DNA from: Amoebophrya sp. A120
Lineage: Eukaryota; Protista; Dinoflagellata
NCBI GenBank assembly: GCA_905178155.1
Contig: CAJINV010000004.1
Span: 5,392,258-5,456,257, forward strand
Reading direction: 5' to 3'
Length of the DNA: 64,000 bases
The translations under genes were made by a program, and so were the position numbers. A model generated the notes under the pieces. The model saw only the letters and a list, made by a program, of their open reading frames with translations. It had not been told where the DNA came from and did not search any database. This document shows positions 1 to 64,000 of this stretch, piece by piece (position 1 is the first letter of the stretch; every line of letters starts with the position of its first letter).

Positions 1-520
1 ATTTGCATTTTTGGAATCGAATTGAAAGACAATTGAATGGTGTAGCATATTCAAAAATTTACGTCCCGGGAAGATGTGCTTCCACTTCAATCCCGCCAAT
101 GAAGAGAGGATATAGGAGTTTGGAGTGACGCTGACTGGCCGCACAGTAACACAAAGTATCCGGTCTCTCATATCGCTCGAATTCGGCGAAGCTACTACTT
201 ACACTGCAGCCGCGGAATTCTACTTTTTGCGCTCAACATCTTGAAAGACCTTGCTCTCGTTCGCTTCCAGTACGGAGGACAGATGACTGGGATTTAGATT
301 TTTTACCCTATTAAAAATTTTGACGAAAACCAGACCGGTGCAGCGGCCACAAGAACCTCGGCTAGAGGTAGAGCCATGATATAATTACACGGACCTGGTA
401 TAACAGGGATGATCGTGACACAATCAATCTAGGACAGCGTCTTTGAAAAACTGTGTGTCACACAGTGTGAAGTGACAAGGTTTTTTTCTCGGAAACCTCC
501 AAAAACTTACACGCTTGTAT

Positions 521-2624
521 TTAAATTCTGACTTGCCTTGGCGCGCCGAGCGGGCCGCCTCCACTGCCGGCGTTGCCTTCCATGACGCCGTTGCGGATTT
601 GGTCAGCGATGCTGGTCATCCCCGCGGGCCCGTGGGGCATGAAAATCGTCGTTGCGGTCCCCTGGGCCATCTTTTCGAGCGTGTCGAAAAACTTATCCAC
701 TGCAATTATGTCTGGGCCAGGGAGATTGCCAGATTTGTCATGCTAGTCTGGCATGACTCTGGAATCTGTATTGCGTGGCAGCCCGCAGTTTGTTCTCATG
801 CGAAATATAATGCCAACACAGAACCATGAACAAAGTTGTGATGCTTGGTGGCGCCTTACAGTGCGTTTATCATTCAGTGACTTGCACCACAACTTTCCAG
901 ACCCAGATATATTTGCATTTGATAAAACTGGGTGAGCAGCAGGAGCTCGGTGACTTTCTCCGGACTCGCGTGGCCGTCCTGAAGCAGTGTCCTGAGTAAA
1001 AACGTCCCCGCCCCAGAGTCAAGAAGATGGAGATTTTGCAACACAAACCTAGAAGCTTTGTTAGTCACGCATGACAAGTTGCAGCGCGTAGTGTAGTGCA
1101 GGTTACCAAGGACAGCCGCATTACAAATCCAATTGTCTTGTTTTACAGCATTACAAATTCCAAAACACGATTGGAAATGCCTGTCATGGCGCTGCGCTTG
1201 TCATTGCAAATCTGCATGACAACTCTGGGGTGGGACCGTTTTTACACGGGATAAGCAGCAGAGATGCTTTCAGCCCCTCCACGATGGCGGCCCGCTGCTT
1301 GGCTATACCCTGCCCCTGCAAAAACTTGGACTCCGCCTCCGCTTCCGCGGCTTTCACCTGGGGGTGATACAACACGTCGGGGAGGCACAGCTAGTACCAG
1401 AATGAAGGACTAGGACGACGACATTGTTATTTATAACAAGGACCATGTTGCGTCACTTTTCCATCTTCTCTTTTTTAAACGAAGGCAAAACAGATGAAAA
1501 CCACGTACTTCTAATCAATACTTGTATGATCTTATCCGCCTCTGCCTTGTCCGCGGCCGCGAGCCTGAGCCGCTTATTCGCGTTGATTTGGTTCATGGCG
1601 TCCTTCACCTTTCCGTCTGGATTCACGTCGACCACGAGAGCGGAGTGGATCTGAAACCCGAACTCGGTCATTTTCGACTCCAAGTCCTGCTGCACCTGCA
1701 CGGCCAGTTCGTCCTTCGCGGCAAAAACTTCATCCAACGTCATTTTCGGGACGCAGGACCGGATGTATGGATTGCAAATATGTCTGGGTCTGGAAACTTG
1801 TAATGCTAAAAGTGAATGATAGGCGCGCCACAATACGCAGCTATGCATGACAAATTTTGTGGCTGCCATGTCTTACGTACTCCGCATGATAAACTGCCTT
1901 TTCGCATGACAGATAGGAGGGCTCTTTCTTGCCTATGCAACACAGATTCTCGAGTCATGCCAGACTAGCATGACAAACTTGCATTCTTCCAGACCCAGAC
2001 ATTTCTCCATTTGATAGGATCACGTTCGTGACAAAGCTGTCAATCTGCACGTGGGGGTTGGACAGCCGGTAGATCGCGTCCTCCGCCTTACCATCAAGTG
2101 GCAAACATGTCTGGGTCTGAAACTTGTCATGCTCATTTCTGAACAACGCGCACACTTCAGTACGCAGTCAAGCATGAGAAGTTCTCCTGGAGATATGGTA
2201 TCCACCGCGTGACCGGCACGAAAAACACAAACTGCGTTCTTTTTGCATGATAAGAAAAGAGAGCCATGCACCGCCGAGCATGAGAGAGCTTAGAGGCACG
2301 TCAGCCAAGCATAACAAACCTTGTCAGCCAAGCATATCATCTTACTTCAAGACCACACAGATAAATTTGCAGTTGATACTTGCTTCGGATCACCTCCTGC
2401 TGCACCGCGATCACAAACTCCACAAACACGTCGTCTTTCGTCTTCGTGCTGCAGGTCACCTGGTTCTGCTGGATTCGCGTGGAGACCGACCGGGTCTGGA
2501 TGCAACACCCAAACACATCCGCCCCGAGCACGTGCAAACCGGGCTGTCGGATGCCCTCGTACTTCCCGCACCGCTCGACGGCGGTGAGTTTGTCGGGCGA
2601 AACGCAGATTAGACAGTTGCCCAT
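521..2624 (-). CDS. SPFH/band-7 domain protein, hypersensitive-induced-response (HIR)-like; 6 exons
   Basis: Spliced product reads [98 protein letters not shown], stop TAA at 523-521. It needs removal of four TIR elements (694-924, 988-1253, 1766-2016, 2092-2378, each +5 bp) and one GT-AG intron (1358-1521). Confidence 0.9.
694..924. mobile_element. Introner/MITE family A (non-canonical intron in HIR-like gene)
   Basis: Ends tatccactgcaattatgtctggg / cccagatatatttgcatttgata; perfect TSD AAACT (689-693, 925-929); removal gives TQF-FDTL. Confidence 0.9.
988..1253. mobile_element. Introner/MITE family B
   Basis: Ends tgtcctgagtaaaaacgtcccc / gggaccgtttttacacgggata; perfect TSD AGCAG; removal gives ASLLL-QDGH in frame. 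Confidence 0.9.
1766..2016. mobile_element. Introner/MITE family A
   Basis: TIR core tgcaaatatgtctgggtctggaa / ttccagacccagacattt; TSD GGATG/GGATC; removal gives TNVI-RSCVPK. Confidence 0.9.
2092..2378. mobile_element. Introner/MITE family A (diverged)
   Basis: Ends catcaagtggcaaacatgtctgggtctg / cagataaatttgcagttgata; TSD CTTAC/CTTGC; removal gives IRSK-AEDAIY. Confidence 0.8.
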
Positions 2625-5229
2625 ATTGCTTTAATTGGCGTAAGGAAGTAGGGAAAGTAAGTGACCGATAATCTCGTGATCATCGTTTTTTTCAACCTTT
2701 CTTACAGGATCGCCGTGATATCTTTCTCGTCGTCCCCAGTGGAATTCCAAATAACTGAAAACACGGCCACAGCGCCAGAGAAGCAGCGAGGGAGCCGGCG
2801 TCTACTCAAAGCGACAAGGATAAGTGACCGCACTCTACGGAGCTAAATCACCTTCACTTTTTTTTGTCGTTACCGCATTCATTGGCTTTTTCACCACTTG
2901 TCCCTGCGCCTTCGCCTTTAAATCCACCAATATCATACAATCGAGGGATTCTCGTGAGTTTTCGCTTTTGTTGTTACATCCAATTCTTGTCCGTATTCTT
3001 GGTAATTTGAATTTCAATTTACTTTCGGGTAATAATGATTGAATTTAGTTTACTTAGCGGCACACCCAAGAGTAGGAGCCTGAGGGTAATTTACAATCGC
3101 AATACGTTCCACCTGGAATATTTACATTGATTCAATAATTTTCCCGTAGGTGAGTAGGAGCTATTTGTATTTGCTTGTTACGTCAGCATTGCTACAGAAA
3201 ATGGTAACATGATTGAAACGGGTTTACTTCATTCTTCGAATTTTTGAGGTCATATTTTGCAAATCGGAGTTCGAAACAAATGGAGTTCGAAACAATGTAT
3301 ACAGCTTTATTCGAAACAATCATTAGATTTTTGTTTTTGTGAAACCCACACAACGAACGCTCCTCCCTCGCGGCAACACCTTCGTCAATCCTCGCGAGGC
3401 TGCAAGAAGACTCGCGCGCAGCAACCTTCACTTCCAGAACCTTTCTGGTTCTTTCTTTGAAGAATGTGCTTCGGACAAAGCGTGGCGGTCTGTTTTTTTT
3501 TTTTTTTGCGGATTTGGAACGGGGAAAACAAAAACCTCCACCACAGCAGTTTCAATTTAGCACGATAGGAAACCGCATAGTTGCCCAAGATGAAAGTCCA
3601 GTCATACCTCATAGCTTCATCCCAAATGTGGACGGTTCCACGGTTCCAGTTGCTATGAGGACCACAGGCTTGATGTCTTCTATCGGCAGATGCAAGGCAG
3701 AGGAAGCGAAGACGAGGCCTGTTTGAAGTGTTGGTAAGTATTGTCGTCCGTGCTCCCTGGGTTTAATACACCTTGTCAAAAATCCAGAACGGTACGCGCT
3801 GAGGCCTAGAATTATTCGCACTAGCGTCGTGATTGGGGTCAGACCTTGCGTATATACCCGGGCGTGGTGCCCTCGTGGAGCGGCTTTTTTTACACTGCGA
3901 AAATATAAGGATTCCAGTAGCCTACGCGCGCCATACCATGCGGGTTGGCCCTTCAAAGTCTTCTGGTTTTTGCTTTTGTCTTTTACTCACGTCTTTCCGG
4001 AATCCCGGGATTTCTGGGATCCCGGAAGTTCTCGTGAAACTGGTGAAAATCGTGAAAAAATCCATTGTCTTGACTACTAATCACGACGGTATGGTCTCTT
4101 TTTCACGAGGATTTTCACCGTGAAAAAAATCGTGAAAAAGCAGACAACTTGCGTCGCGAATCGCGATGCTACGGGCCTTTTTTTCGGAGTTGGTTTGTCC
4201 TGCTTTTCCGCGATACTTCGCGAAAGCCGCGCAGCCGAATCACGGCGGCAGGGTCATTTTTTCACGATGTGCCTCGCCGTGACACAAATCGGAACAAGCG
4301 CTGCGACTTTATCTCGAATGACCCCAATAGTATCTATAGCGCCGGCGTCCGGAGTTCGTTGGTTTCCGTGGTTTGTCGCGGCCGTCGCGTTTGAGAGTCG
4401 CGACGGTGTGGCCCCTGTTTCACGGAGCGTCTCCTCTTGCAAGCAACGCTTCGCGCCACGCTTGCGGTTGGCATCGCGCTAAACCGCACCGCGGCGCATT
4501 TGGGCAGTATTTCCGTGGCGCACCCGGGCGCGTGTCTACTTTTTCCGTGGTAGCCCTTACCGGCGCGGGTCAGACTCCGCACACCCTAACAGCTCGGCTT
4601 CGATTGCTCGGCGCACTGCGTGCCCTGGCACATGTGGGCGCCCGCGCTTGGGGGCAATATTTTCCCGCGCGCGCGCAGTGCTTGCGCCGGCGCATGTTGG
4701 CAGTATTCCCCACCACACTGCTGGGCTTTGCCTGTCGCGCGGAGTGCCTCTCAGGTACAGGCCCTTGCTTGTGCATTCGCCTTACGCTTGAGTTCTGGTT
4801 GGTTGTCAATACGAATTGACAACCAACCAACTAACACAAAAGTCACGCGGTCTGTCTAACCAACATGGACCCCAGTGTGTGGCAGCCCAACAGGGCTGCT
4901 TCCCCTAATTCTTGCAGAGGCCCCCCGCTCGCGCAGGCCGCCCCTGCCGATCACCTCGGCACGCGCCGGCAGCATTTCCACGTCGGCGGCCGCAGGCAGC
5001 CTGTCCAACTCTGTGCCCACCGTCGCCGTGTGTTCAGGCGTTATTCGCGGGCCTTTGCGTACGTCTGCCCTGCTACGTACAGCCGCGTATTTGCGGTAGA
5101 CCCCGCGCGGAGGCCTACTAGGCGGCGCTGCTGGTTGCTCCAGCCGCGTATTTATGGTTGGCCCCGCGCAGAGGCCTAGGCGGCGCTACTGGTTTACTTC
5201 AGCCGCCGAGGGCCCATGAATGTGTTGCC

Positions 5230-5890
5230 ACTTGGGAGGGCAGGGCGCCAGCGCCCGCGAGCTCCCTGCCTGCGGAAGCGGGGGTGAATGCGGGGCGGGC
5301 CCCCGCTGCGTTCCCCGGTTGCATGCGGGCGCGGAGCGATGTACTTGACAGGAGCCCTTGCGAATGGGAAAGGAAGGCGGGGGGCCCCCTCGAAGACCAG
5401 GAGTCAGGGGCGCGGGCCCCCTGCGCGCGGGAGAGAAAGGCGGGGGGCCCCTCTGGACACCAAAGGTGGAGGCTGGGGGCCCCCTGCGGGCGGGAGAGAC
5501 TTACCGCGGCGAAGGACGGGGGTCCCCTGTGTGTGACCTCCGGCCGGCGGCCCGGGAGAGGAGCGGGGGCCCCCTGCGGTGGCGGGCGGCCCGCCCGGGA
5601 GAGGAGCGGGGCCCTCCTGCGGAGGTGGAAGGACGGGGGCCCCCTGTGATCTCCGGCTGGATGCCCGGAAGAGGAGCGGGGCCCCCCTGCGGGGGCGGAA
5701 GGGCGGGGGCCCCCTGCGGAGCCGGGATGCCCAGCGGGCGCGAGAGCGGGGGGCGGGGGCCCCCTGTTTCACCAGGCGGGCGGCCCGGGTAGGGAGCGGG
5801 GGCCCCCTGCGGAGGCGGCTGGCGGAGGGCGGGGGCTTCCTGTAAGCGAAATACGCAGCGGGCGAGAGGGCGGGAGGCGGGGGTACCGGT
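5230..5890. repeat. Very GC-rich irregular minisatellite built on the GCGGGGGCCCCCT(G) palindrome
   Basis: More than 10 copies of ggggg-ccccc cores with variable spacers; overlapping ORFs are low-complexity G/P/R/A. Confidence 0.8.
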
Positions 5891-6725
5891 CTCCAAAAAT
5901 AATGTACCCGAATCGAACACGTCATAAACTTCCTCTTCACTAAACAAAACGAAATAAAGAATACCTAAGGTCATCTTGCTCTTCAACATGGCAGCCCCAA
6001 TCCGAGTCCTCCTTATCGCTTAAAATCAAACCTTTATTCGCGAATGCTCCGAAACCTCTCGTCGTTGGAAAACAATGGCGAACCGGATCTGTGTTTTTGG
6101 TTTTTGCAGTACTATTTGTCATGGAGTTGAAACATTCAGAGCGTACTATCGCACATCTTCATTCCCGACCAATACAACGTCATGCTTATCTACGCTAGAA
6201 AGATACCTCCTCAGCGTTGAAGTTGACTCAGAGGCAATGTGGCGGAGGTGCGCGCGGTTTTTCTCGAAGCTCGGTTTAGAAGTAAACCGCAGGCGCATGT
6301 AGAGCAACAGATGTGCGAAATGGGCTTTTCACAAAAGTTCAAGTTGTTTAAACTGGGTCAGTAGATAGTTCCTTCAGGGTAGGCTCGGGTAGGTCGTACT
6401 CGTAGTATCCGAGGATGGACGAACCGGAAAAATAACAGCACATCTGTTTTGTGAATTTTTTGACTTCTACTAGATTTTCGTCTTGTTGTGTGTGTGCCGT
6501 AACTGCAAAATTATGTCGCGGCCGCGGATCGAGACATTGTTTCCCATAGCAGATGAACCGCACGGACATGATAACATATGCTGCAACAAAACGAAAACTA
6601 TAGAAAATTTTTATACCTTCTCCTAGCTCAGTTAAATATTGCTGCTCTCCTTCCAAATCGTTTTGCGTAAAATGCGGCTCGTCTTGATCTTCTTCGAAGC
6701 AGCGCGATAGAGTACATGGTTACGA

Positions 6726-7004
6726 TATCCTAAGTAAAAACATCCCCACACCAGAGTCAGGATGGGGCTTTTGCAACACAAACCTGGGAGTTTTGTGAGT
6801 CACGCATGACAAGTTGCACTCCGAAGTGTAGGGCAGGTTAGCAAGTGCAGCCGCATCACAGATTCATCTGCTCATCCTGTTCAGAGCATCACAAATTCCT
6901 AAACACGATTGGAAATGGCTCTCATGGGGATGCGCATTACAAGTCTTCCTGTCTTTGCAAATCTGCATTACAACTCTGGTGTGGGGACGCTTTTACATAG
7001 GATG
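6726..7004. mobile_element. MITE family B, not in a clear host gene
   Basis: Ends tatcctaagtaaaaacatccccacaccagagt / actctggtgtggggacgcttttacataggatg; perfect TSD TACGA; interior similar to 988-1253. Confidence 0.9.
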
Positions 7005-7555
7005 TACGAAACGCGCCACCGCAAACAGTCCGCCGACTCGACGAAGAAATATGAGAGGGAATAGTAGACCTGTTTGTGTTTAGTGCTACTGTTGGCATGA
7101 AATAGAGTTGTTTTCACAATCAATTTAACTTTCCTAAAAGTCGACTTCGACATCTGCGTATGCACGGAGCACACCGCAAAGAACCACCAAAACAAAAAAA
7201 AATACGTGTTCCGACGCCCTTTCACGTCAGCAACACCCACTGTCAGCATCGATCAAAGAATTTGCGGCGCCGCATCCGTCTGCAATCGCATTGGTGAGTA
7301 GTCGACTCTTCAAAACACTGCTTGTCTGGGACGTAAAGGAAAACCCGTGCTATGTTCCGTTGTTCCGATCTGATTCTGTTTTTCTTCGTTCTGTTACTCA
7401 TTATTATTACACTTTTACAGCCGTACTTCTTTCCGTATGCTCGTCTAGATCTTCTTTTAAATCGCCTTCCGGTGTAGGTACAGTTTCGTTCTTTGAAAAA
7501 TTCGTTAGAAGTTGTTCTCCGATTTACTCTTCAGTTGTACTCGTCGGCCCGTGTT

Positions 7556-9565
7556 TTAGGGTAACACGGAACCGCTCGTGTTCCCGCTGCCGTAGTGCGA
7601 GCACGCGAAGGACGAGGACGTGATGCGCTCTTGCTCCGCTTCAAAATCCGCCCCCTCGCCAAACGTCATGCTCCTACCAGCCGCGCCACCCGTTCCCTCG
7701 CCCTCGAGCACGTCTTGCAATTCGGTTTCATCTCCGTCCGAATCAGACGACGAATCAGATGAGGACTCCGCGTCCGAGTTGAACTGCAAAGCCGTGTCCT
7801 TCGGGTACGTTTGTTCACCGTCCTCCTCTCCGTCGTCAAATAGCGAGGCCGTTGCGCCTCCTCCTTCCGACACCGTGCTTCCGTTGTTGATGTTCGACAA
7901 ACTACGGTCGCAATAAATCCCACTACTTTCCCCCGAGCAAAGTCCTTTCTTCCCTCCTTCCGAAGTTCCTCCAAGCTTCCCCTTGATCTCCGCGTCCTCC
8001 GACCGTTTCTTGGTGCGCTTACCCGAAGACTTTTTCCCGCCCTTGATCTTCGGGTTGCAAGAACAACAAAACTTCGGGCACCGCTTGGCGCAGTTGCAGC
8101 AGGAACGCCAGTAATGGTAGAACAGAATCACCAGCAAAACAAGCCCGAGACACGACAGGCCCGGCAGAATGTAATCAGTAGCGCGGTGTTGGACATGATG
8201 GGGGGGGGGATGTTGGGGGAGATGTCGTTGAATTTGTTAAAAAACTGCTGCTCGATGATGCTCTCGTAGGATTGGAAATTGTTCGAAGAGCCGGTGGAGA
8301 AGGACGCTGCTGCTGGAATCTCCAGCGCTGACGAAGCCGCAGAACGTCGTGGTGGCGAATCCGAATCCCATCCACCTCCAGAAGCATCTTCCTTGTAGTC
8401 AACACCTCCTTCGACCGTAATCACCTTTTTATCGAAGGCCCCAGACAATTCATACTTATAAGTCGCAGTGCGCAGCACTAATGCACATCTTTTCGGTTCC
8501 GTCTGCCTTATTTCAAACTGCAACTGATACTGGTTGTGCTTGCTCTTGTTCTCGAAAGACTGTTTGATTTCCTGCAGAGTTCCTGGGAGGAGGCCCGAGG
8601 CTTCCTCGACCTCGGCAAAAGCGGTATCCCGTTCCTTCTTTCTATCTTTATTGCCGCTGATGTCTTCATCGTCGAAGTTCCACTTCGTTGTCCAGCCCGG
8701 ATGAGTGTCCAGAATCTTGCCCGACATTTTCGTCAGCTTTTGCTCCAAGATCCTCCGCTCCACATATCCCCAGATCACTTTCTTCTGCCTCTGACCGAGG
8801 TTGTACTCGTTCTGCTTGTTCAGCATCTGCGCCTCAACCAAAATGTCATCGTTTATTGCTTTGTCCAGGCCCCTATCAAATGCAAAAATGTCTGGGTCTA
8901 GAAGATTCCCAGGCTTGTCGTGCAGATTTTCCATGATCCATGTCGTCTGGAATGCAGGACCTAGCATGACAGATTCTGTGAGATCCGTATCATGCCTATC
9001 CTGCATGAGAAACTTCCTCTCTACTTGGTTAAAAGTGGACAGCTTTTGGCATTCATGCGACACAGATTTTTGCACGATCCAGAATTAGCATTACAAGTTG
9101 CAACCTTCCAGACCCAGGCATTTATTTTTGCAATCCATAGCCCGGGACGCTCTGCAGAAACAATTTCCAGTTGTTTTGTTGTTGTTCTTCAGTCGGTTTG
9201 TTGTCAACGATGGACTCGGAAGGGGAAGACGAAGTGGAAGAATAATCGGTATACCAGCCGCAAGACGACCACGGCCACGGTTCCCCGGGGGCCGTCTGCT
9301 CGGAGATTTTTTCCTTGCGATAGTCGCGCATCCGGTCAACCCAACCAGACATCCCTCTCCAATTAACCTCGACATGGGGGTCAGGGACGCAACCCTTTCG
9401 TGTCCCACCCAAAGTTATCGGCTTTATCGGCTCTTGGATGACTTCCACTTCATGATCTGGCTCTACCGACGGCCTACAACAACAGTAGATCGAGCTCCCC
9501 ATCTTCTGAAGTGTGATCTCCTCGCAGCTATTTCCTAGAATTTCCTCTGGAAATGATGTTCTCAA
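7556..9565 (-). CDS. Uncharacterised probable type-I membrane protein (start uncertain; apparent 1-nt frameshift at G10 run 8200-8209)
   Basis: ORF 9122-9565 joins ORF 8128-9075 (QSVPG-LDKAIND) on removing 8874-9139+5 bp. A frame change at the homopolymer leads into a TM helix (ILPGLSCLGLVLLVILFYHYW) and an acidic tail (ORF 7556-8137). Confidence 0.6.
8874..9139. mobile_element. Introner/MITE family A
   Basis: Ends tatcaaatgcaaaaatgtctgggtct / agacccaggcatttatttttgcaatccata; TSD GCCCC/GCCCG. Confidence 0.9.
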
Positions 9566-9909
9566 AATGTTGTTGCCAACCTAGTACTTTAACTTTAATT
9601 CATGATGGACTAAACTGCTTTCCGATTAGGACATAAAAGATGCTTGTTCGCTTGTTTACTGTCGTGGAGTTGCATCACTTGTTTCAGATGCACTGTTGAA
9701 CTGCAAACTGGTAGAGAAAAACCTCTCCCTCCTTGCTCTGGACTGCGCCAGCACACTTGTTTTCGATAATAAGTGCAAAAACTCCACGACCAGCAGCTTG
9801 TGGAAGATTTTTACGAAGCAGCAAAATGAAATCGAATCGGCGAGGTGGAAGGACGTTTTTGCTGTTTCAATAGGCGAATCTCATTTCTCATTTCCTGGAC
9901 GAAGCGTAG

Positions 9910-9975
9910 AGAGCACCGTCGGGCGGTCAACTTGTCAGGCGAAACGCAGAGTAGACAATTGCACATTTCGCTCGG
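9910..9975 (-). pseudogene. Degenerate duplicate of the 5' end of the HIR-like gene
   Basis: Translates [15 protein letters not shown] vs [15 protein letters not shown] at 2624-2580, then similarity is lost. Confidence 0.7.
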
Positions 9976-10485
9976 CAAAAGGAACGAAGGAAAAGTGAAC
10001 AACCATGTATGTACTTTCTCTCTCGTGGTCCTCTTTCTTGTTCACTCCTGTGAACAGCAACCAAAAGATACGTCATTTCGTCTGAAATCCAGACCAAAAA
10101 CATCGCTGCCAATGCGATCGAGGAACACCAGCGAAGCGTCTTCTACATTGCGTCTTTACGCGGCACAAAGACAAAAAGCAGACTCAGAGCGTTTCACTCA
10201 TCTGCATCTGCTGCAATGAATGCCTCTACAACAAAGCCGCTGCCGAGGAAATCTTCTACCATATTTCCCTTCTTCAAGTTATTTTGCAGCACCAGTGCAT
10301 GTGGTGCTGGCACGATCTCAATTCTACAACCGGAGTTCGTGTTTGTGCGAACAAAACGATCTGCCTCTTTTTCGGAAACGGGTTGGCAGACTGTTGAGCA
10401 AGTGTTTAAAGTTTGTATATTGGTACACAGGACGGATACGAAAAGGTATACAAGATTCCTCCCTCTTCGCACCATCTCCAGACTT

Positions 10486-11747
10486 CTAGCGGTACTCCGT
10501 TTTCCCGCTTTCCGTGACTACTTCGTACATTTTACCGGCGACAACTTTGCTCGGCTCCTCTACCCAGTTCGCAAGCTGCCTCGCTAGCTCCGGCAGAGGC
10601 GTCCAACATGAAAAATCCGCGTCAGGCATGTTCTGCCGATTTACCTTTAGGGTTTGATTATCTTTCTTTTTTGGCGAAGTTCGTAAGTAGTGGAAAGTAC
10701 TGACGACGATCCGCAGTGTAACTAAAGCTTCTTCGACTCGTTTATGCCAATGTGATTTCACTTCGATTTCACCAGAAAAGAATAGTCTTGAGTAAAAAGC
10801 GACACTGCATCAACTTCTGTGCTGTACCGTGGTGTCCAACGTGCGCGGCGCGATGCCCATGAGCTTGGTCTCCACGGGCAGGCCCGCCGTAGCCAGGTCC
10901 GAGCTCGCGGAGGCGAGCAACTGGTGTACACCCGCTTTGGCGACGGCGTAGGGCAGCATGAAGGGCGGACAAGCCTGCGCTCCCAGTACCGGTGCGGCGC
11001 CCGGCAGCACCACGAGCGGCGTGTTGAACCGGGCGGCGACGCTGACGCTGATCAGCGACGCGTACAGGGAACTTGCTATCATCGCCTCGGCATTTGGCAA
11101 CAGATCCTCGCTCGCGGCGTTTCCGCCGGCCCAGCCGCCGGCCAGGCACAGCACCGCGGAGAGTTGGGGAGTGGTGGCAGTGGAGCTGCTGGAGGGGGTG
11201 GCGGCGGATGCAGCTGAGGATTGCGCGGCTCTTTCTGCTACGACTTTCGCCACCGCGTCGAGAACGGAACTCTGTTGCAGCCGCAGAGATGAAACTTGGC
11301 CATCGGCGGCAGCACTGGATGAAAGCTGCAAATTGGCTGTGCACTCCGCGTTTTCGGACCCCACATCGATTCCCAGCAGGTGAGGAAAACCTCTTCTGCG
11401 CAGTTCCGTTATCAAATGCAAAAATGTCTGGGTCTGGAAGATTGCAGGAGTTTGTCATGCATCTCTTGGATCACGCACCTGGTCTCTAATGCACGCGAAA
11501 GCATTATAGGTTTTGCACAGGCCTCCTGATGTCTATCCCGCATGAAAAATTCCCTATTTGCGTAGCAAGAAATGGGAAGCTTTTGGTGCTTATGCAATAC
11601 AAATTTTTGCCTATTCCAGAATTCGCATGACAAGTTCCAACTCTTCCAGACCCAGACATTTTTGCATTTGATATCCGTGACGGTTGCGCGACCAAGACTC
11701 CCGCAAGAACCGAAAACCGCTACGGGGTGGCTCTTCGGAACGAACAT
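10486..11747 (-). CDS. QDPR: Dihydropteridine reductase (quinoid), SDR family; 3 exons
   Basis: Rossmann motif VFGSCGSLG, hallmark AGGWAGG, YAVAK (YxxxK), LDT.VNRQNMPDADFSCWTP. Introner 11410-11673 and GT-AG intron 10645-10827. Confidence 0.9.
11410..11673. mobile_element. Introner/MITE family A (near-perfect TIRs)
   Basis: Ends tatcaaatgcaaaaatgtctgggtctggaaga / tcttccagacccagacatttttgcatttgata; perfect TSD TCCGT; removal gives ATVT-ELRRR. Confidence 0.95.
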
Positions 11748-12423
11748 GATTTCTGCTACGTATGAGCTGGCGAAGCCTGGAACTCTGTGTAGCTTTCGAA
11801 CGTGAAGAAACTAACAGTGGTACTAGACTTAGTCGCATTCATGGACGCTCGCTTATTTTAACAGTGAAAATAAAGCATACATGCACATGTCCAAAGTACG
11901 TACTTGCGCAGGCTATGAAGAAAGTCCCTCTGAAACTCGGGGGCGGGCACGTATGCCAGGACGCGCTGGTTCTTAAAAGAGCTCTGAGGCTCACGCCGCG
12001 CTTCGCGTTCAGCACCGACGGGGCACAGAGGCTTTGTTGTGGCCCCCCAAGGTTGCCCCCCAAGGTTGGTCCCGGCGACTTCGCGAAACTGCTCGTCGAA
12101 TCGCGAATCGCGTACGAAGAAAGCGCCACCACTTCTAATTTCTTCATCTAGTAACCCAACAGGCGCGATGGATTGCGGACAAAAGCTACAAAGCCTAAGC
12201 AGCACGACGAAAGAGCCCGCACGATGGCACAACAGCTCGAACACTGTCGGTCTTGCCAAACCTCCGATAAACAACTTCACTTTTGCCTGCGTGAATACAA
12301 CTAAATGCGGCCACGGCCTCGAGTCTGTGTGTATTCGTTTCACGACCTCTTGTTTGTTTTGAGTACTGTGGTGACTATCCTTCGATATCAGCTAAAAATG
12401 CCAAAACAGTTGTAGATAGCCTT

Positions 12424-15036
12424 TTACACAGAACTGATGGAGTGCGCAAATGCGACTAGTGCCTGCTGCGTTTCCTGCACATCGTGCACTCGAAACATGC
12501 ACTGAAAATCCACTTTCCCCGCCAACGCGCAGGTCAGTGCGAGGTTTCCTGGCAGCGTCTGCTTCCCCGAAGCGTGCCATTGAGCGCCGGAACCCTGTGC
12601 AAAACTGACAAAGCGTTTCCGACTGTGTCCGAAGCACTGCACCGGACGCCACAGCTCGCGCGCGTGGCGCACGATCTCCAAACTTTGTTCCGGCGTTTTC
12701 GCAAACCCGAGTCCTGGGTCGCACACCACCCTCCACGGAGGCACGTCGTAATTGCGAAATAACACCCGCAGCCGTTCCTCGAAGAACTCATTCAAGTGCG
12801 CGACGACCAGCGATAGTGAAGCACCGCCACCTCGTCCCCTTGCGACTTCTTGGCCGCCGCTGCTAACGTCGCCAACGTGCTTGCTTGTTCCCAAGTCGGA
12901 ACTGTAATTCCGTCTCGGTGTAGCAGTGTTGCCTCCGCTCGAATCCGCTATTTTTGCATTTGCAGCACAACTCCTGCTCTTTTCCATGTCTTTCCCCTGC
13001 TCGCCATAGTTGGTCAAAAAATCCATGCTCTTGAAGTCGCCCCGCATGTGCATACCGATGTAGAAAAACTCGTCGCTCTCAGGAACAGTCAGTCCGCTGC
13101 TCCTGGTGCTGTCCACCTTCTCGTCTGTGTGGCTCTCACTACACGACGGATGAACAACACCCCTATTACTCAATCCGCCCCGTATCCCAGAGACATTTCG
13201 AATGCCGTCGCTCAAAAGTGCAAACATGTCGTTTTTTTCACTTCTACTAGAATTGTCCTGTCCACCAGCACGACCTCGAAACTTTTGATGTATTTCGTCT
13301 ACTTTATTTTCACCACCCGAGCCAGCGAAAACAGATGTTCTCCCACTATACCCTCCGAATTCGATGTCGTTCACGCAGACCGCTCCGCACTGCAGCGCCC
13401 GCCGCGCCACCGCCGCTTTCCGCGTGTCGGCGGAAAACGGGATGCCTTTCTCCCCGAGCTTTTCGTAGACGGGCACCACGCGCTCGAGCTCCTCCTCGCG
13501 AGCCACGTGCTCCGCCCCGGGGCGACTGGACTCCCCGCCCACGTCGACAATATGGCAGCCCTGCGCGCGCATTTCCTCCGCCCGTTGCAACGCTACCGCA
13601 GCGTCGACGTACAGTCCGCCGTCGCTGAAGCTGTCGGGCGTCGTGTTCAAAATGCCCATCAACCACGCCTCGTTCGCCCCGGCCAGCGTGCCGAGCCCCG
13701 GTAGGAACCGCGACGGGCCGCGCGCGCCGTCGGGCATCGGGAGGGCGCAGAGAACCTCCTTCGTCACGGGGTGCTGCGTGTGTTCTCGCCGGTCGGCGCG
13801 CAGCAGCTCCTGCAGCGGGACCAGGACGAAATCCCGGAGCAGCATGCGCGGGTGTGGGATCTGCAGGTCGAGGCGTGAAACGTTGTGGCGGTCGCGTTCT
13901 TCTCGCGGCTTCGTGCTTCTATCCCCTCTTGCCACAGCGAGGATCTCTGCATCTTCTGGCGCCTCGTTGTTCTTGCTAATGTTCACAATATCGTCGTCGA
14001 ACAGCAGAATGTCTAAGTCCACCGTCCGTGCCGGGGGGATGTAGTTTGGCTTCTCGTCTTTCTGGTCCAACACACTCCCCTGCAAATGGCCGCTGCTCGT
14101 CCGGTCGTCGTTACTGTTATCATGGTTTTGAATGCTGCGAAGATGAAGATCATCTTCATCACAACCGTGAGCCCCCAGCCCGTCTTCGCTTGTTCCTCGT
14201 CTCCTTCGCCCGCCCCGGCGCTCCACGTCGAGCAGAACTTCCAGCAGGGCGGTGGGTGTCAGCGAGGTAAGCAGACTGCAGCACGCGTTCAGGTAGTTAT
14301 TTGTGTTTGTTGTCTTTGGTGATGATGCAGCACTGGGGGAGTAGTTGCAAGATGATGTTGTGCTCCTCTCAGTTGTACTAGCCAGCGCCGCAGGACGAGG
14401 TAATCCTGATTCAGCTGCTTCCTCCTCCTTGCTTGCCAAATCGATAACTTTTCCAGCACCGCCGCGGTCGACCCTTTTATTTGTCGTCGCGGAACTCTTC
14501 GCTTTTTCCACGAACTTCGGCTGCGCCCGGGACTCGTATAAACTCGACGTGTTCTGCAGCTGAATCCCCGGCTGGTTCCCGAGATCGCGCAACGCGGCTT
14601 CCAAGTGGCGGACTCGGTTCGGGCCCTCGTTCGACCCGAGCGCCAGGACAACGTAGTGCGGCAGGGGATTATTTTCCCCATTTTTTCCCCCGTCATCTTC
14701 TGTAGAAGCGCAGCGGTCTTGTTCGAGGAAGCTGCTGCTGTGTCTTCGCTTCTGCTCCGTGATCGGAGAGGAAGTGCTTTCCCCCCTTCGATGCTGTTTG
14801 CTTCGGACATACAACTCGGGGGTGCAGGTTAATATGCTGCTTGTGCTTCCGGGAGTGGAGGAAAGCTTCGAGGTTGTTGTCTCGACCATTATTTGCAGTT
14901 GGAGTTGTGTACATGGAAATTTTCTACGAAGATGAAGATCTGTGCAGCAGACTGAAACAGCACTGCTTGTTTCATACAGGCACGTACGGGGACGGAAAAG
15001 GACAGAAGGTAATTTTGCAGGAAATCTCGACATCAA
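12424..15036 (-). CDS. Bifunctional HPPK-DHPS (hydroxymethyldihydropterin pyrophosphokinase / dihydropteroate synthase); start uncertain
   Basis: HPPK motifs LALGSN, TSSLYES, RTVDLDIL, IPHPRMLLRDFVLVPL; DHPS motifs MGILNTTPDSFSDGG, DVGGESSRPGA, DPGLGFAK, GHSRKRF, FRVHDV. Confidence 0.95.
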   Translation of the reverse strand: MMSRFPAKLPSVLFRPRTCLYETSSAVSVCCTDLHLRRKFPCTQLQLQIMVETTTSKLSSTPGSTSSILTCTPELYVRSKQHRRGESTSSPITEQKRRHSSSFLEQDRCASTEDDGGKNGENNPLPHYVVLALGSNEGPNRVRHLEAALRDLGNQPGIQLQNTSSLYESRAQPKFVEKAKSSATTNKRVDRGGAGKVIDLASKEEEAAESGLPRPAALASTTERSTTSSCNYSPSAASSPKTTNTNNYLNACCSLLTSLTPTALLEVLLDVERRGGRRRRGTSEDGLGAHGCDEDDLHLRSIQNHDNSNDDRTSSGHLQGSVLDQKDEKPNYIPPARTVDLDILLFDDDIVNISKNNEAPEDAEILAVARGDRSTKPREERDRHNVSRLDLQIPHPRMLLRDFVLVPLQELLRADRREHTQHPVTKEVLCALPMPDGARGPSRFLPGLGTLAGANEAWLMGILNTTPDSFSDGGLYVDAAVALQRAEEMRAQGCHIVDVGGESSRPGAEHVAREEELERVVPVYEKLGEKGIPFSADTRKAAVARRALQCGAVCVNDIEFGGYSGRTSVFAGSGGENKVDEIHQKFRGRAGGQDNSSRSEKNDMFALLSDGIRNVSGIRGGLSNRGVVHPSCSESHTDEKVDSTRSSGLTVPESDEFFYIGMHMRGDFKSMDFLTNYGEQGKDMEKSRSCAANAKIADSSGGNTATPRRNYSSDLGTSKHVGDVSSGGQEVARGRGGGASLSLVVAHLNEFFEERLRVLFRNYDVPPWRVVCDPGLGFAKTPEQSLEIVRHARELWRPVQCFGHSRKRFVSFAQGSGAQWHASGKQTLPGNLALTCALAGKVDFQCMFRVHDVQETQQALVAFAHSISSV

Positions 15037-15592
15037 ACAGCTGTATGTATCTGTAGAACTTGTTGTAGCCAGTCCGCAGGTGAAAACTTAAATTTCAGGT
15101 ATAATTTTGCTCTGTACTAATTTCCGGTAGGTTGCAGCAAATGGAAGATCAGTTCCCAACATATTTGAAAACTACGAAACGCAACGATATTAACAAACCG
15201 ACACCAGCTACGGCTTTTTTCTTTTCCCGTCTTTCTGCAGATCGTCGCAACACAAAACTTGATCACGAAAATCGCATCTTCTTCCGTCGTCGCCATCTTC
15301 TACCTCCTACATCTAAAATTGCATCATAAATCGACACATTTTCGTCAGAGAAAAAGGACGCAAAAAAAGACATTTTTCCCGGAGTAGTGTAAGAACGTGA
15401 ACAGCGAAAAAGGTTGCCTCGAACATGCTGCTTCCATCTCCTCCCCAAGAATGATGAAAGGAGTTGTTTTCGGTTTTTTTCCACTTGTTTCTTTCTTCGT
15501 TTATTACACTACATGTACGTGTGGTCATCGAATATATGTCATGTCTGAACATGATATGGCACACCAGTTGTACTTAGAAGAAGGTTGTTCCC

Positions 15593-16675
15593 CTACTCTT
15601 CCTTCTTTTCCTCTACTTTTTGTTGTTCTTGTTTCATCTCCTCCTGTACCTTCTTCCACCTCTCTTGCACTTCTGCGAACGGGCTGGCTGGGGCGGCGAA
15701 AGGCCTTGGAACCTGATAGAAGATTTTATTTGAGTTTCTGTTTCATTCAGCATTGCATTGGTTTTCCACCAATCTGTGTCGAACTACGCAGCATGCAGCA
15801 TGCAAAGACTTTTGAACGGAAACAGGATACTTACTGCAGAGACTCTTACTCTTTGTGGAAGTCACATGTTCATCGTCCAAACCAACGAAGGACCCTAAGT
15901 GAACGAATTGATGTGCCCAGTAATAAAGCTACTTAGTAAACCTATACCTGATTCCTGACCACGTAGCTTTCGAATAGCGGCGACACTATCAGCTCCAGCG
16001 GTACGGTGACGATTTGGAACGCGAGGGGAAGCAGCGCGCCGAACTGCATGTGAATGAACATCAGCATGCCCCAACTTATCACCGTCTTCTGCAGCTGCTC
16101 CTTCCACTGCGTCAGATCGTATTCCTGATGAGCGGTATGTATGTATAAATGTGATTATTTTTGATCGTCCAAAGGAAAAAATGCAAGACAAAAAATTCAC
16201 GTTTGTCTCATGCCGGATCAGCAGGACAAATTTTCTATAAATACGATACCAGTCTCCCCATTTTACACGCTGGTGTCTGCTCGGCTCCCATCACCATTTT
16301 TGCTGGGACGTCGACTTCTGGCAGGGCTTTTCCCGTCTTCTCCTCTTCTGCCTGGGCGTTGAACATCTCCCGCCGAATGTACACCAGTGCGAGGAGTGCA
16401 AACACGTTTACGATCACGTGCAACGCCCGAAAATTGTTCACGCCCAAGTCCTCCAGGGGGTACTTGTTGCTCGCCAGTAGCAATGCGATCGGAGCGAACT
16501 GCTGAATCCCCTTCGCTTTGCTAATGTACGCGGATGGCGTGTAGTCATCTGTACTAGCAGCTGCTTCTGTCGCTTGTTTTGCTTCCTTGTCACCCCCGCT
16601 TGGTGGTGACTTCGAACCGGATCGCGTGGACTCGAGAGTCTTCCGCAACTCAACCTCCGACTTCGACGGTGCCAT
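15593..16675 (-). CDS. PHO88/SND3-like ER membrane protein; 3 exons
   Basis: Introns 16125-16249 and 15713-15947 (GT-AG) give ..EYDLTQWKEQLQK..MLMFIHMQFGALLPLAFQ..VPRPFAAP.., resembling the EYD / MH..PL..Q / RPF pattern of PHO88. Confidence 0.7.
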
Positions 16676-17325
16676 CGTGGTTGTCTACTTGTTTTTTAAA
16701 GCTGATGATGTAGTAGTTGTTTTGGTGCGTTTAATTACAGCATCGACCAAACTTCATCTGAAAATGGATACTATACTTTTTGCTCGTGGTTTCTTGATGA
16801 CCACTTGGATAGGCACAGATTCTACTGTAAGTACTTCTGGTGAACGTAGAGCAGGAACTACTCGACCGCAGACTTACTGAGAGGAAACGAATATTTTTAT
16901 AATATTGTGCGGAGAAAGGAAAGTGATATGCTTCAGGAACTTCTTCGCCTCCTTCAAATTTCAGGTTGCTGTGAAGATTTTACCAGTCTTTCAAAGGCAT
17001 ACAAGAGATCGTCGGGTGCTGGGCAAAAAAAGTATACAGCTGTGGTCTTCATCAAAAAAAAAAACGATCCAAGTTTTCATCACCGGAGTCGCTCTCTATA
17101 TTTTTTCTCAGTATCTATACCGGATAAGCAGTGCTCGTCCACCTCAGGAGCAACTTCAAATCACGGCGTTCTGATCGGATGTGAAGATGAACATGATTTC
17201 GTTTCTACTGCTTCTCAACAGCAGAACACATGTCGAAGATTGTATGAAATTGCTGTGGTGCTGTTCGACGGGTGATGAAAATGCTACTTATCTCCATCTG
17301 CAGCTGGCTGCTGCTCTCTATGCTG

Positions 17326-20300
17326 CTATATTAATGCCCTATCAATATCCGTCCGCCTGTGGTCTCGCCCGAAGACCCCCGCAAACTGTATAAAGTTCTG
17401 CTTCAGCCGCTCTGCGAGCCACTCCAGGGGCCAGCTGGAAGAGCTTGTTCTTTCTTCCTCCCGATGCCGCAAGAAAGAAACCACCCAGCGGTACTTTTGC
17501 TTCAACTCGCACAGCGTTCTTTCTGTAACCTTCATCAGGTCGTGCTCTCCTGAAGAAGGGTCCTCGACGCATTTCAACAATTCCTCCAGCTGGAAGCTGA
17601 GCATGTATCCGTCAGACTTTGGCTCCACGTAAAGTGGTTTTTGGTTTCGGCTTGGAGTGGCACCATTCGACGCTGCATGTGCATTTCTATCCCCCCCCTC
17701 CACGGGCGTGTAGGGAGAAATCAGGTCGGGGAAAATCTCCGTGCTCGCAAACCCGTATCTGCGAAGGAACCGGAACGCACGGTGGATTAACAGCGCTGCC
17801 CGGGAAGATGATGATTTCGCGGGGGTAGAAGACAACTCATCCGAAGCTGAGTTGTCACTGGAAGAGGTCGTGCCGCTGGTGGTTCGCCTTTCGTTTATTT
17901 GTTCCCCTGCTTGTTCTGATGTTGAACCTGCTGCTATTTTTGCACCCTCCTCACCCTGCACGATTTGATGTTCGTCGTCGTCGAGCAAGTGCTCCAATGC
18001 CGCGGAATCCGCTCCTGCAGAGTTCAAATCACCGGAAAAATTCTGGTTATATTCCGACTCGACCAAGTTTAGGGCATCGTTCACTGCTGCTGCTGGTGAC
18101 ACTTTAGTAACTGCACGATCTTCGTCCTGCTGGCTATTTAATACACCTTCTCCCCCCACAAACCGCGTCACCGGTACTAGTTCCTTCGGCACAAAGCTTC
18201 CCCTCCTCGCCCGGATCTGCGCCAATTGCCAGTCAAGAACCAGCAGTTTCCGGTACTTGGGGACGAAGAGAATGTTGTAGGCCCACAAGTCGTTGTGCTG
18301 CACGAGGCTTTGTTCCATACACAGCAGCATCTCCGCGATCAGGTGGAAAACAAACGCGAGAAACCGGGCTCGGAGGACATAAGAGAGATCTTGGTCTTCT
18401 TCACGTCCTGCAGGAGGAGCTCCTTCCGCACGATCATCCGCAGCTGCAGTTCCAGTTGCATTTGCTTCTACCTCCTCCTCGTGGAAAGCCCCACCAAGCA
18501 ACCGCAACGCCGGCAACACGTACTTCCTGTCGAACAGGAAGAGTTCAGAATTTTTAACTTGATGGTCGATGAAACGACCTTGACGAGTACTTCTATCCTC
18601 TTCTGCGACAACACCTTCTCCCTCCCCCTCGTCCACCATGGCGAACAGCTTGTCCAACGAAATGGCGTTTTGGAAAAATTCGGTCTTCAGCTCGCTGTGC
18701 TCCGACATCTGGTTCTTGATGTGAACATGGTATAAAAGTGCGGGCGTGCAGACAAACGGATTGGCGTAGGGGTCATGATCATGGTAGGAGGTTCTATCTT
18801 TTGATGCTTCTGTTGACATCAGGTTGTTGTTGTTCCTCTCATTCCTCGTAGTCACTCCTGGAGAAGAGGACATCCCAAACCGTTCGAGAAACGCGATGGA
18901 CTCGTCGCCTGGCGTGGGGTGGAGCAGGTAGAGAAAAAACGCCTCCCGCGAGCCAAAAGTGAAGGATGAGAGTTTTGTCAACGTTTTCCAATTTCCTCGC
19001 GTGATTTTCTGGTCCAGATCAACTACATCGGGCTCCACCTCATCTTCGAGGTCAACATTTTCTGCTTGTGGTATCGCACCTACTGTTCTACTCGAACTTG
19101 AAGTCCTTGGACCATCATCGCTAGTACCACTACTGCCAACACTGACAAAAGAACTCCGCCGCTCCCCGGTCAGCTGTTTGAAATACGCGTGCGCGCCGAA
19201 CAGAAACGCGGAGGTGGCAAGGAGCTCGTGCTGCGTGGTGTCTACCTGCGGGAGTTGCGGTTCCACCAGGATGGTTTTCACCACCATGGCGTCCGCCTTC
19301 CAGGGCGTGGGCTTTGCGGCGATCAAGTAGAACGGCCGTTGGTTAACAAATTGCGATACTGCGTCTAGGTTTGATGTTCTTGTTGATCCGGCATTTTCGA
19401 ACTGAAACACCGTGGCGAGATTTTTCAAGTACGCGAAGATATCGAAAATCTGGGGCGCTTGTTGTTGACCCTCTTCTTGATCACTCCCTGAGGATGACCA
19501 CATCACACCGTCGTTGATCAGTAGCTCCTGTGCTTCTAAAATTAACTGCAACTCTTTCTTCTGGCCGTGCTCAGTAGTAGTTTGCCCTTCGCTTGCGTCT
19601 CGCTCCTCCTCCCGATCTTCGAAGAACGCCTCCGTTACGGTCGCGACCACCGCGTCGGCACCCAATTTGCCCTCCCGTTTTTCCCCGTATTTCTCCGGGC
19701 GCACGTCAAATGCGAAGTGGATTTTCTCAAAGCCCTGCTTCAGCTTGTGCACGAAGCGGGTCAGGAGTTTAGAGATCAGCGGGTTCAGGTTGAGCTTTCT
19801 TCGCTCCTGAACAAAATTCTCATCATTCTCCTCTTCTACTACTTCCACGTCCACCACACCATCCAGTCCCTCGTCGTCAGACACGAAAGACCCGTCCTCT
19901 GCCAGTATCCGCGTGCCCGGGAACTGGGTTCGGCGGGTCAGCAGGTCCGTAAAAGATAAAGAAGAAGAACGAGAAGGAGAACGAGAAGGAGAGGGAGATA
20001 CTGTTGTTCTCGATGTTTCATCCTCAAACACTCCCCCGAGAATCACCAACTCCGCCAACATTTCCAGATTCAATTTCAACACCACAGTTTCCTTTGCGAT
20101 ATGGATTGCAAAAATGTCTGGGTCTGGAAGGATACAACTTGTGATGCTACTTTTGGAATCTACATAAAATCTGTATTGCATGAACGGCAAAAGAGGTGTA
20201 ATTTGTGCTAAGCGGAGAGGGCGTTTCTCATACGGTATCTATGAGCATCAGAAAGCCCTCGCAAAATCTCTGATGCTAGGTCATGCATCACAGACCTCAT

Positions 20301-22763
20301 GGGTCATGCAAAATCTGCATGCCAAACTCCTGCATTCTTCCAGACCCAGACATTTTTGCATTTGATACGCAACGTAGTTCAGCAACTCCGCAAACGCATC
20401 CACTTGCAACTTGCTATCCAGAAACAAGCTGCACTTCGGCTATCAAATGCAAATATGTCTGGGTCTGGAAAGAATGGGATTTGTGATGCTGCCCTTGGAC
20501 TCTACACAAAATCTGTATTGCATGAACAGCATAGGAGGTGCAATTTGTGCTCCGCGGAGAGGGCATTTCTCATGCGGCATGAGCATCAGAAAGCCCTCGC
20601 AGAATCTCTGATGCTAGGGCATGCATCACAGATCTCCATCTCGTGGGTCATGGAAAATCTGCATGACAAACTTCTGCATTCTTCCAAACCCAGACATATT
20701 TGCAGTTCATATCGGCTCCACGACGACCATGTCGTGCTGGAAAAACTCGTTTCTGCCCGCTTCCAGCCACAGATTCGAACCGGATTGCGTGTGCGCCTGG
20801 GCCATGCGGAAGTGGCGGTAGTCGAGGGAGTTCGCGTCGGTGAAGAGGGACGAGGGTGAACTAGTGCTAGATGCAGTCGTGACTGACGCAGAAGTAGCTT
20901 GTTCCCCCGCGCTGATCCTCCTCGTCGTTCCCATTGAGAAGCCAAACGTGCGCATGGGCAGCCGGAAACCATATTTCGCGGAAAAGTGCGTGGTCACCGG
21001 TATTTTCGCAGTGGCTGTAGATTTTTGCGATGATTTAATATCTCCACTGGCAGCTCGTCTGGCATTTTTTGCTCCTTCGCGTAGCTCCACCTCGGAGGAC
21101 GACGAACAAGAAGATCTTATCTCCTCTTCATCACTCCAAACGCCGCTGTTCCGAACCGCCTTGCCAAGAGCAGCCGCGTCTGCGGCAGCGTCGACGAACA
21201 AAACCGTCCGATTCTGCACAGTGTCCGGGCCGAGGTAATCGAAAAGCACCGGCAGTAGGGACCCGTCTTGTGTAAAGTAGAAAGTTGTGGAGGATTGTAA
21301 AATTTCATTCGAAGAAAATGATCCTCGTGGTGCTCGCGCATGATCTGCTTCTTCTCTAATATTGTTCCGACACTGCCGCTGCAGCTTCTGGTGGATACGC
21401 CCACGGTTGTAATCTGGTGTTCCTGCAGAAGTACTTTTGATGTGCTTGTTTTCCTGCACCTGCTGATCATCGAAGTTCCAATCCAGCTCAACCGCGACGT
21501 TCGGAGAAACCATATCCCGACGACCAAGCCAGCTCGGCACGAAAAACGCCTCCGGGACCACCGCTTTGTATTTCCGCCAGTTGTTGAAAAAGGAGTTGTA
21601 CAGCGCCGGGTGCTGCGAGACCTTTTGCAGAAAAAACGCCAAGTGGTGCGGCGTGGCAAAGTCGTACGCGTACAGAATCGGGAAATCCGCGTGGATCGGC
21701 GCGAAGAGCTGCCGTGTGCAGATGCTGGTGGGGTTTGATGCTCCTGCACGACATTGATGGTGGTCGCCACTGCTGCTATCGCTCCCAACGTACCAAAGCT
21801 CCTCCCGCTTGCCAAAAAACACGGGCAGCACCATCCGACTCACGGCTTCCCACACCAGCCCGGGCTGCCACACCAGCACCATCAGGTACTCACGGAGGTC
21901 GGTGAGTGTTCGCTTCTCCCGGGCGTAGAACGTGTTCCAGGTGAGGCCTGAGGTGCAATTGGTTTCTCGATTCAAACTTCGATTTCCATGACTACATGCG
22001 CGAAAAAACATCAACATTGCTAAAGCTAAAGTACTTAGAGTACTTACAACACGCCAAATTCTTGTTGCGCAAGAAATGAAGTTTTGCAATACAACACGGA
22101 TTTTTATACACCTGGGTCCCTGGCGCAGGGTCCGTAGGTGTCCAGCGGCAGGAACTGGGACAGAAAAAGCAGTGTCTGGACCACCTCGGCCGGGCAGTCG
22201 GCTTTCTCCTCCACCCAGAGGTGCGCGAACATCCGCGGTGGGGCACCGGACTCACCGCTGCTGGAGTCCTCATGCGCGGCGAAACACGTCGGGCCACACG
22301 CGCGGCTGGGAATGGGCTGTGGGTCCTTGTTGAACAAATGCTGCTGTTGCAGTACTTCTGCGTGTCGTCCTGTGCTGCCGCTTCCCCAGGCAGACACGGT
22401 GGAACCCGAGACAGCAACATAATAGGGGAGGAAAACCAACAGAAAATGAAAATGTGTGCGAAATACGGATGTTGAAATCAAAGGGAAATTCGAATTACAA
22501 GCGTGGAGGAGGATCGACATCTTGATCTTCTTTATTCTTTCTTCTCTTCTATAAAAGTAGGACCTTTCCAACTGATTCACAAATTCGTCGTGATCACGGC
22601 CGACACAGATCGCGCGGCAGTTCTTCAACGAAAGATAATCGAAAAAATTCGTGCACAAAATAAAAGATCTTCGAGACTGCAAGACGCGCAGCGCGTCCGC
22701 ATATCGGAGAAGAAAAAGCTGAACAAAGCTTCCGCTGGAATCTTGTTCTGACATGTTGATCAT
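17326..22763 (-). CDS. Large protein with a C-terminal atypical kinase-like domain (APH/choline kinase/EcKL-like); start uncertain
   Basis: HNDLWAYNILF and LVLDWQLA motifs. ORFs 22104-22910, 20707-22089, mini-exon 20368-20440 and 17326-20190 join in frame via GT-AG intron 21948-22111 and introners 20441-20711 and 20100-20367. Confidence 0.65.
20100..20367. mobile_element. Introner/MITE family A
   Basis: Family A TIRs; TSD TGCGA/CGCAA (both differences at wobble positions); removal gives NYVA-KETV. Confidence 0.9.
20441..20711. mobile_element. Introner/MITE family A
   Basis: Family A TIRs; perfect TSD TCGGC; removal gives VEP-KCSLFLD. Confidence 0.9.
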
Positions 22764-23121
22764 GGGTTCAACACCTAATTTACAGAGCAGATAACGAAAC
22801 AGATAAGATTGCGCTGTGGAAACAAGAGGATGCAGTTTTTGGCGTTTGGCAAACCAGCAGAAAAGCTTTGCATTTGTGCAGACACGCAGAATTTGGTCAT
22901 GAATGAGCACGAATTATACTCGCAAAATATGTATAGCAAAATAAGTTGTGCTACGTAGAAATCATACCAGACTTGATACGCGCTCGTGCATGGCGTAGTT
23001 TACCGCCAACTACTACCTCATCAATTTCATTTTTTGTATCATACACGAATAGATTCGATCATCATTTTCATTAACTTTAGTTATATTCTACGCCATCTCC
23101 GCCAGATCCGGGTACTTATAC

Positions 23122-25994
23122 TTACTCTTCCCTCATCCGATTCCAGCGCAATCGCTCTTCCTCTTCCAAGTGCCGCTTCAACAACGGCACCACGAAATTC
23201 TTCTGGATTTTGTATAGCAGGTGGCCCACCGAATCCATCCCAACGAGCGTCCCGGCCGCACCCCAGGCTAGCACATGCAACACCTTCGTGTCCTCCTATG
23301 GATTAAAAATATGTCTGGGTCAGGAAATTTGTGATGCTAAAATGCGCATGACGAAAACGCTCCCTCATGCAGGAAAGCATGACAAGTTTGCAGAACGCTT
23401 CCTCATACGCGCTCCGCATGAGAAACTACGTTTTTGTATGACAAGAGAGGCTGCGGCTTTTGTAGTGATGTAGGTCATGCAATACAGATCTCACAGGAAA
23501 GCACGACCAGCATTACAAGTTCCAACGTTCCAGACCCAGACATATTTGCATTTGAAACCTCCTCTTCAATGACCAAACGCAGAGATTTCGGGCGCGCGAC
23601 GGTGTTTTTCATTTCGGTGGCCGCGGATGGTCTGCTTCTGGGCTGCTCGCCTGTTATTTCCATCTGCGCAGCGGGCTCTTTTGTTCTCGGCAGGTCCGAG
23701 CCCACGACCTGTGTCTGAGCATAATCGCTCTCTTGCTTTGTCTTGTTTATTTCCGCTTCTGTCTCCGCGAGAATTATCTGCGCACTGGCTTTTTCCGCAA
23801 AATCCGGCCACAACACCGTCTCGAAGGCCCAGGATAATTTTTTCGACGGGACGAGAAGATTTTTGTGTGACATTTGGCTCAGTTTCGCTTGTTCTGCCCC
23901 GCCCTTCATGGGTGTACTACTATTTTCCCTATGAACATCTTCGCCTTGATGTTCCACCTCAGGTTGCCCGCCGAACAACGCTTCGAACTCCCGCTTACAA
24001 ACCGCGTCCTCGAAGTTCGGTCTCCAGCGACTTTGAATCACCGGGTAATACCCGTCGGGCGAGCCCAGCACGCGGGAGGGATGCCCAGGCGCTCGCGAGG
24101 ACCGGTCGCTGACCACGCAGGAACGACTGGCTGGCGTGTTGTTGGACGACGTTGTTGTTGACTCGTGCGATTTGATTGTAGATTCCTCCTGATCATGTTC
24201 ATCGTGCTCTAGTACAACAACTTTCGTGCTATTTCGGTTCATCTTCTCAGCGGGTGTTCCCGCATTTGGATTTTCCCTTTTTCTTTTCCCCGCCGCGTCT
24301 CCTCGAGATGGCGGCGTGAATGAATTTTCATCAGGAAGATCTCGGGAAGGTCCTTCTAACCGATGATGACCTCGTCCTACGCGGCTGCTCCCGGAAGACG
24401 TTCTTGCAGCACCAGAACTACTCGCTGCACTACTTCGACTTCGTAGCACGAAAGAGAAAAACTCGGGCGTCAATCTTGCTTTCTTCAAAAACGCGGAGAG
24501 CGCGGCGATTCTGCCCTCTACTAGCCCCGCTTCCTCCTTCGCGTCGAAAGCCTGCACGGTGAGCAACTGCGCCATCAGGGTAGAGGTCATAGTGGACACC
24601 TGCAGGCTGGCCAGCAGCGGCCCAATTGCCAGCATGTACGGGGTGGTGATATTCGTATTGCTTGTGCTGTTGCTGCTCGCCGTCGTTCCACTACTTATGT
24701 CCTCGCTAGAACTAGATGAAGCCAAAGTTCGCTGCACGAAGCGAATTTTCCTTCCGTCTTCATGTTTCTCCACGTCCCACTCTTCGAGATTCAGGGAAAA
24801 AAACACAAACGGCGCCTCCTGCATGAACTTCGCCAGCAGAGGCGGCGGCGCGAAGCTCGTCCCCCGCCGCAATAAAAGCGCCGAGGACGTGTGTTTCGCA
24901 ACCTCCTTGTCCAGGCTGTCCTGGTGTTTCTGTTTGCAACGAAGCTGGTTCTTCAAAATGGCATTTTCCAGCGAGAGCAGTTTCTCCACCCGGCGAAATT
25001 CGAACGCCATCGCGGTGGCCTCGCGCTGTGCCGCTGTAGTTTCCGCCCTTTGTTTCCTCAGCCGGTCTAGAATTGCCGGGTGGCGGTCGGTTATTTCGCT
25101 TGTTGCGTCGTGGATTTTGTCCAGGCCCTCCCCGCTGGCGAGAATGTGCTCCCGGGCGAGTTCTAGTTGCTGGTGCTTCTCTCGGCGGAGACGACTAGTT
25201 GTACTCTGCGGGCACCAGAAAGATGATGAACTTGTGGGTGCAAGAACATTTTTGGCTGCAGTTCTCGTGGTCCCACCGGACAAGGTCGTGGTTGTCGTCG
25301 TGTTTTCTGCAAGAGGTTCTTGCAGCGGGTCGTGCTGCTCCTGCTTCTGCTGCGCTGCAAGAAGATCGTCCTGAGCTACAACTACATGATCACTGGCACA
25401 ACAACTGAAACTACCGCAGCAACGATCCGACGCGCCTTGCTTCGACCTTGTTTGCTTCGATAGAAACTGCGCGGTCCGCTGTGCGTCCGTTGGGGGGAGA
25501 AACGCCAATACTTGATCGTGCAATTCCTCGCAAGAGAAAATCGCTGGACGAGGCGGTAAAGTGGTTCCACCATCTTCTGATGTAGTACTCCTCCTGCGGT
25601 CTGAGATTACTATCTGCGATGATGCGGCGCCAGCTTGTACTTGTGCTGCTGCAGCTTGGCGTGGAGACTTATGATCCGTGGTCGGATGTGCCACGCCAGT
25701 GCCTCCTTGGTGTTGACAACTCGACTTAGCAAGTCGCCGTCCGTCCGGCCTGCCGCGCGATCTTGCAACCGTGGGTCGCGGCTGAGAGGCAGTTGTGTCG
25801 CTGCTACCCGTAAGACCATTTCCGCGCCCAGGTGCCCGTTGCTTCCGGTGGACAGCGCTGGCTGCGACGCTGCAACGAAACGAGCAACCCGTTAGGACAG
25901 AGATGAGCAGGAGATACGGTGCTAGTACGAAAGCGGACGTCGCCAGACAGGGGTGAGAAAATTTTTCTTCGCGCAAAACGCATCGCGTCCTCAT
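23122..25994 (-). CDS. Uncharacterised protein with a hydrophobic N-terminus and coiled coil; 2 exons
   Basis: The 839-aa ORF continues (IEEE-DTKVLHV..REE*) after removing 23297-23557+5 bp; TAA at 23124-23122. Confidence 0.7.
23297..23557. mobile_element. Introner/MITE family A
   Basis: Ends tatggattaaaaatatgtctgggtc / gacccagacatatttgcatttgaaa; perfect TSD CCTCC (sense GGAGG, which happens to allow GT-AG). Confidence 0.9.
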
Positions 25995-27313
25995 TGCTTG
26001 CGGTTTATAGTCTCGAAAGCGGTCGTGTCAACGGGTTCTAACAATGACGCGCATTCATATTATTATCAATATTCGAAAAACGCGCTAGCCAGCCGACAAA
26101 GTCGACTATGGCAGCGATTGCACAGGTCTCACGGTCTGTCTTTCTCTGCGGGCTCACTTTTCAACTCCTTTCGCCGGGCTCTCTTGTGGCAACAAACTAT
26201 AGGTAGGCTTTTTTACTTCAAATAAAAAGGGCTAGGCTTAACGAAAAAGATCTGTTGATTGACTCTGTGTATAGAAAGGCAAAAAAAGGTTTTTGGCTAA
26301 GTGGCGGGGATCACTATTTTGCTTTCTTATCATGATAAAACTCTGTGCAGTCTGTAAGTAGAAACAAGGCTATCTACAAGATCCGCAATCTACTAACGAA
26401 CCAGTTTTCGCAACTACTTGCGCACGAGGTAAACGTAAAAGCGACAAAAAAAAAAGGGCAAGCTTGCAATTAGTTTGACCTTTATAGTACGTCTCAAATC
26501 TAAGAAAAGTGCATCTGCCTTCATTATAAAAGCTTCGTTCAACATTTTAAACCCGTGCCTCCGCGCCACCCGGAGCCCCCGGTTAAAAACTCCGTGTCTC
26601 CTCTGGTGAAACTTCGTTCGGAGAGCCCTCTGGTGAAACTTTCTGAGCGTTTGAGATCTTTACAGGACGCAACGCAGCCCTGAGCTTTCTACCTGTCACT
26701 CTGCCGCGGAGAGATGGAATTGAGCACGGGCTCCATCCCGGCCCTTGAGTGCAGACACTTCAGGCACTCCAAATGGCAGGCATCTTCAAAGCCTTCAACC
26801 AGAACTTTGTTTCTTCGAGCATCAATGTTTATCGATTTTTTTTTTACAAATTCGAACTCTCTACGGCCAAGCGAGAGTTGTTTGTTTGTTTGTTGAGGTT
26901 GGTCACATGGAACCGCTTGAAAGATGTTCTTTCTTCTCATGTGTCTAGCGCTACTTCAATAAAAAGGGACAACTTGGTGGAGCTGCTTTAGCTCCAACCT
27001 TAGAAAAACAAGACGGAACTGCTGCTGTAAACGAGAAAAAGCTGCTCTTTCTTATAAGAAATTCGAGACATGATTCAAAAATCTTTCATTTGATTTCACT
27101 TGCACAACATTGCTGTGCTTGCAACCAATTCTGTGTCCGTGAAATTACTCAGCTACTTCTTACTTATCGTAATGCGCGACAAACTCAGTCAAGCTCCCAC
27201 CTTGTCGTAAGCAAGAGTATGACTAAATTTCGCAAAGAATGTAAGTGTGTCCTCACTTTTTCCTCGAATGATCCGTGAAAATCACGACGGATTCCGTGAT
27301 TTGTAAATTAGAT

Positions 27314-27703
27314 TTACTGACAGTCCGGGGGCAATGGGGTCTTGTCGTAACAGAAGTAGTTGCGTTCCGCCGTCACCCCGAAGTTACAGCACGTCTGCAA
27401 CCAGGTTCCGTACGGGTCATTCAAAACGCCGAACGCAGCCGTCTGGACTTTGCAACTCAACTTGTAGTACAACTCCTGTGGTGCTCCCCTCCGTCCGCGA
27501 TCTTCTGGATTTTTCTTTTTCTGCTGGGTCGTTTTGGAAATTTTGCAGACGGTGTTCTCCATTTTCTCGGCAGCAACGACTACGGCAGATTCCCATCCAG
27601 GCGGCGGTGTGGAAGAAGTACTTGCGATGATATAAGTCCCCGCTGGTGCTGGATAGTTTTGCCAACCCGGCTGCACGGCGGACAAGAACGAGGATGCCTC
27701 GCC
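27314..27703 (-). CDS. 3' part of a small Cys-containing host ORF interrupted by the 14-kb element
   Basis: Joins in frame with 41755-41991 through direct repeat GGCGAG (..GSADG-GE-ASSFLSAV..CCNFG..PPDCQ*), about 206 aa. Confidence 0.5.
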   Translation of the reverse strand, partial: GEASSFLSAVQPGWQNYPAPAGTYIIASTSSTPPPGWESAVVVAAEKMENTVCKISKTTQQKKKNPEDRGRRGAPQELYYKLSCKVQTAAFGVLNDPYGTWLQTCCNFGVTAERNYFCYDKTPLPPDCQ

Positions 27704-27956
27704 CATGGACGTCTTCTTGGGGTCGCCGCTTCTGATGAGGATTAGCTTCCGGATTTCTTCCGGATTTCTTTGGAAAAAAATTTTTCGGGCTATTTGGCAG
27801 TTTACTGCTATACTTTTGGGTGTTCCGACTTTTGCTATTCACGTTCCCAGCGTCGGAAATCAGGTGTCAGATCGTTCGTAGCTCGATTCTCGTGCGAGAA
27901 CGGGCCTCGTCGAGTTTCGGCACCCCGATCCCCCCCTTTTAGGCCGCCCCCGTCTC

Positions 27957-28805
27957 GCTCGGCCATTTGGCCGAGCGGTTAAGGGGTGTAGGTGTTTCTT
28001 CCAGTCCCTTTCCACCCTTCGTGGGGCCTATCCCCTCGCCGATGCGATCCGATCACCCGTCGCGGCTTCGTTCGAACGTGCGAAGCCGTTTAGCCCCACT
28101 GGTAGTGCATCGAGATGCGATCGGCAGTCCCTTTTCACCCTTTTTGTGTTGTCTTCCGTCCCCGCAGCGATCCACGCAGTCGCAGCTACTATCGAAAACC
28201 GCCCGCACTACGTCTTGTCTTCTGCAAAGAGAGAAGACGTTGTTCCGGCCGTTTCTCAGGTGTTGCAGCACTCGCCCATTTGGGCGAGTTGGTAAGGGGC
28301 CGAGTTCGTTGATCCGGTCCCTTTTCACCCTTCACGGGGACCGAAGGTTCGAAGCCCAATGTTGGCTTTTTTTCTTTCGGTGCGGCTTGTGCGACTGAAA
28401 GGAAAAGCGCACTACTAGGACAAGTAGGGACGGAGGGGCGAAAGTGGATCGACCTCGAAGGCCGAAGTACTTTCACACGACGGCACTCGCCCATCTGGGC
28501 GAGTTGGTAGAGGGAGGGGATGCTATCCCCAGTCCCTTTTCACCCTTCACGGGGATCGAGGGATCGATACCCAGCATTGGCGTTTTTTCTTTCGGTACGA
28601 TTTGTGCGACCGGAAGGAAAAACGCACTACTACCACGAGGAGGGACGGAGAAGTGAAAGTAGACCAACCTCGAAGGCCGAACTACTTCCACGTAAAGACA
28701 CTCGCCCAACTGGGCGAGTTGGTACAGGGTGGAGATGCTATCTCCAGTCCCTTTTCACCCTTCGCGGGGATCCAGGGATCGATGCCCAGTGTTGGTGCTT
28801 TTGGA
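27957..28805 (+). repeat. 215-bp tandem repeat (copies at 28269 and 28484, truncated third at 28699, plus degenerate upstream copies)
   Basis: Repeated cactcgccca.ytgggcgagttggta ... gtcccttttcacccttc ... ttgg followed by T-runs; exact 215-bp period. Confidence 0.9.
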
Positions 28806-29347
28806 AAATGGAAGCGAAGAAGCAAGCCGTCGGGATTGAGAAAGAGAAGCCAAGATAGAAGCGAAAGAAAGAACTAGATACTGATCGTCGGTCTGATGCG
28901 AAAGCACCGCAAGAAACTGCTCCTCCTTGTTTTTTCTAAGTATCTGTGTTCGTTTTTTAGATGGGAAGCGAGAGAAGTCGAGTCACGGGCGACGGGGGGC
29001 ACGAAGTGAAGGTTTTTTTTGGTGAAGAGCGTGTTTTTTGTCCGGCCGGAAACAGAAGCCACCTAGCATCGATCGCCGAGTTTTTTGCCAGAGTCCCAAC
29101 ACCGAACAAGGCCTGCACGTTATGAAAACCCAGGTAAGATACAAATTTTGATCGTAGAGAGCCACCACCTATCTACAATACTCACATGTTTCATACGCGG
29201 GCGATCCCGCGTAGCAGTCCGTCCGCTCCCCAGTAACGCGATGCCTGTGTGGAACGGATAGCGGCAGGTGCGCATTCGTGCGACCTCGGAAAGCGGAACA
29301 ACTACTTCTTCTCGAGCAGAACAACTACTGCTACTTCGTCGCCCGCG

Positions 29348-31645
29348 ATGTCGAAAAAGCCGGTGGACCCCGCGAAGCTGGAGGAGCAAAAAGCGGAAGC
29401 GAGTCTGTTTTTCAACGCGACGGCGTTCCTGCACGCGCGGAAGCTGTGGAAATTCGGCTATCTACTTTGCGACTCCGCTTTTAACATCGCGCAGTCGTAC
29501 TTTGCGGATTGGAGTTACAAAATAGTACACTACAGGTGCGAAATAGATGGCACCACGCAACAAGCACTACTATTCGAGAATAGTACTCGCGGCCGCATCC
29601 GCGTGTACGCGCATATCATGGTGAGCTTCGTGTGCATCACCTTTGCCATGGGAGGAACAAATACGATGCTAGGACATGTTGCACTACCTTGTCACACCGT
29701 GTTGTTCCCATCATCGTCGGACTTTTCGAAGCAGAAGCGTGGTAGCTCGGGCTTCAGGGGGTGGAGCGAAGGATATGAGATTGCGGATTTGGTTTGGACG
29801 ATGAACAACCCCGCGATCTACTTCAGCGCCTTTCCGAAATCCACAATCAAAGTGTGGACCCCCGCGACCGATTCAGGAGGATCCACAATATCGACCCTTT
29901 TTTATTTAGGGTCGTTCTTCCTTGCGACGGAGGCCCTAAAAAATTGCGTGATGTGGACGGATCGCTGCAAGAACCATCAGGCCGCGCTCATCACCAAGAG
30001 CGTCGCGGAGACCTATTTGGCGATGTGCGGGCTTGATCCGATCGGGTGGCAAAAACGACTATTTTTACAAGTAAGATTTCAAGTAGCTTTGTACTTCGCC
30101 CCTTCTCGCACTTTTTTATCATGCAAAAAATGTCTGTTTTGTATTGCAAAATGTAACAACTCGCATCACAAATTACCAGGTAACCTCCGTGAAACTACTA
30201 CAAGAAAAAATCCACGCGCAACTGGACCACGTTGCCCGGTGGATAGGCGAGTGGGATCAGCAAACGCCGATGCCACGCGACGCGGCGCTGAACGGGTTTT
30301 TAGACCGTTGTCATTTTCCCGAGGACAAGAAGAAGTTCATCCGCAAGTGCTCGGCGAAAGCGCAAACACTGGTCGCACCACACCAATGCAGGCGCCAGTG
30401 TTTACGCAACCTACACTCCTGTTACCGGGGCTTTCGAGCCCCGGTATGGACCCGATGGCTCACAATCCAACAGGCTCTGGGCCAAATAGCGGTTTGTTTA
30501 GCGATATGAAAAGACAAAAATAACTAGCACAAAGCGCAGCCGGAAGCATGACACAAAGCAGGCAGATTGAGTTTTTACGCATGACAGATTACGATCGCAG
30601 TATTGGTAGCTATCTTCGTGCTTGCTTTGTGCTAGTTATTTTTGCATGTGCATACTCGTTCTTCATGGGGAGACTATTCTGTGGGTTAGGTCCCAGAGTG
30701 CAATTTGGAGCCGAACACGTGTTGGAGCATGGGTTCCAAATAAACATGCGTGGAGACACAGGAACAAACAATTCTAGCATGACAAACACGATATTGGGCG
30801 GCGTTTCTCATGTACAGCATCGCTACCCCTCGCATGATGACCACGAACTACAAATTCCGAATTTGTAATGCGTTTCTTCACCGCAGCCGAACTAACACAC
30901 TACAAACTCGAACAGGTCCGCAATTTGTGTTCATAGTTGTGAGCTGGTTCGTCATGGTGATCATCGGGCCCGTCGAACATTATAATGCTGCGATGTTGAA
31001 GGAGGACTTGAGGCAACGGACGAAGCTGGAGCTGCGAAAGCAATTTGATCAAGACGTCACGGAGGTCATTAACTACCTGTACAACAAGGAGAAAGCGCAC
31101 ACCGACCTGGCTTTTCTTCTCTGCGGCATCGGAATTGGGGCGGTGGCGTTTGACGAAAAACAGGAGCAGCTGGCACTTTTGAAAGTTGCGTTTCTTGGAT
31201 ACTGTGTCGCAATTTGTCATGCATTTTTTGCAATTTTTGCCATTGCAGCTTCAACATAAAAATTTATCAGATCGAGTTCTGCAGACTGAGCGCCCAGCTT
31301 TGCGTGTGGGTCAGCAGGTGCTTGCTACATTACCGCGATGGAGCAACTGATATGCACGAGAGGTGGTTGGACATGGCGAGTACCAACCTCGACAGCGCGA
31401 TAAATTTTTTGCAGAAGAAGAAGCACACTCCGTACCTGAGTGACGACCCCGGGTCGATTAGTCTACACACGGTTGCGCGGTGGTACAAGAACCTTCCGCC
31501 GCTGACAGCGAAGAATCAACTGAGTGAGCTGGTGGAGTACTTGAAGGGGCGGAATCGCACGACGCGGAATTGCGAAAAGCGGGCTGGGCGATTCAAGTAC
31601 CACACAAAAACTATGGACGGAAAGACCTCAACAATAGCCCAGTAG
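29348..31645 (+). CDS. hAT-like DDE transposase, spliced; central exons unresolved, possibly degenerate
   Basis: Motifs in hAT order: EIDGTT (D1), PATDSGG (D2, about 70 aa later if intron 29621-29734 is removed), RCKNH (CxxH), WTRWLT, TTRNCEK (E). Clear GT-AG intron 30071-30179. Confidence 0.7.
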
Positions 31646-31920
31646 TGCCAGTGCTACAGAAGCGCTTGCTTTCATGCTTTGCATCGTGTTTGTCATGCAT
31701 GAAATAATAACACTTCTTCGTCCTGTGCAGTGCTTCCCCCTTTCGAGGGGCACGGCGCCAAATCTGTCATGCATTTTTCACCCCTCTTTCGGGGGAAGAA
31801 AGACCAAATTTGTCATGCGTAATCGCGTCCCGTTCCGAACTCCGTTTATAAAATGAAAGCAAGCAGCAATAGCACCGAGTTCGCGGTGCTATTCCTCGTT
31901 TTTTTCGTGGTATAGGCGGA

Positions 31921-34494
31921 GTGAAAGGCGGAATGAAGAGTATTCCGGGCTCGGACTGCGCCCTTAACAGGGCGGACTTTCAGAACCACTCTACCACCGC
32001 GACAGAGGACCTGCAACAACATCAGCCTGCAGAGCCTGTGCTGCCTTCTGCAGAGCCGGCCCCGAAACGGGCGTATGCGGGTGTGCGAGCCATAGACGCC
32101 AAAAGGGCGGACCAGACGCACGAGCCCGGTTCTATGCCGTCGCAGAAGGACGTGCTGAAGAAGACCACCAGCAGAAACAAGTTACGCAATACAAATTTCC
32201 TGCTCATGTGCAAAATGCATGGCAAATCTAAAGCAAGTTTCAGCATGCCGCTTGTCATGCTGAATAGGGTCGGAGTACAAGTCTGTCATGCAGAAACCGA
32301 GTTCGTACTTGTGCGGGAAATTTCCCATGGATACAAGTGGAACGAAGACGATAAGCATGAGAAGCTGCGGCACCATTACATCGCGGCGGAAATGGACAAA
32401 GAAAAGCGGAAAGAAGAAATCCGGAAGATGTCGGAGGCCGAGATCGAAGAAGTGGACAAAGAAGAGAAGCGGCCGCTTATTATCTGTCAGCGGGAAAGCG
32501 GATTCTACCAGGCGGTGGAAGCGGACGTGACGAAGCGGCACCAGAGTGAAACCTTCGACGCAACCAAATGGCTTCCCGCCATGTGTAACCGGACGAACCA
32601 GCAGGTCGGGCAGGAAACGCCGCCGGAAATAACGGCCAAAGGACGGCCAAAGCCCGCAAGTGCAGTGCTATTTGCGCGGTATTTGCGGTCGCGGAGAGCG
32701 CGGGTGCGCGAGCTGCGGAAGGAACGCAAAGAAGCAGGTGTTGCGGAGGGCGAATTGAATGATCTGAAGCTTGCGGTGGAGGAAGATGACGATACGCAAG
32801 ACAAATTGTAGAACAGCCCTGCTTTTGCGTTCAGATTTTGTATTTGTGATTGCATGACACCCTGCGAAAGATACGCTTTTGCTTTTCGAGAACAACAGCA
32901 ACATAGCATGACAAGTTGGCACCAGATTTGTCCTCTTGGAAAACACGAGCACAGCGCTTCCGTGATAGCAGACTTGATCGTGCTGAAATACAAAAGCAGG
33001 GCGTTCTACAAGTTTGAACGGCATACGCGAAGATGAAGAGCCGGTGGAGGATGACGAAGATCCCAGCAACGACGCAGCGGCTCTCATCCCCGAGGAGGTG
33101 GCGCAAGGACGGGACGTCTGCGCCCTGTTCTCGCCGTTTGTGATCACCAGATTCCTGAATACCAAGACGAAGCAGTGGGTGCCGTTTCTAATCTCCGACT
33201 GCGTATTGACGCCCGCCAGCTTCAAGGCAATCAAGCTGCTCTACACGGGGAAACCGGAAGCGTGGCACAAAGCGACGCTCTACACATCCCACAAGGACTA
33301 CCTGTTCTCTGACAGCGAGGCTACCGACTACGACCTCGACACAATCTCCGAAATGTACACATTGGAGATAAAGGACGCGGATGATACAGGCCGTGTGCGC
33401 TTGTATTGCGGAAAGCAGGCGCAGCTGCTGAAGCCCGGTGGCCCGAAGGTGAAAGCGGGGAAGGTCGGTGGAGGAGAAGGTGATCAAGGAGGACTGGGCT
33501 TCTGCTACCAACGAGCAGAAGGCCGCACAGATGGATCAGCTACAGAAGTTTTTGCAGCCCGTTTCCGACGCTGCTTGTGCACCAAAGGCGAAGGACAAGA
33601 TTTTCGTGATCCAGGAGAGCAGAATGGTGGCGCTTCCGGTCCGCGCGGAGGAACTGGATCCGCAGGCAATCCGCGTCGAAAAGGAAACCCAATCTGGTAA
33701 AGCGACGCAAACACAGTCGAATCTGGAAACGCAGACGGGATCGCAGGCTACCGCGAAGTCGAGCGACGATCGAAATTTCCGGCAAGGAGTACAAGCTCCA
33801 CATCTCCGCGCGACAAGAAACCATCAATCAGTTGGAACCGATGAGAATTGATGGCTTCAAGATAAAGGAGGCAAGCTCCGTCTCCGACCGCAAAACCGAA
33901 GGGCGAGATAGCATCCGGCTGCAGATTTTCGCGTTGGAAAAGAAGTTGAAGCAGAAGCTGGCAAAGCAGATCTTGAACCCGAACACTACGCGGCACTGCC
34001 AGTCGAAGGGGCAGACCTTGGGGCGCGGTATGCGATTCGACGAAGCCGACGGTCCCCGCTGGACTGACGCGCGTTTGTCGGTGTGGGGTGTACGCGCCCG
34101 TTTTATCGCCGAAAAAGCTGGCGACAACACCGACTACGAGCGGAAATGCAATGATGAAGACGTCGAAATCCTCAAGCAGCAGTACAGCCTGTACATGAAT
34201 GACGTGCACCAATGGGCCCAGACCCGCGCCGGTGGCTGCACAACGAAACTGAAGGAGTTGGAATACGAAATGGAGATTGACAAGCGCACGCCGCAGTGCC
34301 TCGATCCGCGGAATACTACCAGCGAGTGGCTTGACTTCCGTGACGCCACGGAAGGGGAGAAGGACATCAGTACCAAGTTGGTCGAGCGGCAGAAGGAGAA
34401 GAACTCCAAGAAGAATAAAGGCGGCTTTCTGCCCACGGTTCCGGAAGTGGAGTACGAAGCTGCTTTGGAGGTCCATGTGCCGGCGATTGCGTGA
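31921..34494 (+). pseudogene. Charged uncharacterised spliced gene (or transposase extension) inside the giant element, with two apparent frameshifts
   Basis: Consecutive coding-like ORFs 31921-32811, 33014-33700, 33468-33851 and 33832-34494; frame changes near 33465 and 33765; intron-like tgtcatg-rich interruptions at ~32180-32315 and ~32808-33000. Confidence 0.55.
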
Positions 34495-34589
34495 TGGAGC
34501 GACGGCGTACCTGATAGAGTTTTATTTGTAAATTATGAACAAGAATCTCAACTCTCTCTCGTCTCCGTTTTTTCTCCTGAAAAAGGAGA

Positions 34590-34890
34590 TCATTTCTGAG
34601 ACCAAAAAATGTCCTCTGAATAACTTTTGAATATCTTTTGATTTTTCAGTTTCGAAACAGCAAAGTGAAAAAGATTATCTTTTTTTGAGCTCTCTGAGTA
34701 TCTTTTTCGGAGAGCTCTGTTTATCTTTAGGCCGATGGTATACTCGGATTTCCAGCACCTTCTGAATATCTTTTTCAGAGGCTTCTGAATAACTTTCAAA
34801 GATATGTAAATGGTGCTTCACTACCTCCGAACCTACTCACTTTTTGACCTCTCTGAATATCTTTTTGGAGTCAAAAAATGTCTCGCTTTG
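34590..34890. repeat. AT-rich dispersed motif cluster (CTCTGAATA[T/A]CTTTT)
   Basis: Five to six variants, e.g. near 34614, 34694, 34761, 34783 and 34851. Confidence 0.65.
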
Positions 34891-36007
34891 GATGATCGTT
34901 TCTTCTAGAAAAATCTAAGTTAAAAGAAGCTCTCTCAGACAACGCAACTCTTCTTGCAAAAGGTAGATTAGGAACTAGCAAAATACCTTCCTGTAGTAGT
35001 GTAGTACTGCCAGCGCGCTTGCGTGATACCAGCGGAGCCGACGACCATGGACTACCTGGAATGGACCTTTGACCATGGAAACCTTCAACGCGCACGGGTA
35101 CTACACCACCTACTGCGCCTCTGCTGTTACCGTGGGCCTCGTGGACTTTGGTGCGTACTTGACGTTGGTGACCATAGCCGCGAACTTGCCGTTGCTGGTG
35201 TTGCGCGGCGTGCTGGCATAGTTATTAATTGTAGAATAAATAGAATTTACAACAAGACTGCGAAAGCATTATAGTAGGTCGAAAGTAACATAAGAACAAG
35301 TAAAAAAGTACAACACACGCATGTAGTAGAACATACACAACAGACATTGGGAAAGCATACACGGCAAAGACCGTCCTTGACTGATATAGAGCAGAAAACA
35401 GCCTGCAGTCGCATACAGATTTGCTTTGTACAGGAATAGTTTCCGGGTGTGAGCACGCAATATGCATGACAAACACCACGAAGAGAATTAGTGTCTCATC
35501 ATCGCGACGCAGGAATAGGGAACATAAGCACAAAAGTCCACACGTAGAATGGAAAAACAACATCTCTGTACCTCTGGAGTCTTGTGCTCCGCTGCTGGTC
35601 TGAATGCCATCTTTTCCGTTCATTTCGTATCAACACTGCTAAGGACGAGCGACCTGATGTTAGTTATGGCTACTTTGCTTTGATATCACATCTCGCAAGC
35701 ACTGAGCTGGATCTCAATTGATAGTTCTGAAAAAAAAAGCACGAAAGCGCATGTGTAACAGTGTCGGTTCTTTGTTTATGAATTTGAGATGAGGAGGCGC
35801 TACTGAAACTACAGCAATTCTTCTCTTTCCACGCACCAATCGGTCCACAAGAAATCGCGTTTTTTTTTGCCTAGAATAACGATGACCTTAAACGGGCAGT
35901 TTTCACTTTGCACTTCTAATCAAAACCGTAGGGAGAAAAACTTCAACAGTTTTTGCGTGAGGAAACTCAACCTTCTCTGAGTTCCTCTTCCTTCTGAAAA
36001 AGCAATA

Positions 36008-39000
36008 ATGGCACTGCGTCGTCAGCCGACCGACCAAGTCGCCCAGGAGTTTGTCCAACGGGCGCAGATGGACGTATAATTTTTGGAACATGATGCGTTT
36101 TTCTGATGCAGAATTGATGTTGCTTTGGAAACAGATGACTTATGGACTCTTCAGAAATAAACTGAATCTACATCAAATACAGCCCGACGCTACCCTCCTG
36201 GCCGCGATTGAACACGTCTATCGTCAAGAAGGCCGCGCGCGTACTCGGTTGACTTCTCGTGTGCAGTTTTTGAGCCGCCTCGACAACGAGCAGATCAACT
36301 CGCAGCTGTCGTGTCCGTTTGAGCAAACATATGCATTACAAATTACCCTTGCGCTTCACTCTTTGCATGATGATAGCGTCGTGATAAAAAACAGCTGGTC
36401 ATGCGTGATTGTCATGCGTTACGAGCATAGTTTACACCTTTGGCGAGGCTGTGGCGCAGCGCAAGTTTCCCTTGCATACTTTCATTGCCCGCCACATGCT
36501 CCGCCTGCCCGGACCGGTGAAGCTGTGCTTGCACTCGCGCACGGACTACCTGCACCGCGAAATCATGACCATGACCACCCGCGATTTTAACGGGATCACT
36601 CCCGTCCAGGAGTTACGTGTGGCCGTATTAATGCATGAGTTATTTGCTTCAAATTTGCGGCGATAAGAGCGCGTTTTTCTGCGCATGCAAAAAGATAGAT
36701 CTGTCATGCAAAAAGCACCACTCGACGTGATGAATTCGTGAAGTGTTATCGACATGAACAAAAAACCACTACAGAGCCACCTTGTGGGTCGTTATCAATC
36801 CATAAGTGATGAGCAGTCGGCGGCGCGTGCTCTCGCTTCCTGCGCGAAGTTAATGCCCCTGCTCCGCTTCGAGGCCAGCAAGGTGCAGCTGGAGATGGCT
36901 GCCGTCCACGCGCTGTGTCAGGGTTCCTTGTATCGTCGCGGGAACACCCAGCAGACCCGCACCCTGTCCGACTTTTCTGCCTGGTATCAGTACCTGTTTT
37001 GCAAAGAGGGACTTTTGATTTCTAGGTGAGCAACAGATGCTCCTGCATGACATGCAACGCCAAAACTCCTTTTAGAAATGGAAATTTGTAACGCAAAAAG
37101 TGATACCGTAACAGGGCCCAGGGTCGCGGTCGCGCCTACTGCGCCGGTGCTACTCCGTTGACCGAGATCAAGGAGAACTGCGAGTTGATCCAGGGTGCCT
37201 TGTTGAGCAAGCAGGTCCGCCAGCTGGAGACCATCGCTGTGAACGACGTGCTGGGAGCCGGTGATCCGGATCAGCCCCAGACGGTCCAGGAGCTGTTTTT
37301 CGAGAAGATCTCCGAGGTGCAGTATAGTGAGTGCTTTTTCTAGAAAAAAGTATCAGGCTTCTCATGCTTTCCGTAAGAGGATCACGCCAGTCATAGGAGG
37401 AGAGAGAGATGCTTCTTTTTGAGACAGATTTGCACGCTTTCACGTACCTTTGCCGCGTATAATTCTATCTTTATCATTTCAAAACTCCATACCTTCAGGT
37501 GCTAGAGAAGGCTGCCACGGATGAGTTGTTGATCGTCGTGAAGAATGAGATCAAGGAGTTGCTCCGTACTGGCAACCCCACTGCCACGGACATGTATGTG
37601 AGTGAGAACATAAGAAGGTCACTTGAGATATGATGCTCGTGCTTGATAACCTCGTGTCATGGTGGCCATGCGAAGACATGCGTGGAATTTTGAGCTTTGT
37701 CATGCAGAAACAGAATATCTTAGAGCTCGGACAGCTGTATCGGTATTTCGAACAAAAAAGCTCGCCAGACATGCACGAAAATCGAGCATCATAGCCCATC
37801 CCGCCTTCTCCACTTTTGCTTGCATAATCTCCAGTCGGTTGAGCGTGCGTTCTCCACGTCCCCGTGCCCGGAGATGTTGTACTGGAACGCTGCTGCCGCC
37901 GCGCACTCGTACATGGGCGATACGGATATCGATGACCTGGTATGAAAGTGCTTCTTTTTGAGTTGTAGAATCAGCTACGCCAAAGCGTCTTCATTACGAC
38001 CTATATTCGCACGCTGCGTTGCTGTTCAAAAATCCGGAGCAGTCGTTGTTTCTTTACGCATGCAGGACGACAATTTCAAAACTTAAAAACAACTATAAAT
38101 AACAACAGCGCCAGATGTGGTTTCGTACGTACTTGACCAACATCATCAACTGGATGGGCCGCGACTCCGGTCCGCACCCGGTCTTGCAGTGCATGGACAC
38201 CTTGATCACCCGCGTTAAGGAGGGGTTTCCGAAATGCCAGAAGCTTCCCCAGAACACCTTCTTGGAGATGACCGGCCGCTTTCGGAGCCAGCTCCTCGCC
38301 ATGGACCAGAACCGTATTGATGGAGAATTTTCCACGTTGAAGGGGCAGTTGACCGCCATGACGACTACCTGCGAGAACGCCCTTCCGTTCGACCAGCGCG
38401 ATGGGATTCTGGAGATGTCCGGCGTCAGCGACTTCTTCGTGAACTTCCCGGTCCCGGATCGCAGCCCGGTGAAGCCGTTGTGCGACTTGTGTGTCATGAT
38501 CTGCAACGTCTTCGCCAACGGGCCGGAGAACCTGAACATCCAGAACATCGCCCGCGATGCTCTGACGATGAAGAACGAGTACGATCAGAAGTTCGTTGGG
38601 GCGTTTCCCTCCATGATCGACGCCGCGCAGGGATTGCTCACGGCTTTCGTGAAGATGATGCAGTCCACGGAGGAGGGGGCGCTCCGGACGCACCTTTCCA
38701 ACGGTACAATAAGACTAAGAGCGAAAAGATGACGTTGCGAGGGAGGAGTGTTGATTTTTGACGCGAGCGCTACAACCACTCAGAGGCGCGTATGAAAATC
38801 GGTCCCGTGCATACAAATTTCAATTTCAACTACACAAAACTACTCACAGGTCAGTACGACCAGGCCATGGCGGAGCTCAACCGCATGGAGCTCCCCATGG
38901 CGTTCTTGGACATGGACGTCCGGCAGCGTCTTTACAAAGAGATCGAGAGGGAGCGTCCCGTTGCCGGTGCCGCCAAAGCTGCCGGTGGTCCCGCGGGGAA

Positions 39001-39145
39001 CGGTGAACCCGCGCCCCAACGACGACGCATCAGCATCAACTTGCACCAGGCCGTGCCGCAGCAGCCCGCTGCCCAGATTGGTGTGATCCCGAATCCGGAT
39101 GATGATCCCACGCTCAATGCGGACACTGCGGAAGTCGACGTGTGA
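36008..39145 (+). CDS. Multi-exon uncharacterised cargo protein of the giant element
   Basis: GC-rich exons alternate with ~100-200-bp GT...AG introns: MALRRQPTDQVAQEFVQRAQMD / PDATLLAAIEHVY.. / ..MWFRTYLTNII..THLSNG / QYDQAMAELNRM..AEVDV*. Confidence 0.6.
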
Positions 39146-40509
39146 TTTTGCTATTCAGAATTAGAAATAGCACTGTCGTCAAAGTAGAATTGATAACCAC
39201 GCGCACCGCGCTGGCACCTGTATGATGATGATTACACCTCGGCACTCTTTTCCTTTGACTTTCGACTATACTATACCTGAGAAGGGGCAGTGGTAAATCT
39301 GCCATGCTTAGTGACCTTCTTCTGTTTCTACAACAAATGCACAATTCCACTTTGGCCATCAGTTTTCGATCATAGAGCTTGTTGTATGATGTAACAGCAC
39401 AAGTGATTTAAGCCCCTACACTTTGCGCACGGGGTGCAATTTAGTAGGAGTTACTAGCTTGAGTGAAAAACCGTTGGGCTCTAGTGACAAACATACTCCA
39501 GCACTCACATCGTGGTGGAGGATACAATTTCTACACAGGGGGTCGAGAATCTAATTGTAAAAATTATTATTATTGATTTTTTTAGTGTGGAGGCGTGAGT
39601 TTCTGATGACTAGTTCTGCACTGTACATAGAGTTTTGCAATTCGGAATTGGTGTAAAGCCAGAGTCTGAATTGTCAAATTTCACTTTGGGGTTGGAAAAG
39701 AAAAATACAAACGCGATACACATTCTAGGTAGTAGAACTTTTATTGTTCGCGTTACACATGGCACAAGCAGCACAGGTCGGTGGAAGAATTCGGTGAAAG
39801 AACTTGGAAACTCGGTCGAAAGACGCGCGCACATGAAGGCTTGGTAGTGATGGAGTCGGAGACTCGGTGTGAATGTGTGTTTGTATGCCAGAGCTGGCAA
39901 GCGTCGTCGGTGTGCCCGTAGCTGCGATAGTGAAAAGGCTCGCGGTGATGGAAAAGGGGACTCGCGAATAGAACAAAAGAGCCGCTAGTTCTCACATCGT
40001 ACACACACTCTTCTATGCTAATCGTCCTTCATAGTAGCAACTCAAACCAGAACACTCTTAGACCAGTTTCGCAATCTCAGCCGCTTCTCAAAAAAAAACG
40101 ATCATCTTGTATACGTAACTTCACAACTTCGCAAAATCTCGCTTCTACTTCACATCTATCACAAGAAAAAACACAATCTTCACATCTACAGCGTACATGC
40201 TCGCGTCATACATAGCTTTACACTTTTTACATTCAGACTTGTAGCCACACATGCACACTTGCTGATACAAAATGGAAGCCGCCTCCCCGGGCGGGATATA
40301 AGTTCGGGCGTATTGCAAAACTGGCAAGAGATCGCGCGCAAAGAAAGAAGTTCTTACTCATGCATAGGTGCGTAGTCCGTTCATACACATACACGGCTGC
40401 GCCGTCCGATCGATCTGATTATGCTTTTCGTGTGGACATACAAACACACTGCAGGAGCGACTAGTACTACACAGCTACCAAAACACGCTTAACGCAGCTC
40501 CCGCTGAGC

Positions 40510-41200
40510 TTTGCGATTGTGGCGAAGGGCGATTGTGGCGAAGGGCGACTGTGGACCGCCCGGTCGACGGGCAATTGTGGATGTGGCGAAGGGCGACTGT
40601 GGATGTGGCGAAGGGCTGTTTGGAAGAAGGGCGATTGTGGATGTGGCGAAGGGCGATCGTGGATCCGCCGCCGACAGCTGCGATTGTGGACGCGACAGTG
40701 GCCACTGCGGGTGGAGCGTGGAATGCGAGAAGCGGGTGGAGCGGCCGACGCGAAAATGTGGATGCGACAGTGGCCACTGCGGGTGGAGCCGTGGATGCGA
40801 GACGGCGGTGGCGCGGCGACTGCGAAATGTGGATGCGGCAGTGGCCACTGCGGGTGGCGCGGTGGACGCGAGACGGTGGTGACACGGCGGCTGCGAAATG
40901 CGGATGCGGCAGTGGCCACTGCGGGTGGAGCGGTGGACGCGCGATGCGGGTGGAAGTGCGGCTGCGAAATGTGGATGCGGCAGTGGCCACTGCCGGTGGA
41001 GCGGTGGACGCGAGATGCGGGTGGAGCGGCCGCTGCGAAATGTGGAAGCGGCAGTGGCCACTGCGGGTGGAGCGGTGGATGCGAGACGAGTGTGGAGCAG
41101 CGGCTGCGAAAAGTGGATGCTGCAGTGGCCACTGCGGCTGTCGCGGTGGATGCGACATGCGGGCGGAACGACGGCTGCGGAATGTGGACTGCGAATGGAG
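40510..41200. repeat. Minisatellite: ~16-22-bp units (gcgattgtgg(atgtgg)cgaagg) followed by 7 copies of a ~71-bp unit
   Basis: gtggccactgc at 40698, 40770, 40841, 40912, 40983, 41054 and 41125. Confidence 0.9.
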
Positions 41201-41754
41201 CCTCCAGCTGTAGCTCTGCTACCAACGCGTGGAGGCGTGCTGCTGACGGGTGGATGTGGATTGCGGATACCAGCGTGCTGGCGACGCGCAATCGCAACTG
41301 CGGACGGAGCGGAGACGGGACGCGGAAAATACGGCGTTCACTGCGACGACAGCGGGGAGCGGAACTGCAGACACGACTCAAACATATGCGGAATCTAGTT
41401 TACAGTGAGTATTGTGAAGCTTGCATGAGGTGGTGGCTCTCTCTGATCAAAAAAAAAAGCAGGTGGCGAACACAAATCCGAACGGCGACATTTACGGGCG
41501 ACGACCATCATCGCGTTGTGCTTTTTCTAATCACAAAAAGCTCAAATTGCGTGCGTAGACTTGTAGTCTGCGGCGATGCGGGCATGATGCCTAAACAAGA
41601 ACACCTTCGCGAGCCGGCGATCCCCACCTGATGTTGGTTGAGGTGGGAGGCCGGCCAGTTTGGTGCTCGCGAAAAAAATACTTTCCAAAGAAATCCGGAA
41701 GAAATCCGAAATCCGGGGCCCATCAGAGCGCGGCGGCGCCAAGTCTTCCACTTT

Positions 41755-41991
41755 CTCGCCACCATCCGCACTGCCGTCCGGCTGCAGGGTCTGGGAGGAT
41801 TTACCCTGGGAGGATTTACCCTTTCCGCTCCCGCGGAAGTTCTTCGCGTCGTCCTCGTAGGCAGTCACCTCCCCCATTTTGCCCAGCGATTGCACCGCTG
41901 CCAGGGTGGTAACAACATGGCCACGCTTACCGCACCGGTTCGCGGGTTTGCTGCGCATTTTCGTGCCGGAGGAAGCTGCGACGAGAGTCAT
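41755..41991 (-). CDS. 5' part of the host ORF interrupted by the giant element
   Basis: MTLVAASS..VVTTLAAVQSLG..NFRGSG..GSADGGE; in frame with 27314-27697. Confidence 0.45.
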
Positions 41992-43043
41992 TTTGTCGAA
42001 CGAAGGAAAATATGTCACGCTGGTCCTTAATACCGGATCGGGGAGAGGTTTTCTCCACTTGAGCCAGTTTAAAAGTTCTCTTACCGCTCAATCAATCACC
42101 TATCTCTAGTACCTGCACCTTGTAGACTTGTCAGAAGAAGACCATCAGTTCTGTAGTTGAAGAAAAAACCCCCGAAGCAAAAGTCACTCTGCAGTATCTC
42201 CCTGCTTCCCTCCACCCTGACGTCCTCTCCGGCCAAACATGTCCAATACGCTCACTCTGAAGATTTTTCTGAAACGAAAAATAAAACCACTCGCGCACAA
42301 GATTTGAACATGGAGACGGAAAGGTGCATATTTATCCGGATTCTATTTTTTCCGAGGCAAAAAACCTACGCTTGTTTCATGTCGTGAAAAGAACATTTGT
42401 GGTTTCAAACAACGATCATAAAGCCACGATTTTTTGATTAGAAGTCCACACTCCTTTTCATCGCGTAGTAGATTTACTATACTCATCTTACATTTTGGCT
42501 TCCATTTAATCCTGCCCCAGTAGGGGCGACAGAGTTTCTCTTTTCGGTCGCGCATCGCAGCGGGCTGCGAAAGAGCTCCTTTACCTGTCGAAAGTCACGC
42601 CCTCGTGCTGTGACTGCTGGACCTGGTTTTGTTGTTTCTCTTGCTCCGAGATCGTGTTCCCGCCCTTCTGCAGCTGTGGTTTGATTCCTTTTTCTAGCGG
42701 CTGTTTTTGCGGCGCAGGAGCCTTCGTTTGTTGCGTCGCACCCTTCATCTGTTGCGACGCACCCGTCGTCTGTTGCGACGCACCCTTCAACATCTGTTAC
42801 GACGCAATCCTCGGTCTTCACGGAGCACGTTTCTGTAGTTGCGGCGGACCACCCTTCTGTTGCTCCGGGTTTCCCCTCGACCATGGCTTTTTGTCCTGTA
42901 CTCCCCCCTGCTTCCAATTCTGCATGGTCGTGTGAAGAAGATCTACTGACCAGTAAAAGATCCCCCTTAATTATACGCCTGTTCTCCTTGCGCACCATCC
43001 TCCTCTTCTTGCGTCTTCCGGGAACATCAATTTTCTGCTGTAG

Positions 43044-46000
43044 TTACTCACGACCCTGCGCCTTCCCCTGCTTGATGTTGTTTCCGCCGTCCTTTTGATT
43101 GATGAGAGAGGCCGGGAGAAAGCGAAGAGACGGTTTTGCTTGCTTTGTTTTCCCCGGCGCACCGTAGTTCTCCCTGTCCTCAGCCACCACGTGGTGGTCC
43201 TCGCCCAGATCTGTCTTCTGTCCCGCCGAGGCGGTTTTGTTCTTCGAAGCGGCTGCTCGGGCCTTTTTCCCGCCCTTCCTTGAAGAAGATGTTGAGGCAG
43301 TTTCCTTCCTTTCCTCCGCTGTGGTTTTCATTTTGATAATATCAATAGCCACTTCTTCACCTGCTGCCCCCTCGCTGGTCCTCTCATCCATGATCGCCCC
43401 ACGACCCGCAGCTTCGGCGCCGCTGGTGACCGGTGCTTTTTCATCATCCGACAAGAAGGAAACAGCTTCTTCGTGGAGGTCGTTGCTCTGCTTACCGTTC
43501 TTGCCCTTCGTCTTCTTCTGTACCACAGAGCCAGCACGAGAAGCTCGCGAGGAACGTGTGGTGGAGGACTGGGACTGTAGTTTATCTCTGTCTTTATCTT
43601 TATTTCCTACTGGAGACGAGGATTGTACGACCACTTCCTCTGCACAACTGTCACCCAGACTCTCCTCAACCTCTGCCTCGTCGTTGTCAACAAGTGGAAT
43701 CGGCCGTAACATGTTCGAAAATTGTTCACCAGGCCGCCCTCGGGGTGGAGTAGAAGAGGCCGACGCGGCCGATTCTTGTGCGGCCGCAAAGCCACTGCTA
43801 TAATTCAAGTTGCTACCCAGCAGCTGCCCGGATGGAGACGATGTAGATGCCGACAACTCTCGTCCTCCTGTTTTACAACTTTTTCTAGCGGTTTTTTGTT
43901 GTACCAGTTCTACTTCGGCTGCTGGGGCTAAAAGGTCGTCGTCGTCCTCGTGGTCGCTTTGGCTTTCGCTAGAATCTTTATCGTCACAATTATTTTGTTC
44001 ACTATCTTCCTTATCCATCACAGCCGCCACACTCTCCTCCATCTTCAACGCCGGCAGAGGTTTAGTGGCAGTAGTAGTAGTATTTCCATAAAAACTTCTT
44101 CCCCCGCCTCTCCAACCCCACCCCGCCTTCATTTCCTCAATCCGGGTGTCCTCGCGCCCCTGCCAGCCACTCCCGGTCGCCTTCCAGAGTTCCTGGTACC
44201 CCTCCCGCAACTCCGCACCCAAGGTCCGCGGGCGCGGCAGCCCGCGGCGGTCGAATTCCATCTGGAGCTGCATTTCCCGGTCCCACCCGAGCACATCCGC
44301 CTTGGATTTTCGTTTATTGGTACTTCTAGCAGTTTCGCTTGCTTCTTCCTTGGTGTACCGGCTTTTTTGCACTTTTTTCGGGCGGAGCAACTTCCCCGTC
44401 TTCTCGTCGACAATTTCAAAGCTGTTTTTGTCCGCATCCACCACCAAATCCGCCCCGTACCGCAGCTCGCTGTTCCGCACGTCCACGTACCGCGCCCAGT
44501 AGCCGTCGTCATGCTCCACGCTGCTGTTTTTGTACTGCCGCACCCGCCCGCGCGTGCCGCTGGTCCACATGCTTCGGTAGCCGTAGGTGAACGCGGACAC
44601 CTGGACGCACCGGTCCTGCAGGTACACCCGCCGCCACAGCGGGGCCGCGCGCGTGCGGAACCCGGCCGTGTCGCGGTGGAAGTACTCCGCCAGGGTTTGG
44701 AAGGTTTTCTCGTCCAGCGTGATCGGACAAATGTAGTGGTTGTAGAAACGCCGCTTGTTCGGCAGCCAGTGCTCCAGGTTCGCGTGTTGGTCCAGTAGCG
44801 CGTATTTGGACCGCTTAGAAACAACCACTTTGTCGCGAAAGAAGTTCTTCTGGCTGTAGAAAAACGCGACGAGAAGGTAAAAGGCGGAGAGCCGCAGGTC
44901 GATTTCGAAGATGAATGCGTGGTCTTTATTTATTTTCGTGTGGTTTTTACTTTTAGTACCTTCGACAACTCCTGATGATGCTGTACAGGGTGTGGAGGAG
45001 GTCGCGGTTGCCGTCGTGGTCCTCGTGAAACAGGATTCCGGCAGCAGCGCCGCCAGATCCGGCCGCAGGGAATGATTGGAACAAGCAGCTGGTCCTCGCT
45101 TCTGTCCCGGTAGTTTCGAGCAGGAGCTCGTCGAACTTGATGCTGAGCCAGAAGTAGAAGCAGCTGTAGAAGATTTTCCCAGAACTCCATCAGCCGTGGT
45201 CATCCAGTCCTCAGTGTTCATCTTCCTCTTTTCCTCCTTTTCTACCGCAAGAAGTTCCGCGACTTGCTCCAGCCGCTGTCTTTCCACCAGTACGTTCCGC
45301 TGGCCCCGCACGAAGGGGAGGAGAATGGAAATCAAAAACTCCCACACCTCCTGGTACACCTCCCCCCGCCTGCGGTCGATGGACGCCACGACGCTCGCGC
45401 CGGACCGCTGGAAAAACCGCTTGAAGTGCGGCCAGGAACGGGGCGTATTCAGGAGCTCGGGCGCGGCTGCTCCGGACGAATCCTCTTCTAACAGCGGGTA
45501 CTTGTGTCGTGGTTTATTTTTGCCGGTGGAGGGGGCACTTGTCGTGTCTTGTTCTGCAAGAAGTTGTTCTTCTTCCTCTTCGCTTGACTCCATTATGTTC
45601 TGCATCATTTCGGGTACGACCTCCAGCGGAGGAACAATATTCTTCCCGTCGCCACCGCTACCCAAAAGGGAAGAAGAGGATGAATTTCCACCGCCCGAGT
45701 CTCCTTGTACACGACCTCCTCCGCGCTCTCTTTTCTCTACTTCCTCCTCCCTTTCTTTCTCCAAACCCAGCACCTCCGCCTCGTACGCGAGCAGCACGAA
45801 AACTATGTCGTCGTAGAAGGAAATGCCGCGTTGCTGGGCGATGACCAGGGGCTCCATGACGTGGTGCCCGGTGGCCCGGTTCGGGTCGTGCGTTTGGTGG
45901 TACTTGACCAAAAGCTCCGCCAACGGCGCCGGCTTCCACCCGTGGTCCGGTTTCAGGAGCGTGTAGTAGGCACGCAGCCACCGGTCAAACAGGTCCAGCT

Positions 46001-47090
46001 ATCAAAATGAAAAATCCCTCCTCCCCATATTGAAACGGAAACTTCTGTTGCTGGATTTGTGTACACAAATCAGCCCTGTCTTGCAGCGAGGCACTACAGG
46101 CAAAGCCTCAGCCTGCGTAGGGGTGTTTTGTTGTAGGCTCTTGGCATCAGAGAGGCCTGCCATGTAGGTGAAACGGCATTACAAATCGCCTCCATAAGGC
46201 GGCGGATTCTTTGGGTTTGCCTTCTTGCAAGACAGATGTGATCTGTGACCTCAAATCCGCAACACAAATTTTTGGAAACATTCTTTTTCGATATGGGGAG
46301 GGGGGATTTTTCCTCTCGATACCAGCTGCTTGTTCTCCCCCAGGGGGTCTTCCAGGTCAAAGTCGTCCGAGGAACCGGAATCGGACCTTTCCTCGTCCGC
46401 GATAGGCAGGAGGTGAGCATTGGTCGTATGATGCTCTACTCCGTTGAAAGAATCCTTCCTCTCAAGATGAACTACAGGATCCACTACAACTCGGTTGTCC
46501 TCTTTTTTACCGGCGAGGACTTTTTGCTTTTGTCCTTTCATCACCTTCGCTTGTTTATTCCCTTTCGCCTTGGCCGCGCTGGCCTGCTTCTTCACGTCGC
46601 CCTTGGATGATTTTTTTGGAACAGCTTTGGAGGGGGCGACCTTCTTTATCTTTTCAACATCTTCATCTGCGGGTAAAAACACTTCTGCATCATCTTCCGG
46701 CACTTTTTGTTCATCGCCAGCAACCTTTTGTTTCTTCGAGTGATTTTTGCTGTTGTCGCTCAAAGGAGCTGCAGCACTACAACTACTTCGCCTTCTTTTA
46801 GTACTATTTTTTCCGGTTTTTTTGTTCGCTAGTAGTGCAAGAACTTTATCATCTTCTGCGACCGGCGCGACTTCATTGTTCTCTTCTTCGGCATGCCCCT
46901 CCTCCAACTCCGTCTCGGCATCGTGGCTGGGCTCATTCGTGCCTGCCTCGATGCAACCGTATGATTTTTCCCCATTTGCCTGTAGTAAAGATGCTGCATG
47001 CTGTTCTTGCTGAGAGGAGTGCCACTGCTCTTCTTCAAAAGCCACCTGCTGGTCCGTCCCTAGCTGCTGTACATTTCCTTTGGCTGTCAT
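43044..47090 (-). CDS. Large low-complexity protein with a possible SNAPC1 (SNAP43)-like domain; 2 exons
   Basis: ORFs 46251-47090 and 43044-45923 join (KQL-DLFDRW) on removing 46000-46321+5 bp. RLSAFYLLVAFFYSQ resembles the SNAPC1 R.GALYLLY.LY.TQ motif (recalled, not searched). Confidence 0.55.
46000..46321. mobile_element. Introner/MITE family E
   Basis: Ends tatcaaaatgaaaaatccctcctccccatat / atatggggaggggggatttttcctctcgata; perfect TSD CCAGC. Confidence 0.9.
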
Positions 47091-47928
47091 TGTTCACACA
47101 AGATATACTGAGAGAGAGGTCTACTTTGGTACTTGTACTATGACTGGTATCACTCTAAAGATCTGCTCTGGTATCCTTCTACCATGGCCGGGTGCGTCAA
47201 TATCATCTTCATCTGCTAAAAATCTTTACTTTTTTTTACTTTTTACTGGACTGACTTTCTGTTTCACATTCATTTGTGGCTTTTTTTAGGAAACAAGCGG
47301 ACAAATTTGAGAAGAAACGAGAAACCAAAATTTTTTCCTCTGTGAAATTTTTATATCGATCAATTTATTGCGTATCATATTAGAACCGCATCCTTGCTAT
47401 TCCTACCCCGTTTCACTGAATTATCTCGTGGCTCCGCACAATTCTTGATCTTTGGGCTTCAGGGGACACACAACAGATCTTCGCGAATGATCGCTAACTT
47501 TTGTCGACGCAGAGTCGCGACAGAGGTTACAGGATCTTCCTTTTCTTCGTCTCAAGGCGATAGAACGCGATTTTGATCTATCAGGGATCTTCGGTTCTCT
47601 TCTGTTGCTTCATCGGACGAAAATAGCCACGACTACATGATGATTATGGATCAACACGAGGTCAGCGCCCTAGATACATGATCGCAAGCTACAGCTACAC
47701 AGCAGTAGTTTCATCTGCCGAGATGGAACTTGTTTGATGTTCTTGCTCATTTTACAGAAACACTTTTGCGCTAAAGCCCCGGAAGAATTAGAAGACTCTC
47801 CGCGGACGTCTTGCTAAACGTCGAATTTACAGATGTACATTCGCTAAGAGCGACACCGAAACTCTTCCCCGACATCAAACGATATGCTGCACCCCGCTCC
47901 TCGACAAGAGCCGCAGCCGCCTTCTCCT

Positions 47929-50900
47929 CTACCACGGCCCGTAGCAGTCGAGGAGCTCGGCCTTGGTGCGCACATCCGGGTTGTTCTCCCCGGCCACGGT
48001 GACACGGATGTCTTCCAGGCTGGTTCGCTGCCGGTTACCCGCGACCGCGGTCGCCAGTGCGGTGGCCCCGGCGCGCGTGATAAACACGTGGTCCGCCAAA
48101 TCTAAAAACGTCAAGCTCGTGTTCTGCTTGAGCACCCGCGCCAGCGCGAAACACCCCTGGTCCGTAATGCCCCGGCCGGGAGGCCGCTTGTTGGTCGCCC
48201 TGCCCGCCGCGTTCCACTCCGACCCCGCCGAGGTGCCGAGCAGTGACACGTATTGCAGGTTCAGCTTTTCCGCCTTCAGTAGTGCGAACGCCAGGCTCTG
48301 GACCCCGTCGTCAGAGAAAGCGTTCTGGCCAAGCGAGAGGGACTTCAGCGCTACGCCGTTTTGGGCCAGGGCGACCGCAAGAAATGCGAGTCCAAGATCC
48401 CCGATGCGGTTGCCGGCCAGCGAGACCGTTTGCAGGACCGAGGTCGGCAGGAAACACGCGAGCGTCTTCGCAAAAGTGTCGGTCGGGTATGACAGAGTGG
48501 GAGAAAAGTTTAAATTAACGTGCTGCGAGCACATCAGGGCACGAAAAATTTATGCACATTTATTTCAGTCGCGTACTACTTGACTAGTAAATGGAAAAAT
48601 CAAATCACAGAAGATCATCTCGCCTGCTCCTCCACTATACCGTATGAATACTCGACAACATCAATGAATAAAATGCTAGTAGTACAAGAGTCTCTAGGTG
48701 GTCTGCGCCGCGAAAGATTCGAAAATGTTCAGCCGCTGTGCTCGCAGAGAAAATTCAAGAAATTCTATTTCCGTCTGATACCAACCCTTTTGTATTCAGC
48801 GCCAGGGCCTGCAACGACGAGAGGTTGTGCGCGAGAAATTTGGCGAAATGTCGTGTGTCTGCGGACATAAGCGCGACGCTGTGCCTCGTTTCCGTACATG
48901 CGATGCTAAGCTGCGTGAACAGGTCTTCTAGCTCCTGCCTCGACCCGTAAAAAGATGAACTGGCACTACTATGTTCCTCCTCGGTTGTTTTTGTTGTGCT
49001 ATCGAGTACCCCATCGCCCTCCAGAATCACCGTGTCCAGAGAGTCGTGCATGCTCAGGATTTGTAGCAGCTGCCCACTGCACTCGCCGTGCGCCCACAGA
49101 AGGCTGGTCAGCTTGTGACGGTGTTCAAACGCGCGGGCGTGCGAAAACTGCTCCAGCACGCGCATATGCATTGCAAAAGCATGACCATCTTCTTCGCACG
49201 ACGTACTTATAAACCAAAATCGCATGACAATCTTTAAAAAAAAAAAAAAATGCAATTTGTAATGCTGTCTTCCCTTACCTCATAGATTTGTCATGCAACA
49301 CTGCGATGAGTTATACGAGTATACGATACTTTTGCAATACATAGCGCAGACTCTCTTCAAAGCCGTGGTGTTCGAACACACGAACGGTGTACTCGCCTAT
49401 GCTGTGAAAAAACGTCCCAATCCAAGACTTGTCATGCGAATCTGCAAGCCTAGAATGAATGTCTCTCATGCGCACCAGCCCCATGAGGACCATTCCCTAG
49501 TGCTATCTTTGAGTTTGTCATGCTGGAATCAGGATAGGGTGGTCCATTTGTCATGCGGTTTTACTAGCCAAACAGGACAACTACAACACGAGCTCAAGCT
49601 TGTCATGCTCGACAGGCAAAACTTGTGGCTTTGTGTAGCAGATTCCCCATCTACTTGACTATGGAATCGTGGAGACATTTTTACTTTAGGATATCGCCAC
49701 CGCTTTCGTAGTGGGTTTTCACGGTTTCTAGTAGCTTCGACACCTGCGCGCTGCGTTCGGGGAACTGCTTGATCACGAAGAAATTGGGGCTGGCGTTGGA
49801 GTTGTTGTGCACCGCACCCTCTTCCTCGACACCCTGCCGCGGCGAGGCTTTGGCTTGTCGCCGCCCCATATGTTGTTGAGGAGCATCTTCCCCGCGGGGC
49901 GTGGTGGCGGCTGAGGAGATATCATCGGGCCGCGGCTCCGAGTAAGATAAATCGTCCTCCTCTGTTGAGCCTGGTCTCCTCTGCTGCTCAAAGAAAAAAC
50001 CCACGGGCGCGTCGTTCTCCGCATCGGGCTCGCTATAATTTCTTATGCGAGTATCATCCTCGTCAGGCCGCGACAAGGTGGTCGGCACAGGCACATCAAT
50101 CTTCGCCTCCCGCCCGGCGCTCCCTGATGTTATTATCCCCGTCCTCCTGTCGCCGAAAGTACAACTAGAGGGCAACATCTTCAACCTTGTGCAGTTGAAC
50201 CGGTTTAGAGAGATAAACGACTTCTGTTGCTGCAAGTCGACGTTTATAATTCCGTCTTCATCTTGATCTTCATCCCGATGAGTATTTTTTGTGTTCTTGC
50301 CGCCGATCGCTTCCACTTCGCCCTCCTCGTTCATCGCATTTTTCGCAGGAGATGACGTCCTCCTCGTAGAAACATCCGTCGGCAGAACCAGATCCACCCG
50401 CCAGTTGCCGGTAAGATACGTGGAATTTTGAAGGAAGGTGGAGACCACGCCAGCCGACGAGGATGAAGACGCACCTATTGCTCCCAGTTCGCCGCCCGCC
50501 CCTCTGGCGGTGTTGGTCATTCTTGTTGTGCCCAAACCCTCTGGCGAAAAATGCGACCGAACGAGCGAGCTTTGATGATGTTGATCCGTATTAATTACAT
50601 CACCAAAAGAACCGGCAAACCACCCGATCTGCTCCTGTCGCTTGGCATTCCATTCCGCCAGAAGCCAGGCTTTCAGCTTGCCGACATCTATAACCCCCTT
50701 CGGTTCTGCTTGGTCGTGTTTGGTGTCGGTTTCTGTGTTTTCCTCCAACATCTCCTTCCTTTTTTTCGCAGCACCGCTCGCTTTGTTGGAACAAGGAGCC
50801 TCCTCTTTTACCGAACCAACACCAAATCCCTCAGGGACGAGAAAGCGCTCCACGTTTTCTACACGCAACACTTCCCCGTTCAGTGAGTAGAAATCCAGAA

Positions 50901-51252
50901 CTACTTTATTACCATTTCCGCTCCCAAAATTGCCTGTTGCAGTGTTGTGCCGACCATCTTCGGTGCTCCAACCGTGCTGTTCCTCCGACGCAGCTGGGCC
51001 TTGTTTATTGTCAGACGGAAGGGCAGGCTCTGATGTCATCAACCTCGCGCCTTTATTCAGATCGTGAGAGAACAATCTTCGCTCCACGGTCTCGCTCCAC
51101 TTGATCGCGCCGTAGTTCCTGCGGTCACCACGGAGGACGGAATGCGCACCAGAGCCGGAGAACGCAGAGCCGCACACGCCACCACAGACGAAGTGCACGA
51201 GCTGCGCCAAAGACGAAAAGAGCTTGCCGTTAGCGCCATCCAGGATGTCCAT
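47929..51252 (-). CDS. RNI-like leucine-rich-repeat protein; at least 4 exons
   Basis: LQTVSLAGNRIGDLG, LKSLSLGQNAFSDDG, NTSLTFLDLADH repeats. Exons join via introners 49398-49693 and 49165-49343 and an intron starting at ~48781. Confidence 0.8.
49165..49343. mobile_element. Introner/MITE family D
   Basis: Ends tatgcattgcaaaag / cttttgcaatacata; perfect TSD GCGCA; removal gives ESLR-VLEQF. Confidence 0.85.
49398..49693. mobile_element. Introner/MITE family B-like
   Basis: Ends tatgctgtgaaaaaacgtccc / ggagacatttttactttaggata; perfect TSD TCGCC; removal gives ESGG-EYTVR. Confidence 0.85.
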
Positions 51253-52327
51253 CTCGAAATTTGTATATGCGAGGGAAAGAGGTGGACTTTTCGGCGAGTG
51301 TGCCGTTTAGGTGTGTGGGTGGGTGGGCAGAGGGGTAGATGTGAAATCAATGAATCTTGGTTTGGCCGATGTACTTGATGTAAGAAGTACAACCATCGTC
51401 AACAAGCAAATCCAGACGTGTGCGTCAAAAATCTGAAAGACGAAAATAGCGATGAAGCACTGCTCTTCACGACTGGATCAGTTCCTCAAAGGGGGCCTAT
51501 TATATCGAAAAGCTTCCGGGTCGCTGGGCTATGCGTCTGTACCAGCGAAGGTAGTAGCGATCAAGTACGAGGTGAGCGGGGTAAACGACCGTGGAAAGGG
51601 GTAGTAGAGTACTGGAAACGACATGAAAAGATCTGGCTCAACCACATCTTGAAGTAGGCCCGAGGTTTAGCACTCATCGTCATCGTCATCTTCTTAGTAG
51701 CATAATTGTGTCCTAAATCAATAGTCTGTCATAGAAAAGACCGAGCCGCTTGCACATCGTCGATTTCGATGTGTCACAAGAATAAAGCTGCTGAACAAAT
51801 AAATGCGCATTGTGGAGCCGCCACAAAACTACTCGTGTTTCGTATCTTCTGCCACTCAGTCCATCGTTTCGAGTGAGGACAGAGTGAACGCACCCAGTCT
51901 GCTAGCAGTGAATCTCGACAACTTCTCAACTCCAAGCGCCCAAACATCCTTGGGGGGCCTGCAATCAGGATCAACAGATCCTGCTCGGAACAACTCCTCT
52001 GATGAATAAGAAAGCGTCATCGCGGCCGAGTTTCGAACTCGTGTTTCTTTATCATGCACCTTCAAGGAGCAGGAGGTGCAGCAGCTTTTCTTGATCTCCC
52101 AGGAAGACCATGGTGCCTTTGTGTAGTAGGAAGGCGGGACGACCCCAGGGGCAACATCAACTACTTCACCTTAGGCGTAGTGCATTCTTCAACGTCGCTG
52201 TTCTTCAAACATCCTCCTTCTTCCTCACTGATGACACCGAACTTCGCGCACGAACATAGGGATGTCGTAGATGTAAAATCAAATCCAAAACTCAACCACT
52301 CTATTTTTTGCTGCTTTTCCGTAAGTG

Positions 52328-52372
<45 letters not shown>
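52328..52372. repeat. (CAT)15 microsatellite
   Basis: Direct inspection. Confidence 0.95.
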
Positions 52373-52374
<2 letters not shown>

Positions 52375-52413
52375 ACGCGCTAGCCGGGACTTTTGTTCAG
52401 AAGTGCAACTTAT

Positions 52414-53769
52414 TCAAACTGCACGATACATATCCCTCGTGTCGCAGCTCTTTGGAAAGCGCATCCCCCTCGAAAACTGCTTATTTTCTCTCCAGCACTC
52501 AGGAGTGCCAGCAAACATCTTCCGCGCGTCCGCGACCTTCTTGACGTTCCACCGAAGGGGATCTATCGGCGCGAACGACTTGCAGTAGTAAAACATGTGG
52601 TTCATCGATTTCGCGGAGCGCGTATCCCATGACCCCAACGGCTGGTTAAACTTCCCGCAGGCGTAGAAGGCTTCGGTGAAGTCTTCCACGGAGGAGACGT
52701 CCCATGCGGTCACGTCGCCATTGAAAGCGCGACAATAGCGGAAAATGCGGCTCATGTCCAACACTCCTGCCGTGTTCCAGCTCGTGATGTCAAAGTCCTG
52801 GAGCACAGCTTCAATCCACTCAAAATTACGCGGGAGCCTCGGCTCGCCAACCCCGTAATAGTGCGGGCAGAATAGTGCGCGCAGACTCTCCACGCCCGAA
52901 ACGTCCCAAGCGCCCATCGGTCCGAATTCACGAAGAACTCTTCGTTTTTCCGTACGTGCCTGGGCGAGCGTCCAGTCCCGGATACGCGGCGACGGTGGGT
53001 CGGTACGGTATTCCACGTACTCCGACCAACAGCACCTGGCAAACCATGCCTCACCTTCCTCCTTTTCCCGGGCGTACTCACTCCCCTCTCCGTGGTCAGA
53101 ATACGACAGCTTATCGTTACGCCAGCACGCCTCGAATGCGTCCCAGTGGAAATTCGCGGCCATGGTAAAGATTGCGTCCGACAGCGTCTCTCTGTCCTCG
53201 AACCGCTTGTATACCGGGTCGAAAAATTTGATCCCTCCCGAGCCGTCGTACCGTGCACGAGCGGGGCTGCAAGGGGACTGATCCTCAACGGAGTCGCGCG
53301 CCGGGCTGCTGTCGTCTTCCTGGCCATCGCGCGTTTCGGTCTCCGCGACTTCTGCGGCGTCCTGCCCCGCGTCCGCCATTTCCGCGAGAAAGTGGTCGAG
53401 ATCGATGTCGAAGCTGTCTGGGTCTTCTACGGTAAGTTGCACCAGACCCGCTCCGATCGCCGGCTCTTCGCGCTGCTGGTCGTGCCTGCTGCAGGAACGC
53501 ACCTTCTCAGCGATTTCGGAAGAAGCATCCACGAAAAGCTCAATCCGTTGCCAGGGTTGCCAGCGACTGCCGTTTGCCGTCTTCAGCGCCTGCGCCACCG
53601 CCATCTTGATATCAACAAGCGTGACCTGGCGGGAGCACTGATCATACCAGAATTCGTGGCGCCAGGGGAACTCGAGTTTCAACTCATTTCCGGAGGCAAG
53701 GTTCGCCACTGTTACCGCGGGTTGCTTTGCGCACCATTCCTGAATTTTCTTCTGCTCTGCGGACATCAT
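52414..53769 (-). CDS. DUF285 / BspA-type LRR repeat protein
   Basis: Repeats WDVSGVESL, ITSWNTAGVLDMSRIF, FNGDVTAWDVSSVEDF, FNQPLGSWDTRSAKSMNHMF. Confidence 0.85.
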   Translation of the reverse strand: MMSAEQKKIQEWCAKQPAVTVANLASGNELKLEFPWRHEFWYDQCSRQVTLVDIKMAVAQALKTANGSRWQPWQRIELFVDASSEIAEKVRSCSRHDQQREEPAIGAGLVQLTVEDPDSFDIDLDHFLAEMADAGQDAAEVAETETRDGQEDDSSPARDSVEDQSPCSPARARYDGSGGIKFFDPVYKRFEDRETLSDAIFTMAANFHWDAFEACWRNDKLSYSDHGEGSEYAREKEEGEAWFARCCWSEYVEYRTDPPSPRIRDWTLAQARTEKRRVLREFGPMGAWDVSGVESLRALFCPHYYGVGEPRLPRNFEWIEAVLQDFDITSWNTAGVLDMSRIFRYCRAFNGDVTAWDVSSVEDFTEAFYACGKFNQPLGSWDTRSAKSMNHMFYYCKSFAPIDPLRWNVKKVADARKMFAGTPECWRENKQFSRGMRFPKSCDTRDMYRAV

Positions 53770-54705
53770 ACCAAACCTAGTAACTTCGTGCTCTCTATTC
53801 CAATGCAGACTACTTTATTCAACTTTGTGTCTCGTAACTTTTCATTACCACTTCTTGCAAGACGAAATGTGGAAGCAAAGGCTGCGAGCCAATCACTACG
53901 ACTAGCACAGCGACTCTTCCAGCACGAATCCCGACAGCTTCTTTATTGCCTCTCGAAATTGTGTCCCTCTGCACTTTTCGATTCTCGCAGACGAATGTTT
54001 CTCGCATAGCAGTAAGGCTTTCCTAGATGTGCACAATCATAATAGTGTGGTAAGAATAAACGCATGTGTCGACTCGCGCGAAAAAAGTGATCTGCAGCCG
54101 GGCTCCCACCAATCGAAACGAACGAGAACACCTGCACTCCAGCTGTCAAAAGAATAGCAAATACGACTGTCTTTCGAAATAACGGTGGATCTTTTAAGAA
54201 CTAAGAGCAAAGCTATTTATTGTCCTTCGCAGCAGAATAGCAAAATCCTGTTTCCACAAGGACAACTTGCTGCCTCAGAATTTCATCTCATGATAACACA
54301 GTATCTCTTTCTTTCTGTTTTCAAACCAAAGGACTAGGACTTTCAGATAACTCTCTCGTCAAGGGTCGTAAGACAAACAAGAAGTGTTGGTGTAAGAGAG
54401 AGTGCTTAAATCCGCTGCAAACGCCTTGCAGTACTGAAAAACCCAGTACCCGATAGATCCTGTTGAGAACCGGATCACCAGGCAAAGATTTTCCGTGGAG
54501 CGCGCTGCTTTGCTGAACTGTCTGACTGCGTGGTAATTTTCGTCAAACGTTCACTTCTCATTTTTGTGAACGAGAGTAAATCTGTGTAGCAAGCACTCCC
54601 AACTACATCGTGAAAAGCTCAGAAGCAAAAGTAAAAAGAAAAAGTCGGTGAGTCAAAAATCTCGCTCTTGAACTTCTAGGGGAGATGTTGACTGTGCCAC
54701 ACCTC

Positions 54706-57700
54706 TTACACGTGATCCGACAGGTTGGCGAAAGTCGTTTCCAACTCGGTCTATCAAGTGCAAAAATGTCTGGGTCTGGAAGAGTGTAGACTTGTCATGC
54801 AGATTTTCCATGACCCGTGAGGTCTGGAATGCGGGACTTAGCGTGACAGACTCTGCGAGGTCTCTGCCATGCCTATTCTGCATGAGAAACTCCGTTCCAA
54901 CTTGGTCAAAAGCGGACAGCTTTTGGCACTCATGCAACACAGATTTTTGCATGCTTCAGATTTACCATGACAAGTTGCAATCTTCCAGACCCAGACATTT
55001 TTGCAACTCATACGGTCACCAACTGCCCGTACACTGTCTTGAAGTGCTGGTCCGGCTGTCGGGGCAACTCGAACTTCATGTTTGTGATCTTCACAATCTA
55101 TCCTGAGTAAAAACGTACCCACACCATAGTTGTCATGCAAATCTGCATGCTTAAAATGTTTGTCATGCGGAGCCCCATGAGAAGCATTTTCTAAGGGTAT
55201 TTCGAAATTTGTCATGCTCCAATCAGCATGAGAGACTAGATCTGTAATGCTGCTGAACTAGCTCAAACAGCACTACACTACGCGTCCAAATTTGTCATGC
55301 GAAACAAGCAAAGTTGGCCGATTTGTCTAGCAGATTTTCCATCTTGACTCTGGTGTGGGTACATTTTTGCTAAGGATACAATCTGCTCCCTCATCACGGT
55401 GTAGATCAAACCTAATCGAGTTTTTTTGTCGACGTACTGCATCGTGGTCTGTAACTATGCCTGCTGTGAAGCATACTTTCTGCAAGGAAATCCAAAAGTA
55501 GACAAAAAAATTCAATAGGCCAGACCCGGCAGGCCCTTTTTCGGTAGGTAGTGCAGTAGGGTAGTGCGATGAACTAGATAGATTAACGCTAGCGAAACAG
55601 GTGCGCGCCCTCAGTGTCCTTCTGTTGGCAATTTTTCTGTCCTACCTACCTACCCACCACAATGCACCTGACGCACGTTCGCGGTAGCTGGCCTACCTAC
55701 CTACTAGTAGCTCTGGTAGGTTGGTTGGCAACTGCAGCTGGCCTCGCTCAAACAAGCCCGACCTACCTACTTCAAGTATGACCGCGCCCGGTCTTGATCA
55801 GAAAATCTACCCGACCTACCTACTTGAAGCTACTGACCATCAGCGTGCCCGTTCTTGATTTGCCCGACCTACCTACTTTAAGCGACTGACCGCGCTCGGC
55901 CCTAGTCATAGTCATAAAATCTGCCCGCCCTACCTTCTTAAAGTGACTGGCCACCCCTGGTCTTGATCGCATGGCCATGCGATCTACCCGACCTACCTAC
56001 TTGAACCTACTAACCGCGCCCGGTCTTGCTTAGAAAATCTACCCGACCTACCTACTTGAAGCTGCTGACCATCAGCATGCCCATTCTTGATCTACCCGAC
56101 CTACCTACTTGAAGCGACTGACCACGCTCGGCCGGCCTAGTCATAGTCATATAAATCTGCCCGACCTACCTACTTAAAGTGACTGGCCACCCCTGGTCTT
56201 GATCGCATGGCCATGCGATCTACCCGACCTACCTACTTGAAGCCACTAACCGCGCCCGGTCTTGATTAGAAAATCTACCCGACCTACCTACTTGACATTG
56301 TAGCGTGCCAGCCACTGGGGAGGCTCGACCCGCCCGACCTACCTGCCTGGCGCCGTTGCTAGTCGCTAGATGTGGCCAGGGTGAGAGGCCGAATCTCCTC
56401 GACCTACCTACCCGAGGCGCTTTTTAGTTGCCCGCGCCGCCCTCTCAGGGGTTTCATTCAGATCTACCCGACCTACCTACTAAAGGTTGATGGCTGTACT
56501 AGACAGCCCCTACCACCAGAGGCGTCGGGGCTACCCGACCGACCTACCAAAAGGCGCGGCGCCGCGGGTCACAAAATTTTTTGTGTGTCCGCGCGAAACA
56601 AAGTGCTTTCCTTTGGCCGAAAGCAACCCGGGGCCTAGGGGTAACGGGCGCGGCCGATAGGCGCGGGCGCCAAATGCAAGCGGAATACGGGCGCCCCAGT
56701 CTGGGCCGGGGCCACGCCTGGCCCCAATTTTGACGCTGCCTTCCGGCCTAATTCCACTAAAGCCTCTGCCAAATCTGGCTCAAACCCGGGGCGGCCCGGA
56801 ATTCCCCCCGGGCTCGCCGCCCGGAAATGCGTGGACGGCCAAACTTTGACGCCGTCCCCCGGCCTAATTCCAATGCAGCCCTTTTCGAATCTGGCGAAAA
56901 TCTGGGGAAAATATTCGCCCCCAGAAAAGTGCCCGGACTTGAGCCAGACCCGGGAAAATCTATCCTCGGAGGAAGGGGGGCATGCGCATGGACCCGGGTG
57001 CCGGGGGGCGGCGACGAGCGCCTCCGGGGTTCGGGGCAGTGCCGGGCTGGTGCGCCCGGGGCCGGCCGGGGAAAGTAGCGCGCGCGGGCCGGCGGTCGCA
57101 GGCCGCGAGCGAGGCGGGCGGGCTGAGCTAACAGTTGGCCGCGGCCTTCTTCCAGCGCCAATTATTTGCGCGCCCCCGCATAAATTAAAAGCCGCGGGGA
57201 TCCGCGTCGCTGCAGCCGGTCTCCCCCCCTAAACCTACCGCCCCCCCGCGCAAACAAATCGGCGCGGGCCGGGCGATGTAGGTTGGTATCTCCGCCCAAT
57301 TCTTTGTCTTTGAGTGCCTGCGGAGTGCGTTCCGGTTGCAGGTTCCTGGGTTTTCCATTTCGTGACAGGAGTGCAGATTTGTGCGTGTTGTGCACTTCCG
57401 ACTGCATGACAGAGATTGTTTCTCGGTTTCAAATGAGCACTACACTTTTTCAAAAAGTCTAGTGCTCATTTGAAACCGAAAAGCCATCTACTGCTGTCAT
57501 CTACCTACCTACCTACCGTACCTACTGACAAACCGAAAGCTTCGGCTTGTCAGTAGGTAGGTAGACAGCTGAGCTGCCTGTTGTGACGCCACCCGAGGCA
57601 GCACTGCGCCCGCTGTTGCCAGGGCCGGCCTACCGACCTACCCCGGCGTCGCCGCCGCCGCCGCCTGGCAAGTCTTTCTGTAAATGTAGTGCGTGGGCTG

Positions 57701-60700
57701 CATGACTGAGAACAACACGGCTGCAGAATTGTCATGCCGAAACGAAGTCTGTATCTGTAACGCGTGCGCGTGCCTCGCGCACTTTTATTTTTGAAAATGC
57801 CTGTCGTGATGCTGAGGCTCGGCATAGTTTGAACCTTCCAGGCCCAAACACGTTTGCAACGCGTGCCGCCGCTCCGAGCCAGGGTATCCACATGCAGTGC
57901 GCTCTCAGAGCACTTGTCTGCAAAGGTGTCCAGGTTTGCACTCTTACGCGTCTTGCGAAGCGAAGAGATACAGATATGTCATGCACATCATGCATAATTA
58001 AAGCCTTTAATCATGCATGATGTGCATGACATATCTGTATCTCCTTTATGGGAGGATATTAGGCTGAACGACTATAAAATCCCTTCGAAGACAGCTGGAA
58101 CTGCTCTGAGGGCTCATTTTTCGCATCCGGTCCCGTTCTTCTTGGAAGTTAGCTAGCGTTAATCTATCTAGTTCATCGCACTACCCTACTGCACTACCTA
58201 CCGAAAAAGGGCCTGCCGGGTCTGGCCTACTCAAAAAATTATACATCTTCACATGCAAAATCCTATAAGTACTTCTTACCCCAGGTGATCTTCTTGTCTC
58301 CGGTTGACTCCACAATCATCTTCTGCGCGGTGTCGTGGAACAATGCGATGACCTTCATCATACCGATCGTCTTCGCCAGGGGGCACATGAAGTCGTAGTC
58401 GGAGAAACCGTTCTGCTGCAAGAAGTCCTCACGGATAATCTTAGCCACCTCCAAGGTGCACTTCTGATCCTCAGACAAGGAATCCTTTCCGACCAACTGC
58501 ACAATCTCCTGCAAGTCGTCTTCCTTCTGCAAGATTTCCTTGAAGGTCTGGACCAAGCGGCCGTACTCCGGATCGTAGTTGGCTTCGAAAAACGGACACA
58601 GGATGCGGACGTACCTGATTATCAGGAGTGGGAATGATAGATAGATTCGCAATAAAAATGATAGATCAACAGCAATAAAACGAGAGTCTGAGGCTCATGT
58701 TTTGCATGACGATTTGAATGGAAGAGAAGAAGCTAGGTGCAAGACAGGTTAGTTTCTTGACTACGAGGAATAAAATCAAAGTATACTTGGAGAAGCTGAT
58801 CGTCCAGTCCAGCGACGGAAAGTGCTTTCGCTGCGCGAGCTTCTTCGACAACCCCCAGAACACCTGCACGATGGACAGCGTCGCGCTCGTAACGGGGTCC
58901 GTCATATCACCACCCGGTGGGGACACGGCTCCGACGATGGACACGGAGCCCTCCCGGTCGGGCGTCCCGATGCAGTTCACGCGGCCGGACCGTTCGTAGA
59001 AGGACGCCAACCTGGCACCGAGGTAGGCCGGGTACCCGCTGTCGGCCGGCATCTCCCCCAACCGTCCCGCCATCTCACGCAGCGCCTCGGCCCACCGGGA
59101 GGTGGAGTCCGCCATCATACCCACGTTGAAACCTTGGTCGCGGAAGTACTCGGCGGTTGTAACACCGGTGTAGATCGACGCCTCACGGGCCGCGACCGGC
59201 ATGTTCGAGGTGTTGGCCACGAGAGTGGTTCGCTGCATGATCTCCTCCTCTTTGCCCTCGATCAGCGTCGTAAGCTCGGGAAAGTCGCACAGCACCTCGG
59301 CCATCTCGTTGCCACGCTCGCCGCACCCCACGTACACCACGACATCTGATTTTTTTTCCGCGGTCTCGCCTAGTTCCACCAAAGGAACAAAGGTCAGGAA
59401 ATCTCTATTTTTTTTTCAGCACATGAACTACGTGATAAAGAAGCAGCACCACGACACATTGTTTTGTAAATCATCAGCGATATTATTAAAAGTACCTGTG
59501 TTCGAGTATTTCGAAAGCGCTTGGGAGATGACGGTCTTTCCACAACCGAAAGCGCCGGGGACCGCCGCGGTACCACCCAAGGTCATTGGGAACAGCGCGT
59601 CGCACACCCGCTGGCACGTCAGCATCGCAACCTCGCCGCGCAATTTTTCCTTGGTCGGCCGGGGCTCGCGGATCGGCCACTTGTTATCGAGTGCACAACT
59701 ATCGGACTTGATGCTTCTGTTGTAATACAACGAACTCCATGATGACAAAGACAAATCCACTTTTATTCATGCATGGGAAATTTTATTTTCATTTTGAATA
59801 GTCTTGCAGAAGCTCCTTCCACTAGTTGTACGATAGTTCTTTTGCAATGCATATTTGTGCATCATCTGCAGCTGCTCCTTCTTTCCACTGGGCGTGTCCA
59901 GGACCAGCAGGGTGTCCAAAATTTTGTAATTCCCCGCGTCCTATCGAGTGCAGACATGTCTGAGCATGGAAACTTGTAATGCTAAGTCAGGAAAGAACGA
60001 TAAAGGCTCTGTAAAAATGCACAGGACTGCCACGCATGCGAGAAAGTAGTTGCGCACCTAGGTGCTGCGCGTTCCGCATGACAAACTTTCTTTCTGAATG
60101 ACAAGCAAAATGCTTTTTCGTGGTGAGTCCGCATCACAAACTACTGCGCCGTCACGTTAGACAAGCATGACAAATCTTGCGCCTACCTTCCACACCCAGA
60201 CATCTTTGCAGTGGATACGCCCATGATTTGCGCCACGCGCCCCTGCGACTTCGGCGGGATCATGATTCTGTGCTCGCGGAACAGCCCGTTCTCCCGCACG
60301 ATGCCAAAGATGTCGCCGCCCGTTAGCATGTCGCCGACCTTGATCCCCGGAAACGGGCGGAACTCCCACGACTTTCCCCGGTTCAAGTTGTCGACCTCAA
60401 GTTATCAAAAAGAAAAAACTGTCTCAGACTCAACTTCCAATAAGGACACTCACTCCGTGAGACAGTTTTCTGTCATACTCCACATGCGCGAAGGGCGTCC
60501 TTCAAATGCATGTTTTGTCTCTTGTGACTTTTACGCATCACAGATTCCCTTGTGCGTCATGCTGACGAAATTTATTGTGTTGCTGAGTCTGCAAAGGTTT
60601 GGGACTGAGACAGCTTTTTTCATCTTGGATACCACGCCGCGCTTGATGAACACGGACCCCGTGTCGTTCATGATCCGCTCCAACGGACGCTGGATACCGT

Positions 60701-61096
60701 CGTAAATGTCGTTCAAAATCCCCGGCCCGAGCTCCAGGGACAGCGAAGAACCCGTGCCGTACACCGGGTCGCCGACGGTCAGACCCGCGGTGTCTTCGTA
60801 GACCTAAGGGTTTTCGGGTTATTATTGTTTCAATGCATGGTGATGAAAATAGTATATAGAGCAAATAGCACAGCACTGCTTCAGAGACAATGTACTCAAA
60901 TGCACATACGACAATTAGCCAAGACACTAATCCAGCATACCTGCACGGATGCCGTGTCCAGCTCCAGTCGAATGACTTCCCCGATGAGCTTCTCCTTGCC
61001 GACCCGCACCAGCTCAAACATTTTGCACCCGGACATCCCGCCGGCGACCACGAGGGGCCCGGCGACTTTCTCGATGCTGCCGATCGTCTGGGACAT
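54706..61096 (-). CDS. ATP6V1A: V-type proton ATPase catalytic subunit A; 10 exons
   Basis: [18 protein letters not shown]-loop [47 protein letters not shown] introns 60804-60940, 59346-59495, 58615-58786 and 55412-58279, plus five TIR-element introns. Stop at 54708-54706. Confidence 0.97.
54752..55012. mobile_element. Introner/MITE family A
   Basis: Family A TIRs; perfect TSD CGGTC; removal gives GQLVT-ELETTF. Confidence 0.92.
55099..55378. mobile_element. Introner/MITE family B
   Basis: Ends tatcctgagtaaaaacgtacccacacca / tggtgtgggtacatttttgctaaggata; perfect TSD CAATC; removal gives [13 protein letters not shown]. Confidence 0.92.
55518..58227. mobile_element. 2.7-kb non-autonomous TIR transposon with TA duplication, inside a canonical V-ATPase intron
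   Basis: Perfect 76-bp TIRs 55518-55593 and 58152-58227 (ggccagacccggcaggccc...gattaacgctagc), TA on both sides; no transposase ORF. Confidence 0.92.
55755..56550. repeat. Subterminal array of the tacccgacctacctactt motif (~55-65-bp spacing, higher-order ~235-bp unit)
   Basis: About 14 copies; blocks ~55795-56030 and ~56030-56270 duplicate each other. Confidence 0.9.
59685..59853. mobile_element. Introner/MITE family D-like
   Basis: Ends tatcgagtgcacaactatcg / cgatagttcttttgcaatgcata; TSD CTTGT/TTTGT; removal gives MMHK-WPIR. Confidence 0.85.
59942..60217. mobile_element. Introner/MITE family A (diverged)
   Basis: Ends tatcgagtgcagacatgtctg / cagacatctttgcagtggata; TSD CGTCC/CGCCC; removal gives QIM(G/D)-AGNY. 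Confidence 0.85.
60403..60631. mobile_element. Introner/MITE family C (TSD decayed)
   Basis: Ends tatcaaaaagaaaaaactgtctcag / ctgagacagcttttttcatcttggata; removal +5 bp gives KRGV-EVDNLN. Confidence 0.75.
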
Positions 61097-61772
61097 CTTG
61101 ATGTGCGGTTTACTCTTGACTACGTCGTACTTTCGTTTGCTTGTTGTGATTCACACGTCACACAGCACAGTTGTCTGTTGCTCTGTCTAGGGAAAGCAGC
61201 AGTTGTGCGAGTAGTTTCCAGCAGAGATGTGAAGATTTGCCACTCAGGAGGTCGTGAAGAACGGCAAGAAAATTATAGCTTGACAAACCATGAACCAGAA
61301 GCAGATAGTACTTCTGGAAAAAAGATAAACCGTGCCGGCACCTCACGGAAGCACGCGCACACGACAACAGTGGAGAAGCACTGACGCAGCCACCCAACAA
61401 CTTCCTAGTGACAGCACTTGAATTTTTTTCTATGTGCTGCTGGATCGCCGTGCACAGATGTCACTTGAAAAAAAAGCAAAGAAAAAAAGGTGCTGCTTGA
61501 ACACATGTTGAGGTGACGAGTCGAAACGGCTGTTAAATATGTTGTTCTAAATATGCTCCGTCTCGATACTTCCACACGTCAAGTGAAGGCGTAAATTGTA
61601 CACAGTATTTCCTTAGTCGTGCAGGAATCTGTGCGAGTGAATAAAACAAGCAAAGCTGTCTTTTGTCCCCGGCCAGTGAGAGCATGCGACAAGAAGTCGT
61701 GAGAGCATATCAACTTATCAAAATGCTACATCGCAGGAGCATCTCAATGCGCTTCGACAGTCCTGCCTCTTC

Positions 61773-63075
61773 TTACTGCTTTTTCTTTCCCCGCCCCGCG
61801 CTACTTCTGCTGCTAGTTCTTGTTTTCGGGGCTTGGTTGCTTTTCTTCCGTGGCGTCGCCCCGCTGCTGCGTTCCCGCGTGATAAATCGCTGGTCGCTCG
61901 ACGAGGCGGTCACAAGCTTTAGGAAGCAGCATCCTGGGTAAAAACGTCTGCGACCCGAAGCTGTCATGCAAATTCGCATACTCAGAGCATCGATCTCCTA
62001 TGCGGAGCGTCATACCGGGCGTTTGGTAGTGGCGTTTTCGAGTTTGTGTTGCTCAAATCATCAGAAGGAAGAGGCTTAGGGCTGCCGCGTCCGCGCAAGC
62101 TAAACACGATTTTTATTTCTACGCTGCGTCCCGAAACTTGTCATGCACAACATCTTCCAGATCCAGAGCTCCACGATTTGTCTTGCCGCATATCAACCAT
62201 GTCGACTATGCCGGCTAGGATGTTTTTACTCACGATAAGCAGGCCCCCGCGTTCAGTCCGGCCAGTAGGATATGGGTGTGTCAGGATCGAAATCGATAAA
62301 ATCGAAAAATTTGTGATGCATAAAGTGTAGGGCACTGGAGGCCTGTATTGGGGAGCAGGCAAATGAGACCGATTGCAAGCGTCTTTAGAAGGGGCACATA
62401 TGCAATGTGCTGCCAGAGTAGCACGACAGGAGCAGTGTTCTTTGCCCAAACAGCACGACAGACTGGATTTGGGTGCTCCCGAAATTTGTCATACGCCACT
62501 TACAGACTGAGGCTCCAACTGGTATCGATTTTATGCAACACAAATTTTTCGATTTTGTCAATTTCGATTCTGACACTTTCATACAGGAATTCGTCCCCGT
62601 TAACCGCGTGTGCTACGGAAACCAGAACCATCATTATTGCCAAACAAACGGTGGCGAGCTTTTCCAAGCCGAGTAGTGGGTGGGTCCAAAAAGCCACCAC
62701 CGCAGAGGTTTTGCAGAGCCCGAGAAACATTTTGAATGCCGGCTCGGTCAGTTGCACTTCATACGCCCCGAGTTGCTGCCGCCGAACAAAGGCGTTGAAT
62801 TGTTGCGTGCTCCGCTCGAAATTGTTGACCGCCTGCGTGGGCAAGAGTGCGGTCTTGATCCCGCCAAAGGCTGTTTTCCCGGTCTGCTCGCGCGCGTAGC
62901 TCGAAAAGTATTGCGGGATCCAAAAAAACACCGGGTCTTCCAAACCGTTATTGCAGGAATAGCCGGGGAATCCAAACCCGTCCAGCAGCATCAAGGTACC
63001 CGCAGGAAACTGCGACAGCGACAGCAGGATACGCAGACCCAGGTGCAAACTGGGCTGCGGTAGAGACGACAACAT
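61773..63075 (-). CDS. Small multi-pass membrane protein (DoxX-like possible); 3 exons
   Basis: ORF 62500-63075 + ~28-nt mini-exon (LAGLNAGAC) + ORF 61773-61979 join in frame on removing two introners; several hydrophobic helices and a basic tail. Confidence 0.7.
61930..62237. mobile_element. Introner/MITE family B
   Basis: Ends catcctgggtaaaaacgtc / ggatgtttttactcacgata; perfect TSD AGCAG. Confidence 0.88.
62271..62583. mobile_element. Introner/MITE family F (~55-bp TIRs)
   Basis: tatgggtgtgtcaggatcgaaatcgataaaatcgaaaaatttgtgatgcataaa and its near reverse complement ending at 62583; TSD TAGGA/CAGGA. Confidence 0.92.
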
Positions 63076-64000
63076 TTTGCGTAGTGTTAAAAACGCTCAC
63101 TCTGAGCCCCCTGTCGCATAGATTCAAGTCATCTTGTGATACTTGCTACTTAAAGGGCTGAAAAACAAGTGTCTAACTATCTGCACTGAGGGACAAGTAC
63201 TGATACTGCACGACCCGGCAAGGCACTCATAGAAGTGAAAAATACCGAGTTAACAAAAACTCAACTTGGACGGCAGCACGCACTGCCTGATACGTTGCCT
63301 CACAAAGTCAGAAAGAGAAAGAAGTTTCAACTTTCCGCTGTAATATGTACTATGAGCTGCGCGCGGAAATTTGCTCGAGGTTGCACGACATTCCGGATCA
63401 TCCACAGCTGCGACTTCTGGCAGTATAGTTTGTCAAAAACCAAATGACTGGCAACGAGCCTGACCTGCAGCTGAACACTACAAGTGAATAGCGACGCACA
63501 TTCTGCTATGAGGCGGCATTGTCACAGGTGGCGAGTGCCGCGAGTGAGACTTTTTGGGAATTCAAGCGGGGGGACGCGTTCCTTACATTTAGGGTTTTCT
63601 GATTCGGACAACTTTTCGTGTTTTCTAACATGAAGCTGCTCAACACCCGGAGGCGGAAAGCACTAATACCACCTAATCATCTCAGCTCCAATTTGTTCAT
63701 CCTTGCCGGATACTAGTTTGTATCGCCGAGCTCGCATATGCTCTTCCCTGCCTCAAAAGGCTAGGGTGCAGCATAATGGATGCTATTTTTCATTAATCAA
63801 TAGTGAATCACTGGAGCATATTGGATCATCGCACTGCGCGCGGGATTCGCTAATTTTTCTTGTTACTAAGATTTTAACATAATGCCATTCGTACAAAAAA
63901 ACGAAATTCAAGTCTTCAGTAATTTCAAGTTTTGACGTCACTGTCGCTTTCGTACACTCGTGCTTTTGCAAAATCATGTAAAGGTCGTTTTCAAAGAGAA

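Follow-up and report, generated by a model that had tools for sequence, protein, structure and literature searches.

Positions 27716-41743 of the window (the whole stretch of 64,000 nucleotides of the Amoebophrya sp. A120 genome that was analysed) were identified as one copy of a low-copy family of ~14-kb cut-and-paste DNA transposons in Amoebophrya. The element stands antisense in a well-expressed orphan host gene, and 13,994 of its 14,028 nt are spliced from the transcript of that gene. Taken as a whole, we regard this explanation as probable.

Boundaries and copies of the element

The element was delimited by comparison with two others, found by the search for further copies that the earlier note on this DNA, made from the letters of the window, had proposed. 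One copy (C7, on the contig of that name) is 99% identical to the window copy over the whole 14 kb and colinear with it from the first to the last base, in unrelated flanks. The other, a diverged relative on contig C11 (35-60% protein identity), has its ends, palindromes and genes 1 and 2 arranged as in the window copy. By these comparisons the transposon occupies 27716-41743 (14,028 bp), with the termini CTTGG...CCAAG, in place of the boundaries 27698-41760 first suggested. Its description as an unusually large multi-gene DNA transposon agrees with this length, with the colinearity of C7 and with the gene order of C11. Homology to C7 begins at the left terminal inverted repeat (27716-27790, starting CTTGGGGTCGCCGC) and stops at 41743, the last base of the right one (41665-41743, ending ...GGCGGCGCCAAG), and the two repeats pair with each other. 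They contain the inverted arms that had already been noticed 14 kb apart (27731-27785 and 41673-41727; 55 nt, 80% complementary, with an exact 27-bp core). Computed as RNA, the two element ends form a duplex of ~75 bp (energy −99 kcal/mol).

A perfect 4-bp target-site duplication was present in all three elements: TCTT at 27712-27715 and 41744-41747 for the window copy, AGAT for C7 and GACT for C11. The 8-bp duplication with two mismatches considered in the earlier note, which would have made the ends symmetric, is not supported, and neither are symmetric ends. The CTCGCC reported immediately outside both ends sits 9-11 bp outside the true ends and outside any duplication, and was ruled out as a target-site duplication by the copy comparison. 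Terminal inverted repeats, a target-site duplication and copies at unrelated sites place the element among class II TIR transposons.

The end motif is rare, with 8 pattern hits in the genome, where no MITE-like derivatives with the same ends were found. Exon 1 of gene 1 matched 17 places in a genome search, corresponding to ~11 loci, mostly in near-identical pairs. The flanks of the window insertion are single-copy, the assembly has the full insertion only, and the genome yielded neither a paralogue of the flanks nor the empty site that had been hoped for. A coding-potential scan of the C7 flanks gave no clear frame, and no claim is therefore built on the open frame of 226 codons that crosses a modelled C7 joint. 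The window copy is recently mobile.

Different tandem arrays near the two ends, as seen previously, were recovered by motif and repeat search. On the left (27958-28789), the 18-bp palindrome CTCGSCCANNTGGSCGAG occurs four times (at 27958, 28271, 28486 and 28701, against 0.07 matches expected) and nowhere else in the 64 kb; it lies within 215-bp tandem repeats, of which 2.4 copies span 28268-28789. The palindrome in C11 has the same first offset, 243. On the right, 7.3 copies of a 71-bp tandem repeat fill 40677-41193, and this array is also found in C7.

Genes of the element

Gene 1 (29348-34494, plus strand) is predicted to encode a probable DDE transposase of ~1,250 aa in ~10 exons, in blocks conserved with C11. 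Its approximate exons, with borders drawn from homology and not from RNA, are 29348-30070, 30153-30502, 30660-30763, 30885-31184, 31253-31624, 31921-32190, 32380-32790, 33032-33457, 33471-33725 and 33769-34491. The product is colinear with unnamed proteins of Amoebophrya AT5 and A25, those of A25 being P0006, P0004 and P0007 (1,115-1,299 aa). Neither the window copy nor C7 shows a stop codon or a frameshift in the homology-defined exons. Nested in the gene is a 150-nt hairpin introner of the TAT...ATA type (30505-30654, plus strand; arms 30505-30535 and 30624-30654), at the position of which C11 reads straight through.

Two or more unknown plus-strand genes had been counted inside the element in addition to the transposase. 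The part at 31.9-34.5 kb consists of exons of the same large gene 1, and a separate conserved region does exist at 36.0-39.1 kb. This second region (36009-39142, plus strand) is conserved with C11 in the exon blocks 36180-36299, 36523-36630, 36772-36990, 37107-37253, 37808-37894 and 38103-38729, and its exons recur in at least six other family loci, at a corresponding distance downstream of exon 1. Searches with it gave no Pfam or trusted PDB sequence match; a WD-repeat match in the PDB for 36009-36587 was marginal (E 0.0024) and was distrusted. Because a second conserved gene region accompanies gene 1, the inner genes, conserved across the family, are regarded as the family's own and the term 'cargo-carrying' was dropped.

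The AF2 model of exon 1 (24-row alignment, pLDDT 79.7) has an RNase H-like fold, with the family-conserved D66 on the first strand, D174 at the end of a later strand and C206xxH209 (CxxH) at the start of the helix after the D174 strand. The candidate third catalytic residue, proposed from the alignment alone, is the E in CEKRAGRFK of exon 5 (E599 of P0004). Because exon 1 is predicted to fold in an RNase H-like manner with the conserved D, D and CxxH, gene 1 is probably a DDE transposase of an unnamed family. The spliced plus-strand gene of the earlier note is confirmed, as a gene for a probable transposase.

PDB sequence searches for gene 1, using profiles and single ORFs and exons one by one, returned no match. 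Pfam searches with the long plus-strand ORFs of the element and its relatives gave only sub-threshold hits at chance level (AgrB, T3SS_SCTL), and homologous-protein searches, run with the 424-aa ORF as well as the family alignment, added no further homologue. The ESM Atlas returned nothing for exon 1, and for residues 60-680 of P0004 only unnamed eukaryotic clusters and weak hAT-derived leads. A tyrosine recombinase was excluded as the enzyme of the element, none of the 17 genome matches to Phage_integrase (PF00589) lying in the element or in any family locus.

The fold search with exon 1, in which Prp8 RNase H, Pelota and a terminase nuclease score as well as transposases, is generic enough to suit an RNase H-fold protein of other function, such as a nuclease or an RNA-processing factor, in an element that is mobilised in trans; gene 1 also has no sequence-level link to any transposase. 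We consider such a function unlikely, as gene 1 was found only inside these TIR elements, co-varies with them across ~11 loci, A25 and AT5, and exceeds the other genes of the family in both size and conservation; nor was another recombinase seen (PF00589 is absent from the family loci, and no Pfam domain was found in the plus-strand ORFs that were scanned). The element had further been called hAT-like, and Hermes was indeed the top match when the proposed Foldseek run was made with exon 1 (E 1.5e-3, TM 0.29), but ranking by Z left it outside the first 50 matches. In hAT transposases the motifs run D...D...CxxH...W...E, an order that the residues of gene 1 recall. The Atlas search gave weak look-alikes with hAT-derived Pfam families, at scores (0.80-0.81) of a size that shuffled proteins also attain in one third of cases. 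To belong to the hAT superfamily, the element would need an atypical duplication length, given 4 bp in three of three elements. Furthermore, Dimer_Tnp_hAT (PF05699), BED and other hAT Pfam families were not detected in the window ORFs, four full-length relatives and one N-terminally truncated relative, even at E ≤ 10. The catalytic E of hAT transposases is located in the C-terminal domain, and ~650 aa follow the proposed catalytic E of gene 1. Membership in hAT therefore appears unlikely; an RNase H-like core and CxxH are features common to several superfamilies, and the gene 1 protein is hAT-like only in a loose sense. The least probable alternative, which we give very little weight, is that the region combines several separate elements, with one perhaps nested within the shell of another. 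The element does contain another significant inverted pair, of 25 nt (29146-29170 and 41428-41452), which might bound such an inner element, and gene 1 holds at least one small introner, but C7 is colinear end to end, C11 shares the arrangement of ends, palindromes and both genes while lacking the inner pair, and neither the inner nor the outer part turned up as a separate copy.

Probable removal from the host transcript

The host gene is read from the minus strand. Its upstream coding exon (41724-41991), with the annotated start MTLVAASS..., is coding-like (codon score 0.246), and its downstream coding exon (27314-27729, stop codon at 27314-27316) matches the published A120 protein P0017 (227 aa) at 100% over 137 aa. 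P0017 crosses the 41724|27729 joint, reading ...EDLAPPRSGGDPKKTSMGEASS. The same joint was found in an RNA-like contig (record 2 of run X1; 1229 nt, depth 114), which covers 26886-27729 and then continues with letters from 41724; in this run the depth of the element interior is 0-4, compared with 114 for the contig across the joint. The stretch missing from the host mRNA (27730-41723, minus strand, 13,994 nt) is a non-canonical AU...AA intron in the sense orientation. The element thus lies in a transcribed gene but is missing from the mature RNA, as an introner is, and its removal as a 14-kb intron, raised as a possibility in the earlier note, is supported by the contig and by the annotation of P0017, two sources that may share the same underlying RNA data.

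The flanks join into one minus-strand ORF, as had been observed, of 227 aa instead of ~206 aa and at 41724|27729 instead of 41761|27697. The mRNA keeps 38 nt, comprising the first 14 nt of the element (27716-27729), its last 20 nt (41724-41743) and the duplication, and these are translated as ...LAPPRSGGDPK... in the continuous 227-codon ORF. Because 38 is not a multiple of 3, the present 227-aa ORF cannot be the simple ancestral ORF, and a duplication-precise empty site of the host gene would be out of frame; the claim that the element splits the host ORF in frame holds for the spliced RNA only, with the 38 nt kept. Both cuts lie inside the inverted repeat, and the joint has no direct repeat, no microhomology and no shared 31-mer that might mislead an assembler.

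The joint might also belong to a DNA allele, if the culture used for RNA had lost or internally deleted the element, leaving 14 + 20 nt, and the mRNA merely copied that allele. The RNA-like and DNA-like runs are from different samples and studies, and internal deletions are common among DNA transposons. This is nevertheless judged improbable, as the assembly holds the full insertion only and its flanks occur once, low-depth contigs from the element interior are present in run X1, and the joint lacks microhomology. Moreover, the published gene model rests on this same assembly and on introns supported by RNA, and in strain A120 hairpin elements are removed from RNA in their tens of thousands (PMC7789003).

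At the DNA level, gene 1 would encode a DDE-type (RNase H-fold) transposase that binds to the inverted ends (CTTGG...), and probably also to the subterminal palindromes; insertion would take place by a 4-bp staggered cut, and the second conserved gene would accompany the transposase gene. Splicing of the element from the RNA, the reading preferred here, would begin with pairing of the inverted ends into a ~75-bp stem, placing the cut sites close to each other in the way already proposed for Amoebophrya's small hairpin introners. Cutting would follow within the stem, at 20 nt and 14 nt from the element ends, and on the helix the 3' cut would lie 5 nt farther out than the 5' cut. In the sequence, the 3' cut is exactly 5 nt outward of the nucleotide pairing with the last exon base, the tail being CAGAA, of which CAGA pairs with UCUG of the exon. 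The nested 150-nt introner in gene 1 must likewise lose 'element + 5 nt' for the protein to be colinear with the relative. It is conceivable, although we hold it doubtful, that helix geometry, rather than sequence or target-site duplication, determines where the RNA is cut. If this were general, the Amoebophrya machine would measure a fixed stagger on the RNA helix, a splicing mode unlike GT-AG recognition, and the 14-kb element would be a natural experiment separating stagger from duplication. Because its cuts fall inside the inverted repeat, the element gives an unambiguous read-out of the cut position on the helix, which the small introners mask by direct repeats. If spliced as proposed, it shows that pairing of the transposon ends alone suffices for the unusual splicing of this organism to take out 14 kb.

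Comparison with known transposons and introners

With hAT elements (Hermes, Ac) the 14-kb element shares TIR cut-and-paste transposition, a predicted RNase H-like core and a similar run of motifs (D, D, CxxH, a conserved W and the proposed E). It differs from them in its duplication (4 bp compared with 8), in having neither a C-terminal dimerisation domain nor a BED finger, in length (a protein about twice as long, in an element 3-5 times longer) and in its second conserved gene. Short duplications (2-4 bp) are typical of the CACTA/CMC, Kolobok and Academ superfamilies; CACTA elements are also large, with several genes and subterminal repeat arrays, and the Kolobok duplication is TTAA. Judged from such general descriptions, the element resembles all three in its short duplication and CACTA also in size, gene number and subterminal arrays, whereas its termini are not CACTA-like, it has no Pfam match to CACTA transposase families and its family's duplications are not TTAA.

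Hairpin-ended elements spliced at variable, non-GT-AG sites have been documented in A120 (PMC7789003). These introners (Farhat et al. 2021) are 40-1000 nt long and were defined by an 8-20-nt inverted repeat at the intron ends, a direct repeat of 3-5 nt, mostly 4, over the borders and the motif TAT...AAA (PMC7789003). The present element occurs in the same organism, has inverted ends pairable as RNA and non-GT-AG sites at a variable place relative to the hairpin, and has a duplication length of the same order. Unlike those introners, it is 14 kb long, carries genes and has ends that start with CTTGG; by the definition of Farhat et al. it stands apart in these ends, in having no direct repeat at the joint and in splice sites inside the inverted repeat, cut 14 and 20 nt in with 38 nt left in the mRNA.

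Autonomous intron-generating transposons, including 'family 38' of A120, have been described by Gozashti et al. 2025 (PMC12130899). Like the 14-kb element, they have TIRs, ORFs and near-identical copies and are spliced from host transcripts in A120. 'Family 38' is described with Copia/Gypsy integrase-like ORFs, whereas Pfam showed no such similarity in the 14-kb element.

The Amoebophrya genome paper reported no transposase in A120 and used this against a transposase-driven spread of invasive introns (PMC7789003). That argument needs revisiting, with the caveat that the ends of the 14-kb family differ from those of the abundant introners, since A120 holds an intact-looking, recently mobile TIR family with a probable DDE transposase, encoded by gene 1 and recognised by no domain library. 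Transposon-made introns are already known in Amoebophrya; this one stands out by its very large size and its probable transposase of an unnamed family.

Ends, copies and repeats of the element

The inverted ends reported in the earlier note are present as arms of 55 nt each at 27731-27785 and 41673-41727, which are 80% complementary and contain an exact 27-bp core. Searching the whole genome (115,520,608 bases) with the left end as query identified a second copy, the C7 copy, at about C7:31555-45602 (within C7:29000-48000). BLAST identity between the C7 copy and the window was 99.1% and 98.7%, spanning 27715 to 41743, with none past those limits. When the junctions of the two copies were set side by side, the element was delimited as CTTGG...CCAAG, 27716-41743, 14,028 bp; the limits of 27698 and 41760 proposed earlier were thus too wide, and the CTCGCC hexamers read there as a target-site duplication lie outside the true ends and are no duplication. 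The actual duplication flanks both sides as TCTT in the window and AGAT at C7. A diverged member of the family, the C11 relative, has the ends CTTGAGG.../...CTCAAA with GACT on both sides. With three perfect 4-bp duplications, this length is secure. It was observed separately that CTCGCC/GGCGAG occurs no more than about 12 bp from the insertion site in all three elements (window 27698-27703 and 41755-41760; left flanks of C7 and C11), and that it is half of the element's subterminal palindrome; the recurrence may reflect a target preference, or it may be chance.

The C7 copy and the window element are colinear over their entire length. They are separated by 140 substitutions and 38 gap columns, and the terminal ~80-95 nt on either side are identical. 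The C11 relative is 74% identical at the end, and its proteins are 35-60% identical; translated comparison with the window gave conserved plus-strand blocks that form one ordered series across 29351-38711. The proposal of a single large multi-gene element holds in both comparisons, which show no resolution into independent elements. Searching the genome with the exon 1 protein of gene 1 (29348-34494, plus strand) gave 17 matches at about 11 loci, mostly near-identical pairs, and two exons of the second gene region (36009-39142, plus strand) were found at the matching downstream distance in six to eight of these loci. Because gene order is conserved in C11 and the second-gene exons recur across family loci, the inner genes are the family's own and not the captured cargo that had been suggested. 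The ends are uncommon: a degenerate pattern of them occurred at eight places in 115 Mb and the 171-bp left end matched known copies only; no family of small derivatives was found with these two queries.

Different tandem arrays lie near each end, as described previously: 215 bp x 2.4 at 28268-28789 on the left and 71 bp x 7.3 at 40677-41193 on the right. The 18-bp palindrome CTCGSCCANNTGGSCGAG is present four times in the left subterminal region (0.07 expected) and nowhere else in the 64 kb, which is ~50% G+C; in the C11 relative its first copy likewise lies at offset 243, and these palindromes are putative protein-binding sites. A second inverted pair, 29146-29170/41428-41452 (25 nt, 92% complementary), encloses the whole gene-bearing core; its distances to the left and right ends are 1.4 kb and 0.3 kb, and it was not detected in the C11 relative.

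Probable removal from the host mRNA and geometry of the cuts

Sequence runs were compared with window positions 26800-32700. In X1, a run of contigs whose RNA label was guessed, coverage fell from 114 on the flank to 0-4 within the element. A 1,229-nt X1 contig reads 26886-27729 and then CAGAGCGCGGCGGCGCCAAGTCTTCCACTT, which is the window sequence from 41724 onward. There are zero shared letters on either side of this joint, so its position is unambiguous. An assembler jump through the inverted repeat cannot have produced it. The annotated A120 host protein P0017 (227 aa, matching the window at 100% identity) reads ...GGEKVEDLAPPRSGGDPKKTSMGEASSF..., the exact translation across 27729|41724; the published RNA-based gene model therefore already has a 13,994-nt intron here, with the limit that the X1 contigs and the annotation may share data. 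The guess that the element might be removed as a 14-kb intron is thereby supported by the RNA-like contig and P0017, the two sources from which the joint is known. No treatment of this published intron as a transposon was found in the literature examined.

Three RNA-like X1 contigs break or branch at 26883-26923, with loose ends at 26883, 26886 and 26923. These look like other splice joints and suggest that the host transcript has a further intron, or alternative joints, in its 3' portion; together with the drop in coverage they look RNA-like in character.

Read on the sense (minus) strand, the intron has AU at its 5' end and AA at its 3' end. Compared with the empty site the mRNA is 38 nt longer: the right end contributes 20 nt and the left end 14 nt, and the duplication is kept in both copies. 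As 38 is not a multiple of three, the earlier description of an element splitting a host open reading frame in frame applies to the spliced RNA only; if the site were empty with exactly one copy of the duplication, the annotated frame upstream would continue into a different frame. The upstream open reading frame has a coding-like codon score of 0.246 (coding mean 0.171, open wrong-frame mean -0.021), and the downstream annotated frame has a middling score of 0.103. Either the ancestral protein began with the ATG at 27706, which lies 9 nt below the insertion, making the upstream open reading frame a by-product, or the present frame was made by the insertion. A protein search for an orthologue of the host protein found none. 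The C7 copy, if cut at the same two sites, would give a 226-codon minus-strand open frame through the joint, with the remnant LAPPRSGGDPK in the same frame; no clear coding signal was found in the C7 flanks.

Folded together, the two ends pair over ~75 bp (-99 kcal/mol): the first 14 nt form an outer helix, which a small internal loop separates from a long inner helix. The 3' cut (A27730|G27729) is at the internal loop, and the 5' cut (G41724|A41723) is 4 bp into the inner helix. The predicted fold pairs G41724, the final base of the exon, with C27734, which leaves the intron with a 5-nt 3' tail, CAGAA; bases 1-4 of this tail pair with the final four exon bases. A small typical A120 introner (TAT...ATA ends, 31-nt arms, 150 nt) lies within gene 1 at 30505-30654; the C11 relative lacks it, reads on without interruption and represents a natural empty site. 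Colinearity of CLAIFMGRLF with CLGCFMARLF requires the loss of 155 nt here, the element plus 5. These two cases, one of them deduced from homology, hint at a fixed stagger read from the RNA helix, an idea that we consider improbable. Separating two exons of gene 1, positions 31839-31922 form a near-perfect hairpin (39-nt arms, 6-nt loop, 74% complementary), possibly a further very small intron of the hairpin type.

Proteins encoded by the element

Exon borders of gene 1 and of the second gene region were drawn from homology. An exon 1 profile built from ten family members and searched against 1.84 billion proteins retrieved 16 proteins from Amoebophrya A25, AT5 and a few unnamed assemblies, all without a name. 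The A25 protein P0006 (1,115 aa) is colinear with 29897-34431, and P0004 (1,247 aa) and P0007 (1,299 aa) match this span at its two ends. By these alignments the regions at 29.3-31.6 kb and 31.9-34.5 kb, previously listed as a transposase and separate unknown genes, are exons of one ~1,250-aa gene. No Pfam match to gene 1 was found at any threshold used, and no PDB sequence match. Its conserved motifs are E.DG(T/S)T, TDSGGST, W..RC..HQ.A, P.W.RWLTF and E.K(V/I)G..K.

The AlphaFold2 model of exon 1, from a 24-row alignment, was confident (pLDDT 79.7, pTM 0.70). In it D66 is located on the first strand, D174 closes a later strand and C206xxH209 opens the helix that follows. The top Foldseek match was the Hermes hAT transposase (E 1.5e-3, probability 0.95, TM 0.29), with Prp8 RNase H domains next, and from the model we conclude that the predicted fold is RNase H-like. 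One group of DDE transposases is marked by a CxxH motif and by a long insertion that precedes the final acidic residue, and the motif order of gene 1 fits such an enzyme. The hAT class named in the earlier note, which the Hermes match would favour, fails in the strict sense on the 4-bp duplication length and the absent hAT domains. Neither the window copy nor the C7 copy has stops or frameshifts in the homology-defined exons; 38 of the 45 exon differences between them are amino-acid-changing, which is what drift of the copies after insertion should give.

Conservation across the family extends to the second gene region (36.0-39.1 kb), for which no domain or structure lead was obtained. A tyrosine recombinase was rejected: the genome has 17 Phage_integrase matches, all of them outside the family loci. 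A marginal PDB sequence match of 36009-36587 to a WD-repeat dynein assembly factor (E 0.0024, 116 aa), for which Pfam gave no support, is probably due to chance.

Relation to known intron-generating elements

Two thirds of the introns of A120, a parasitic dinoflagellate, are non-canonical, and the genome carries tens of thousands of hairpin-ended, transposon-like introner elements (PMC7789003). The same 2021 description of the Amoebophrya hairpin introners reported no transposase in A120 and on that basis argued against transposase-mediated spread; in 2025, autonomous intron-generating TIR elements were described in A120, one with integrase-like open reading frames (PMC12130899). From these reports, elements of this kind are already known. 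What is new here is the family itself, with an orphan 1,250-aa protein of predicted RNase H fold, a 4-bp duplication, two conserved genes and a length of ~14 kb, together with the corrected anatomy of the element and the position of the cut sites inside the inverted repeat. No link was found between the putative gene 1 enzyme and the spread of the abundant A120 introners, whose end motif is TAT...AAA (PMC7789003), whereas the element described here has CTTGG ends.
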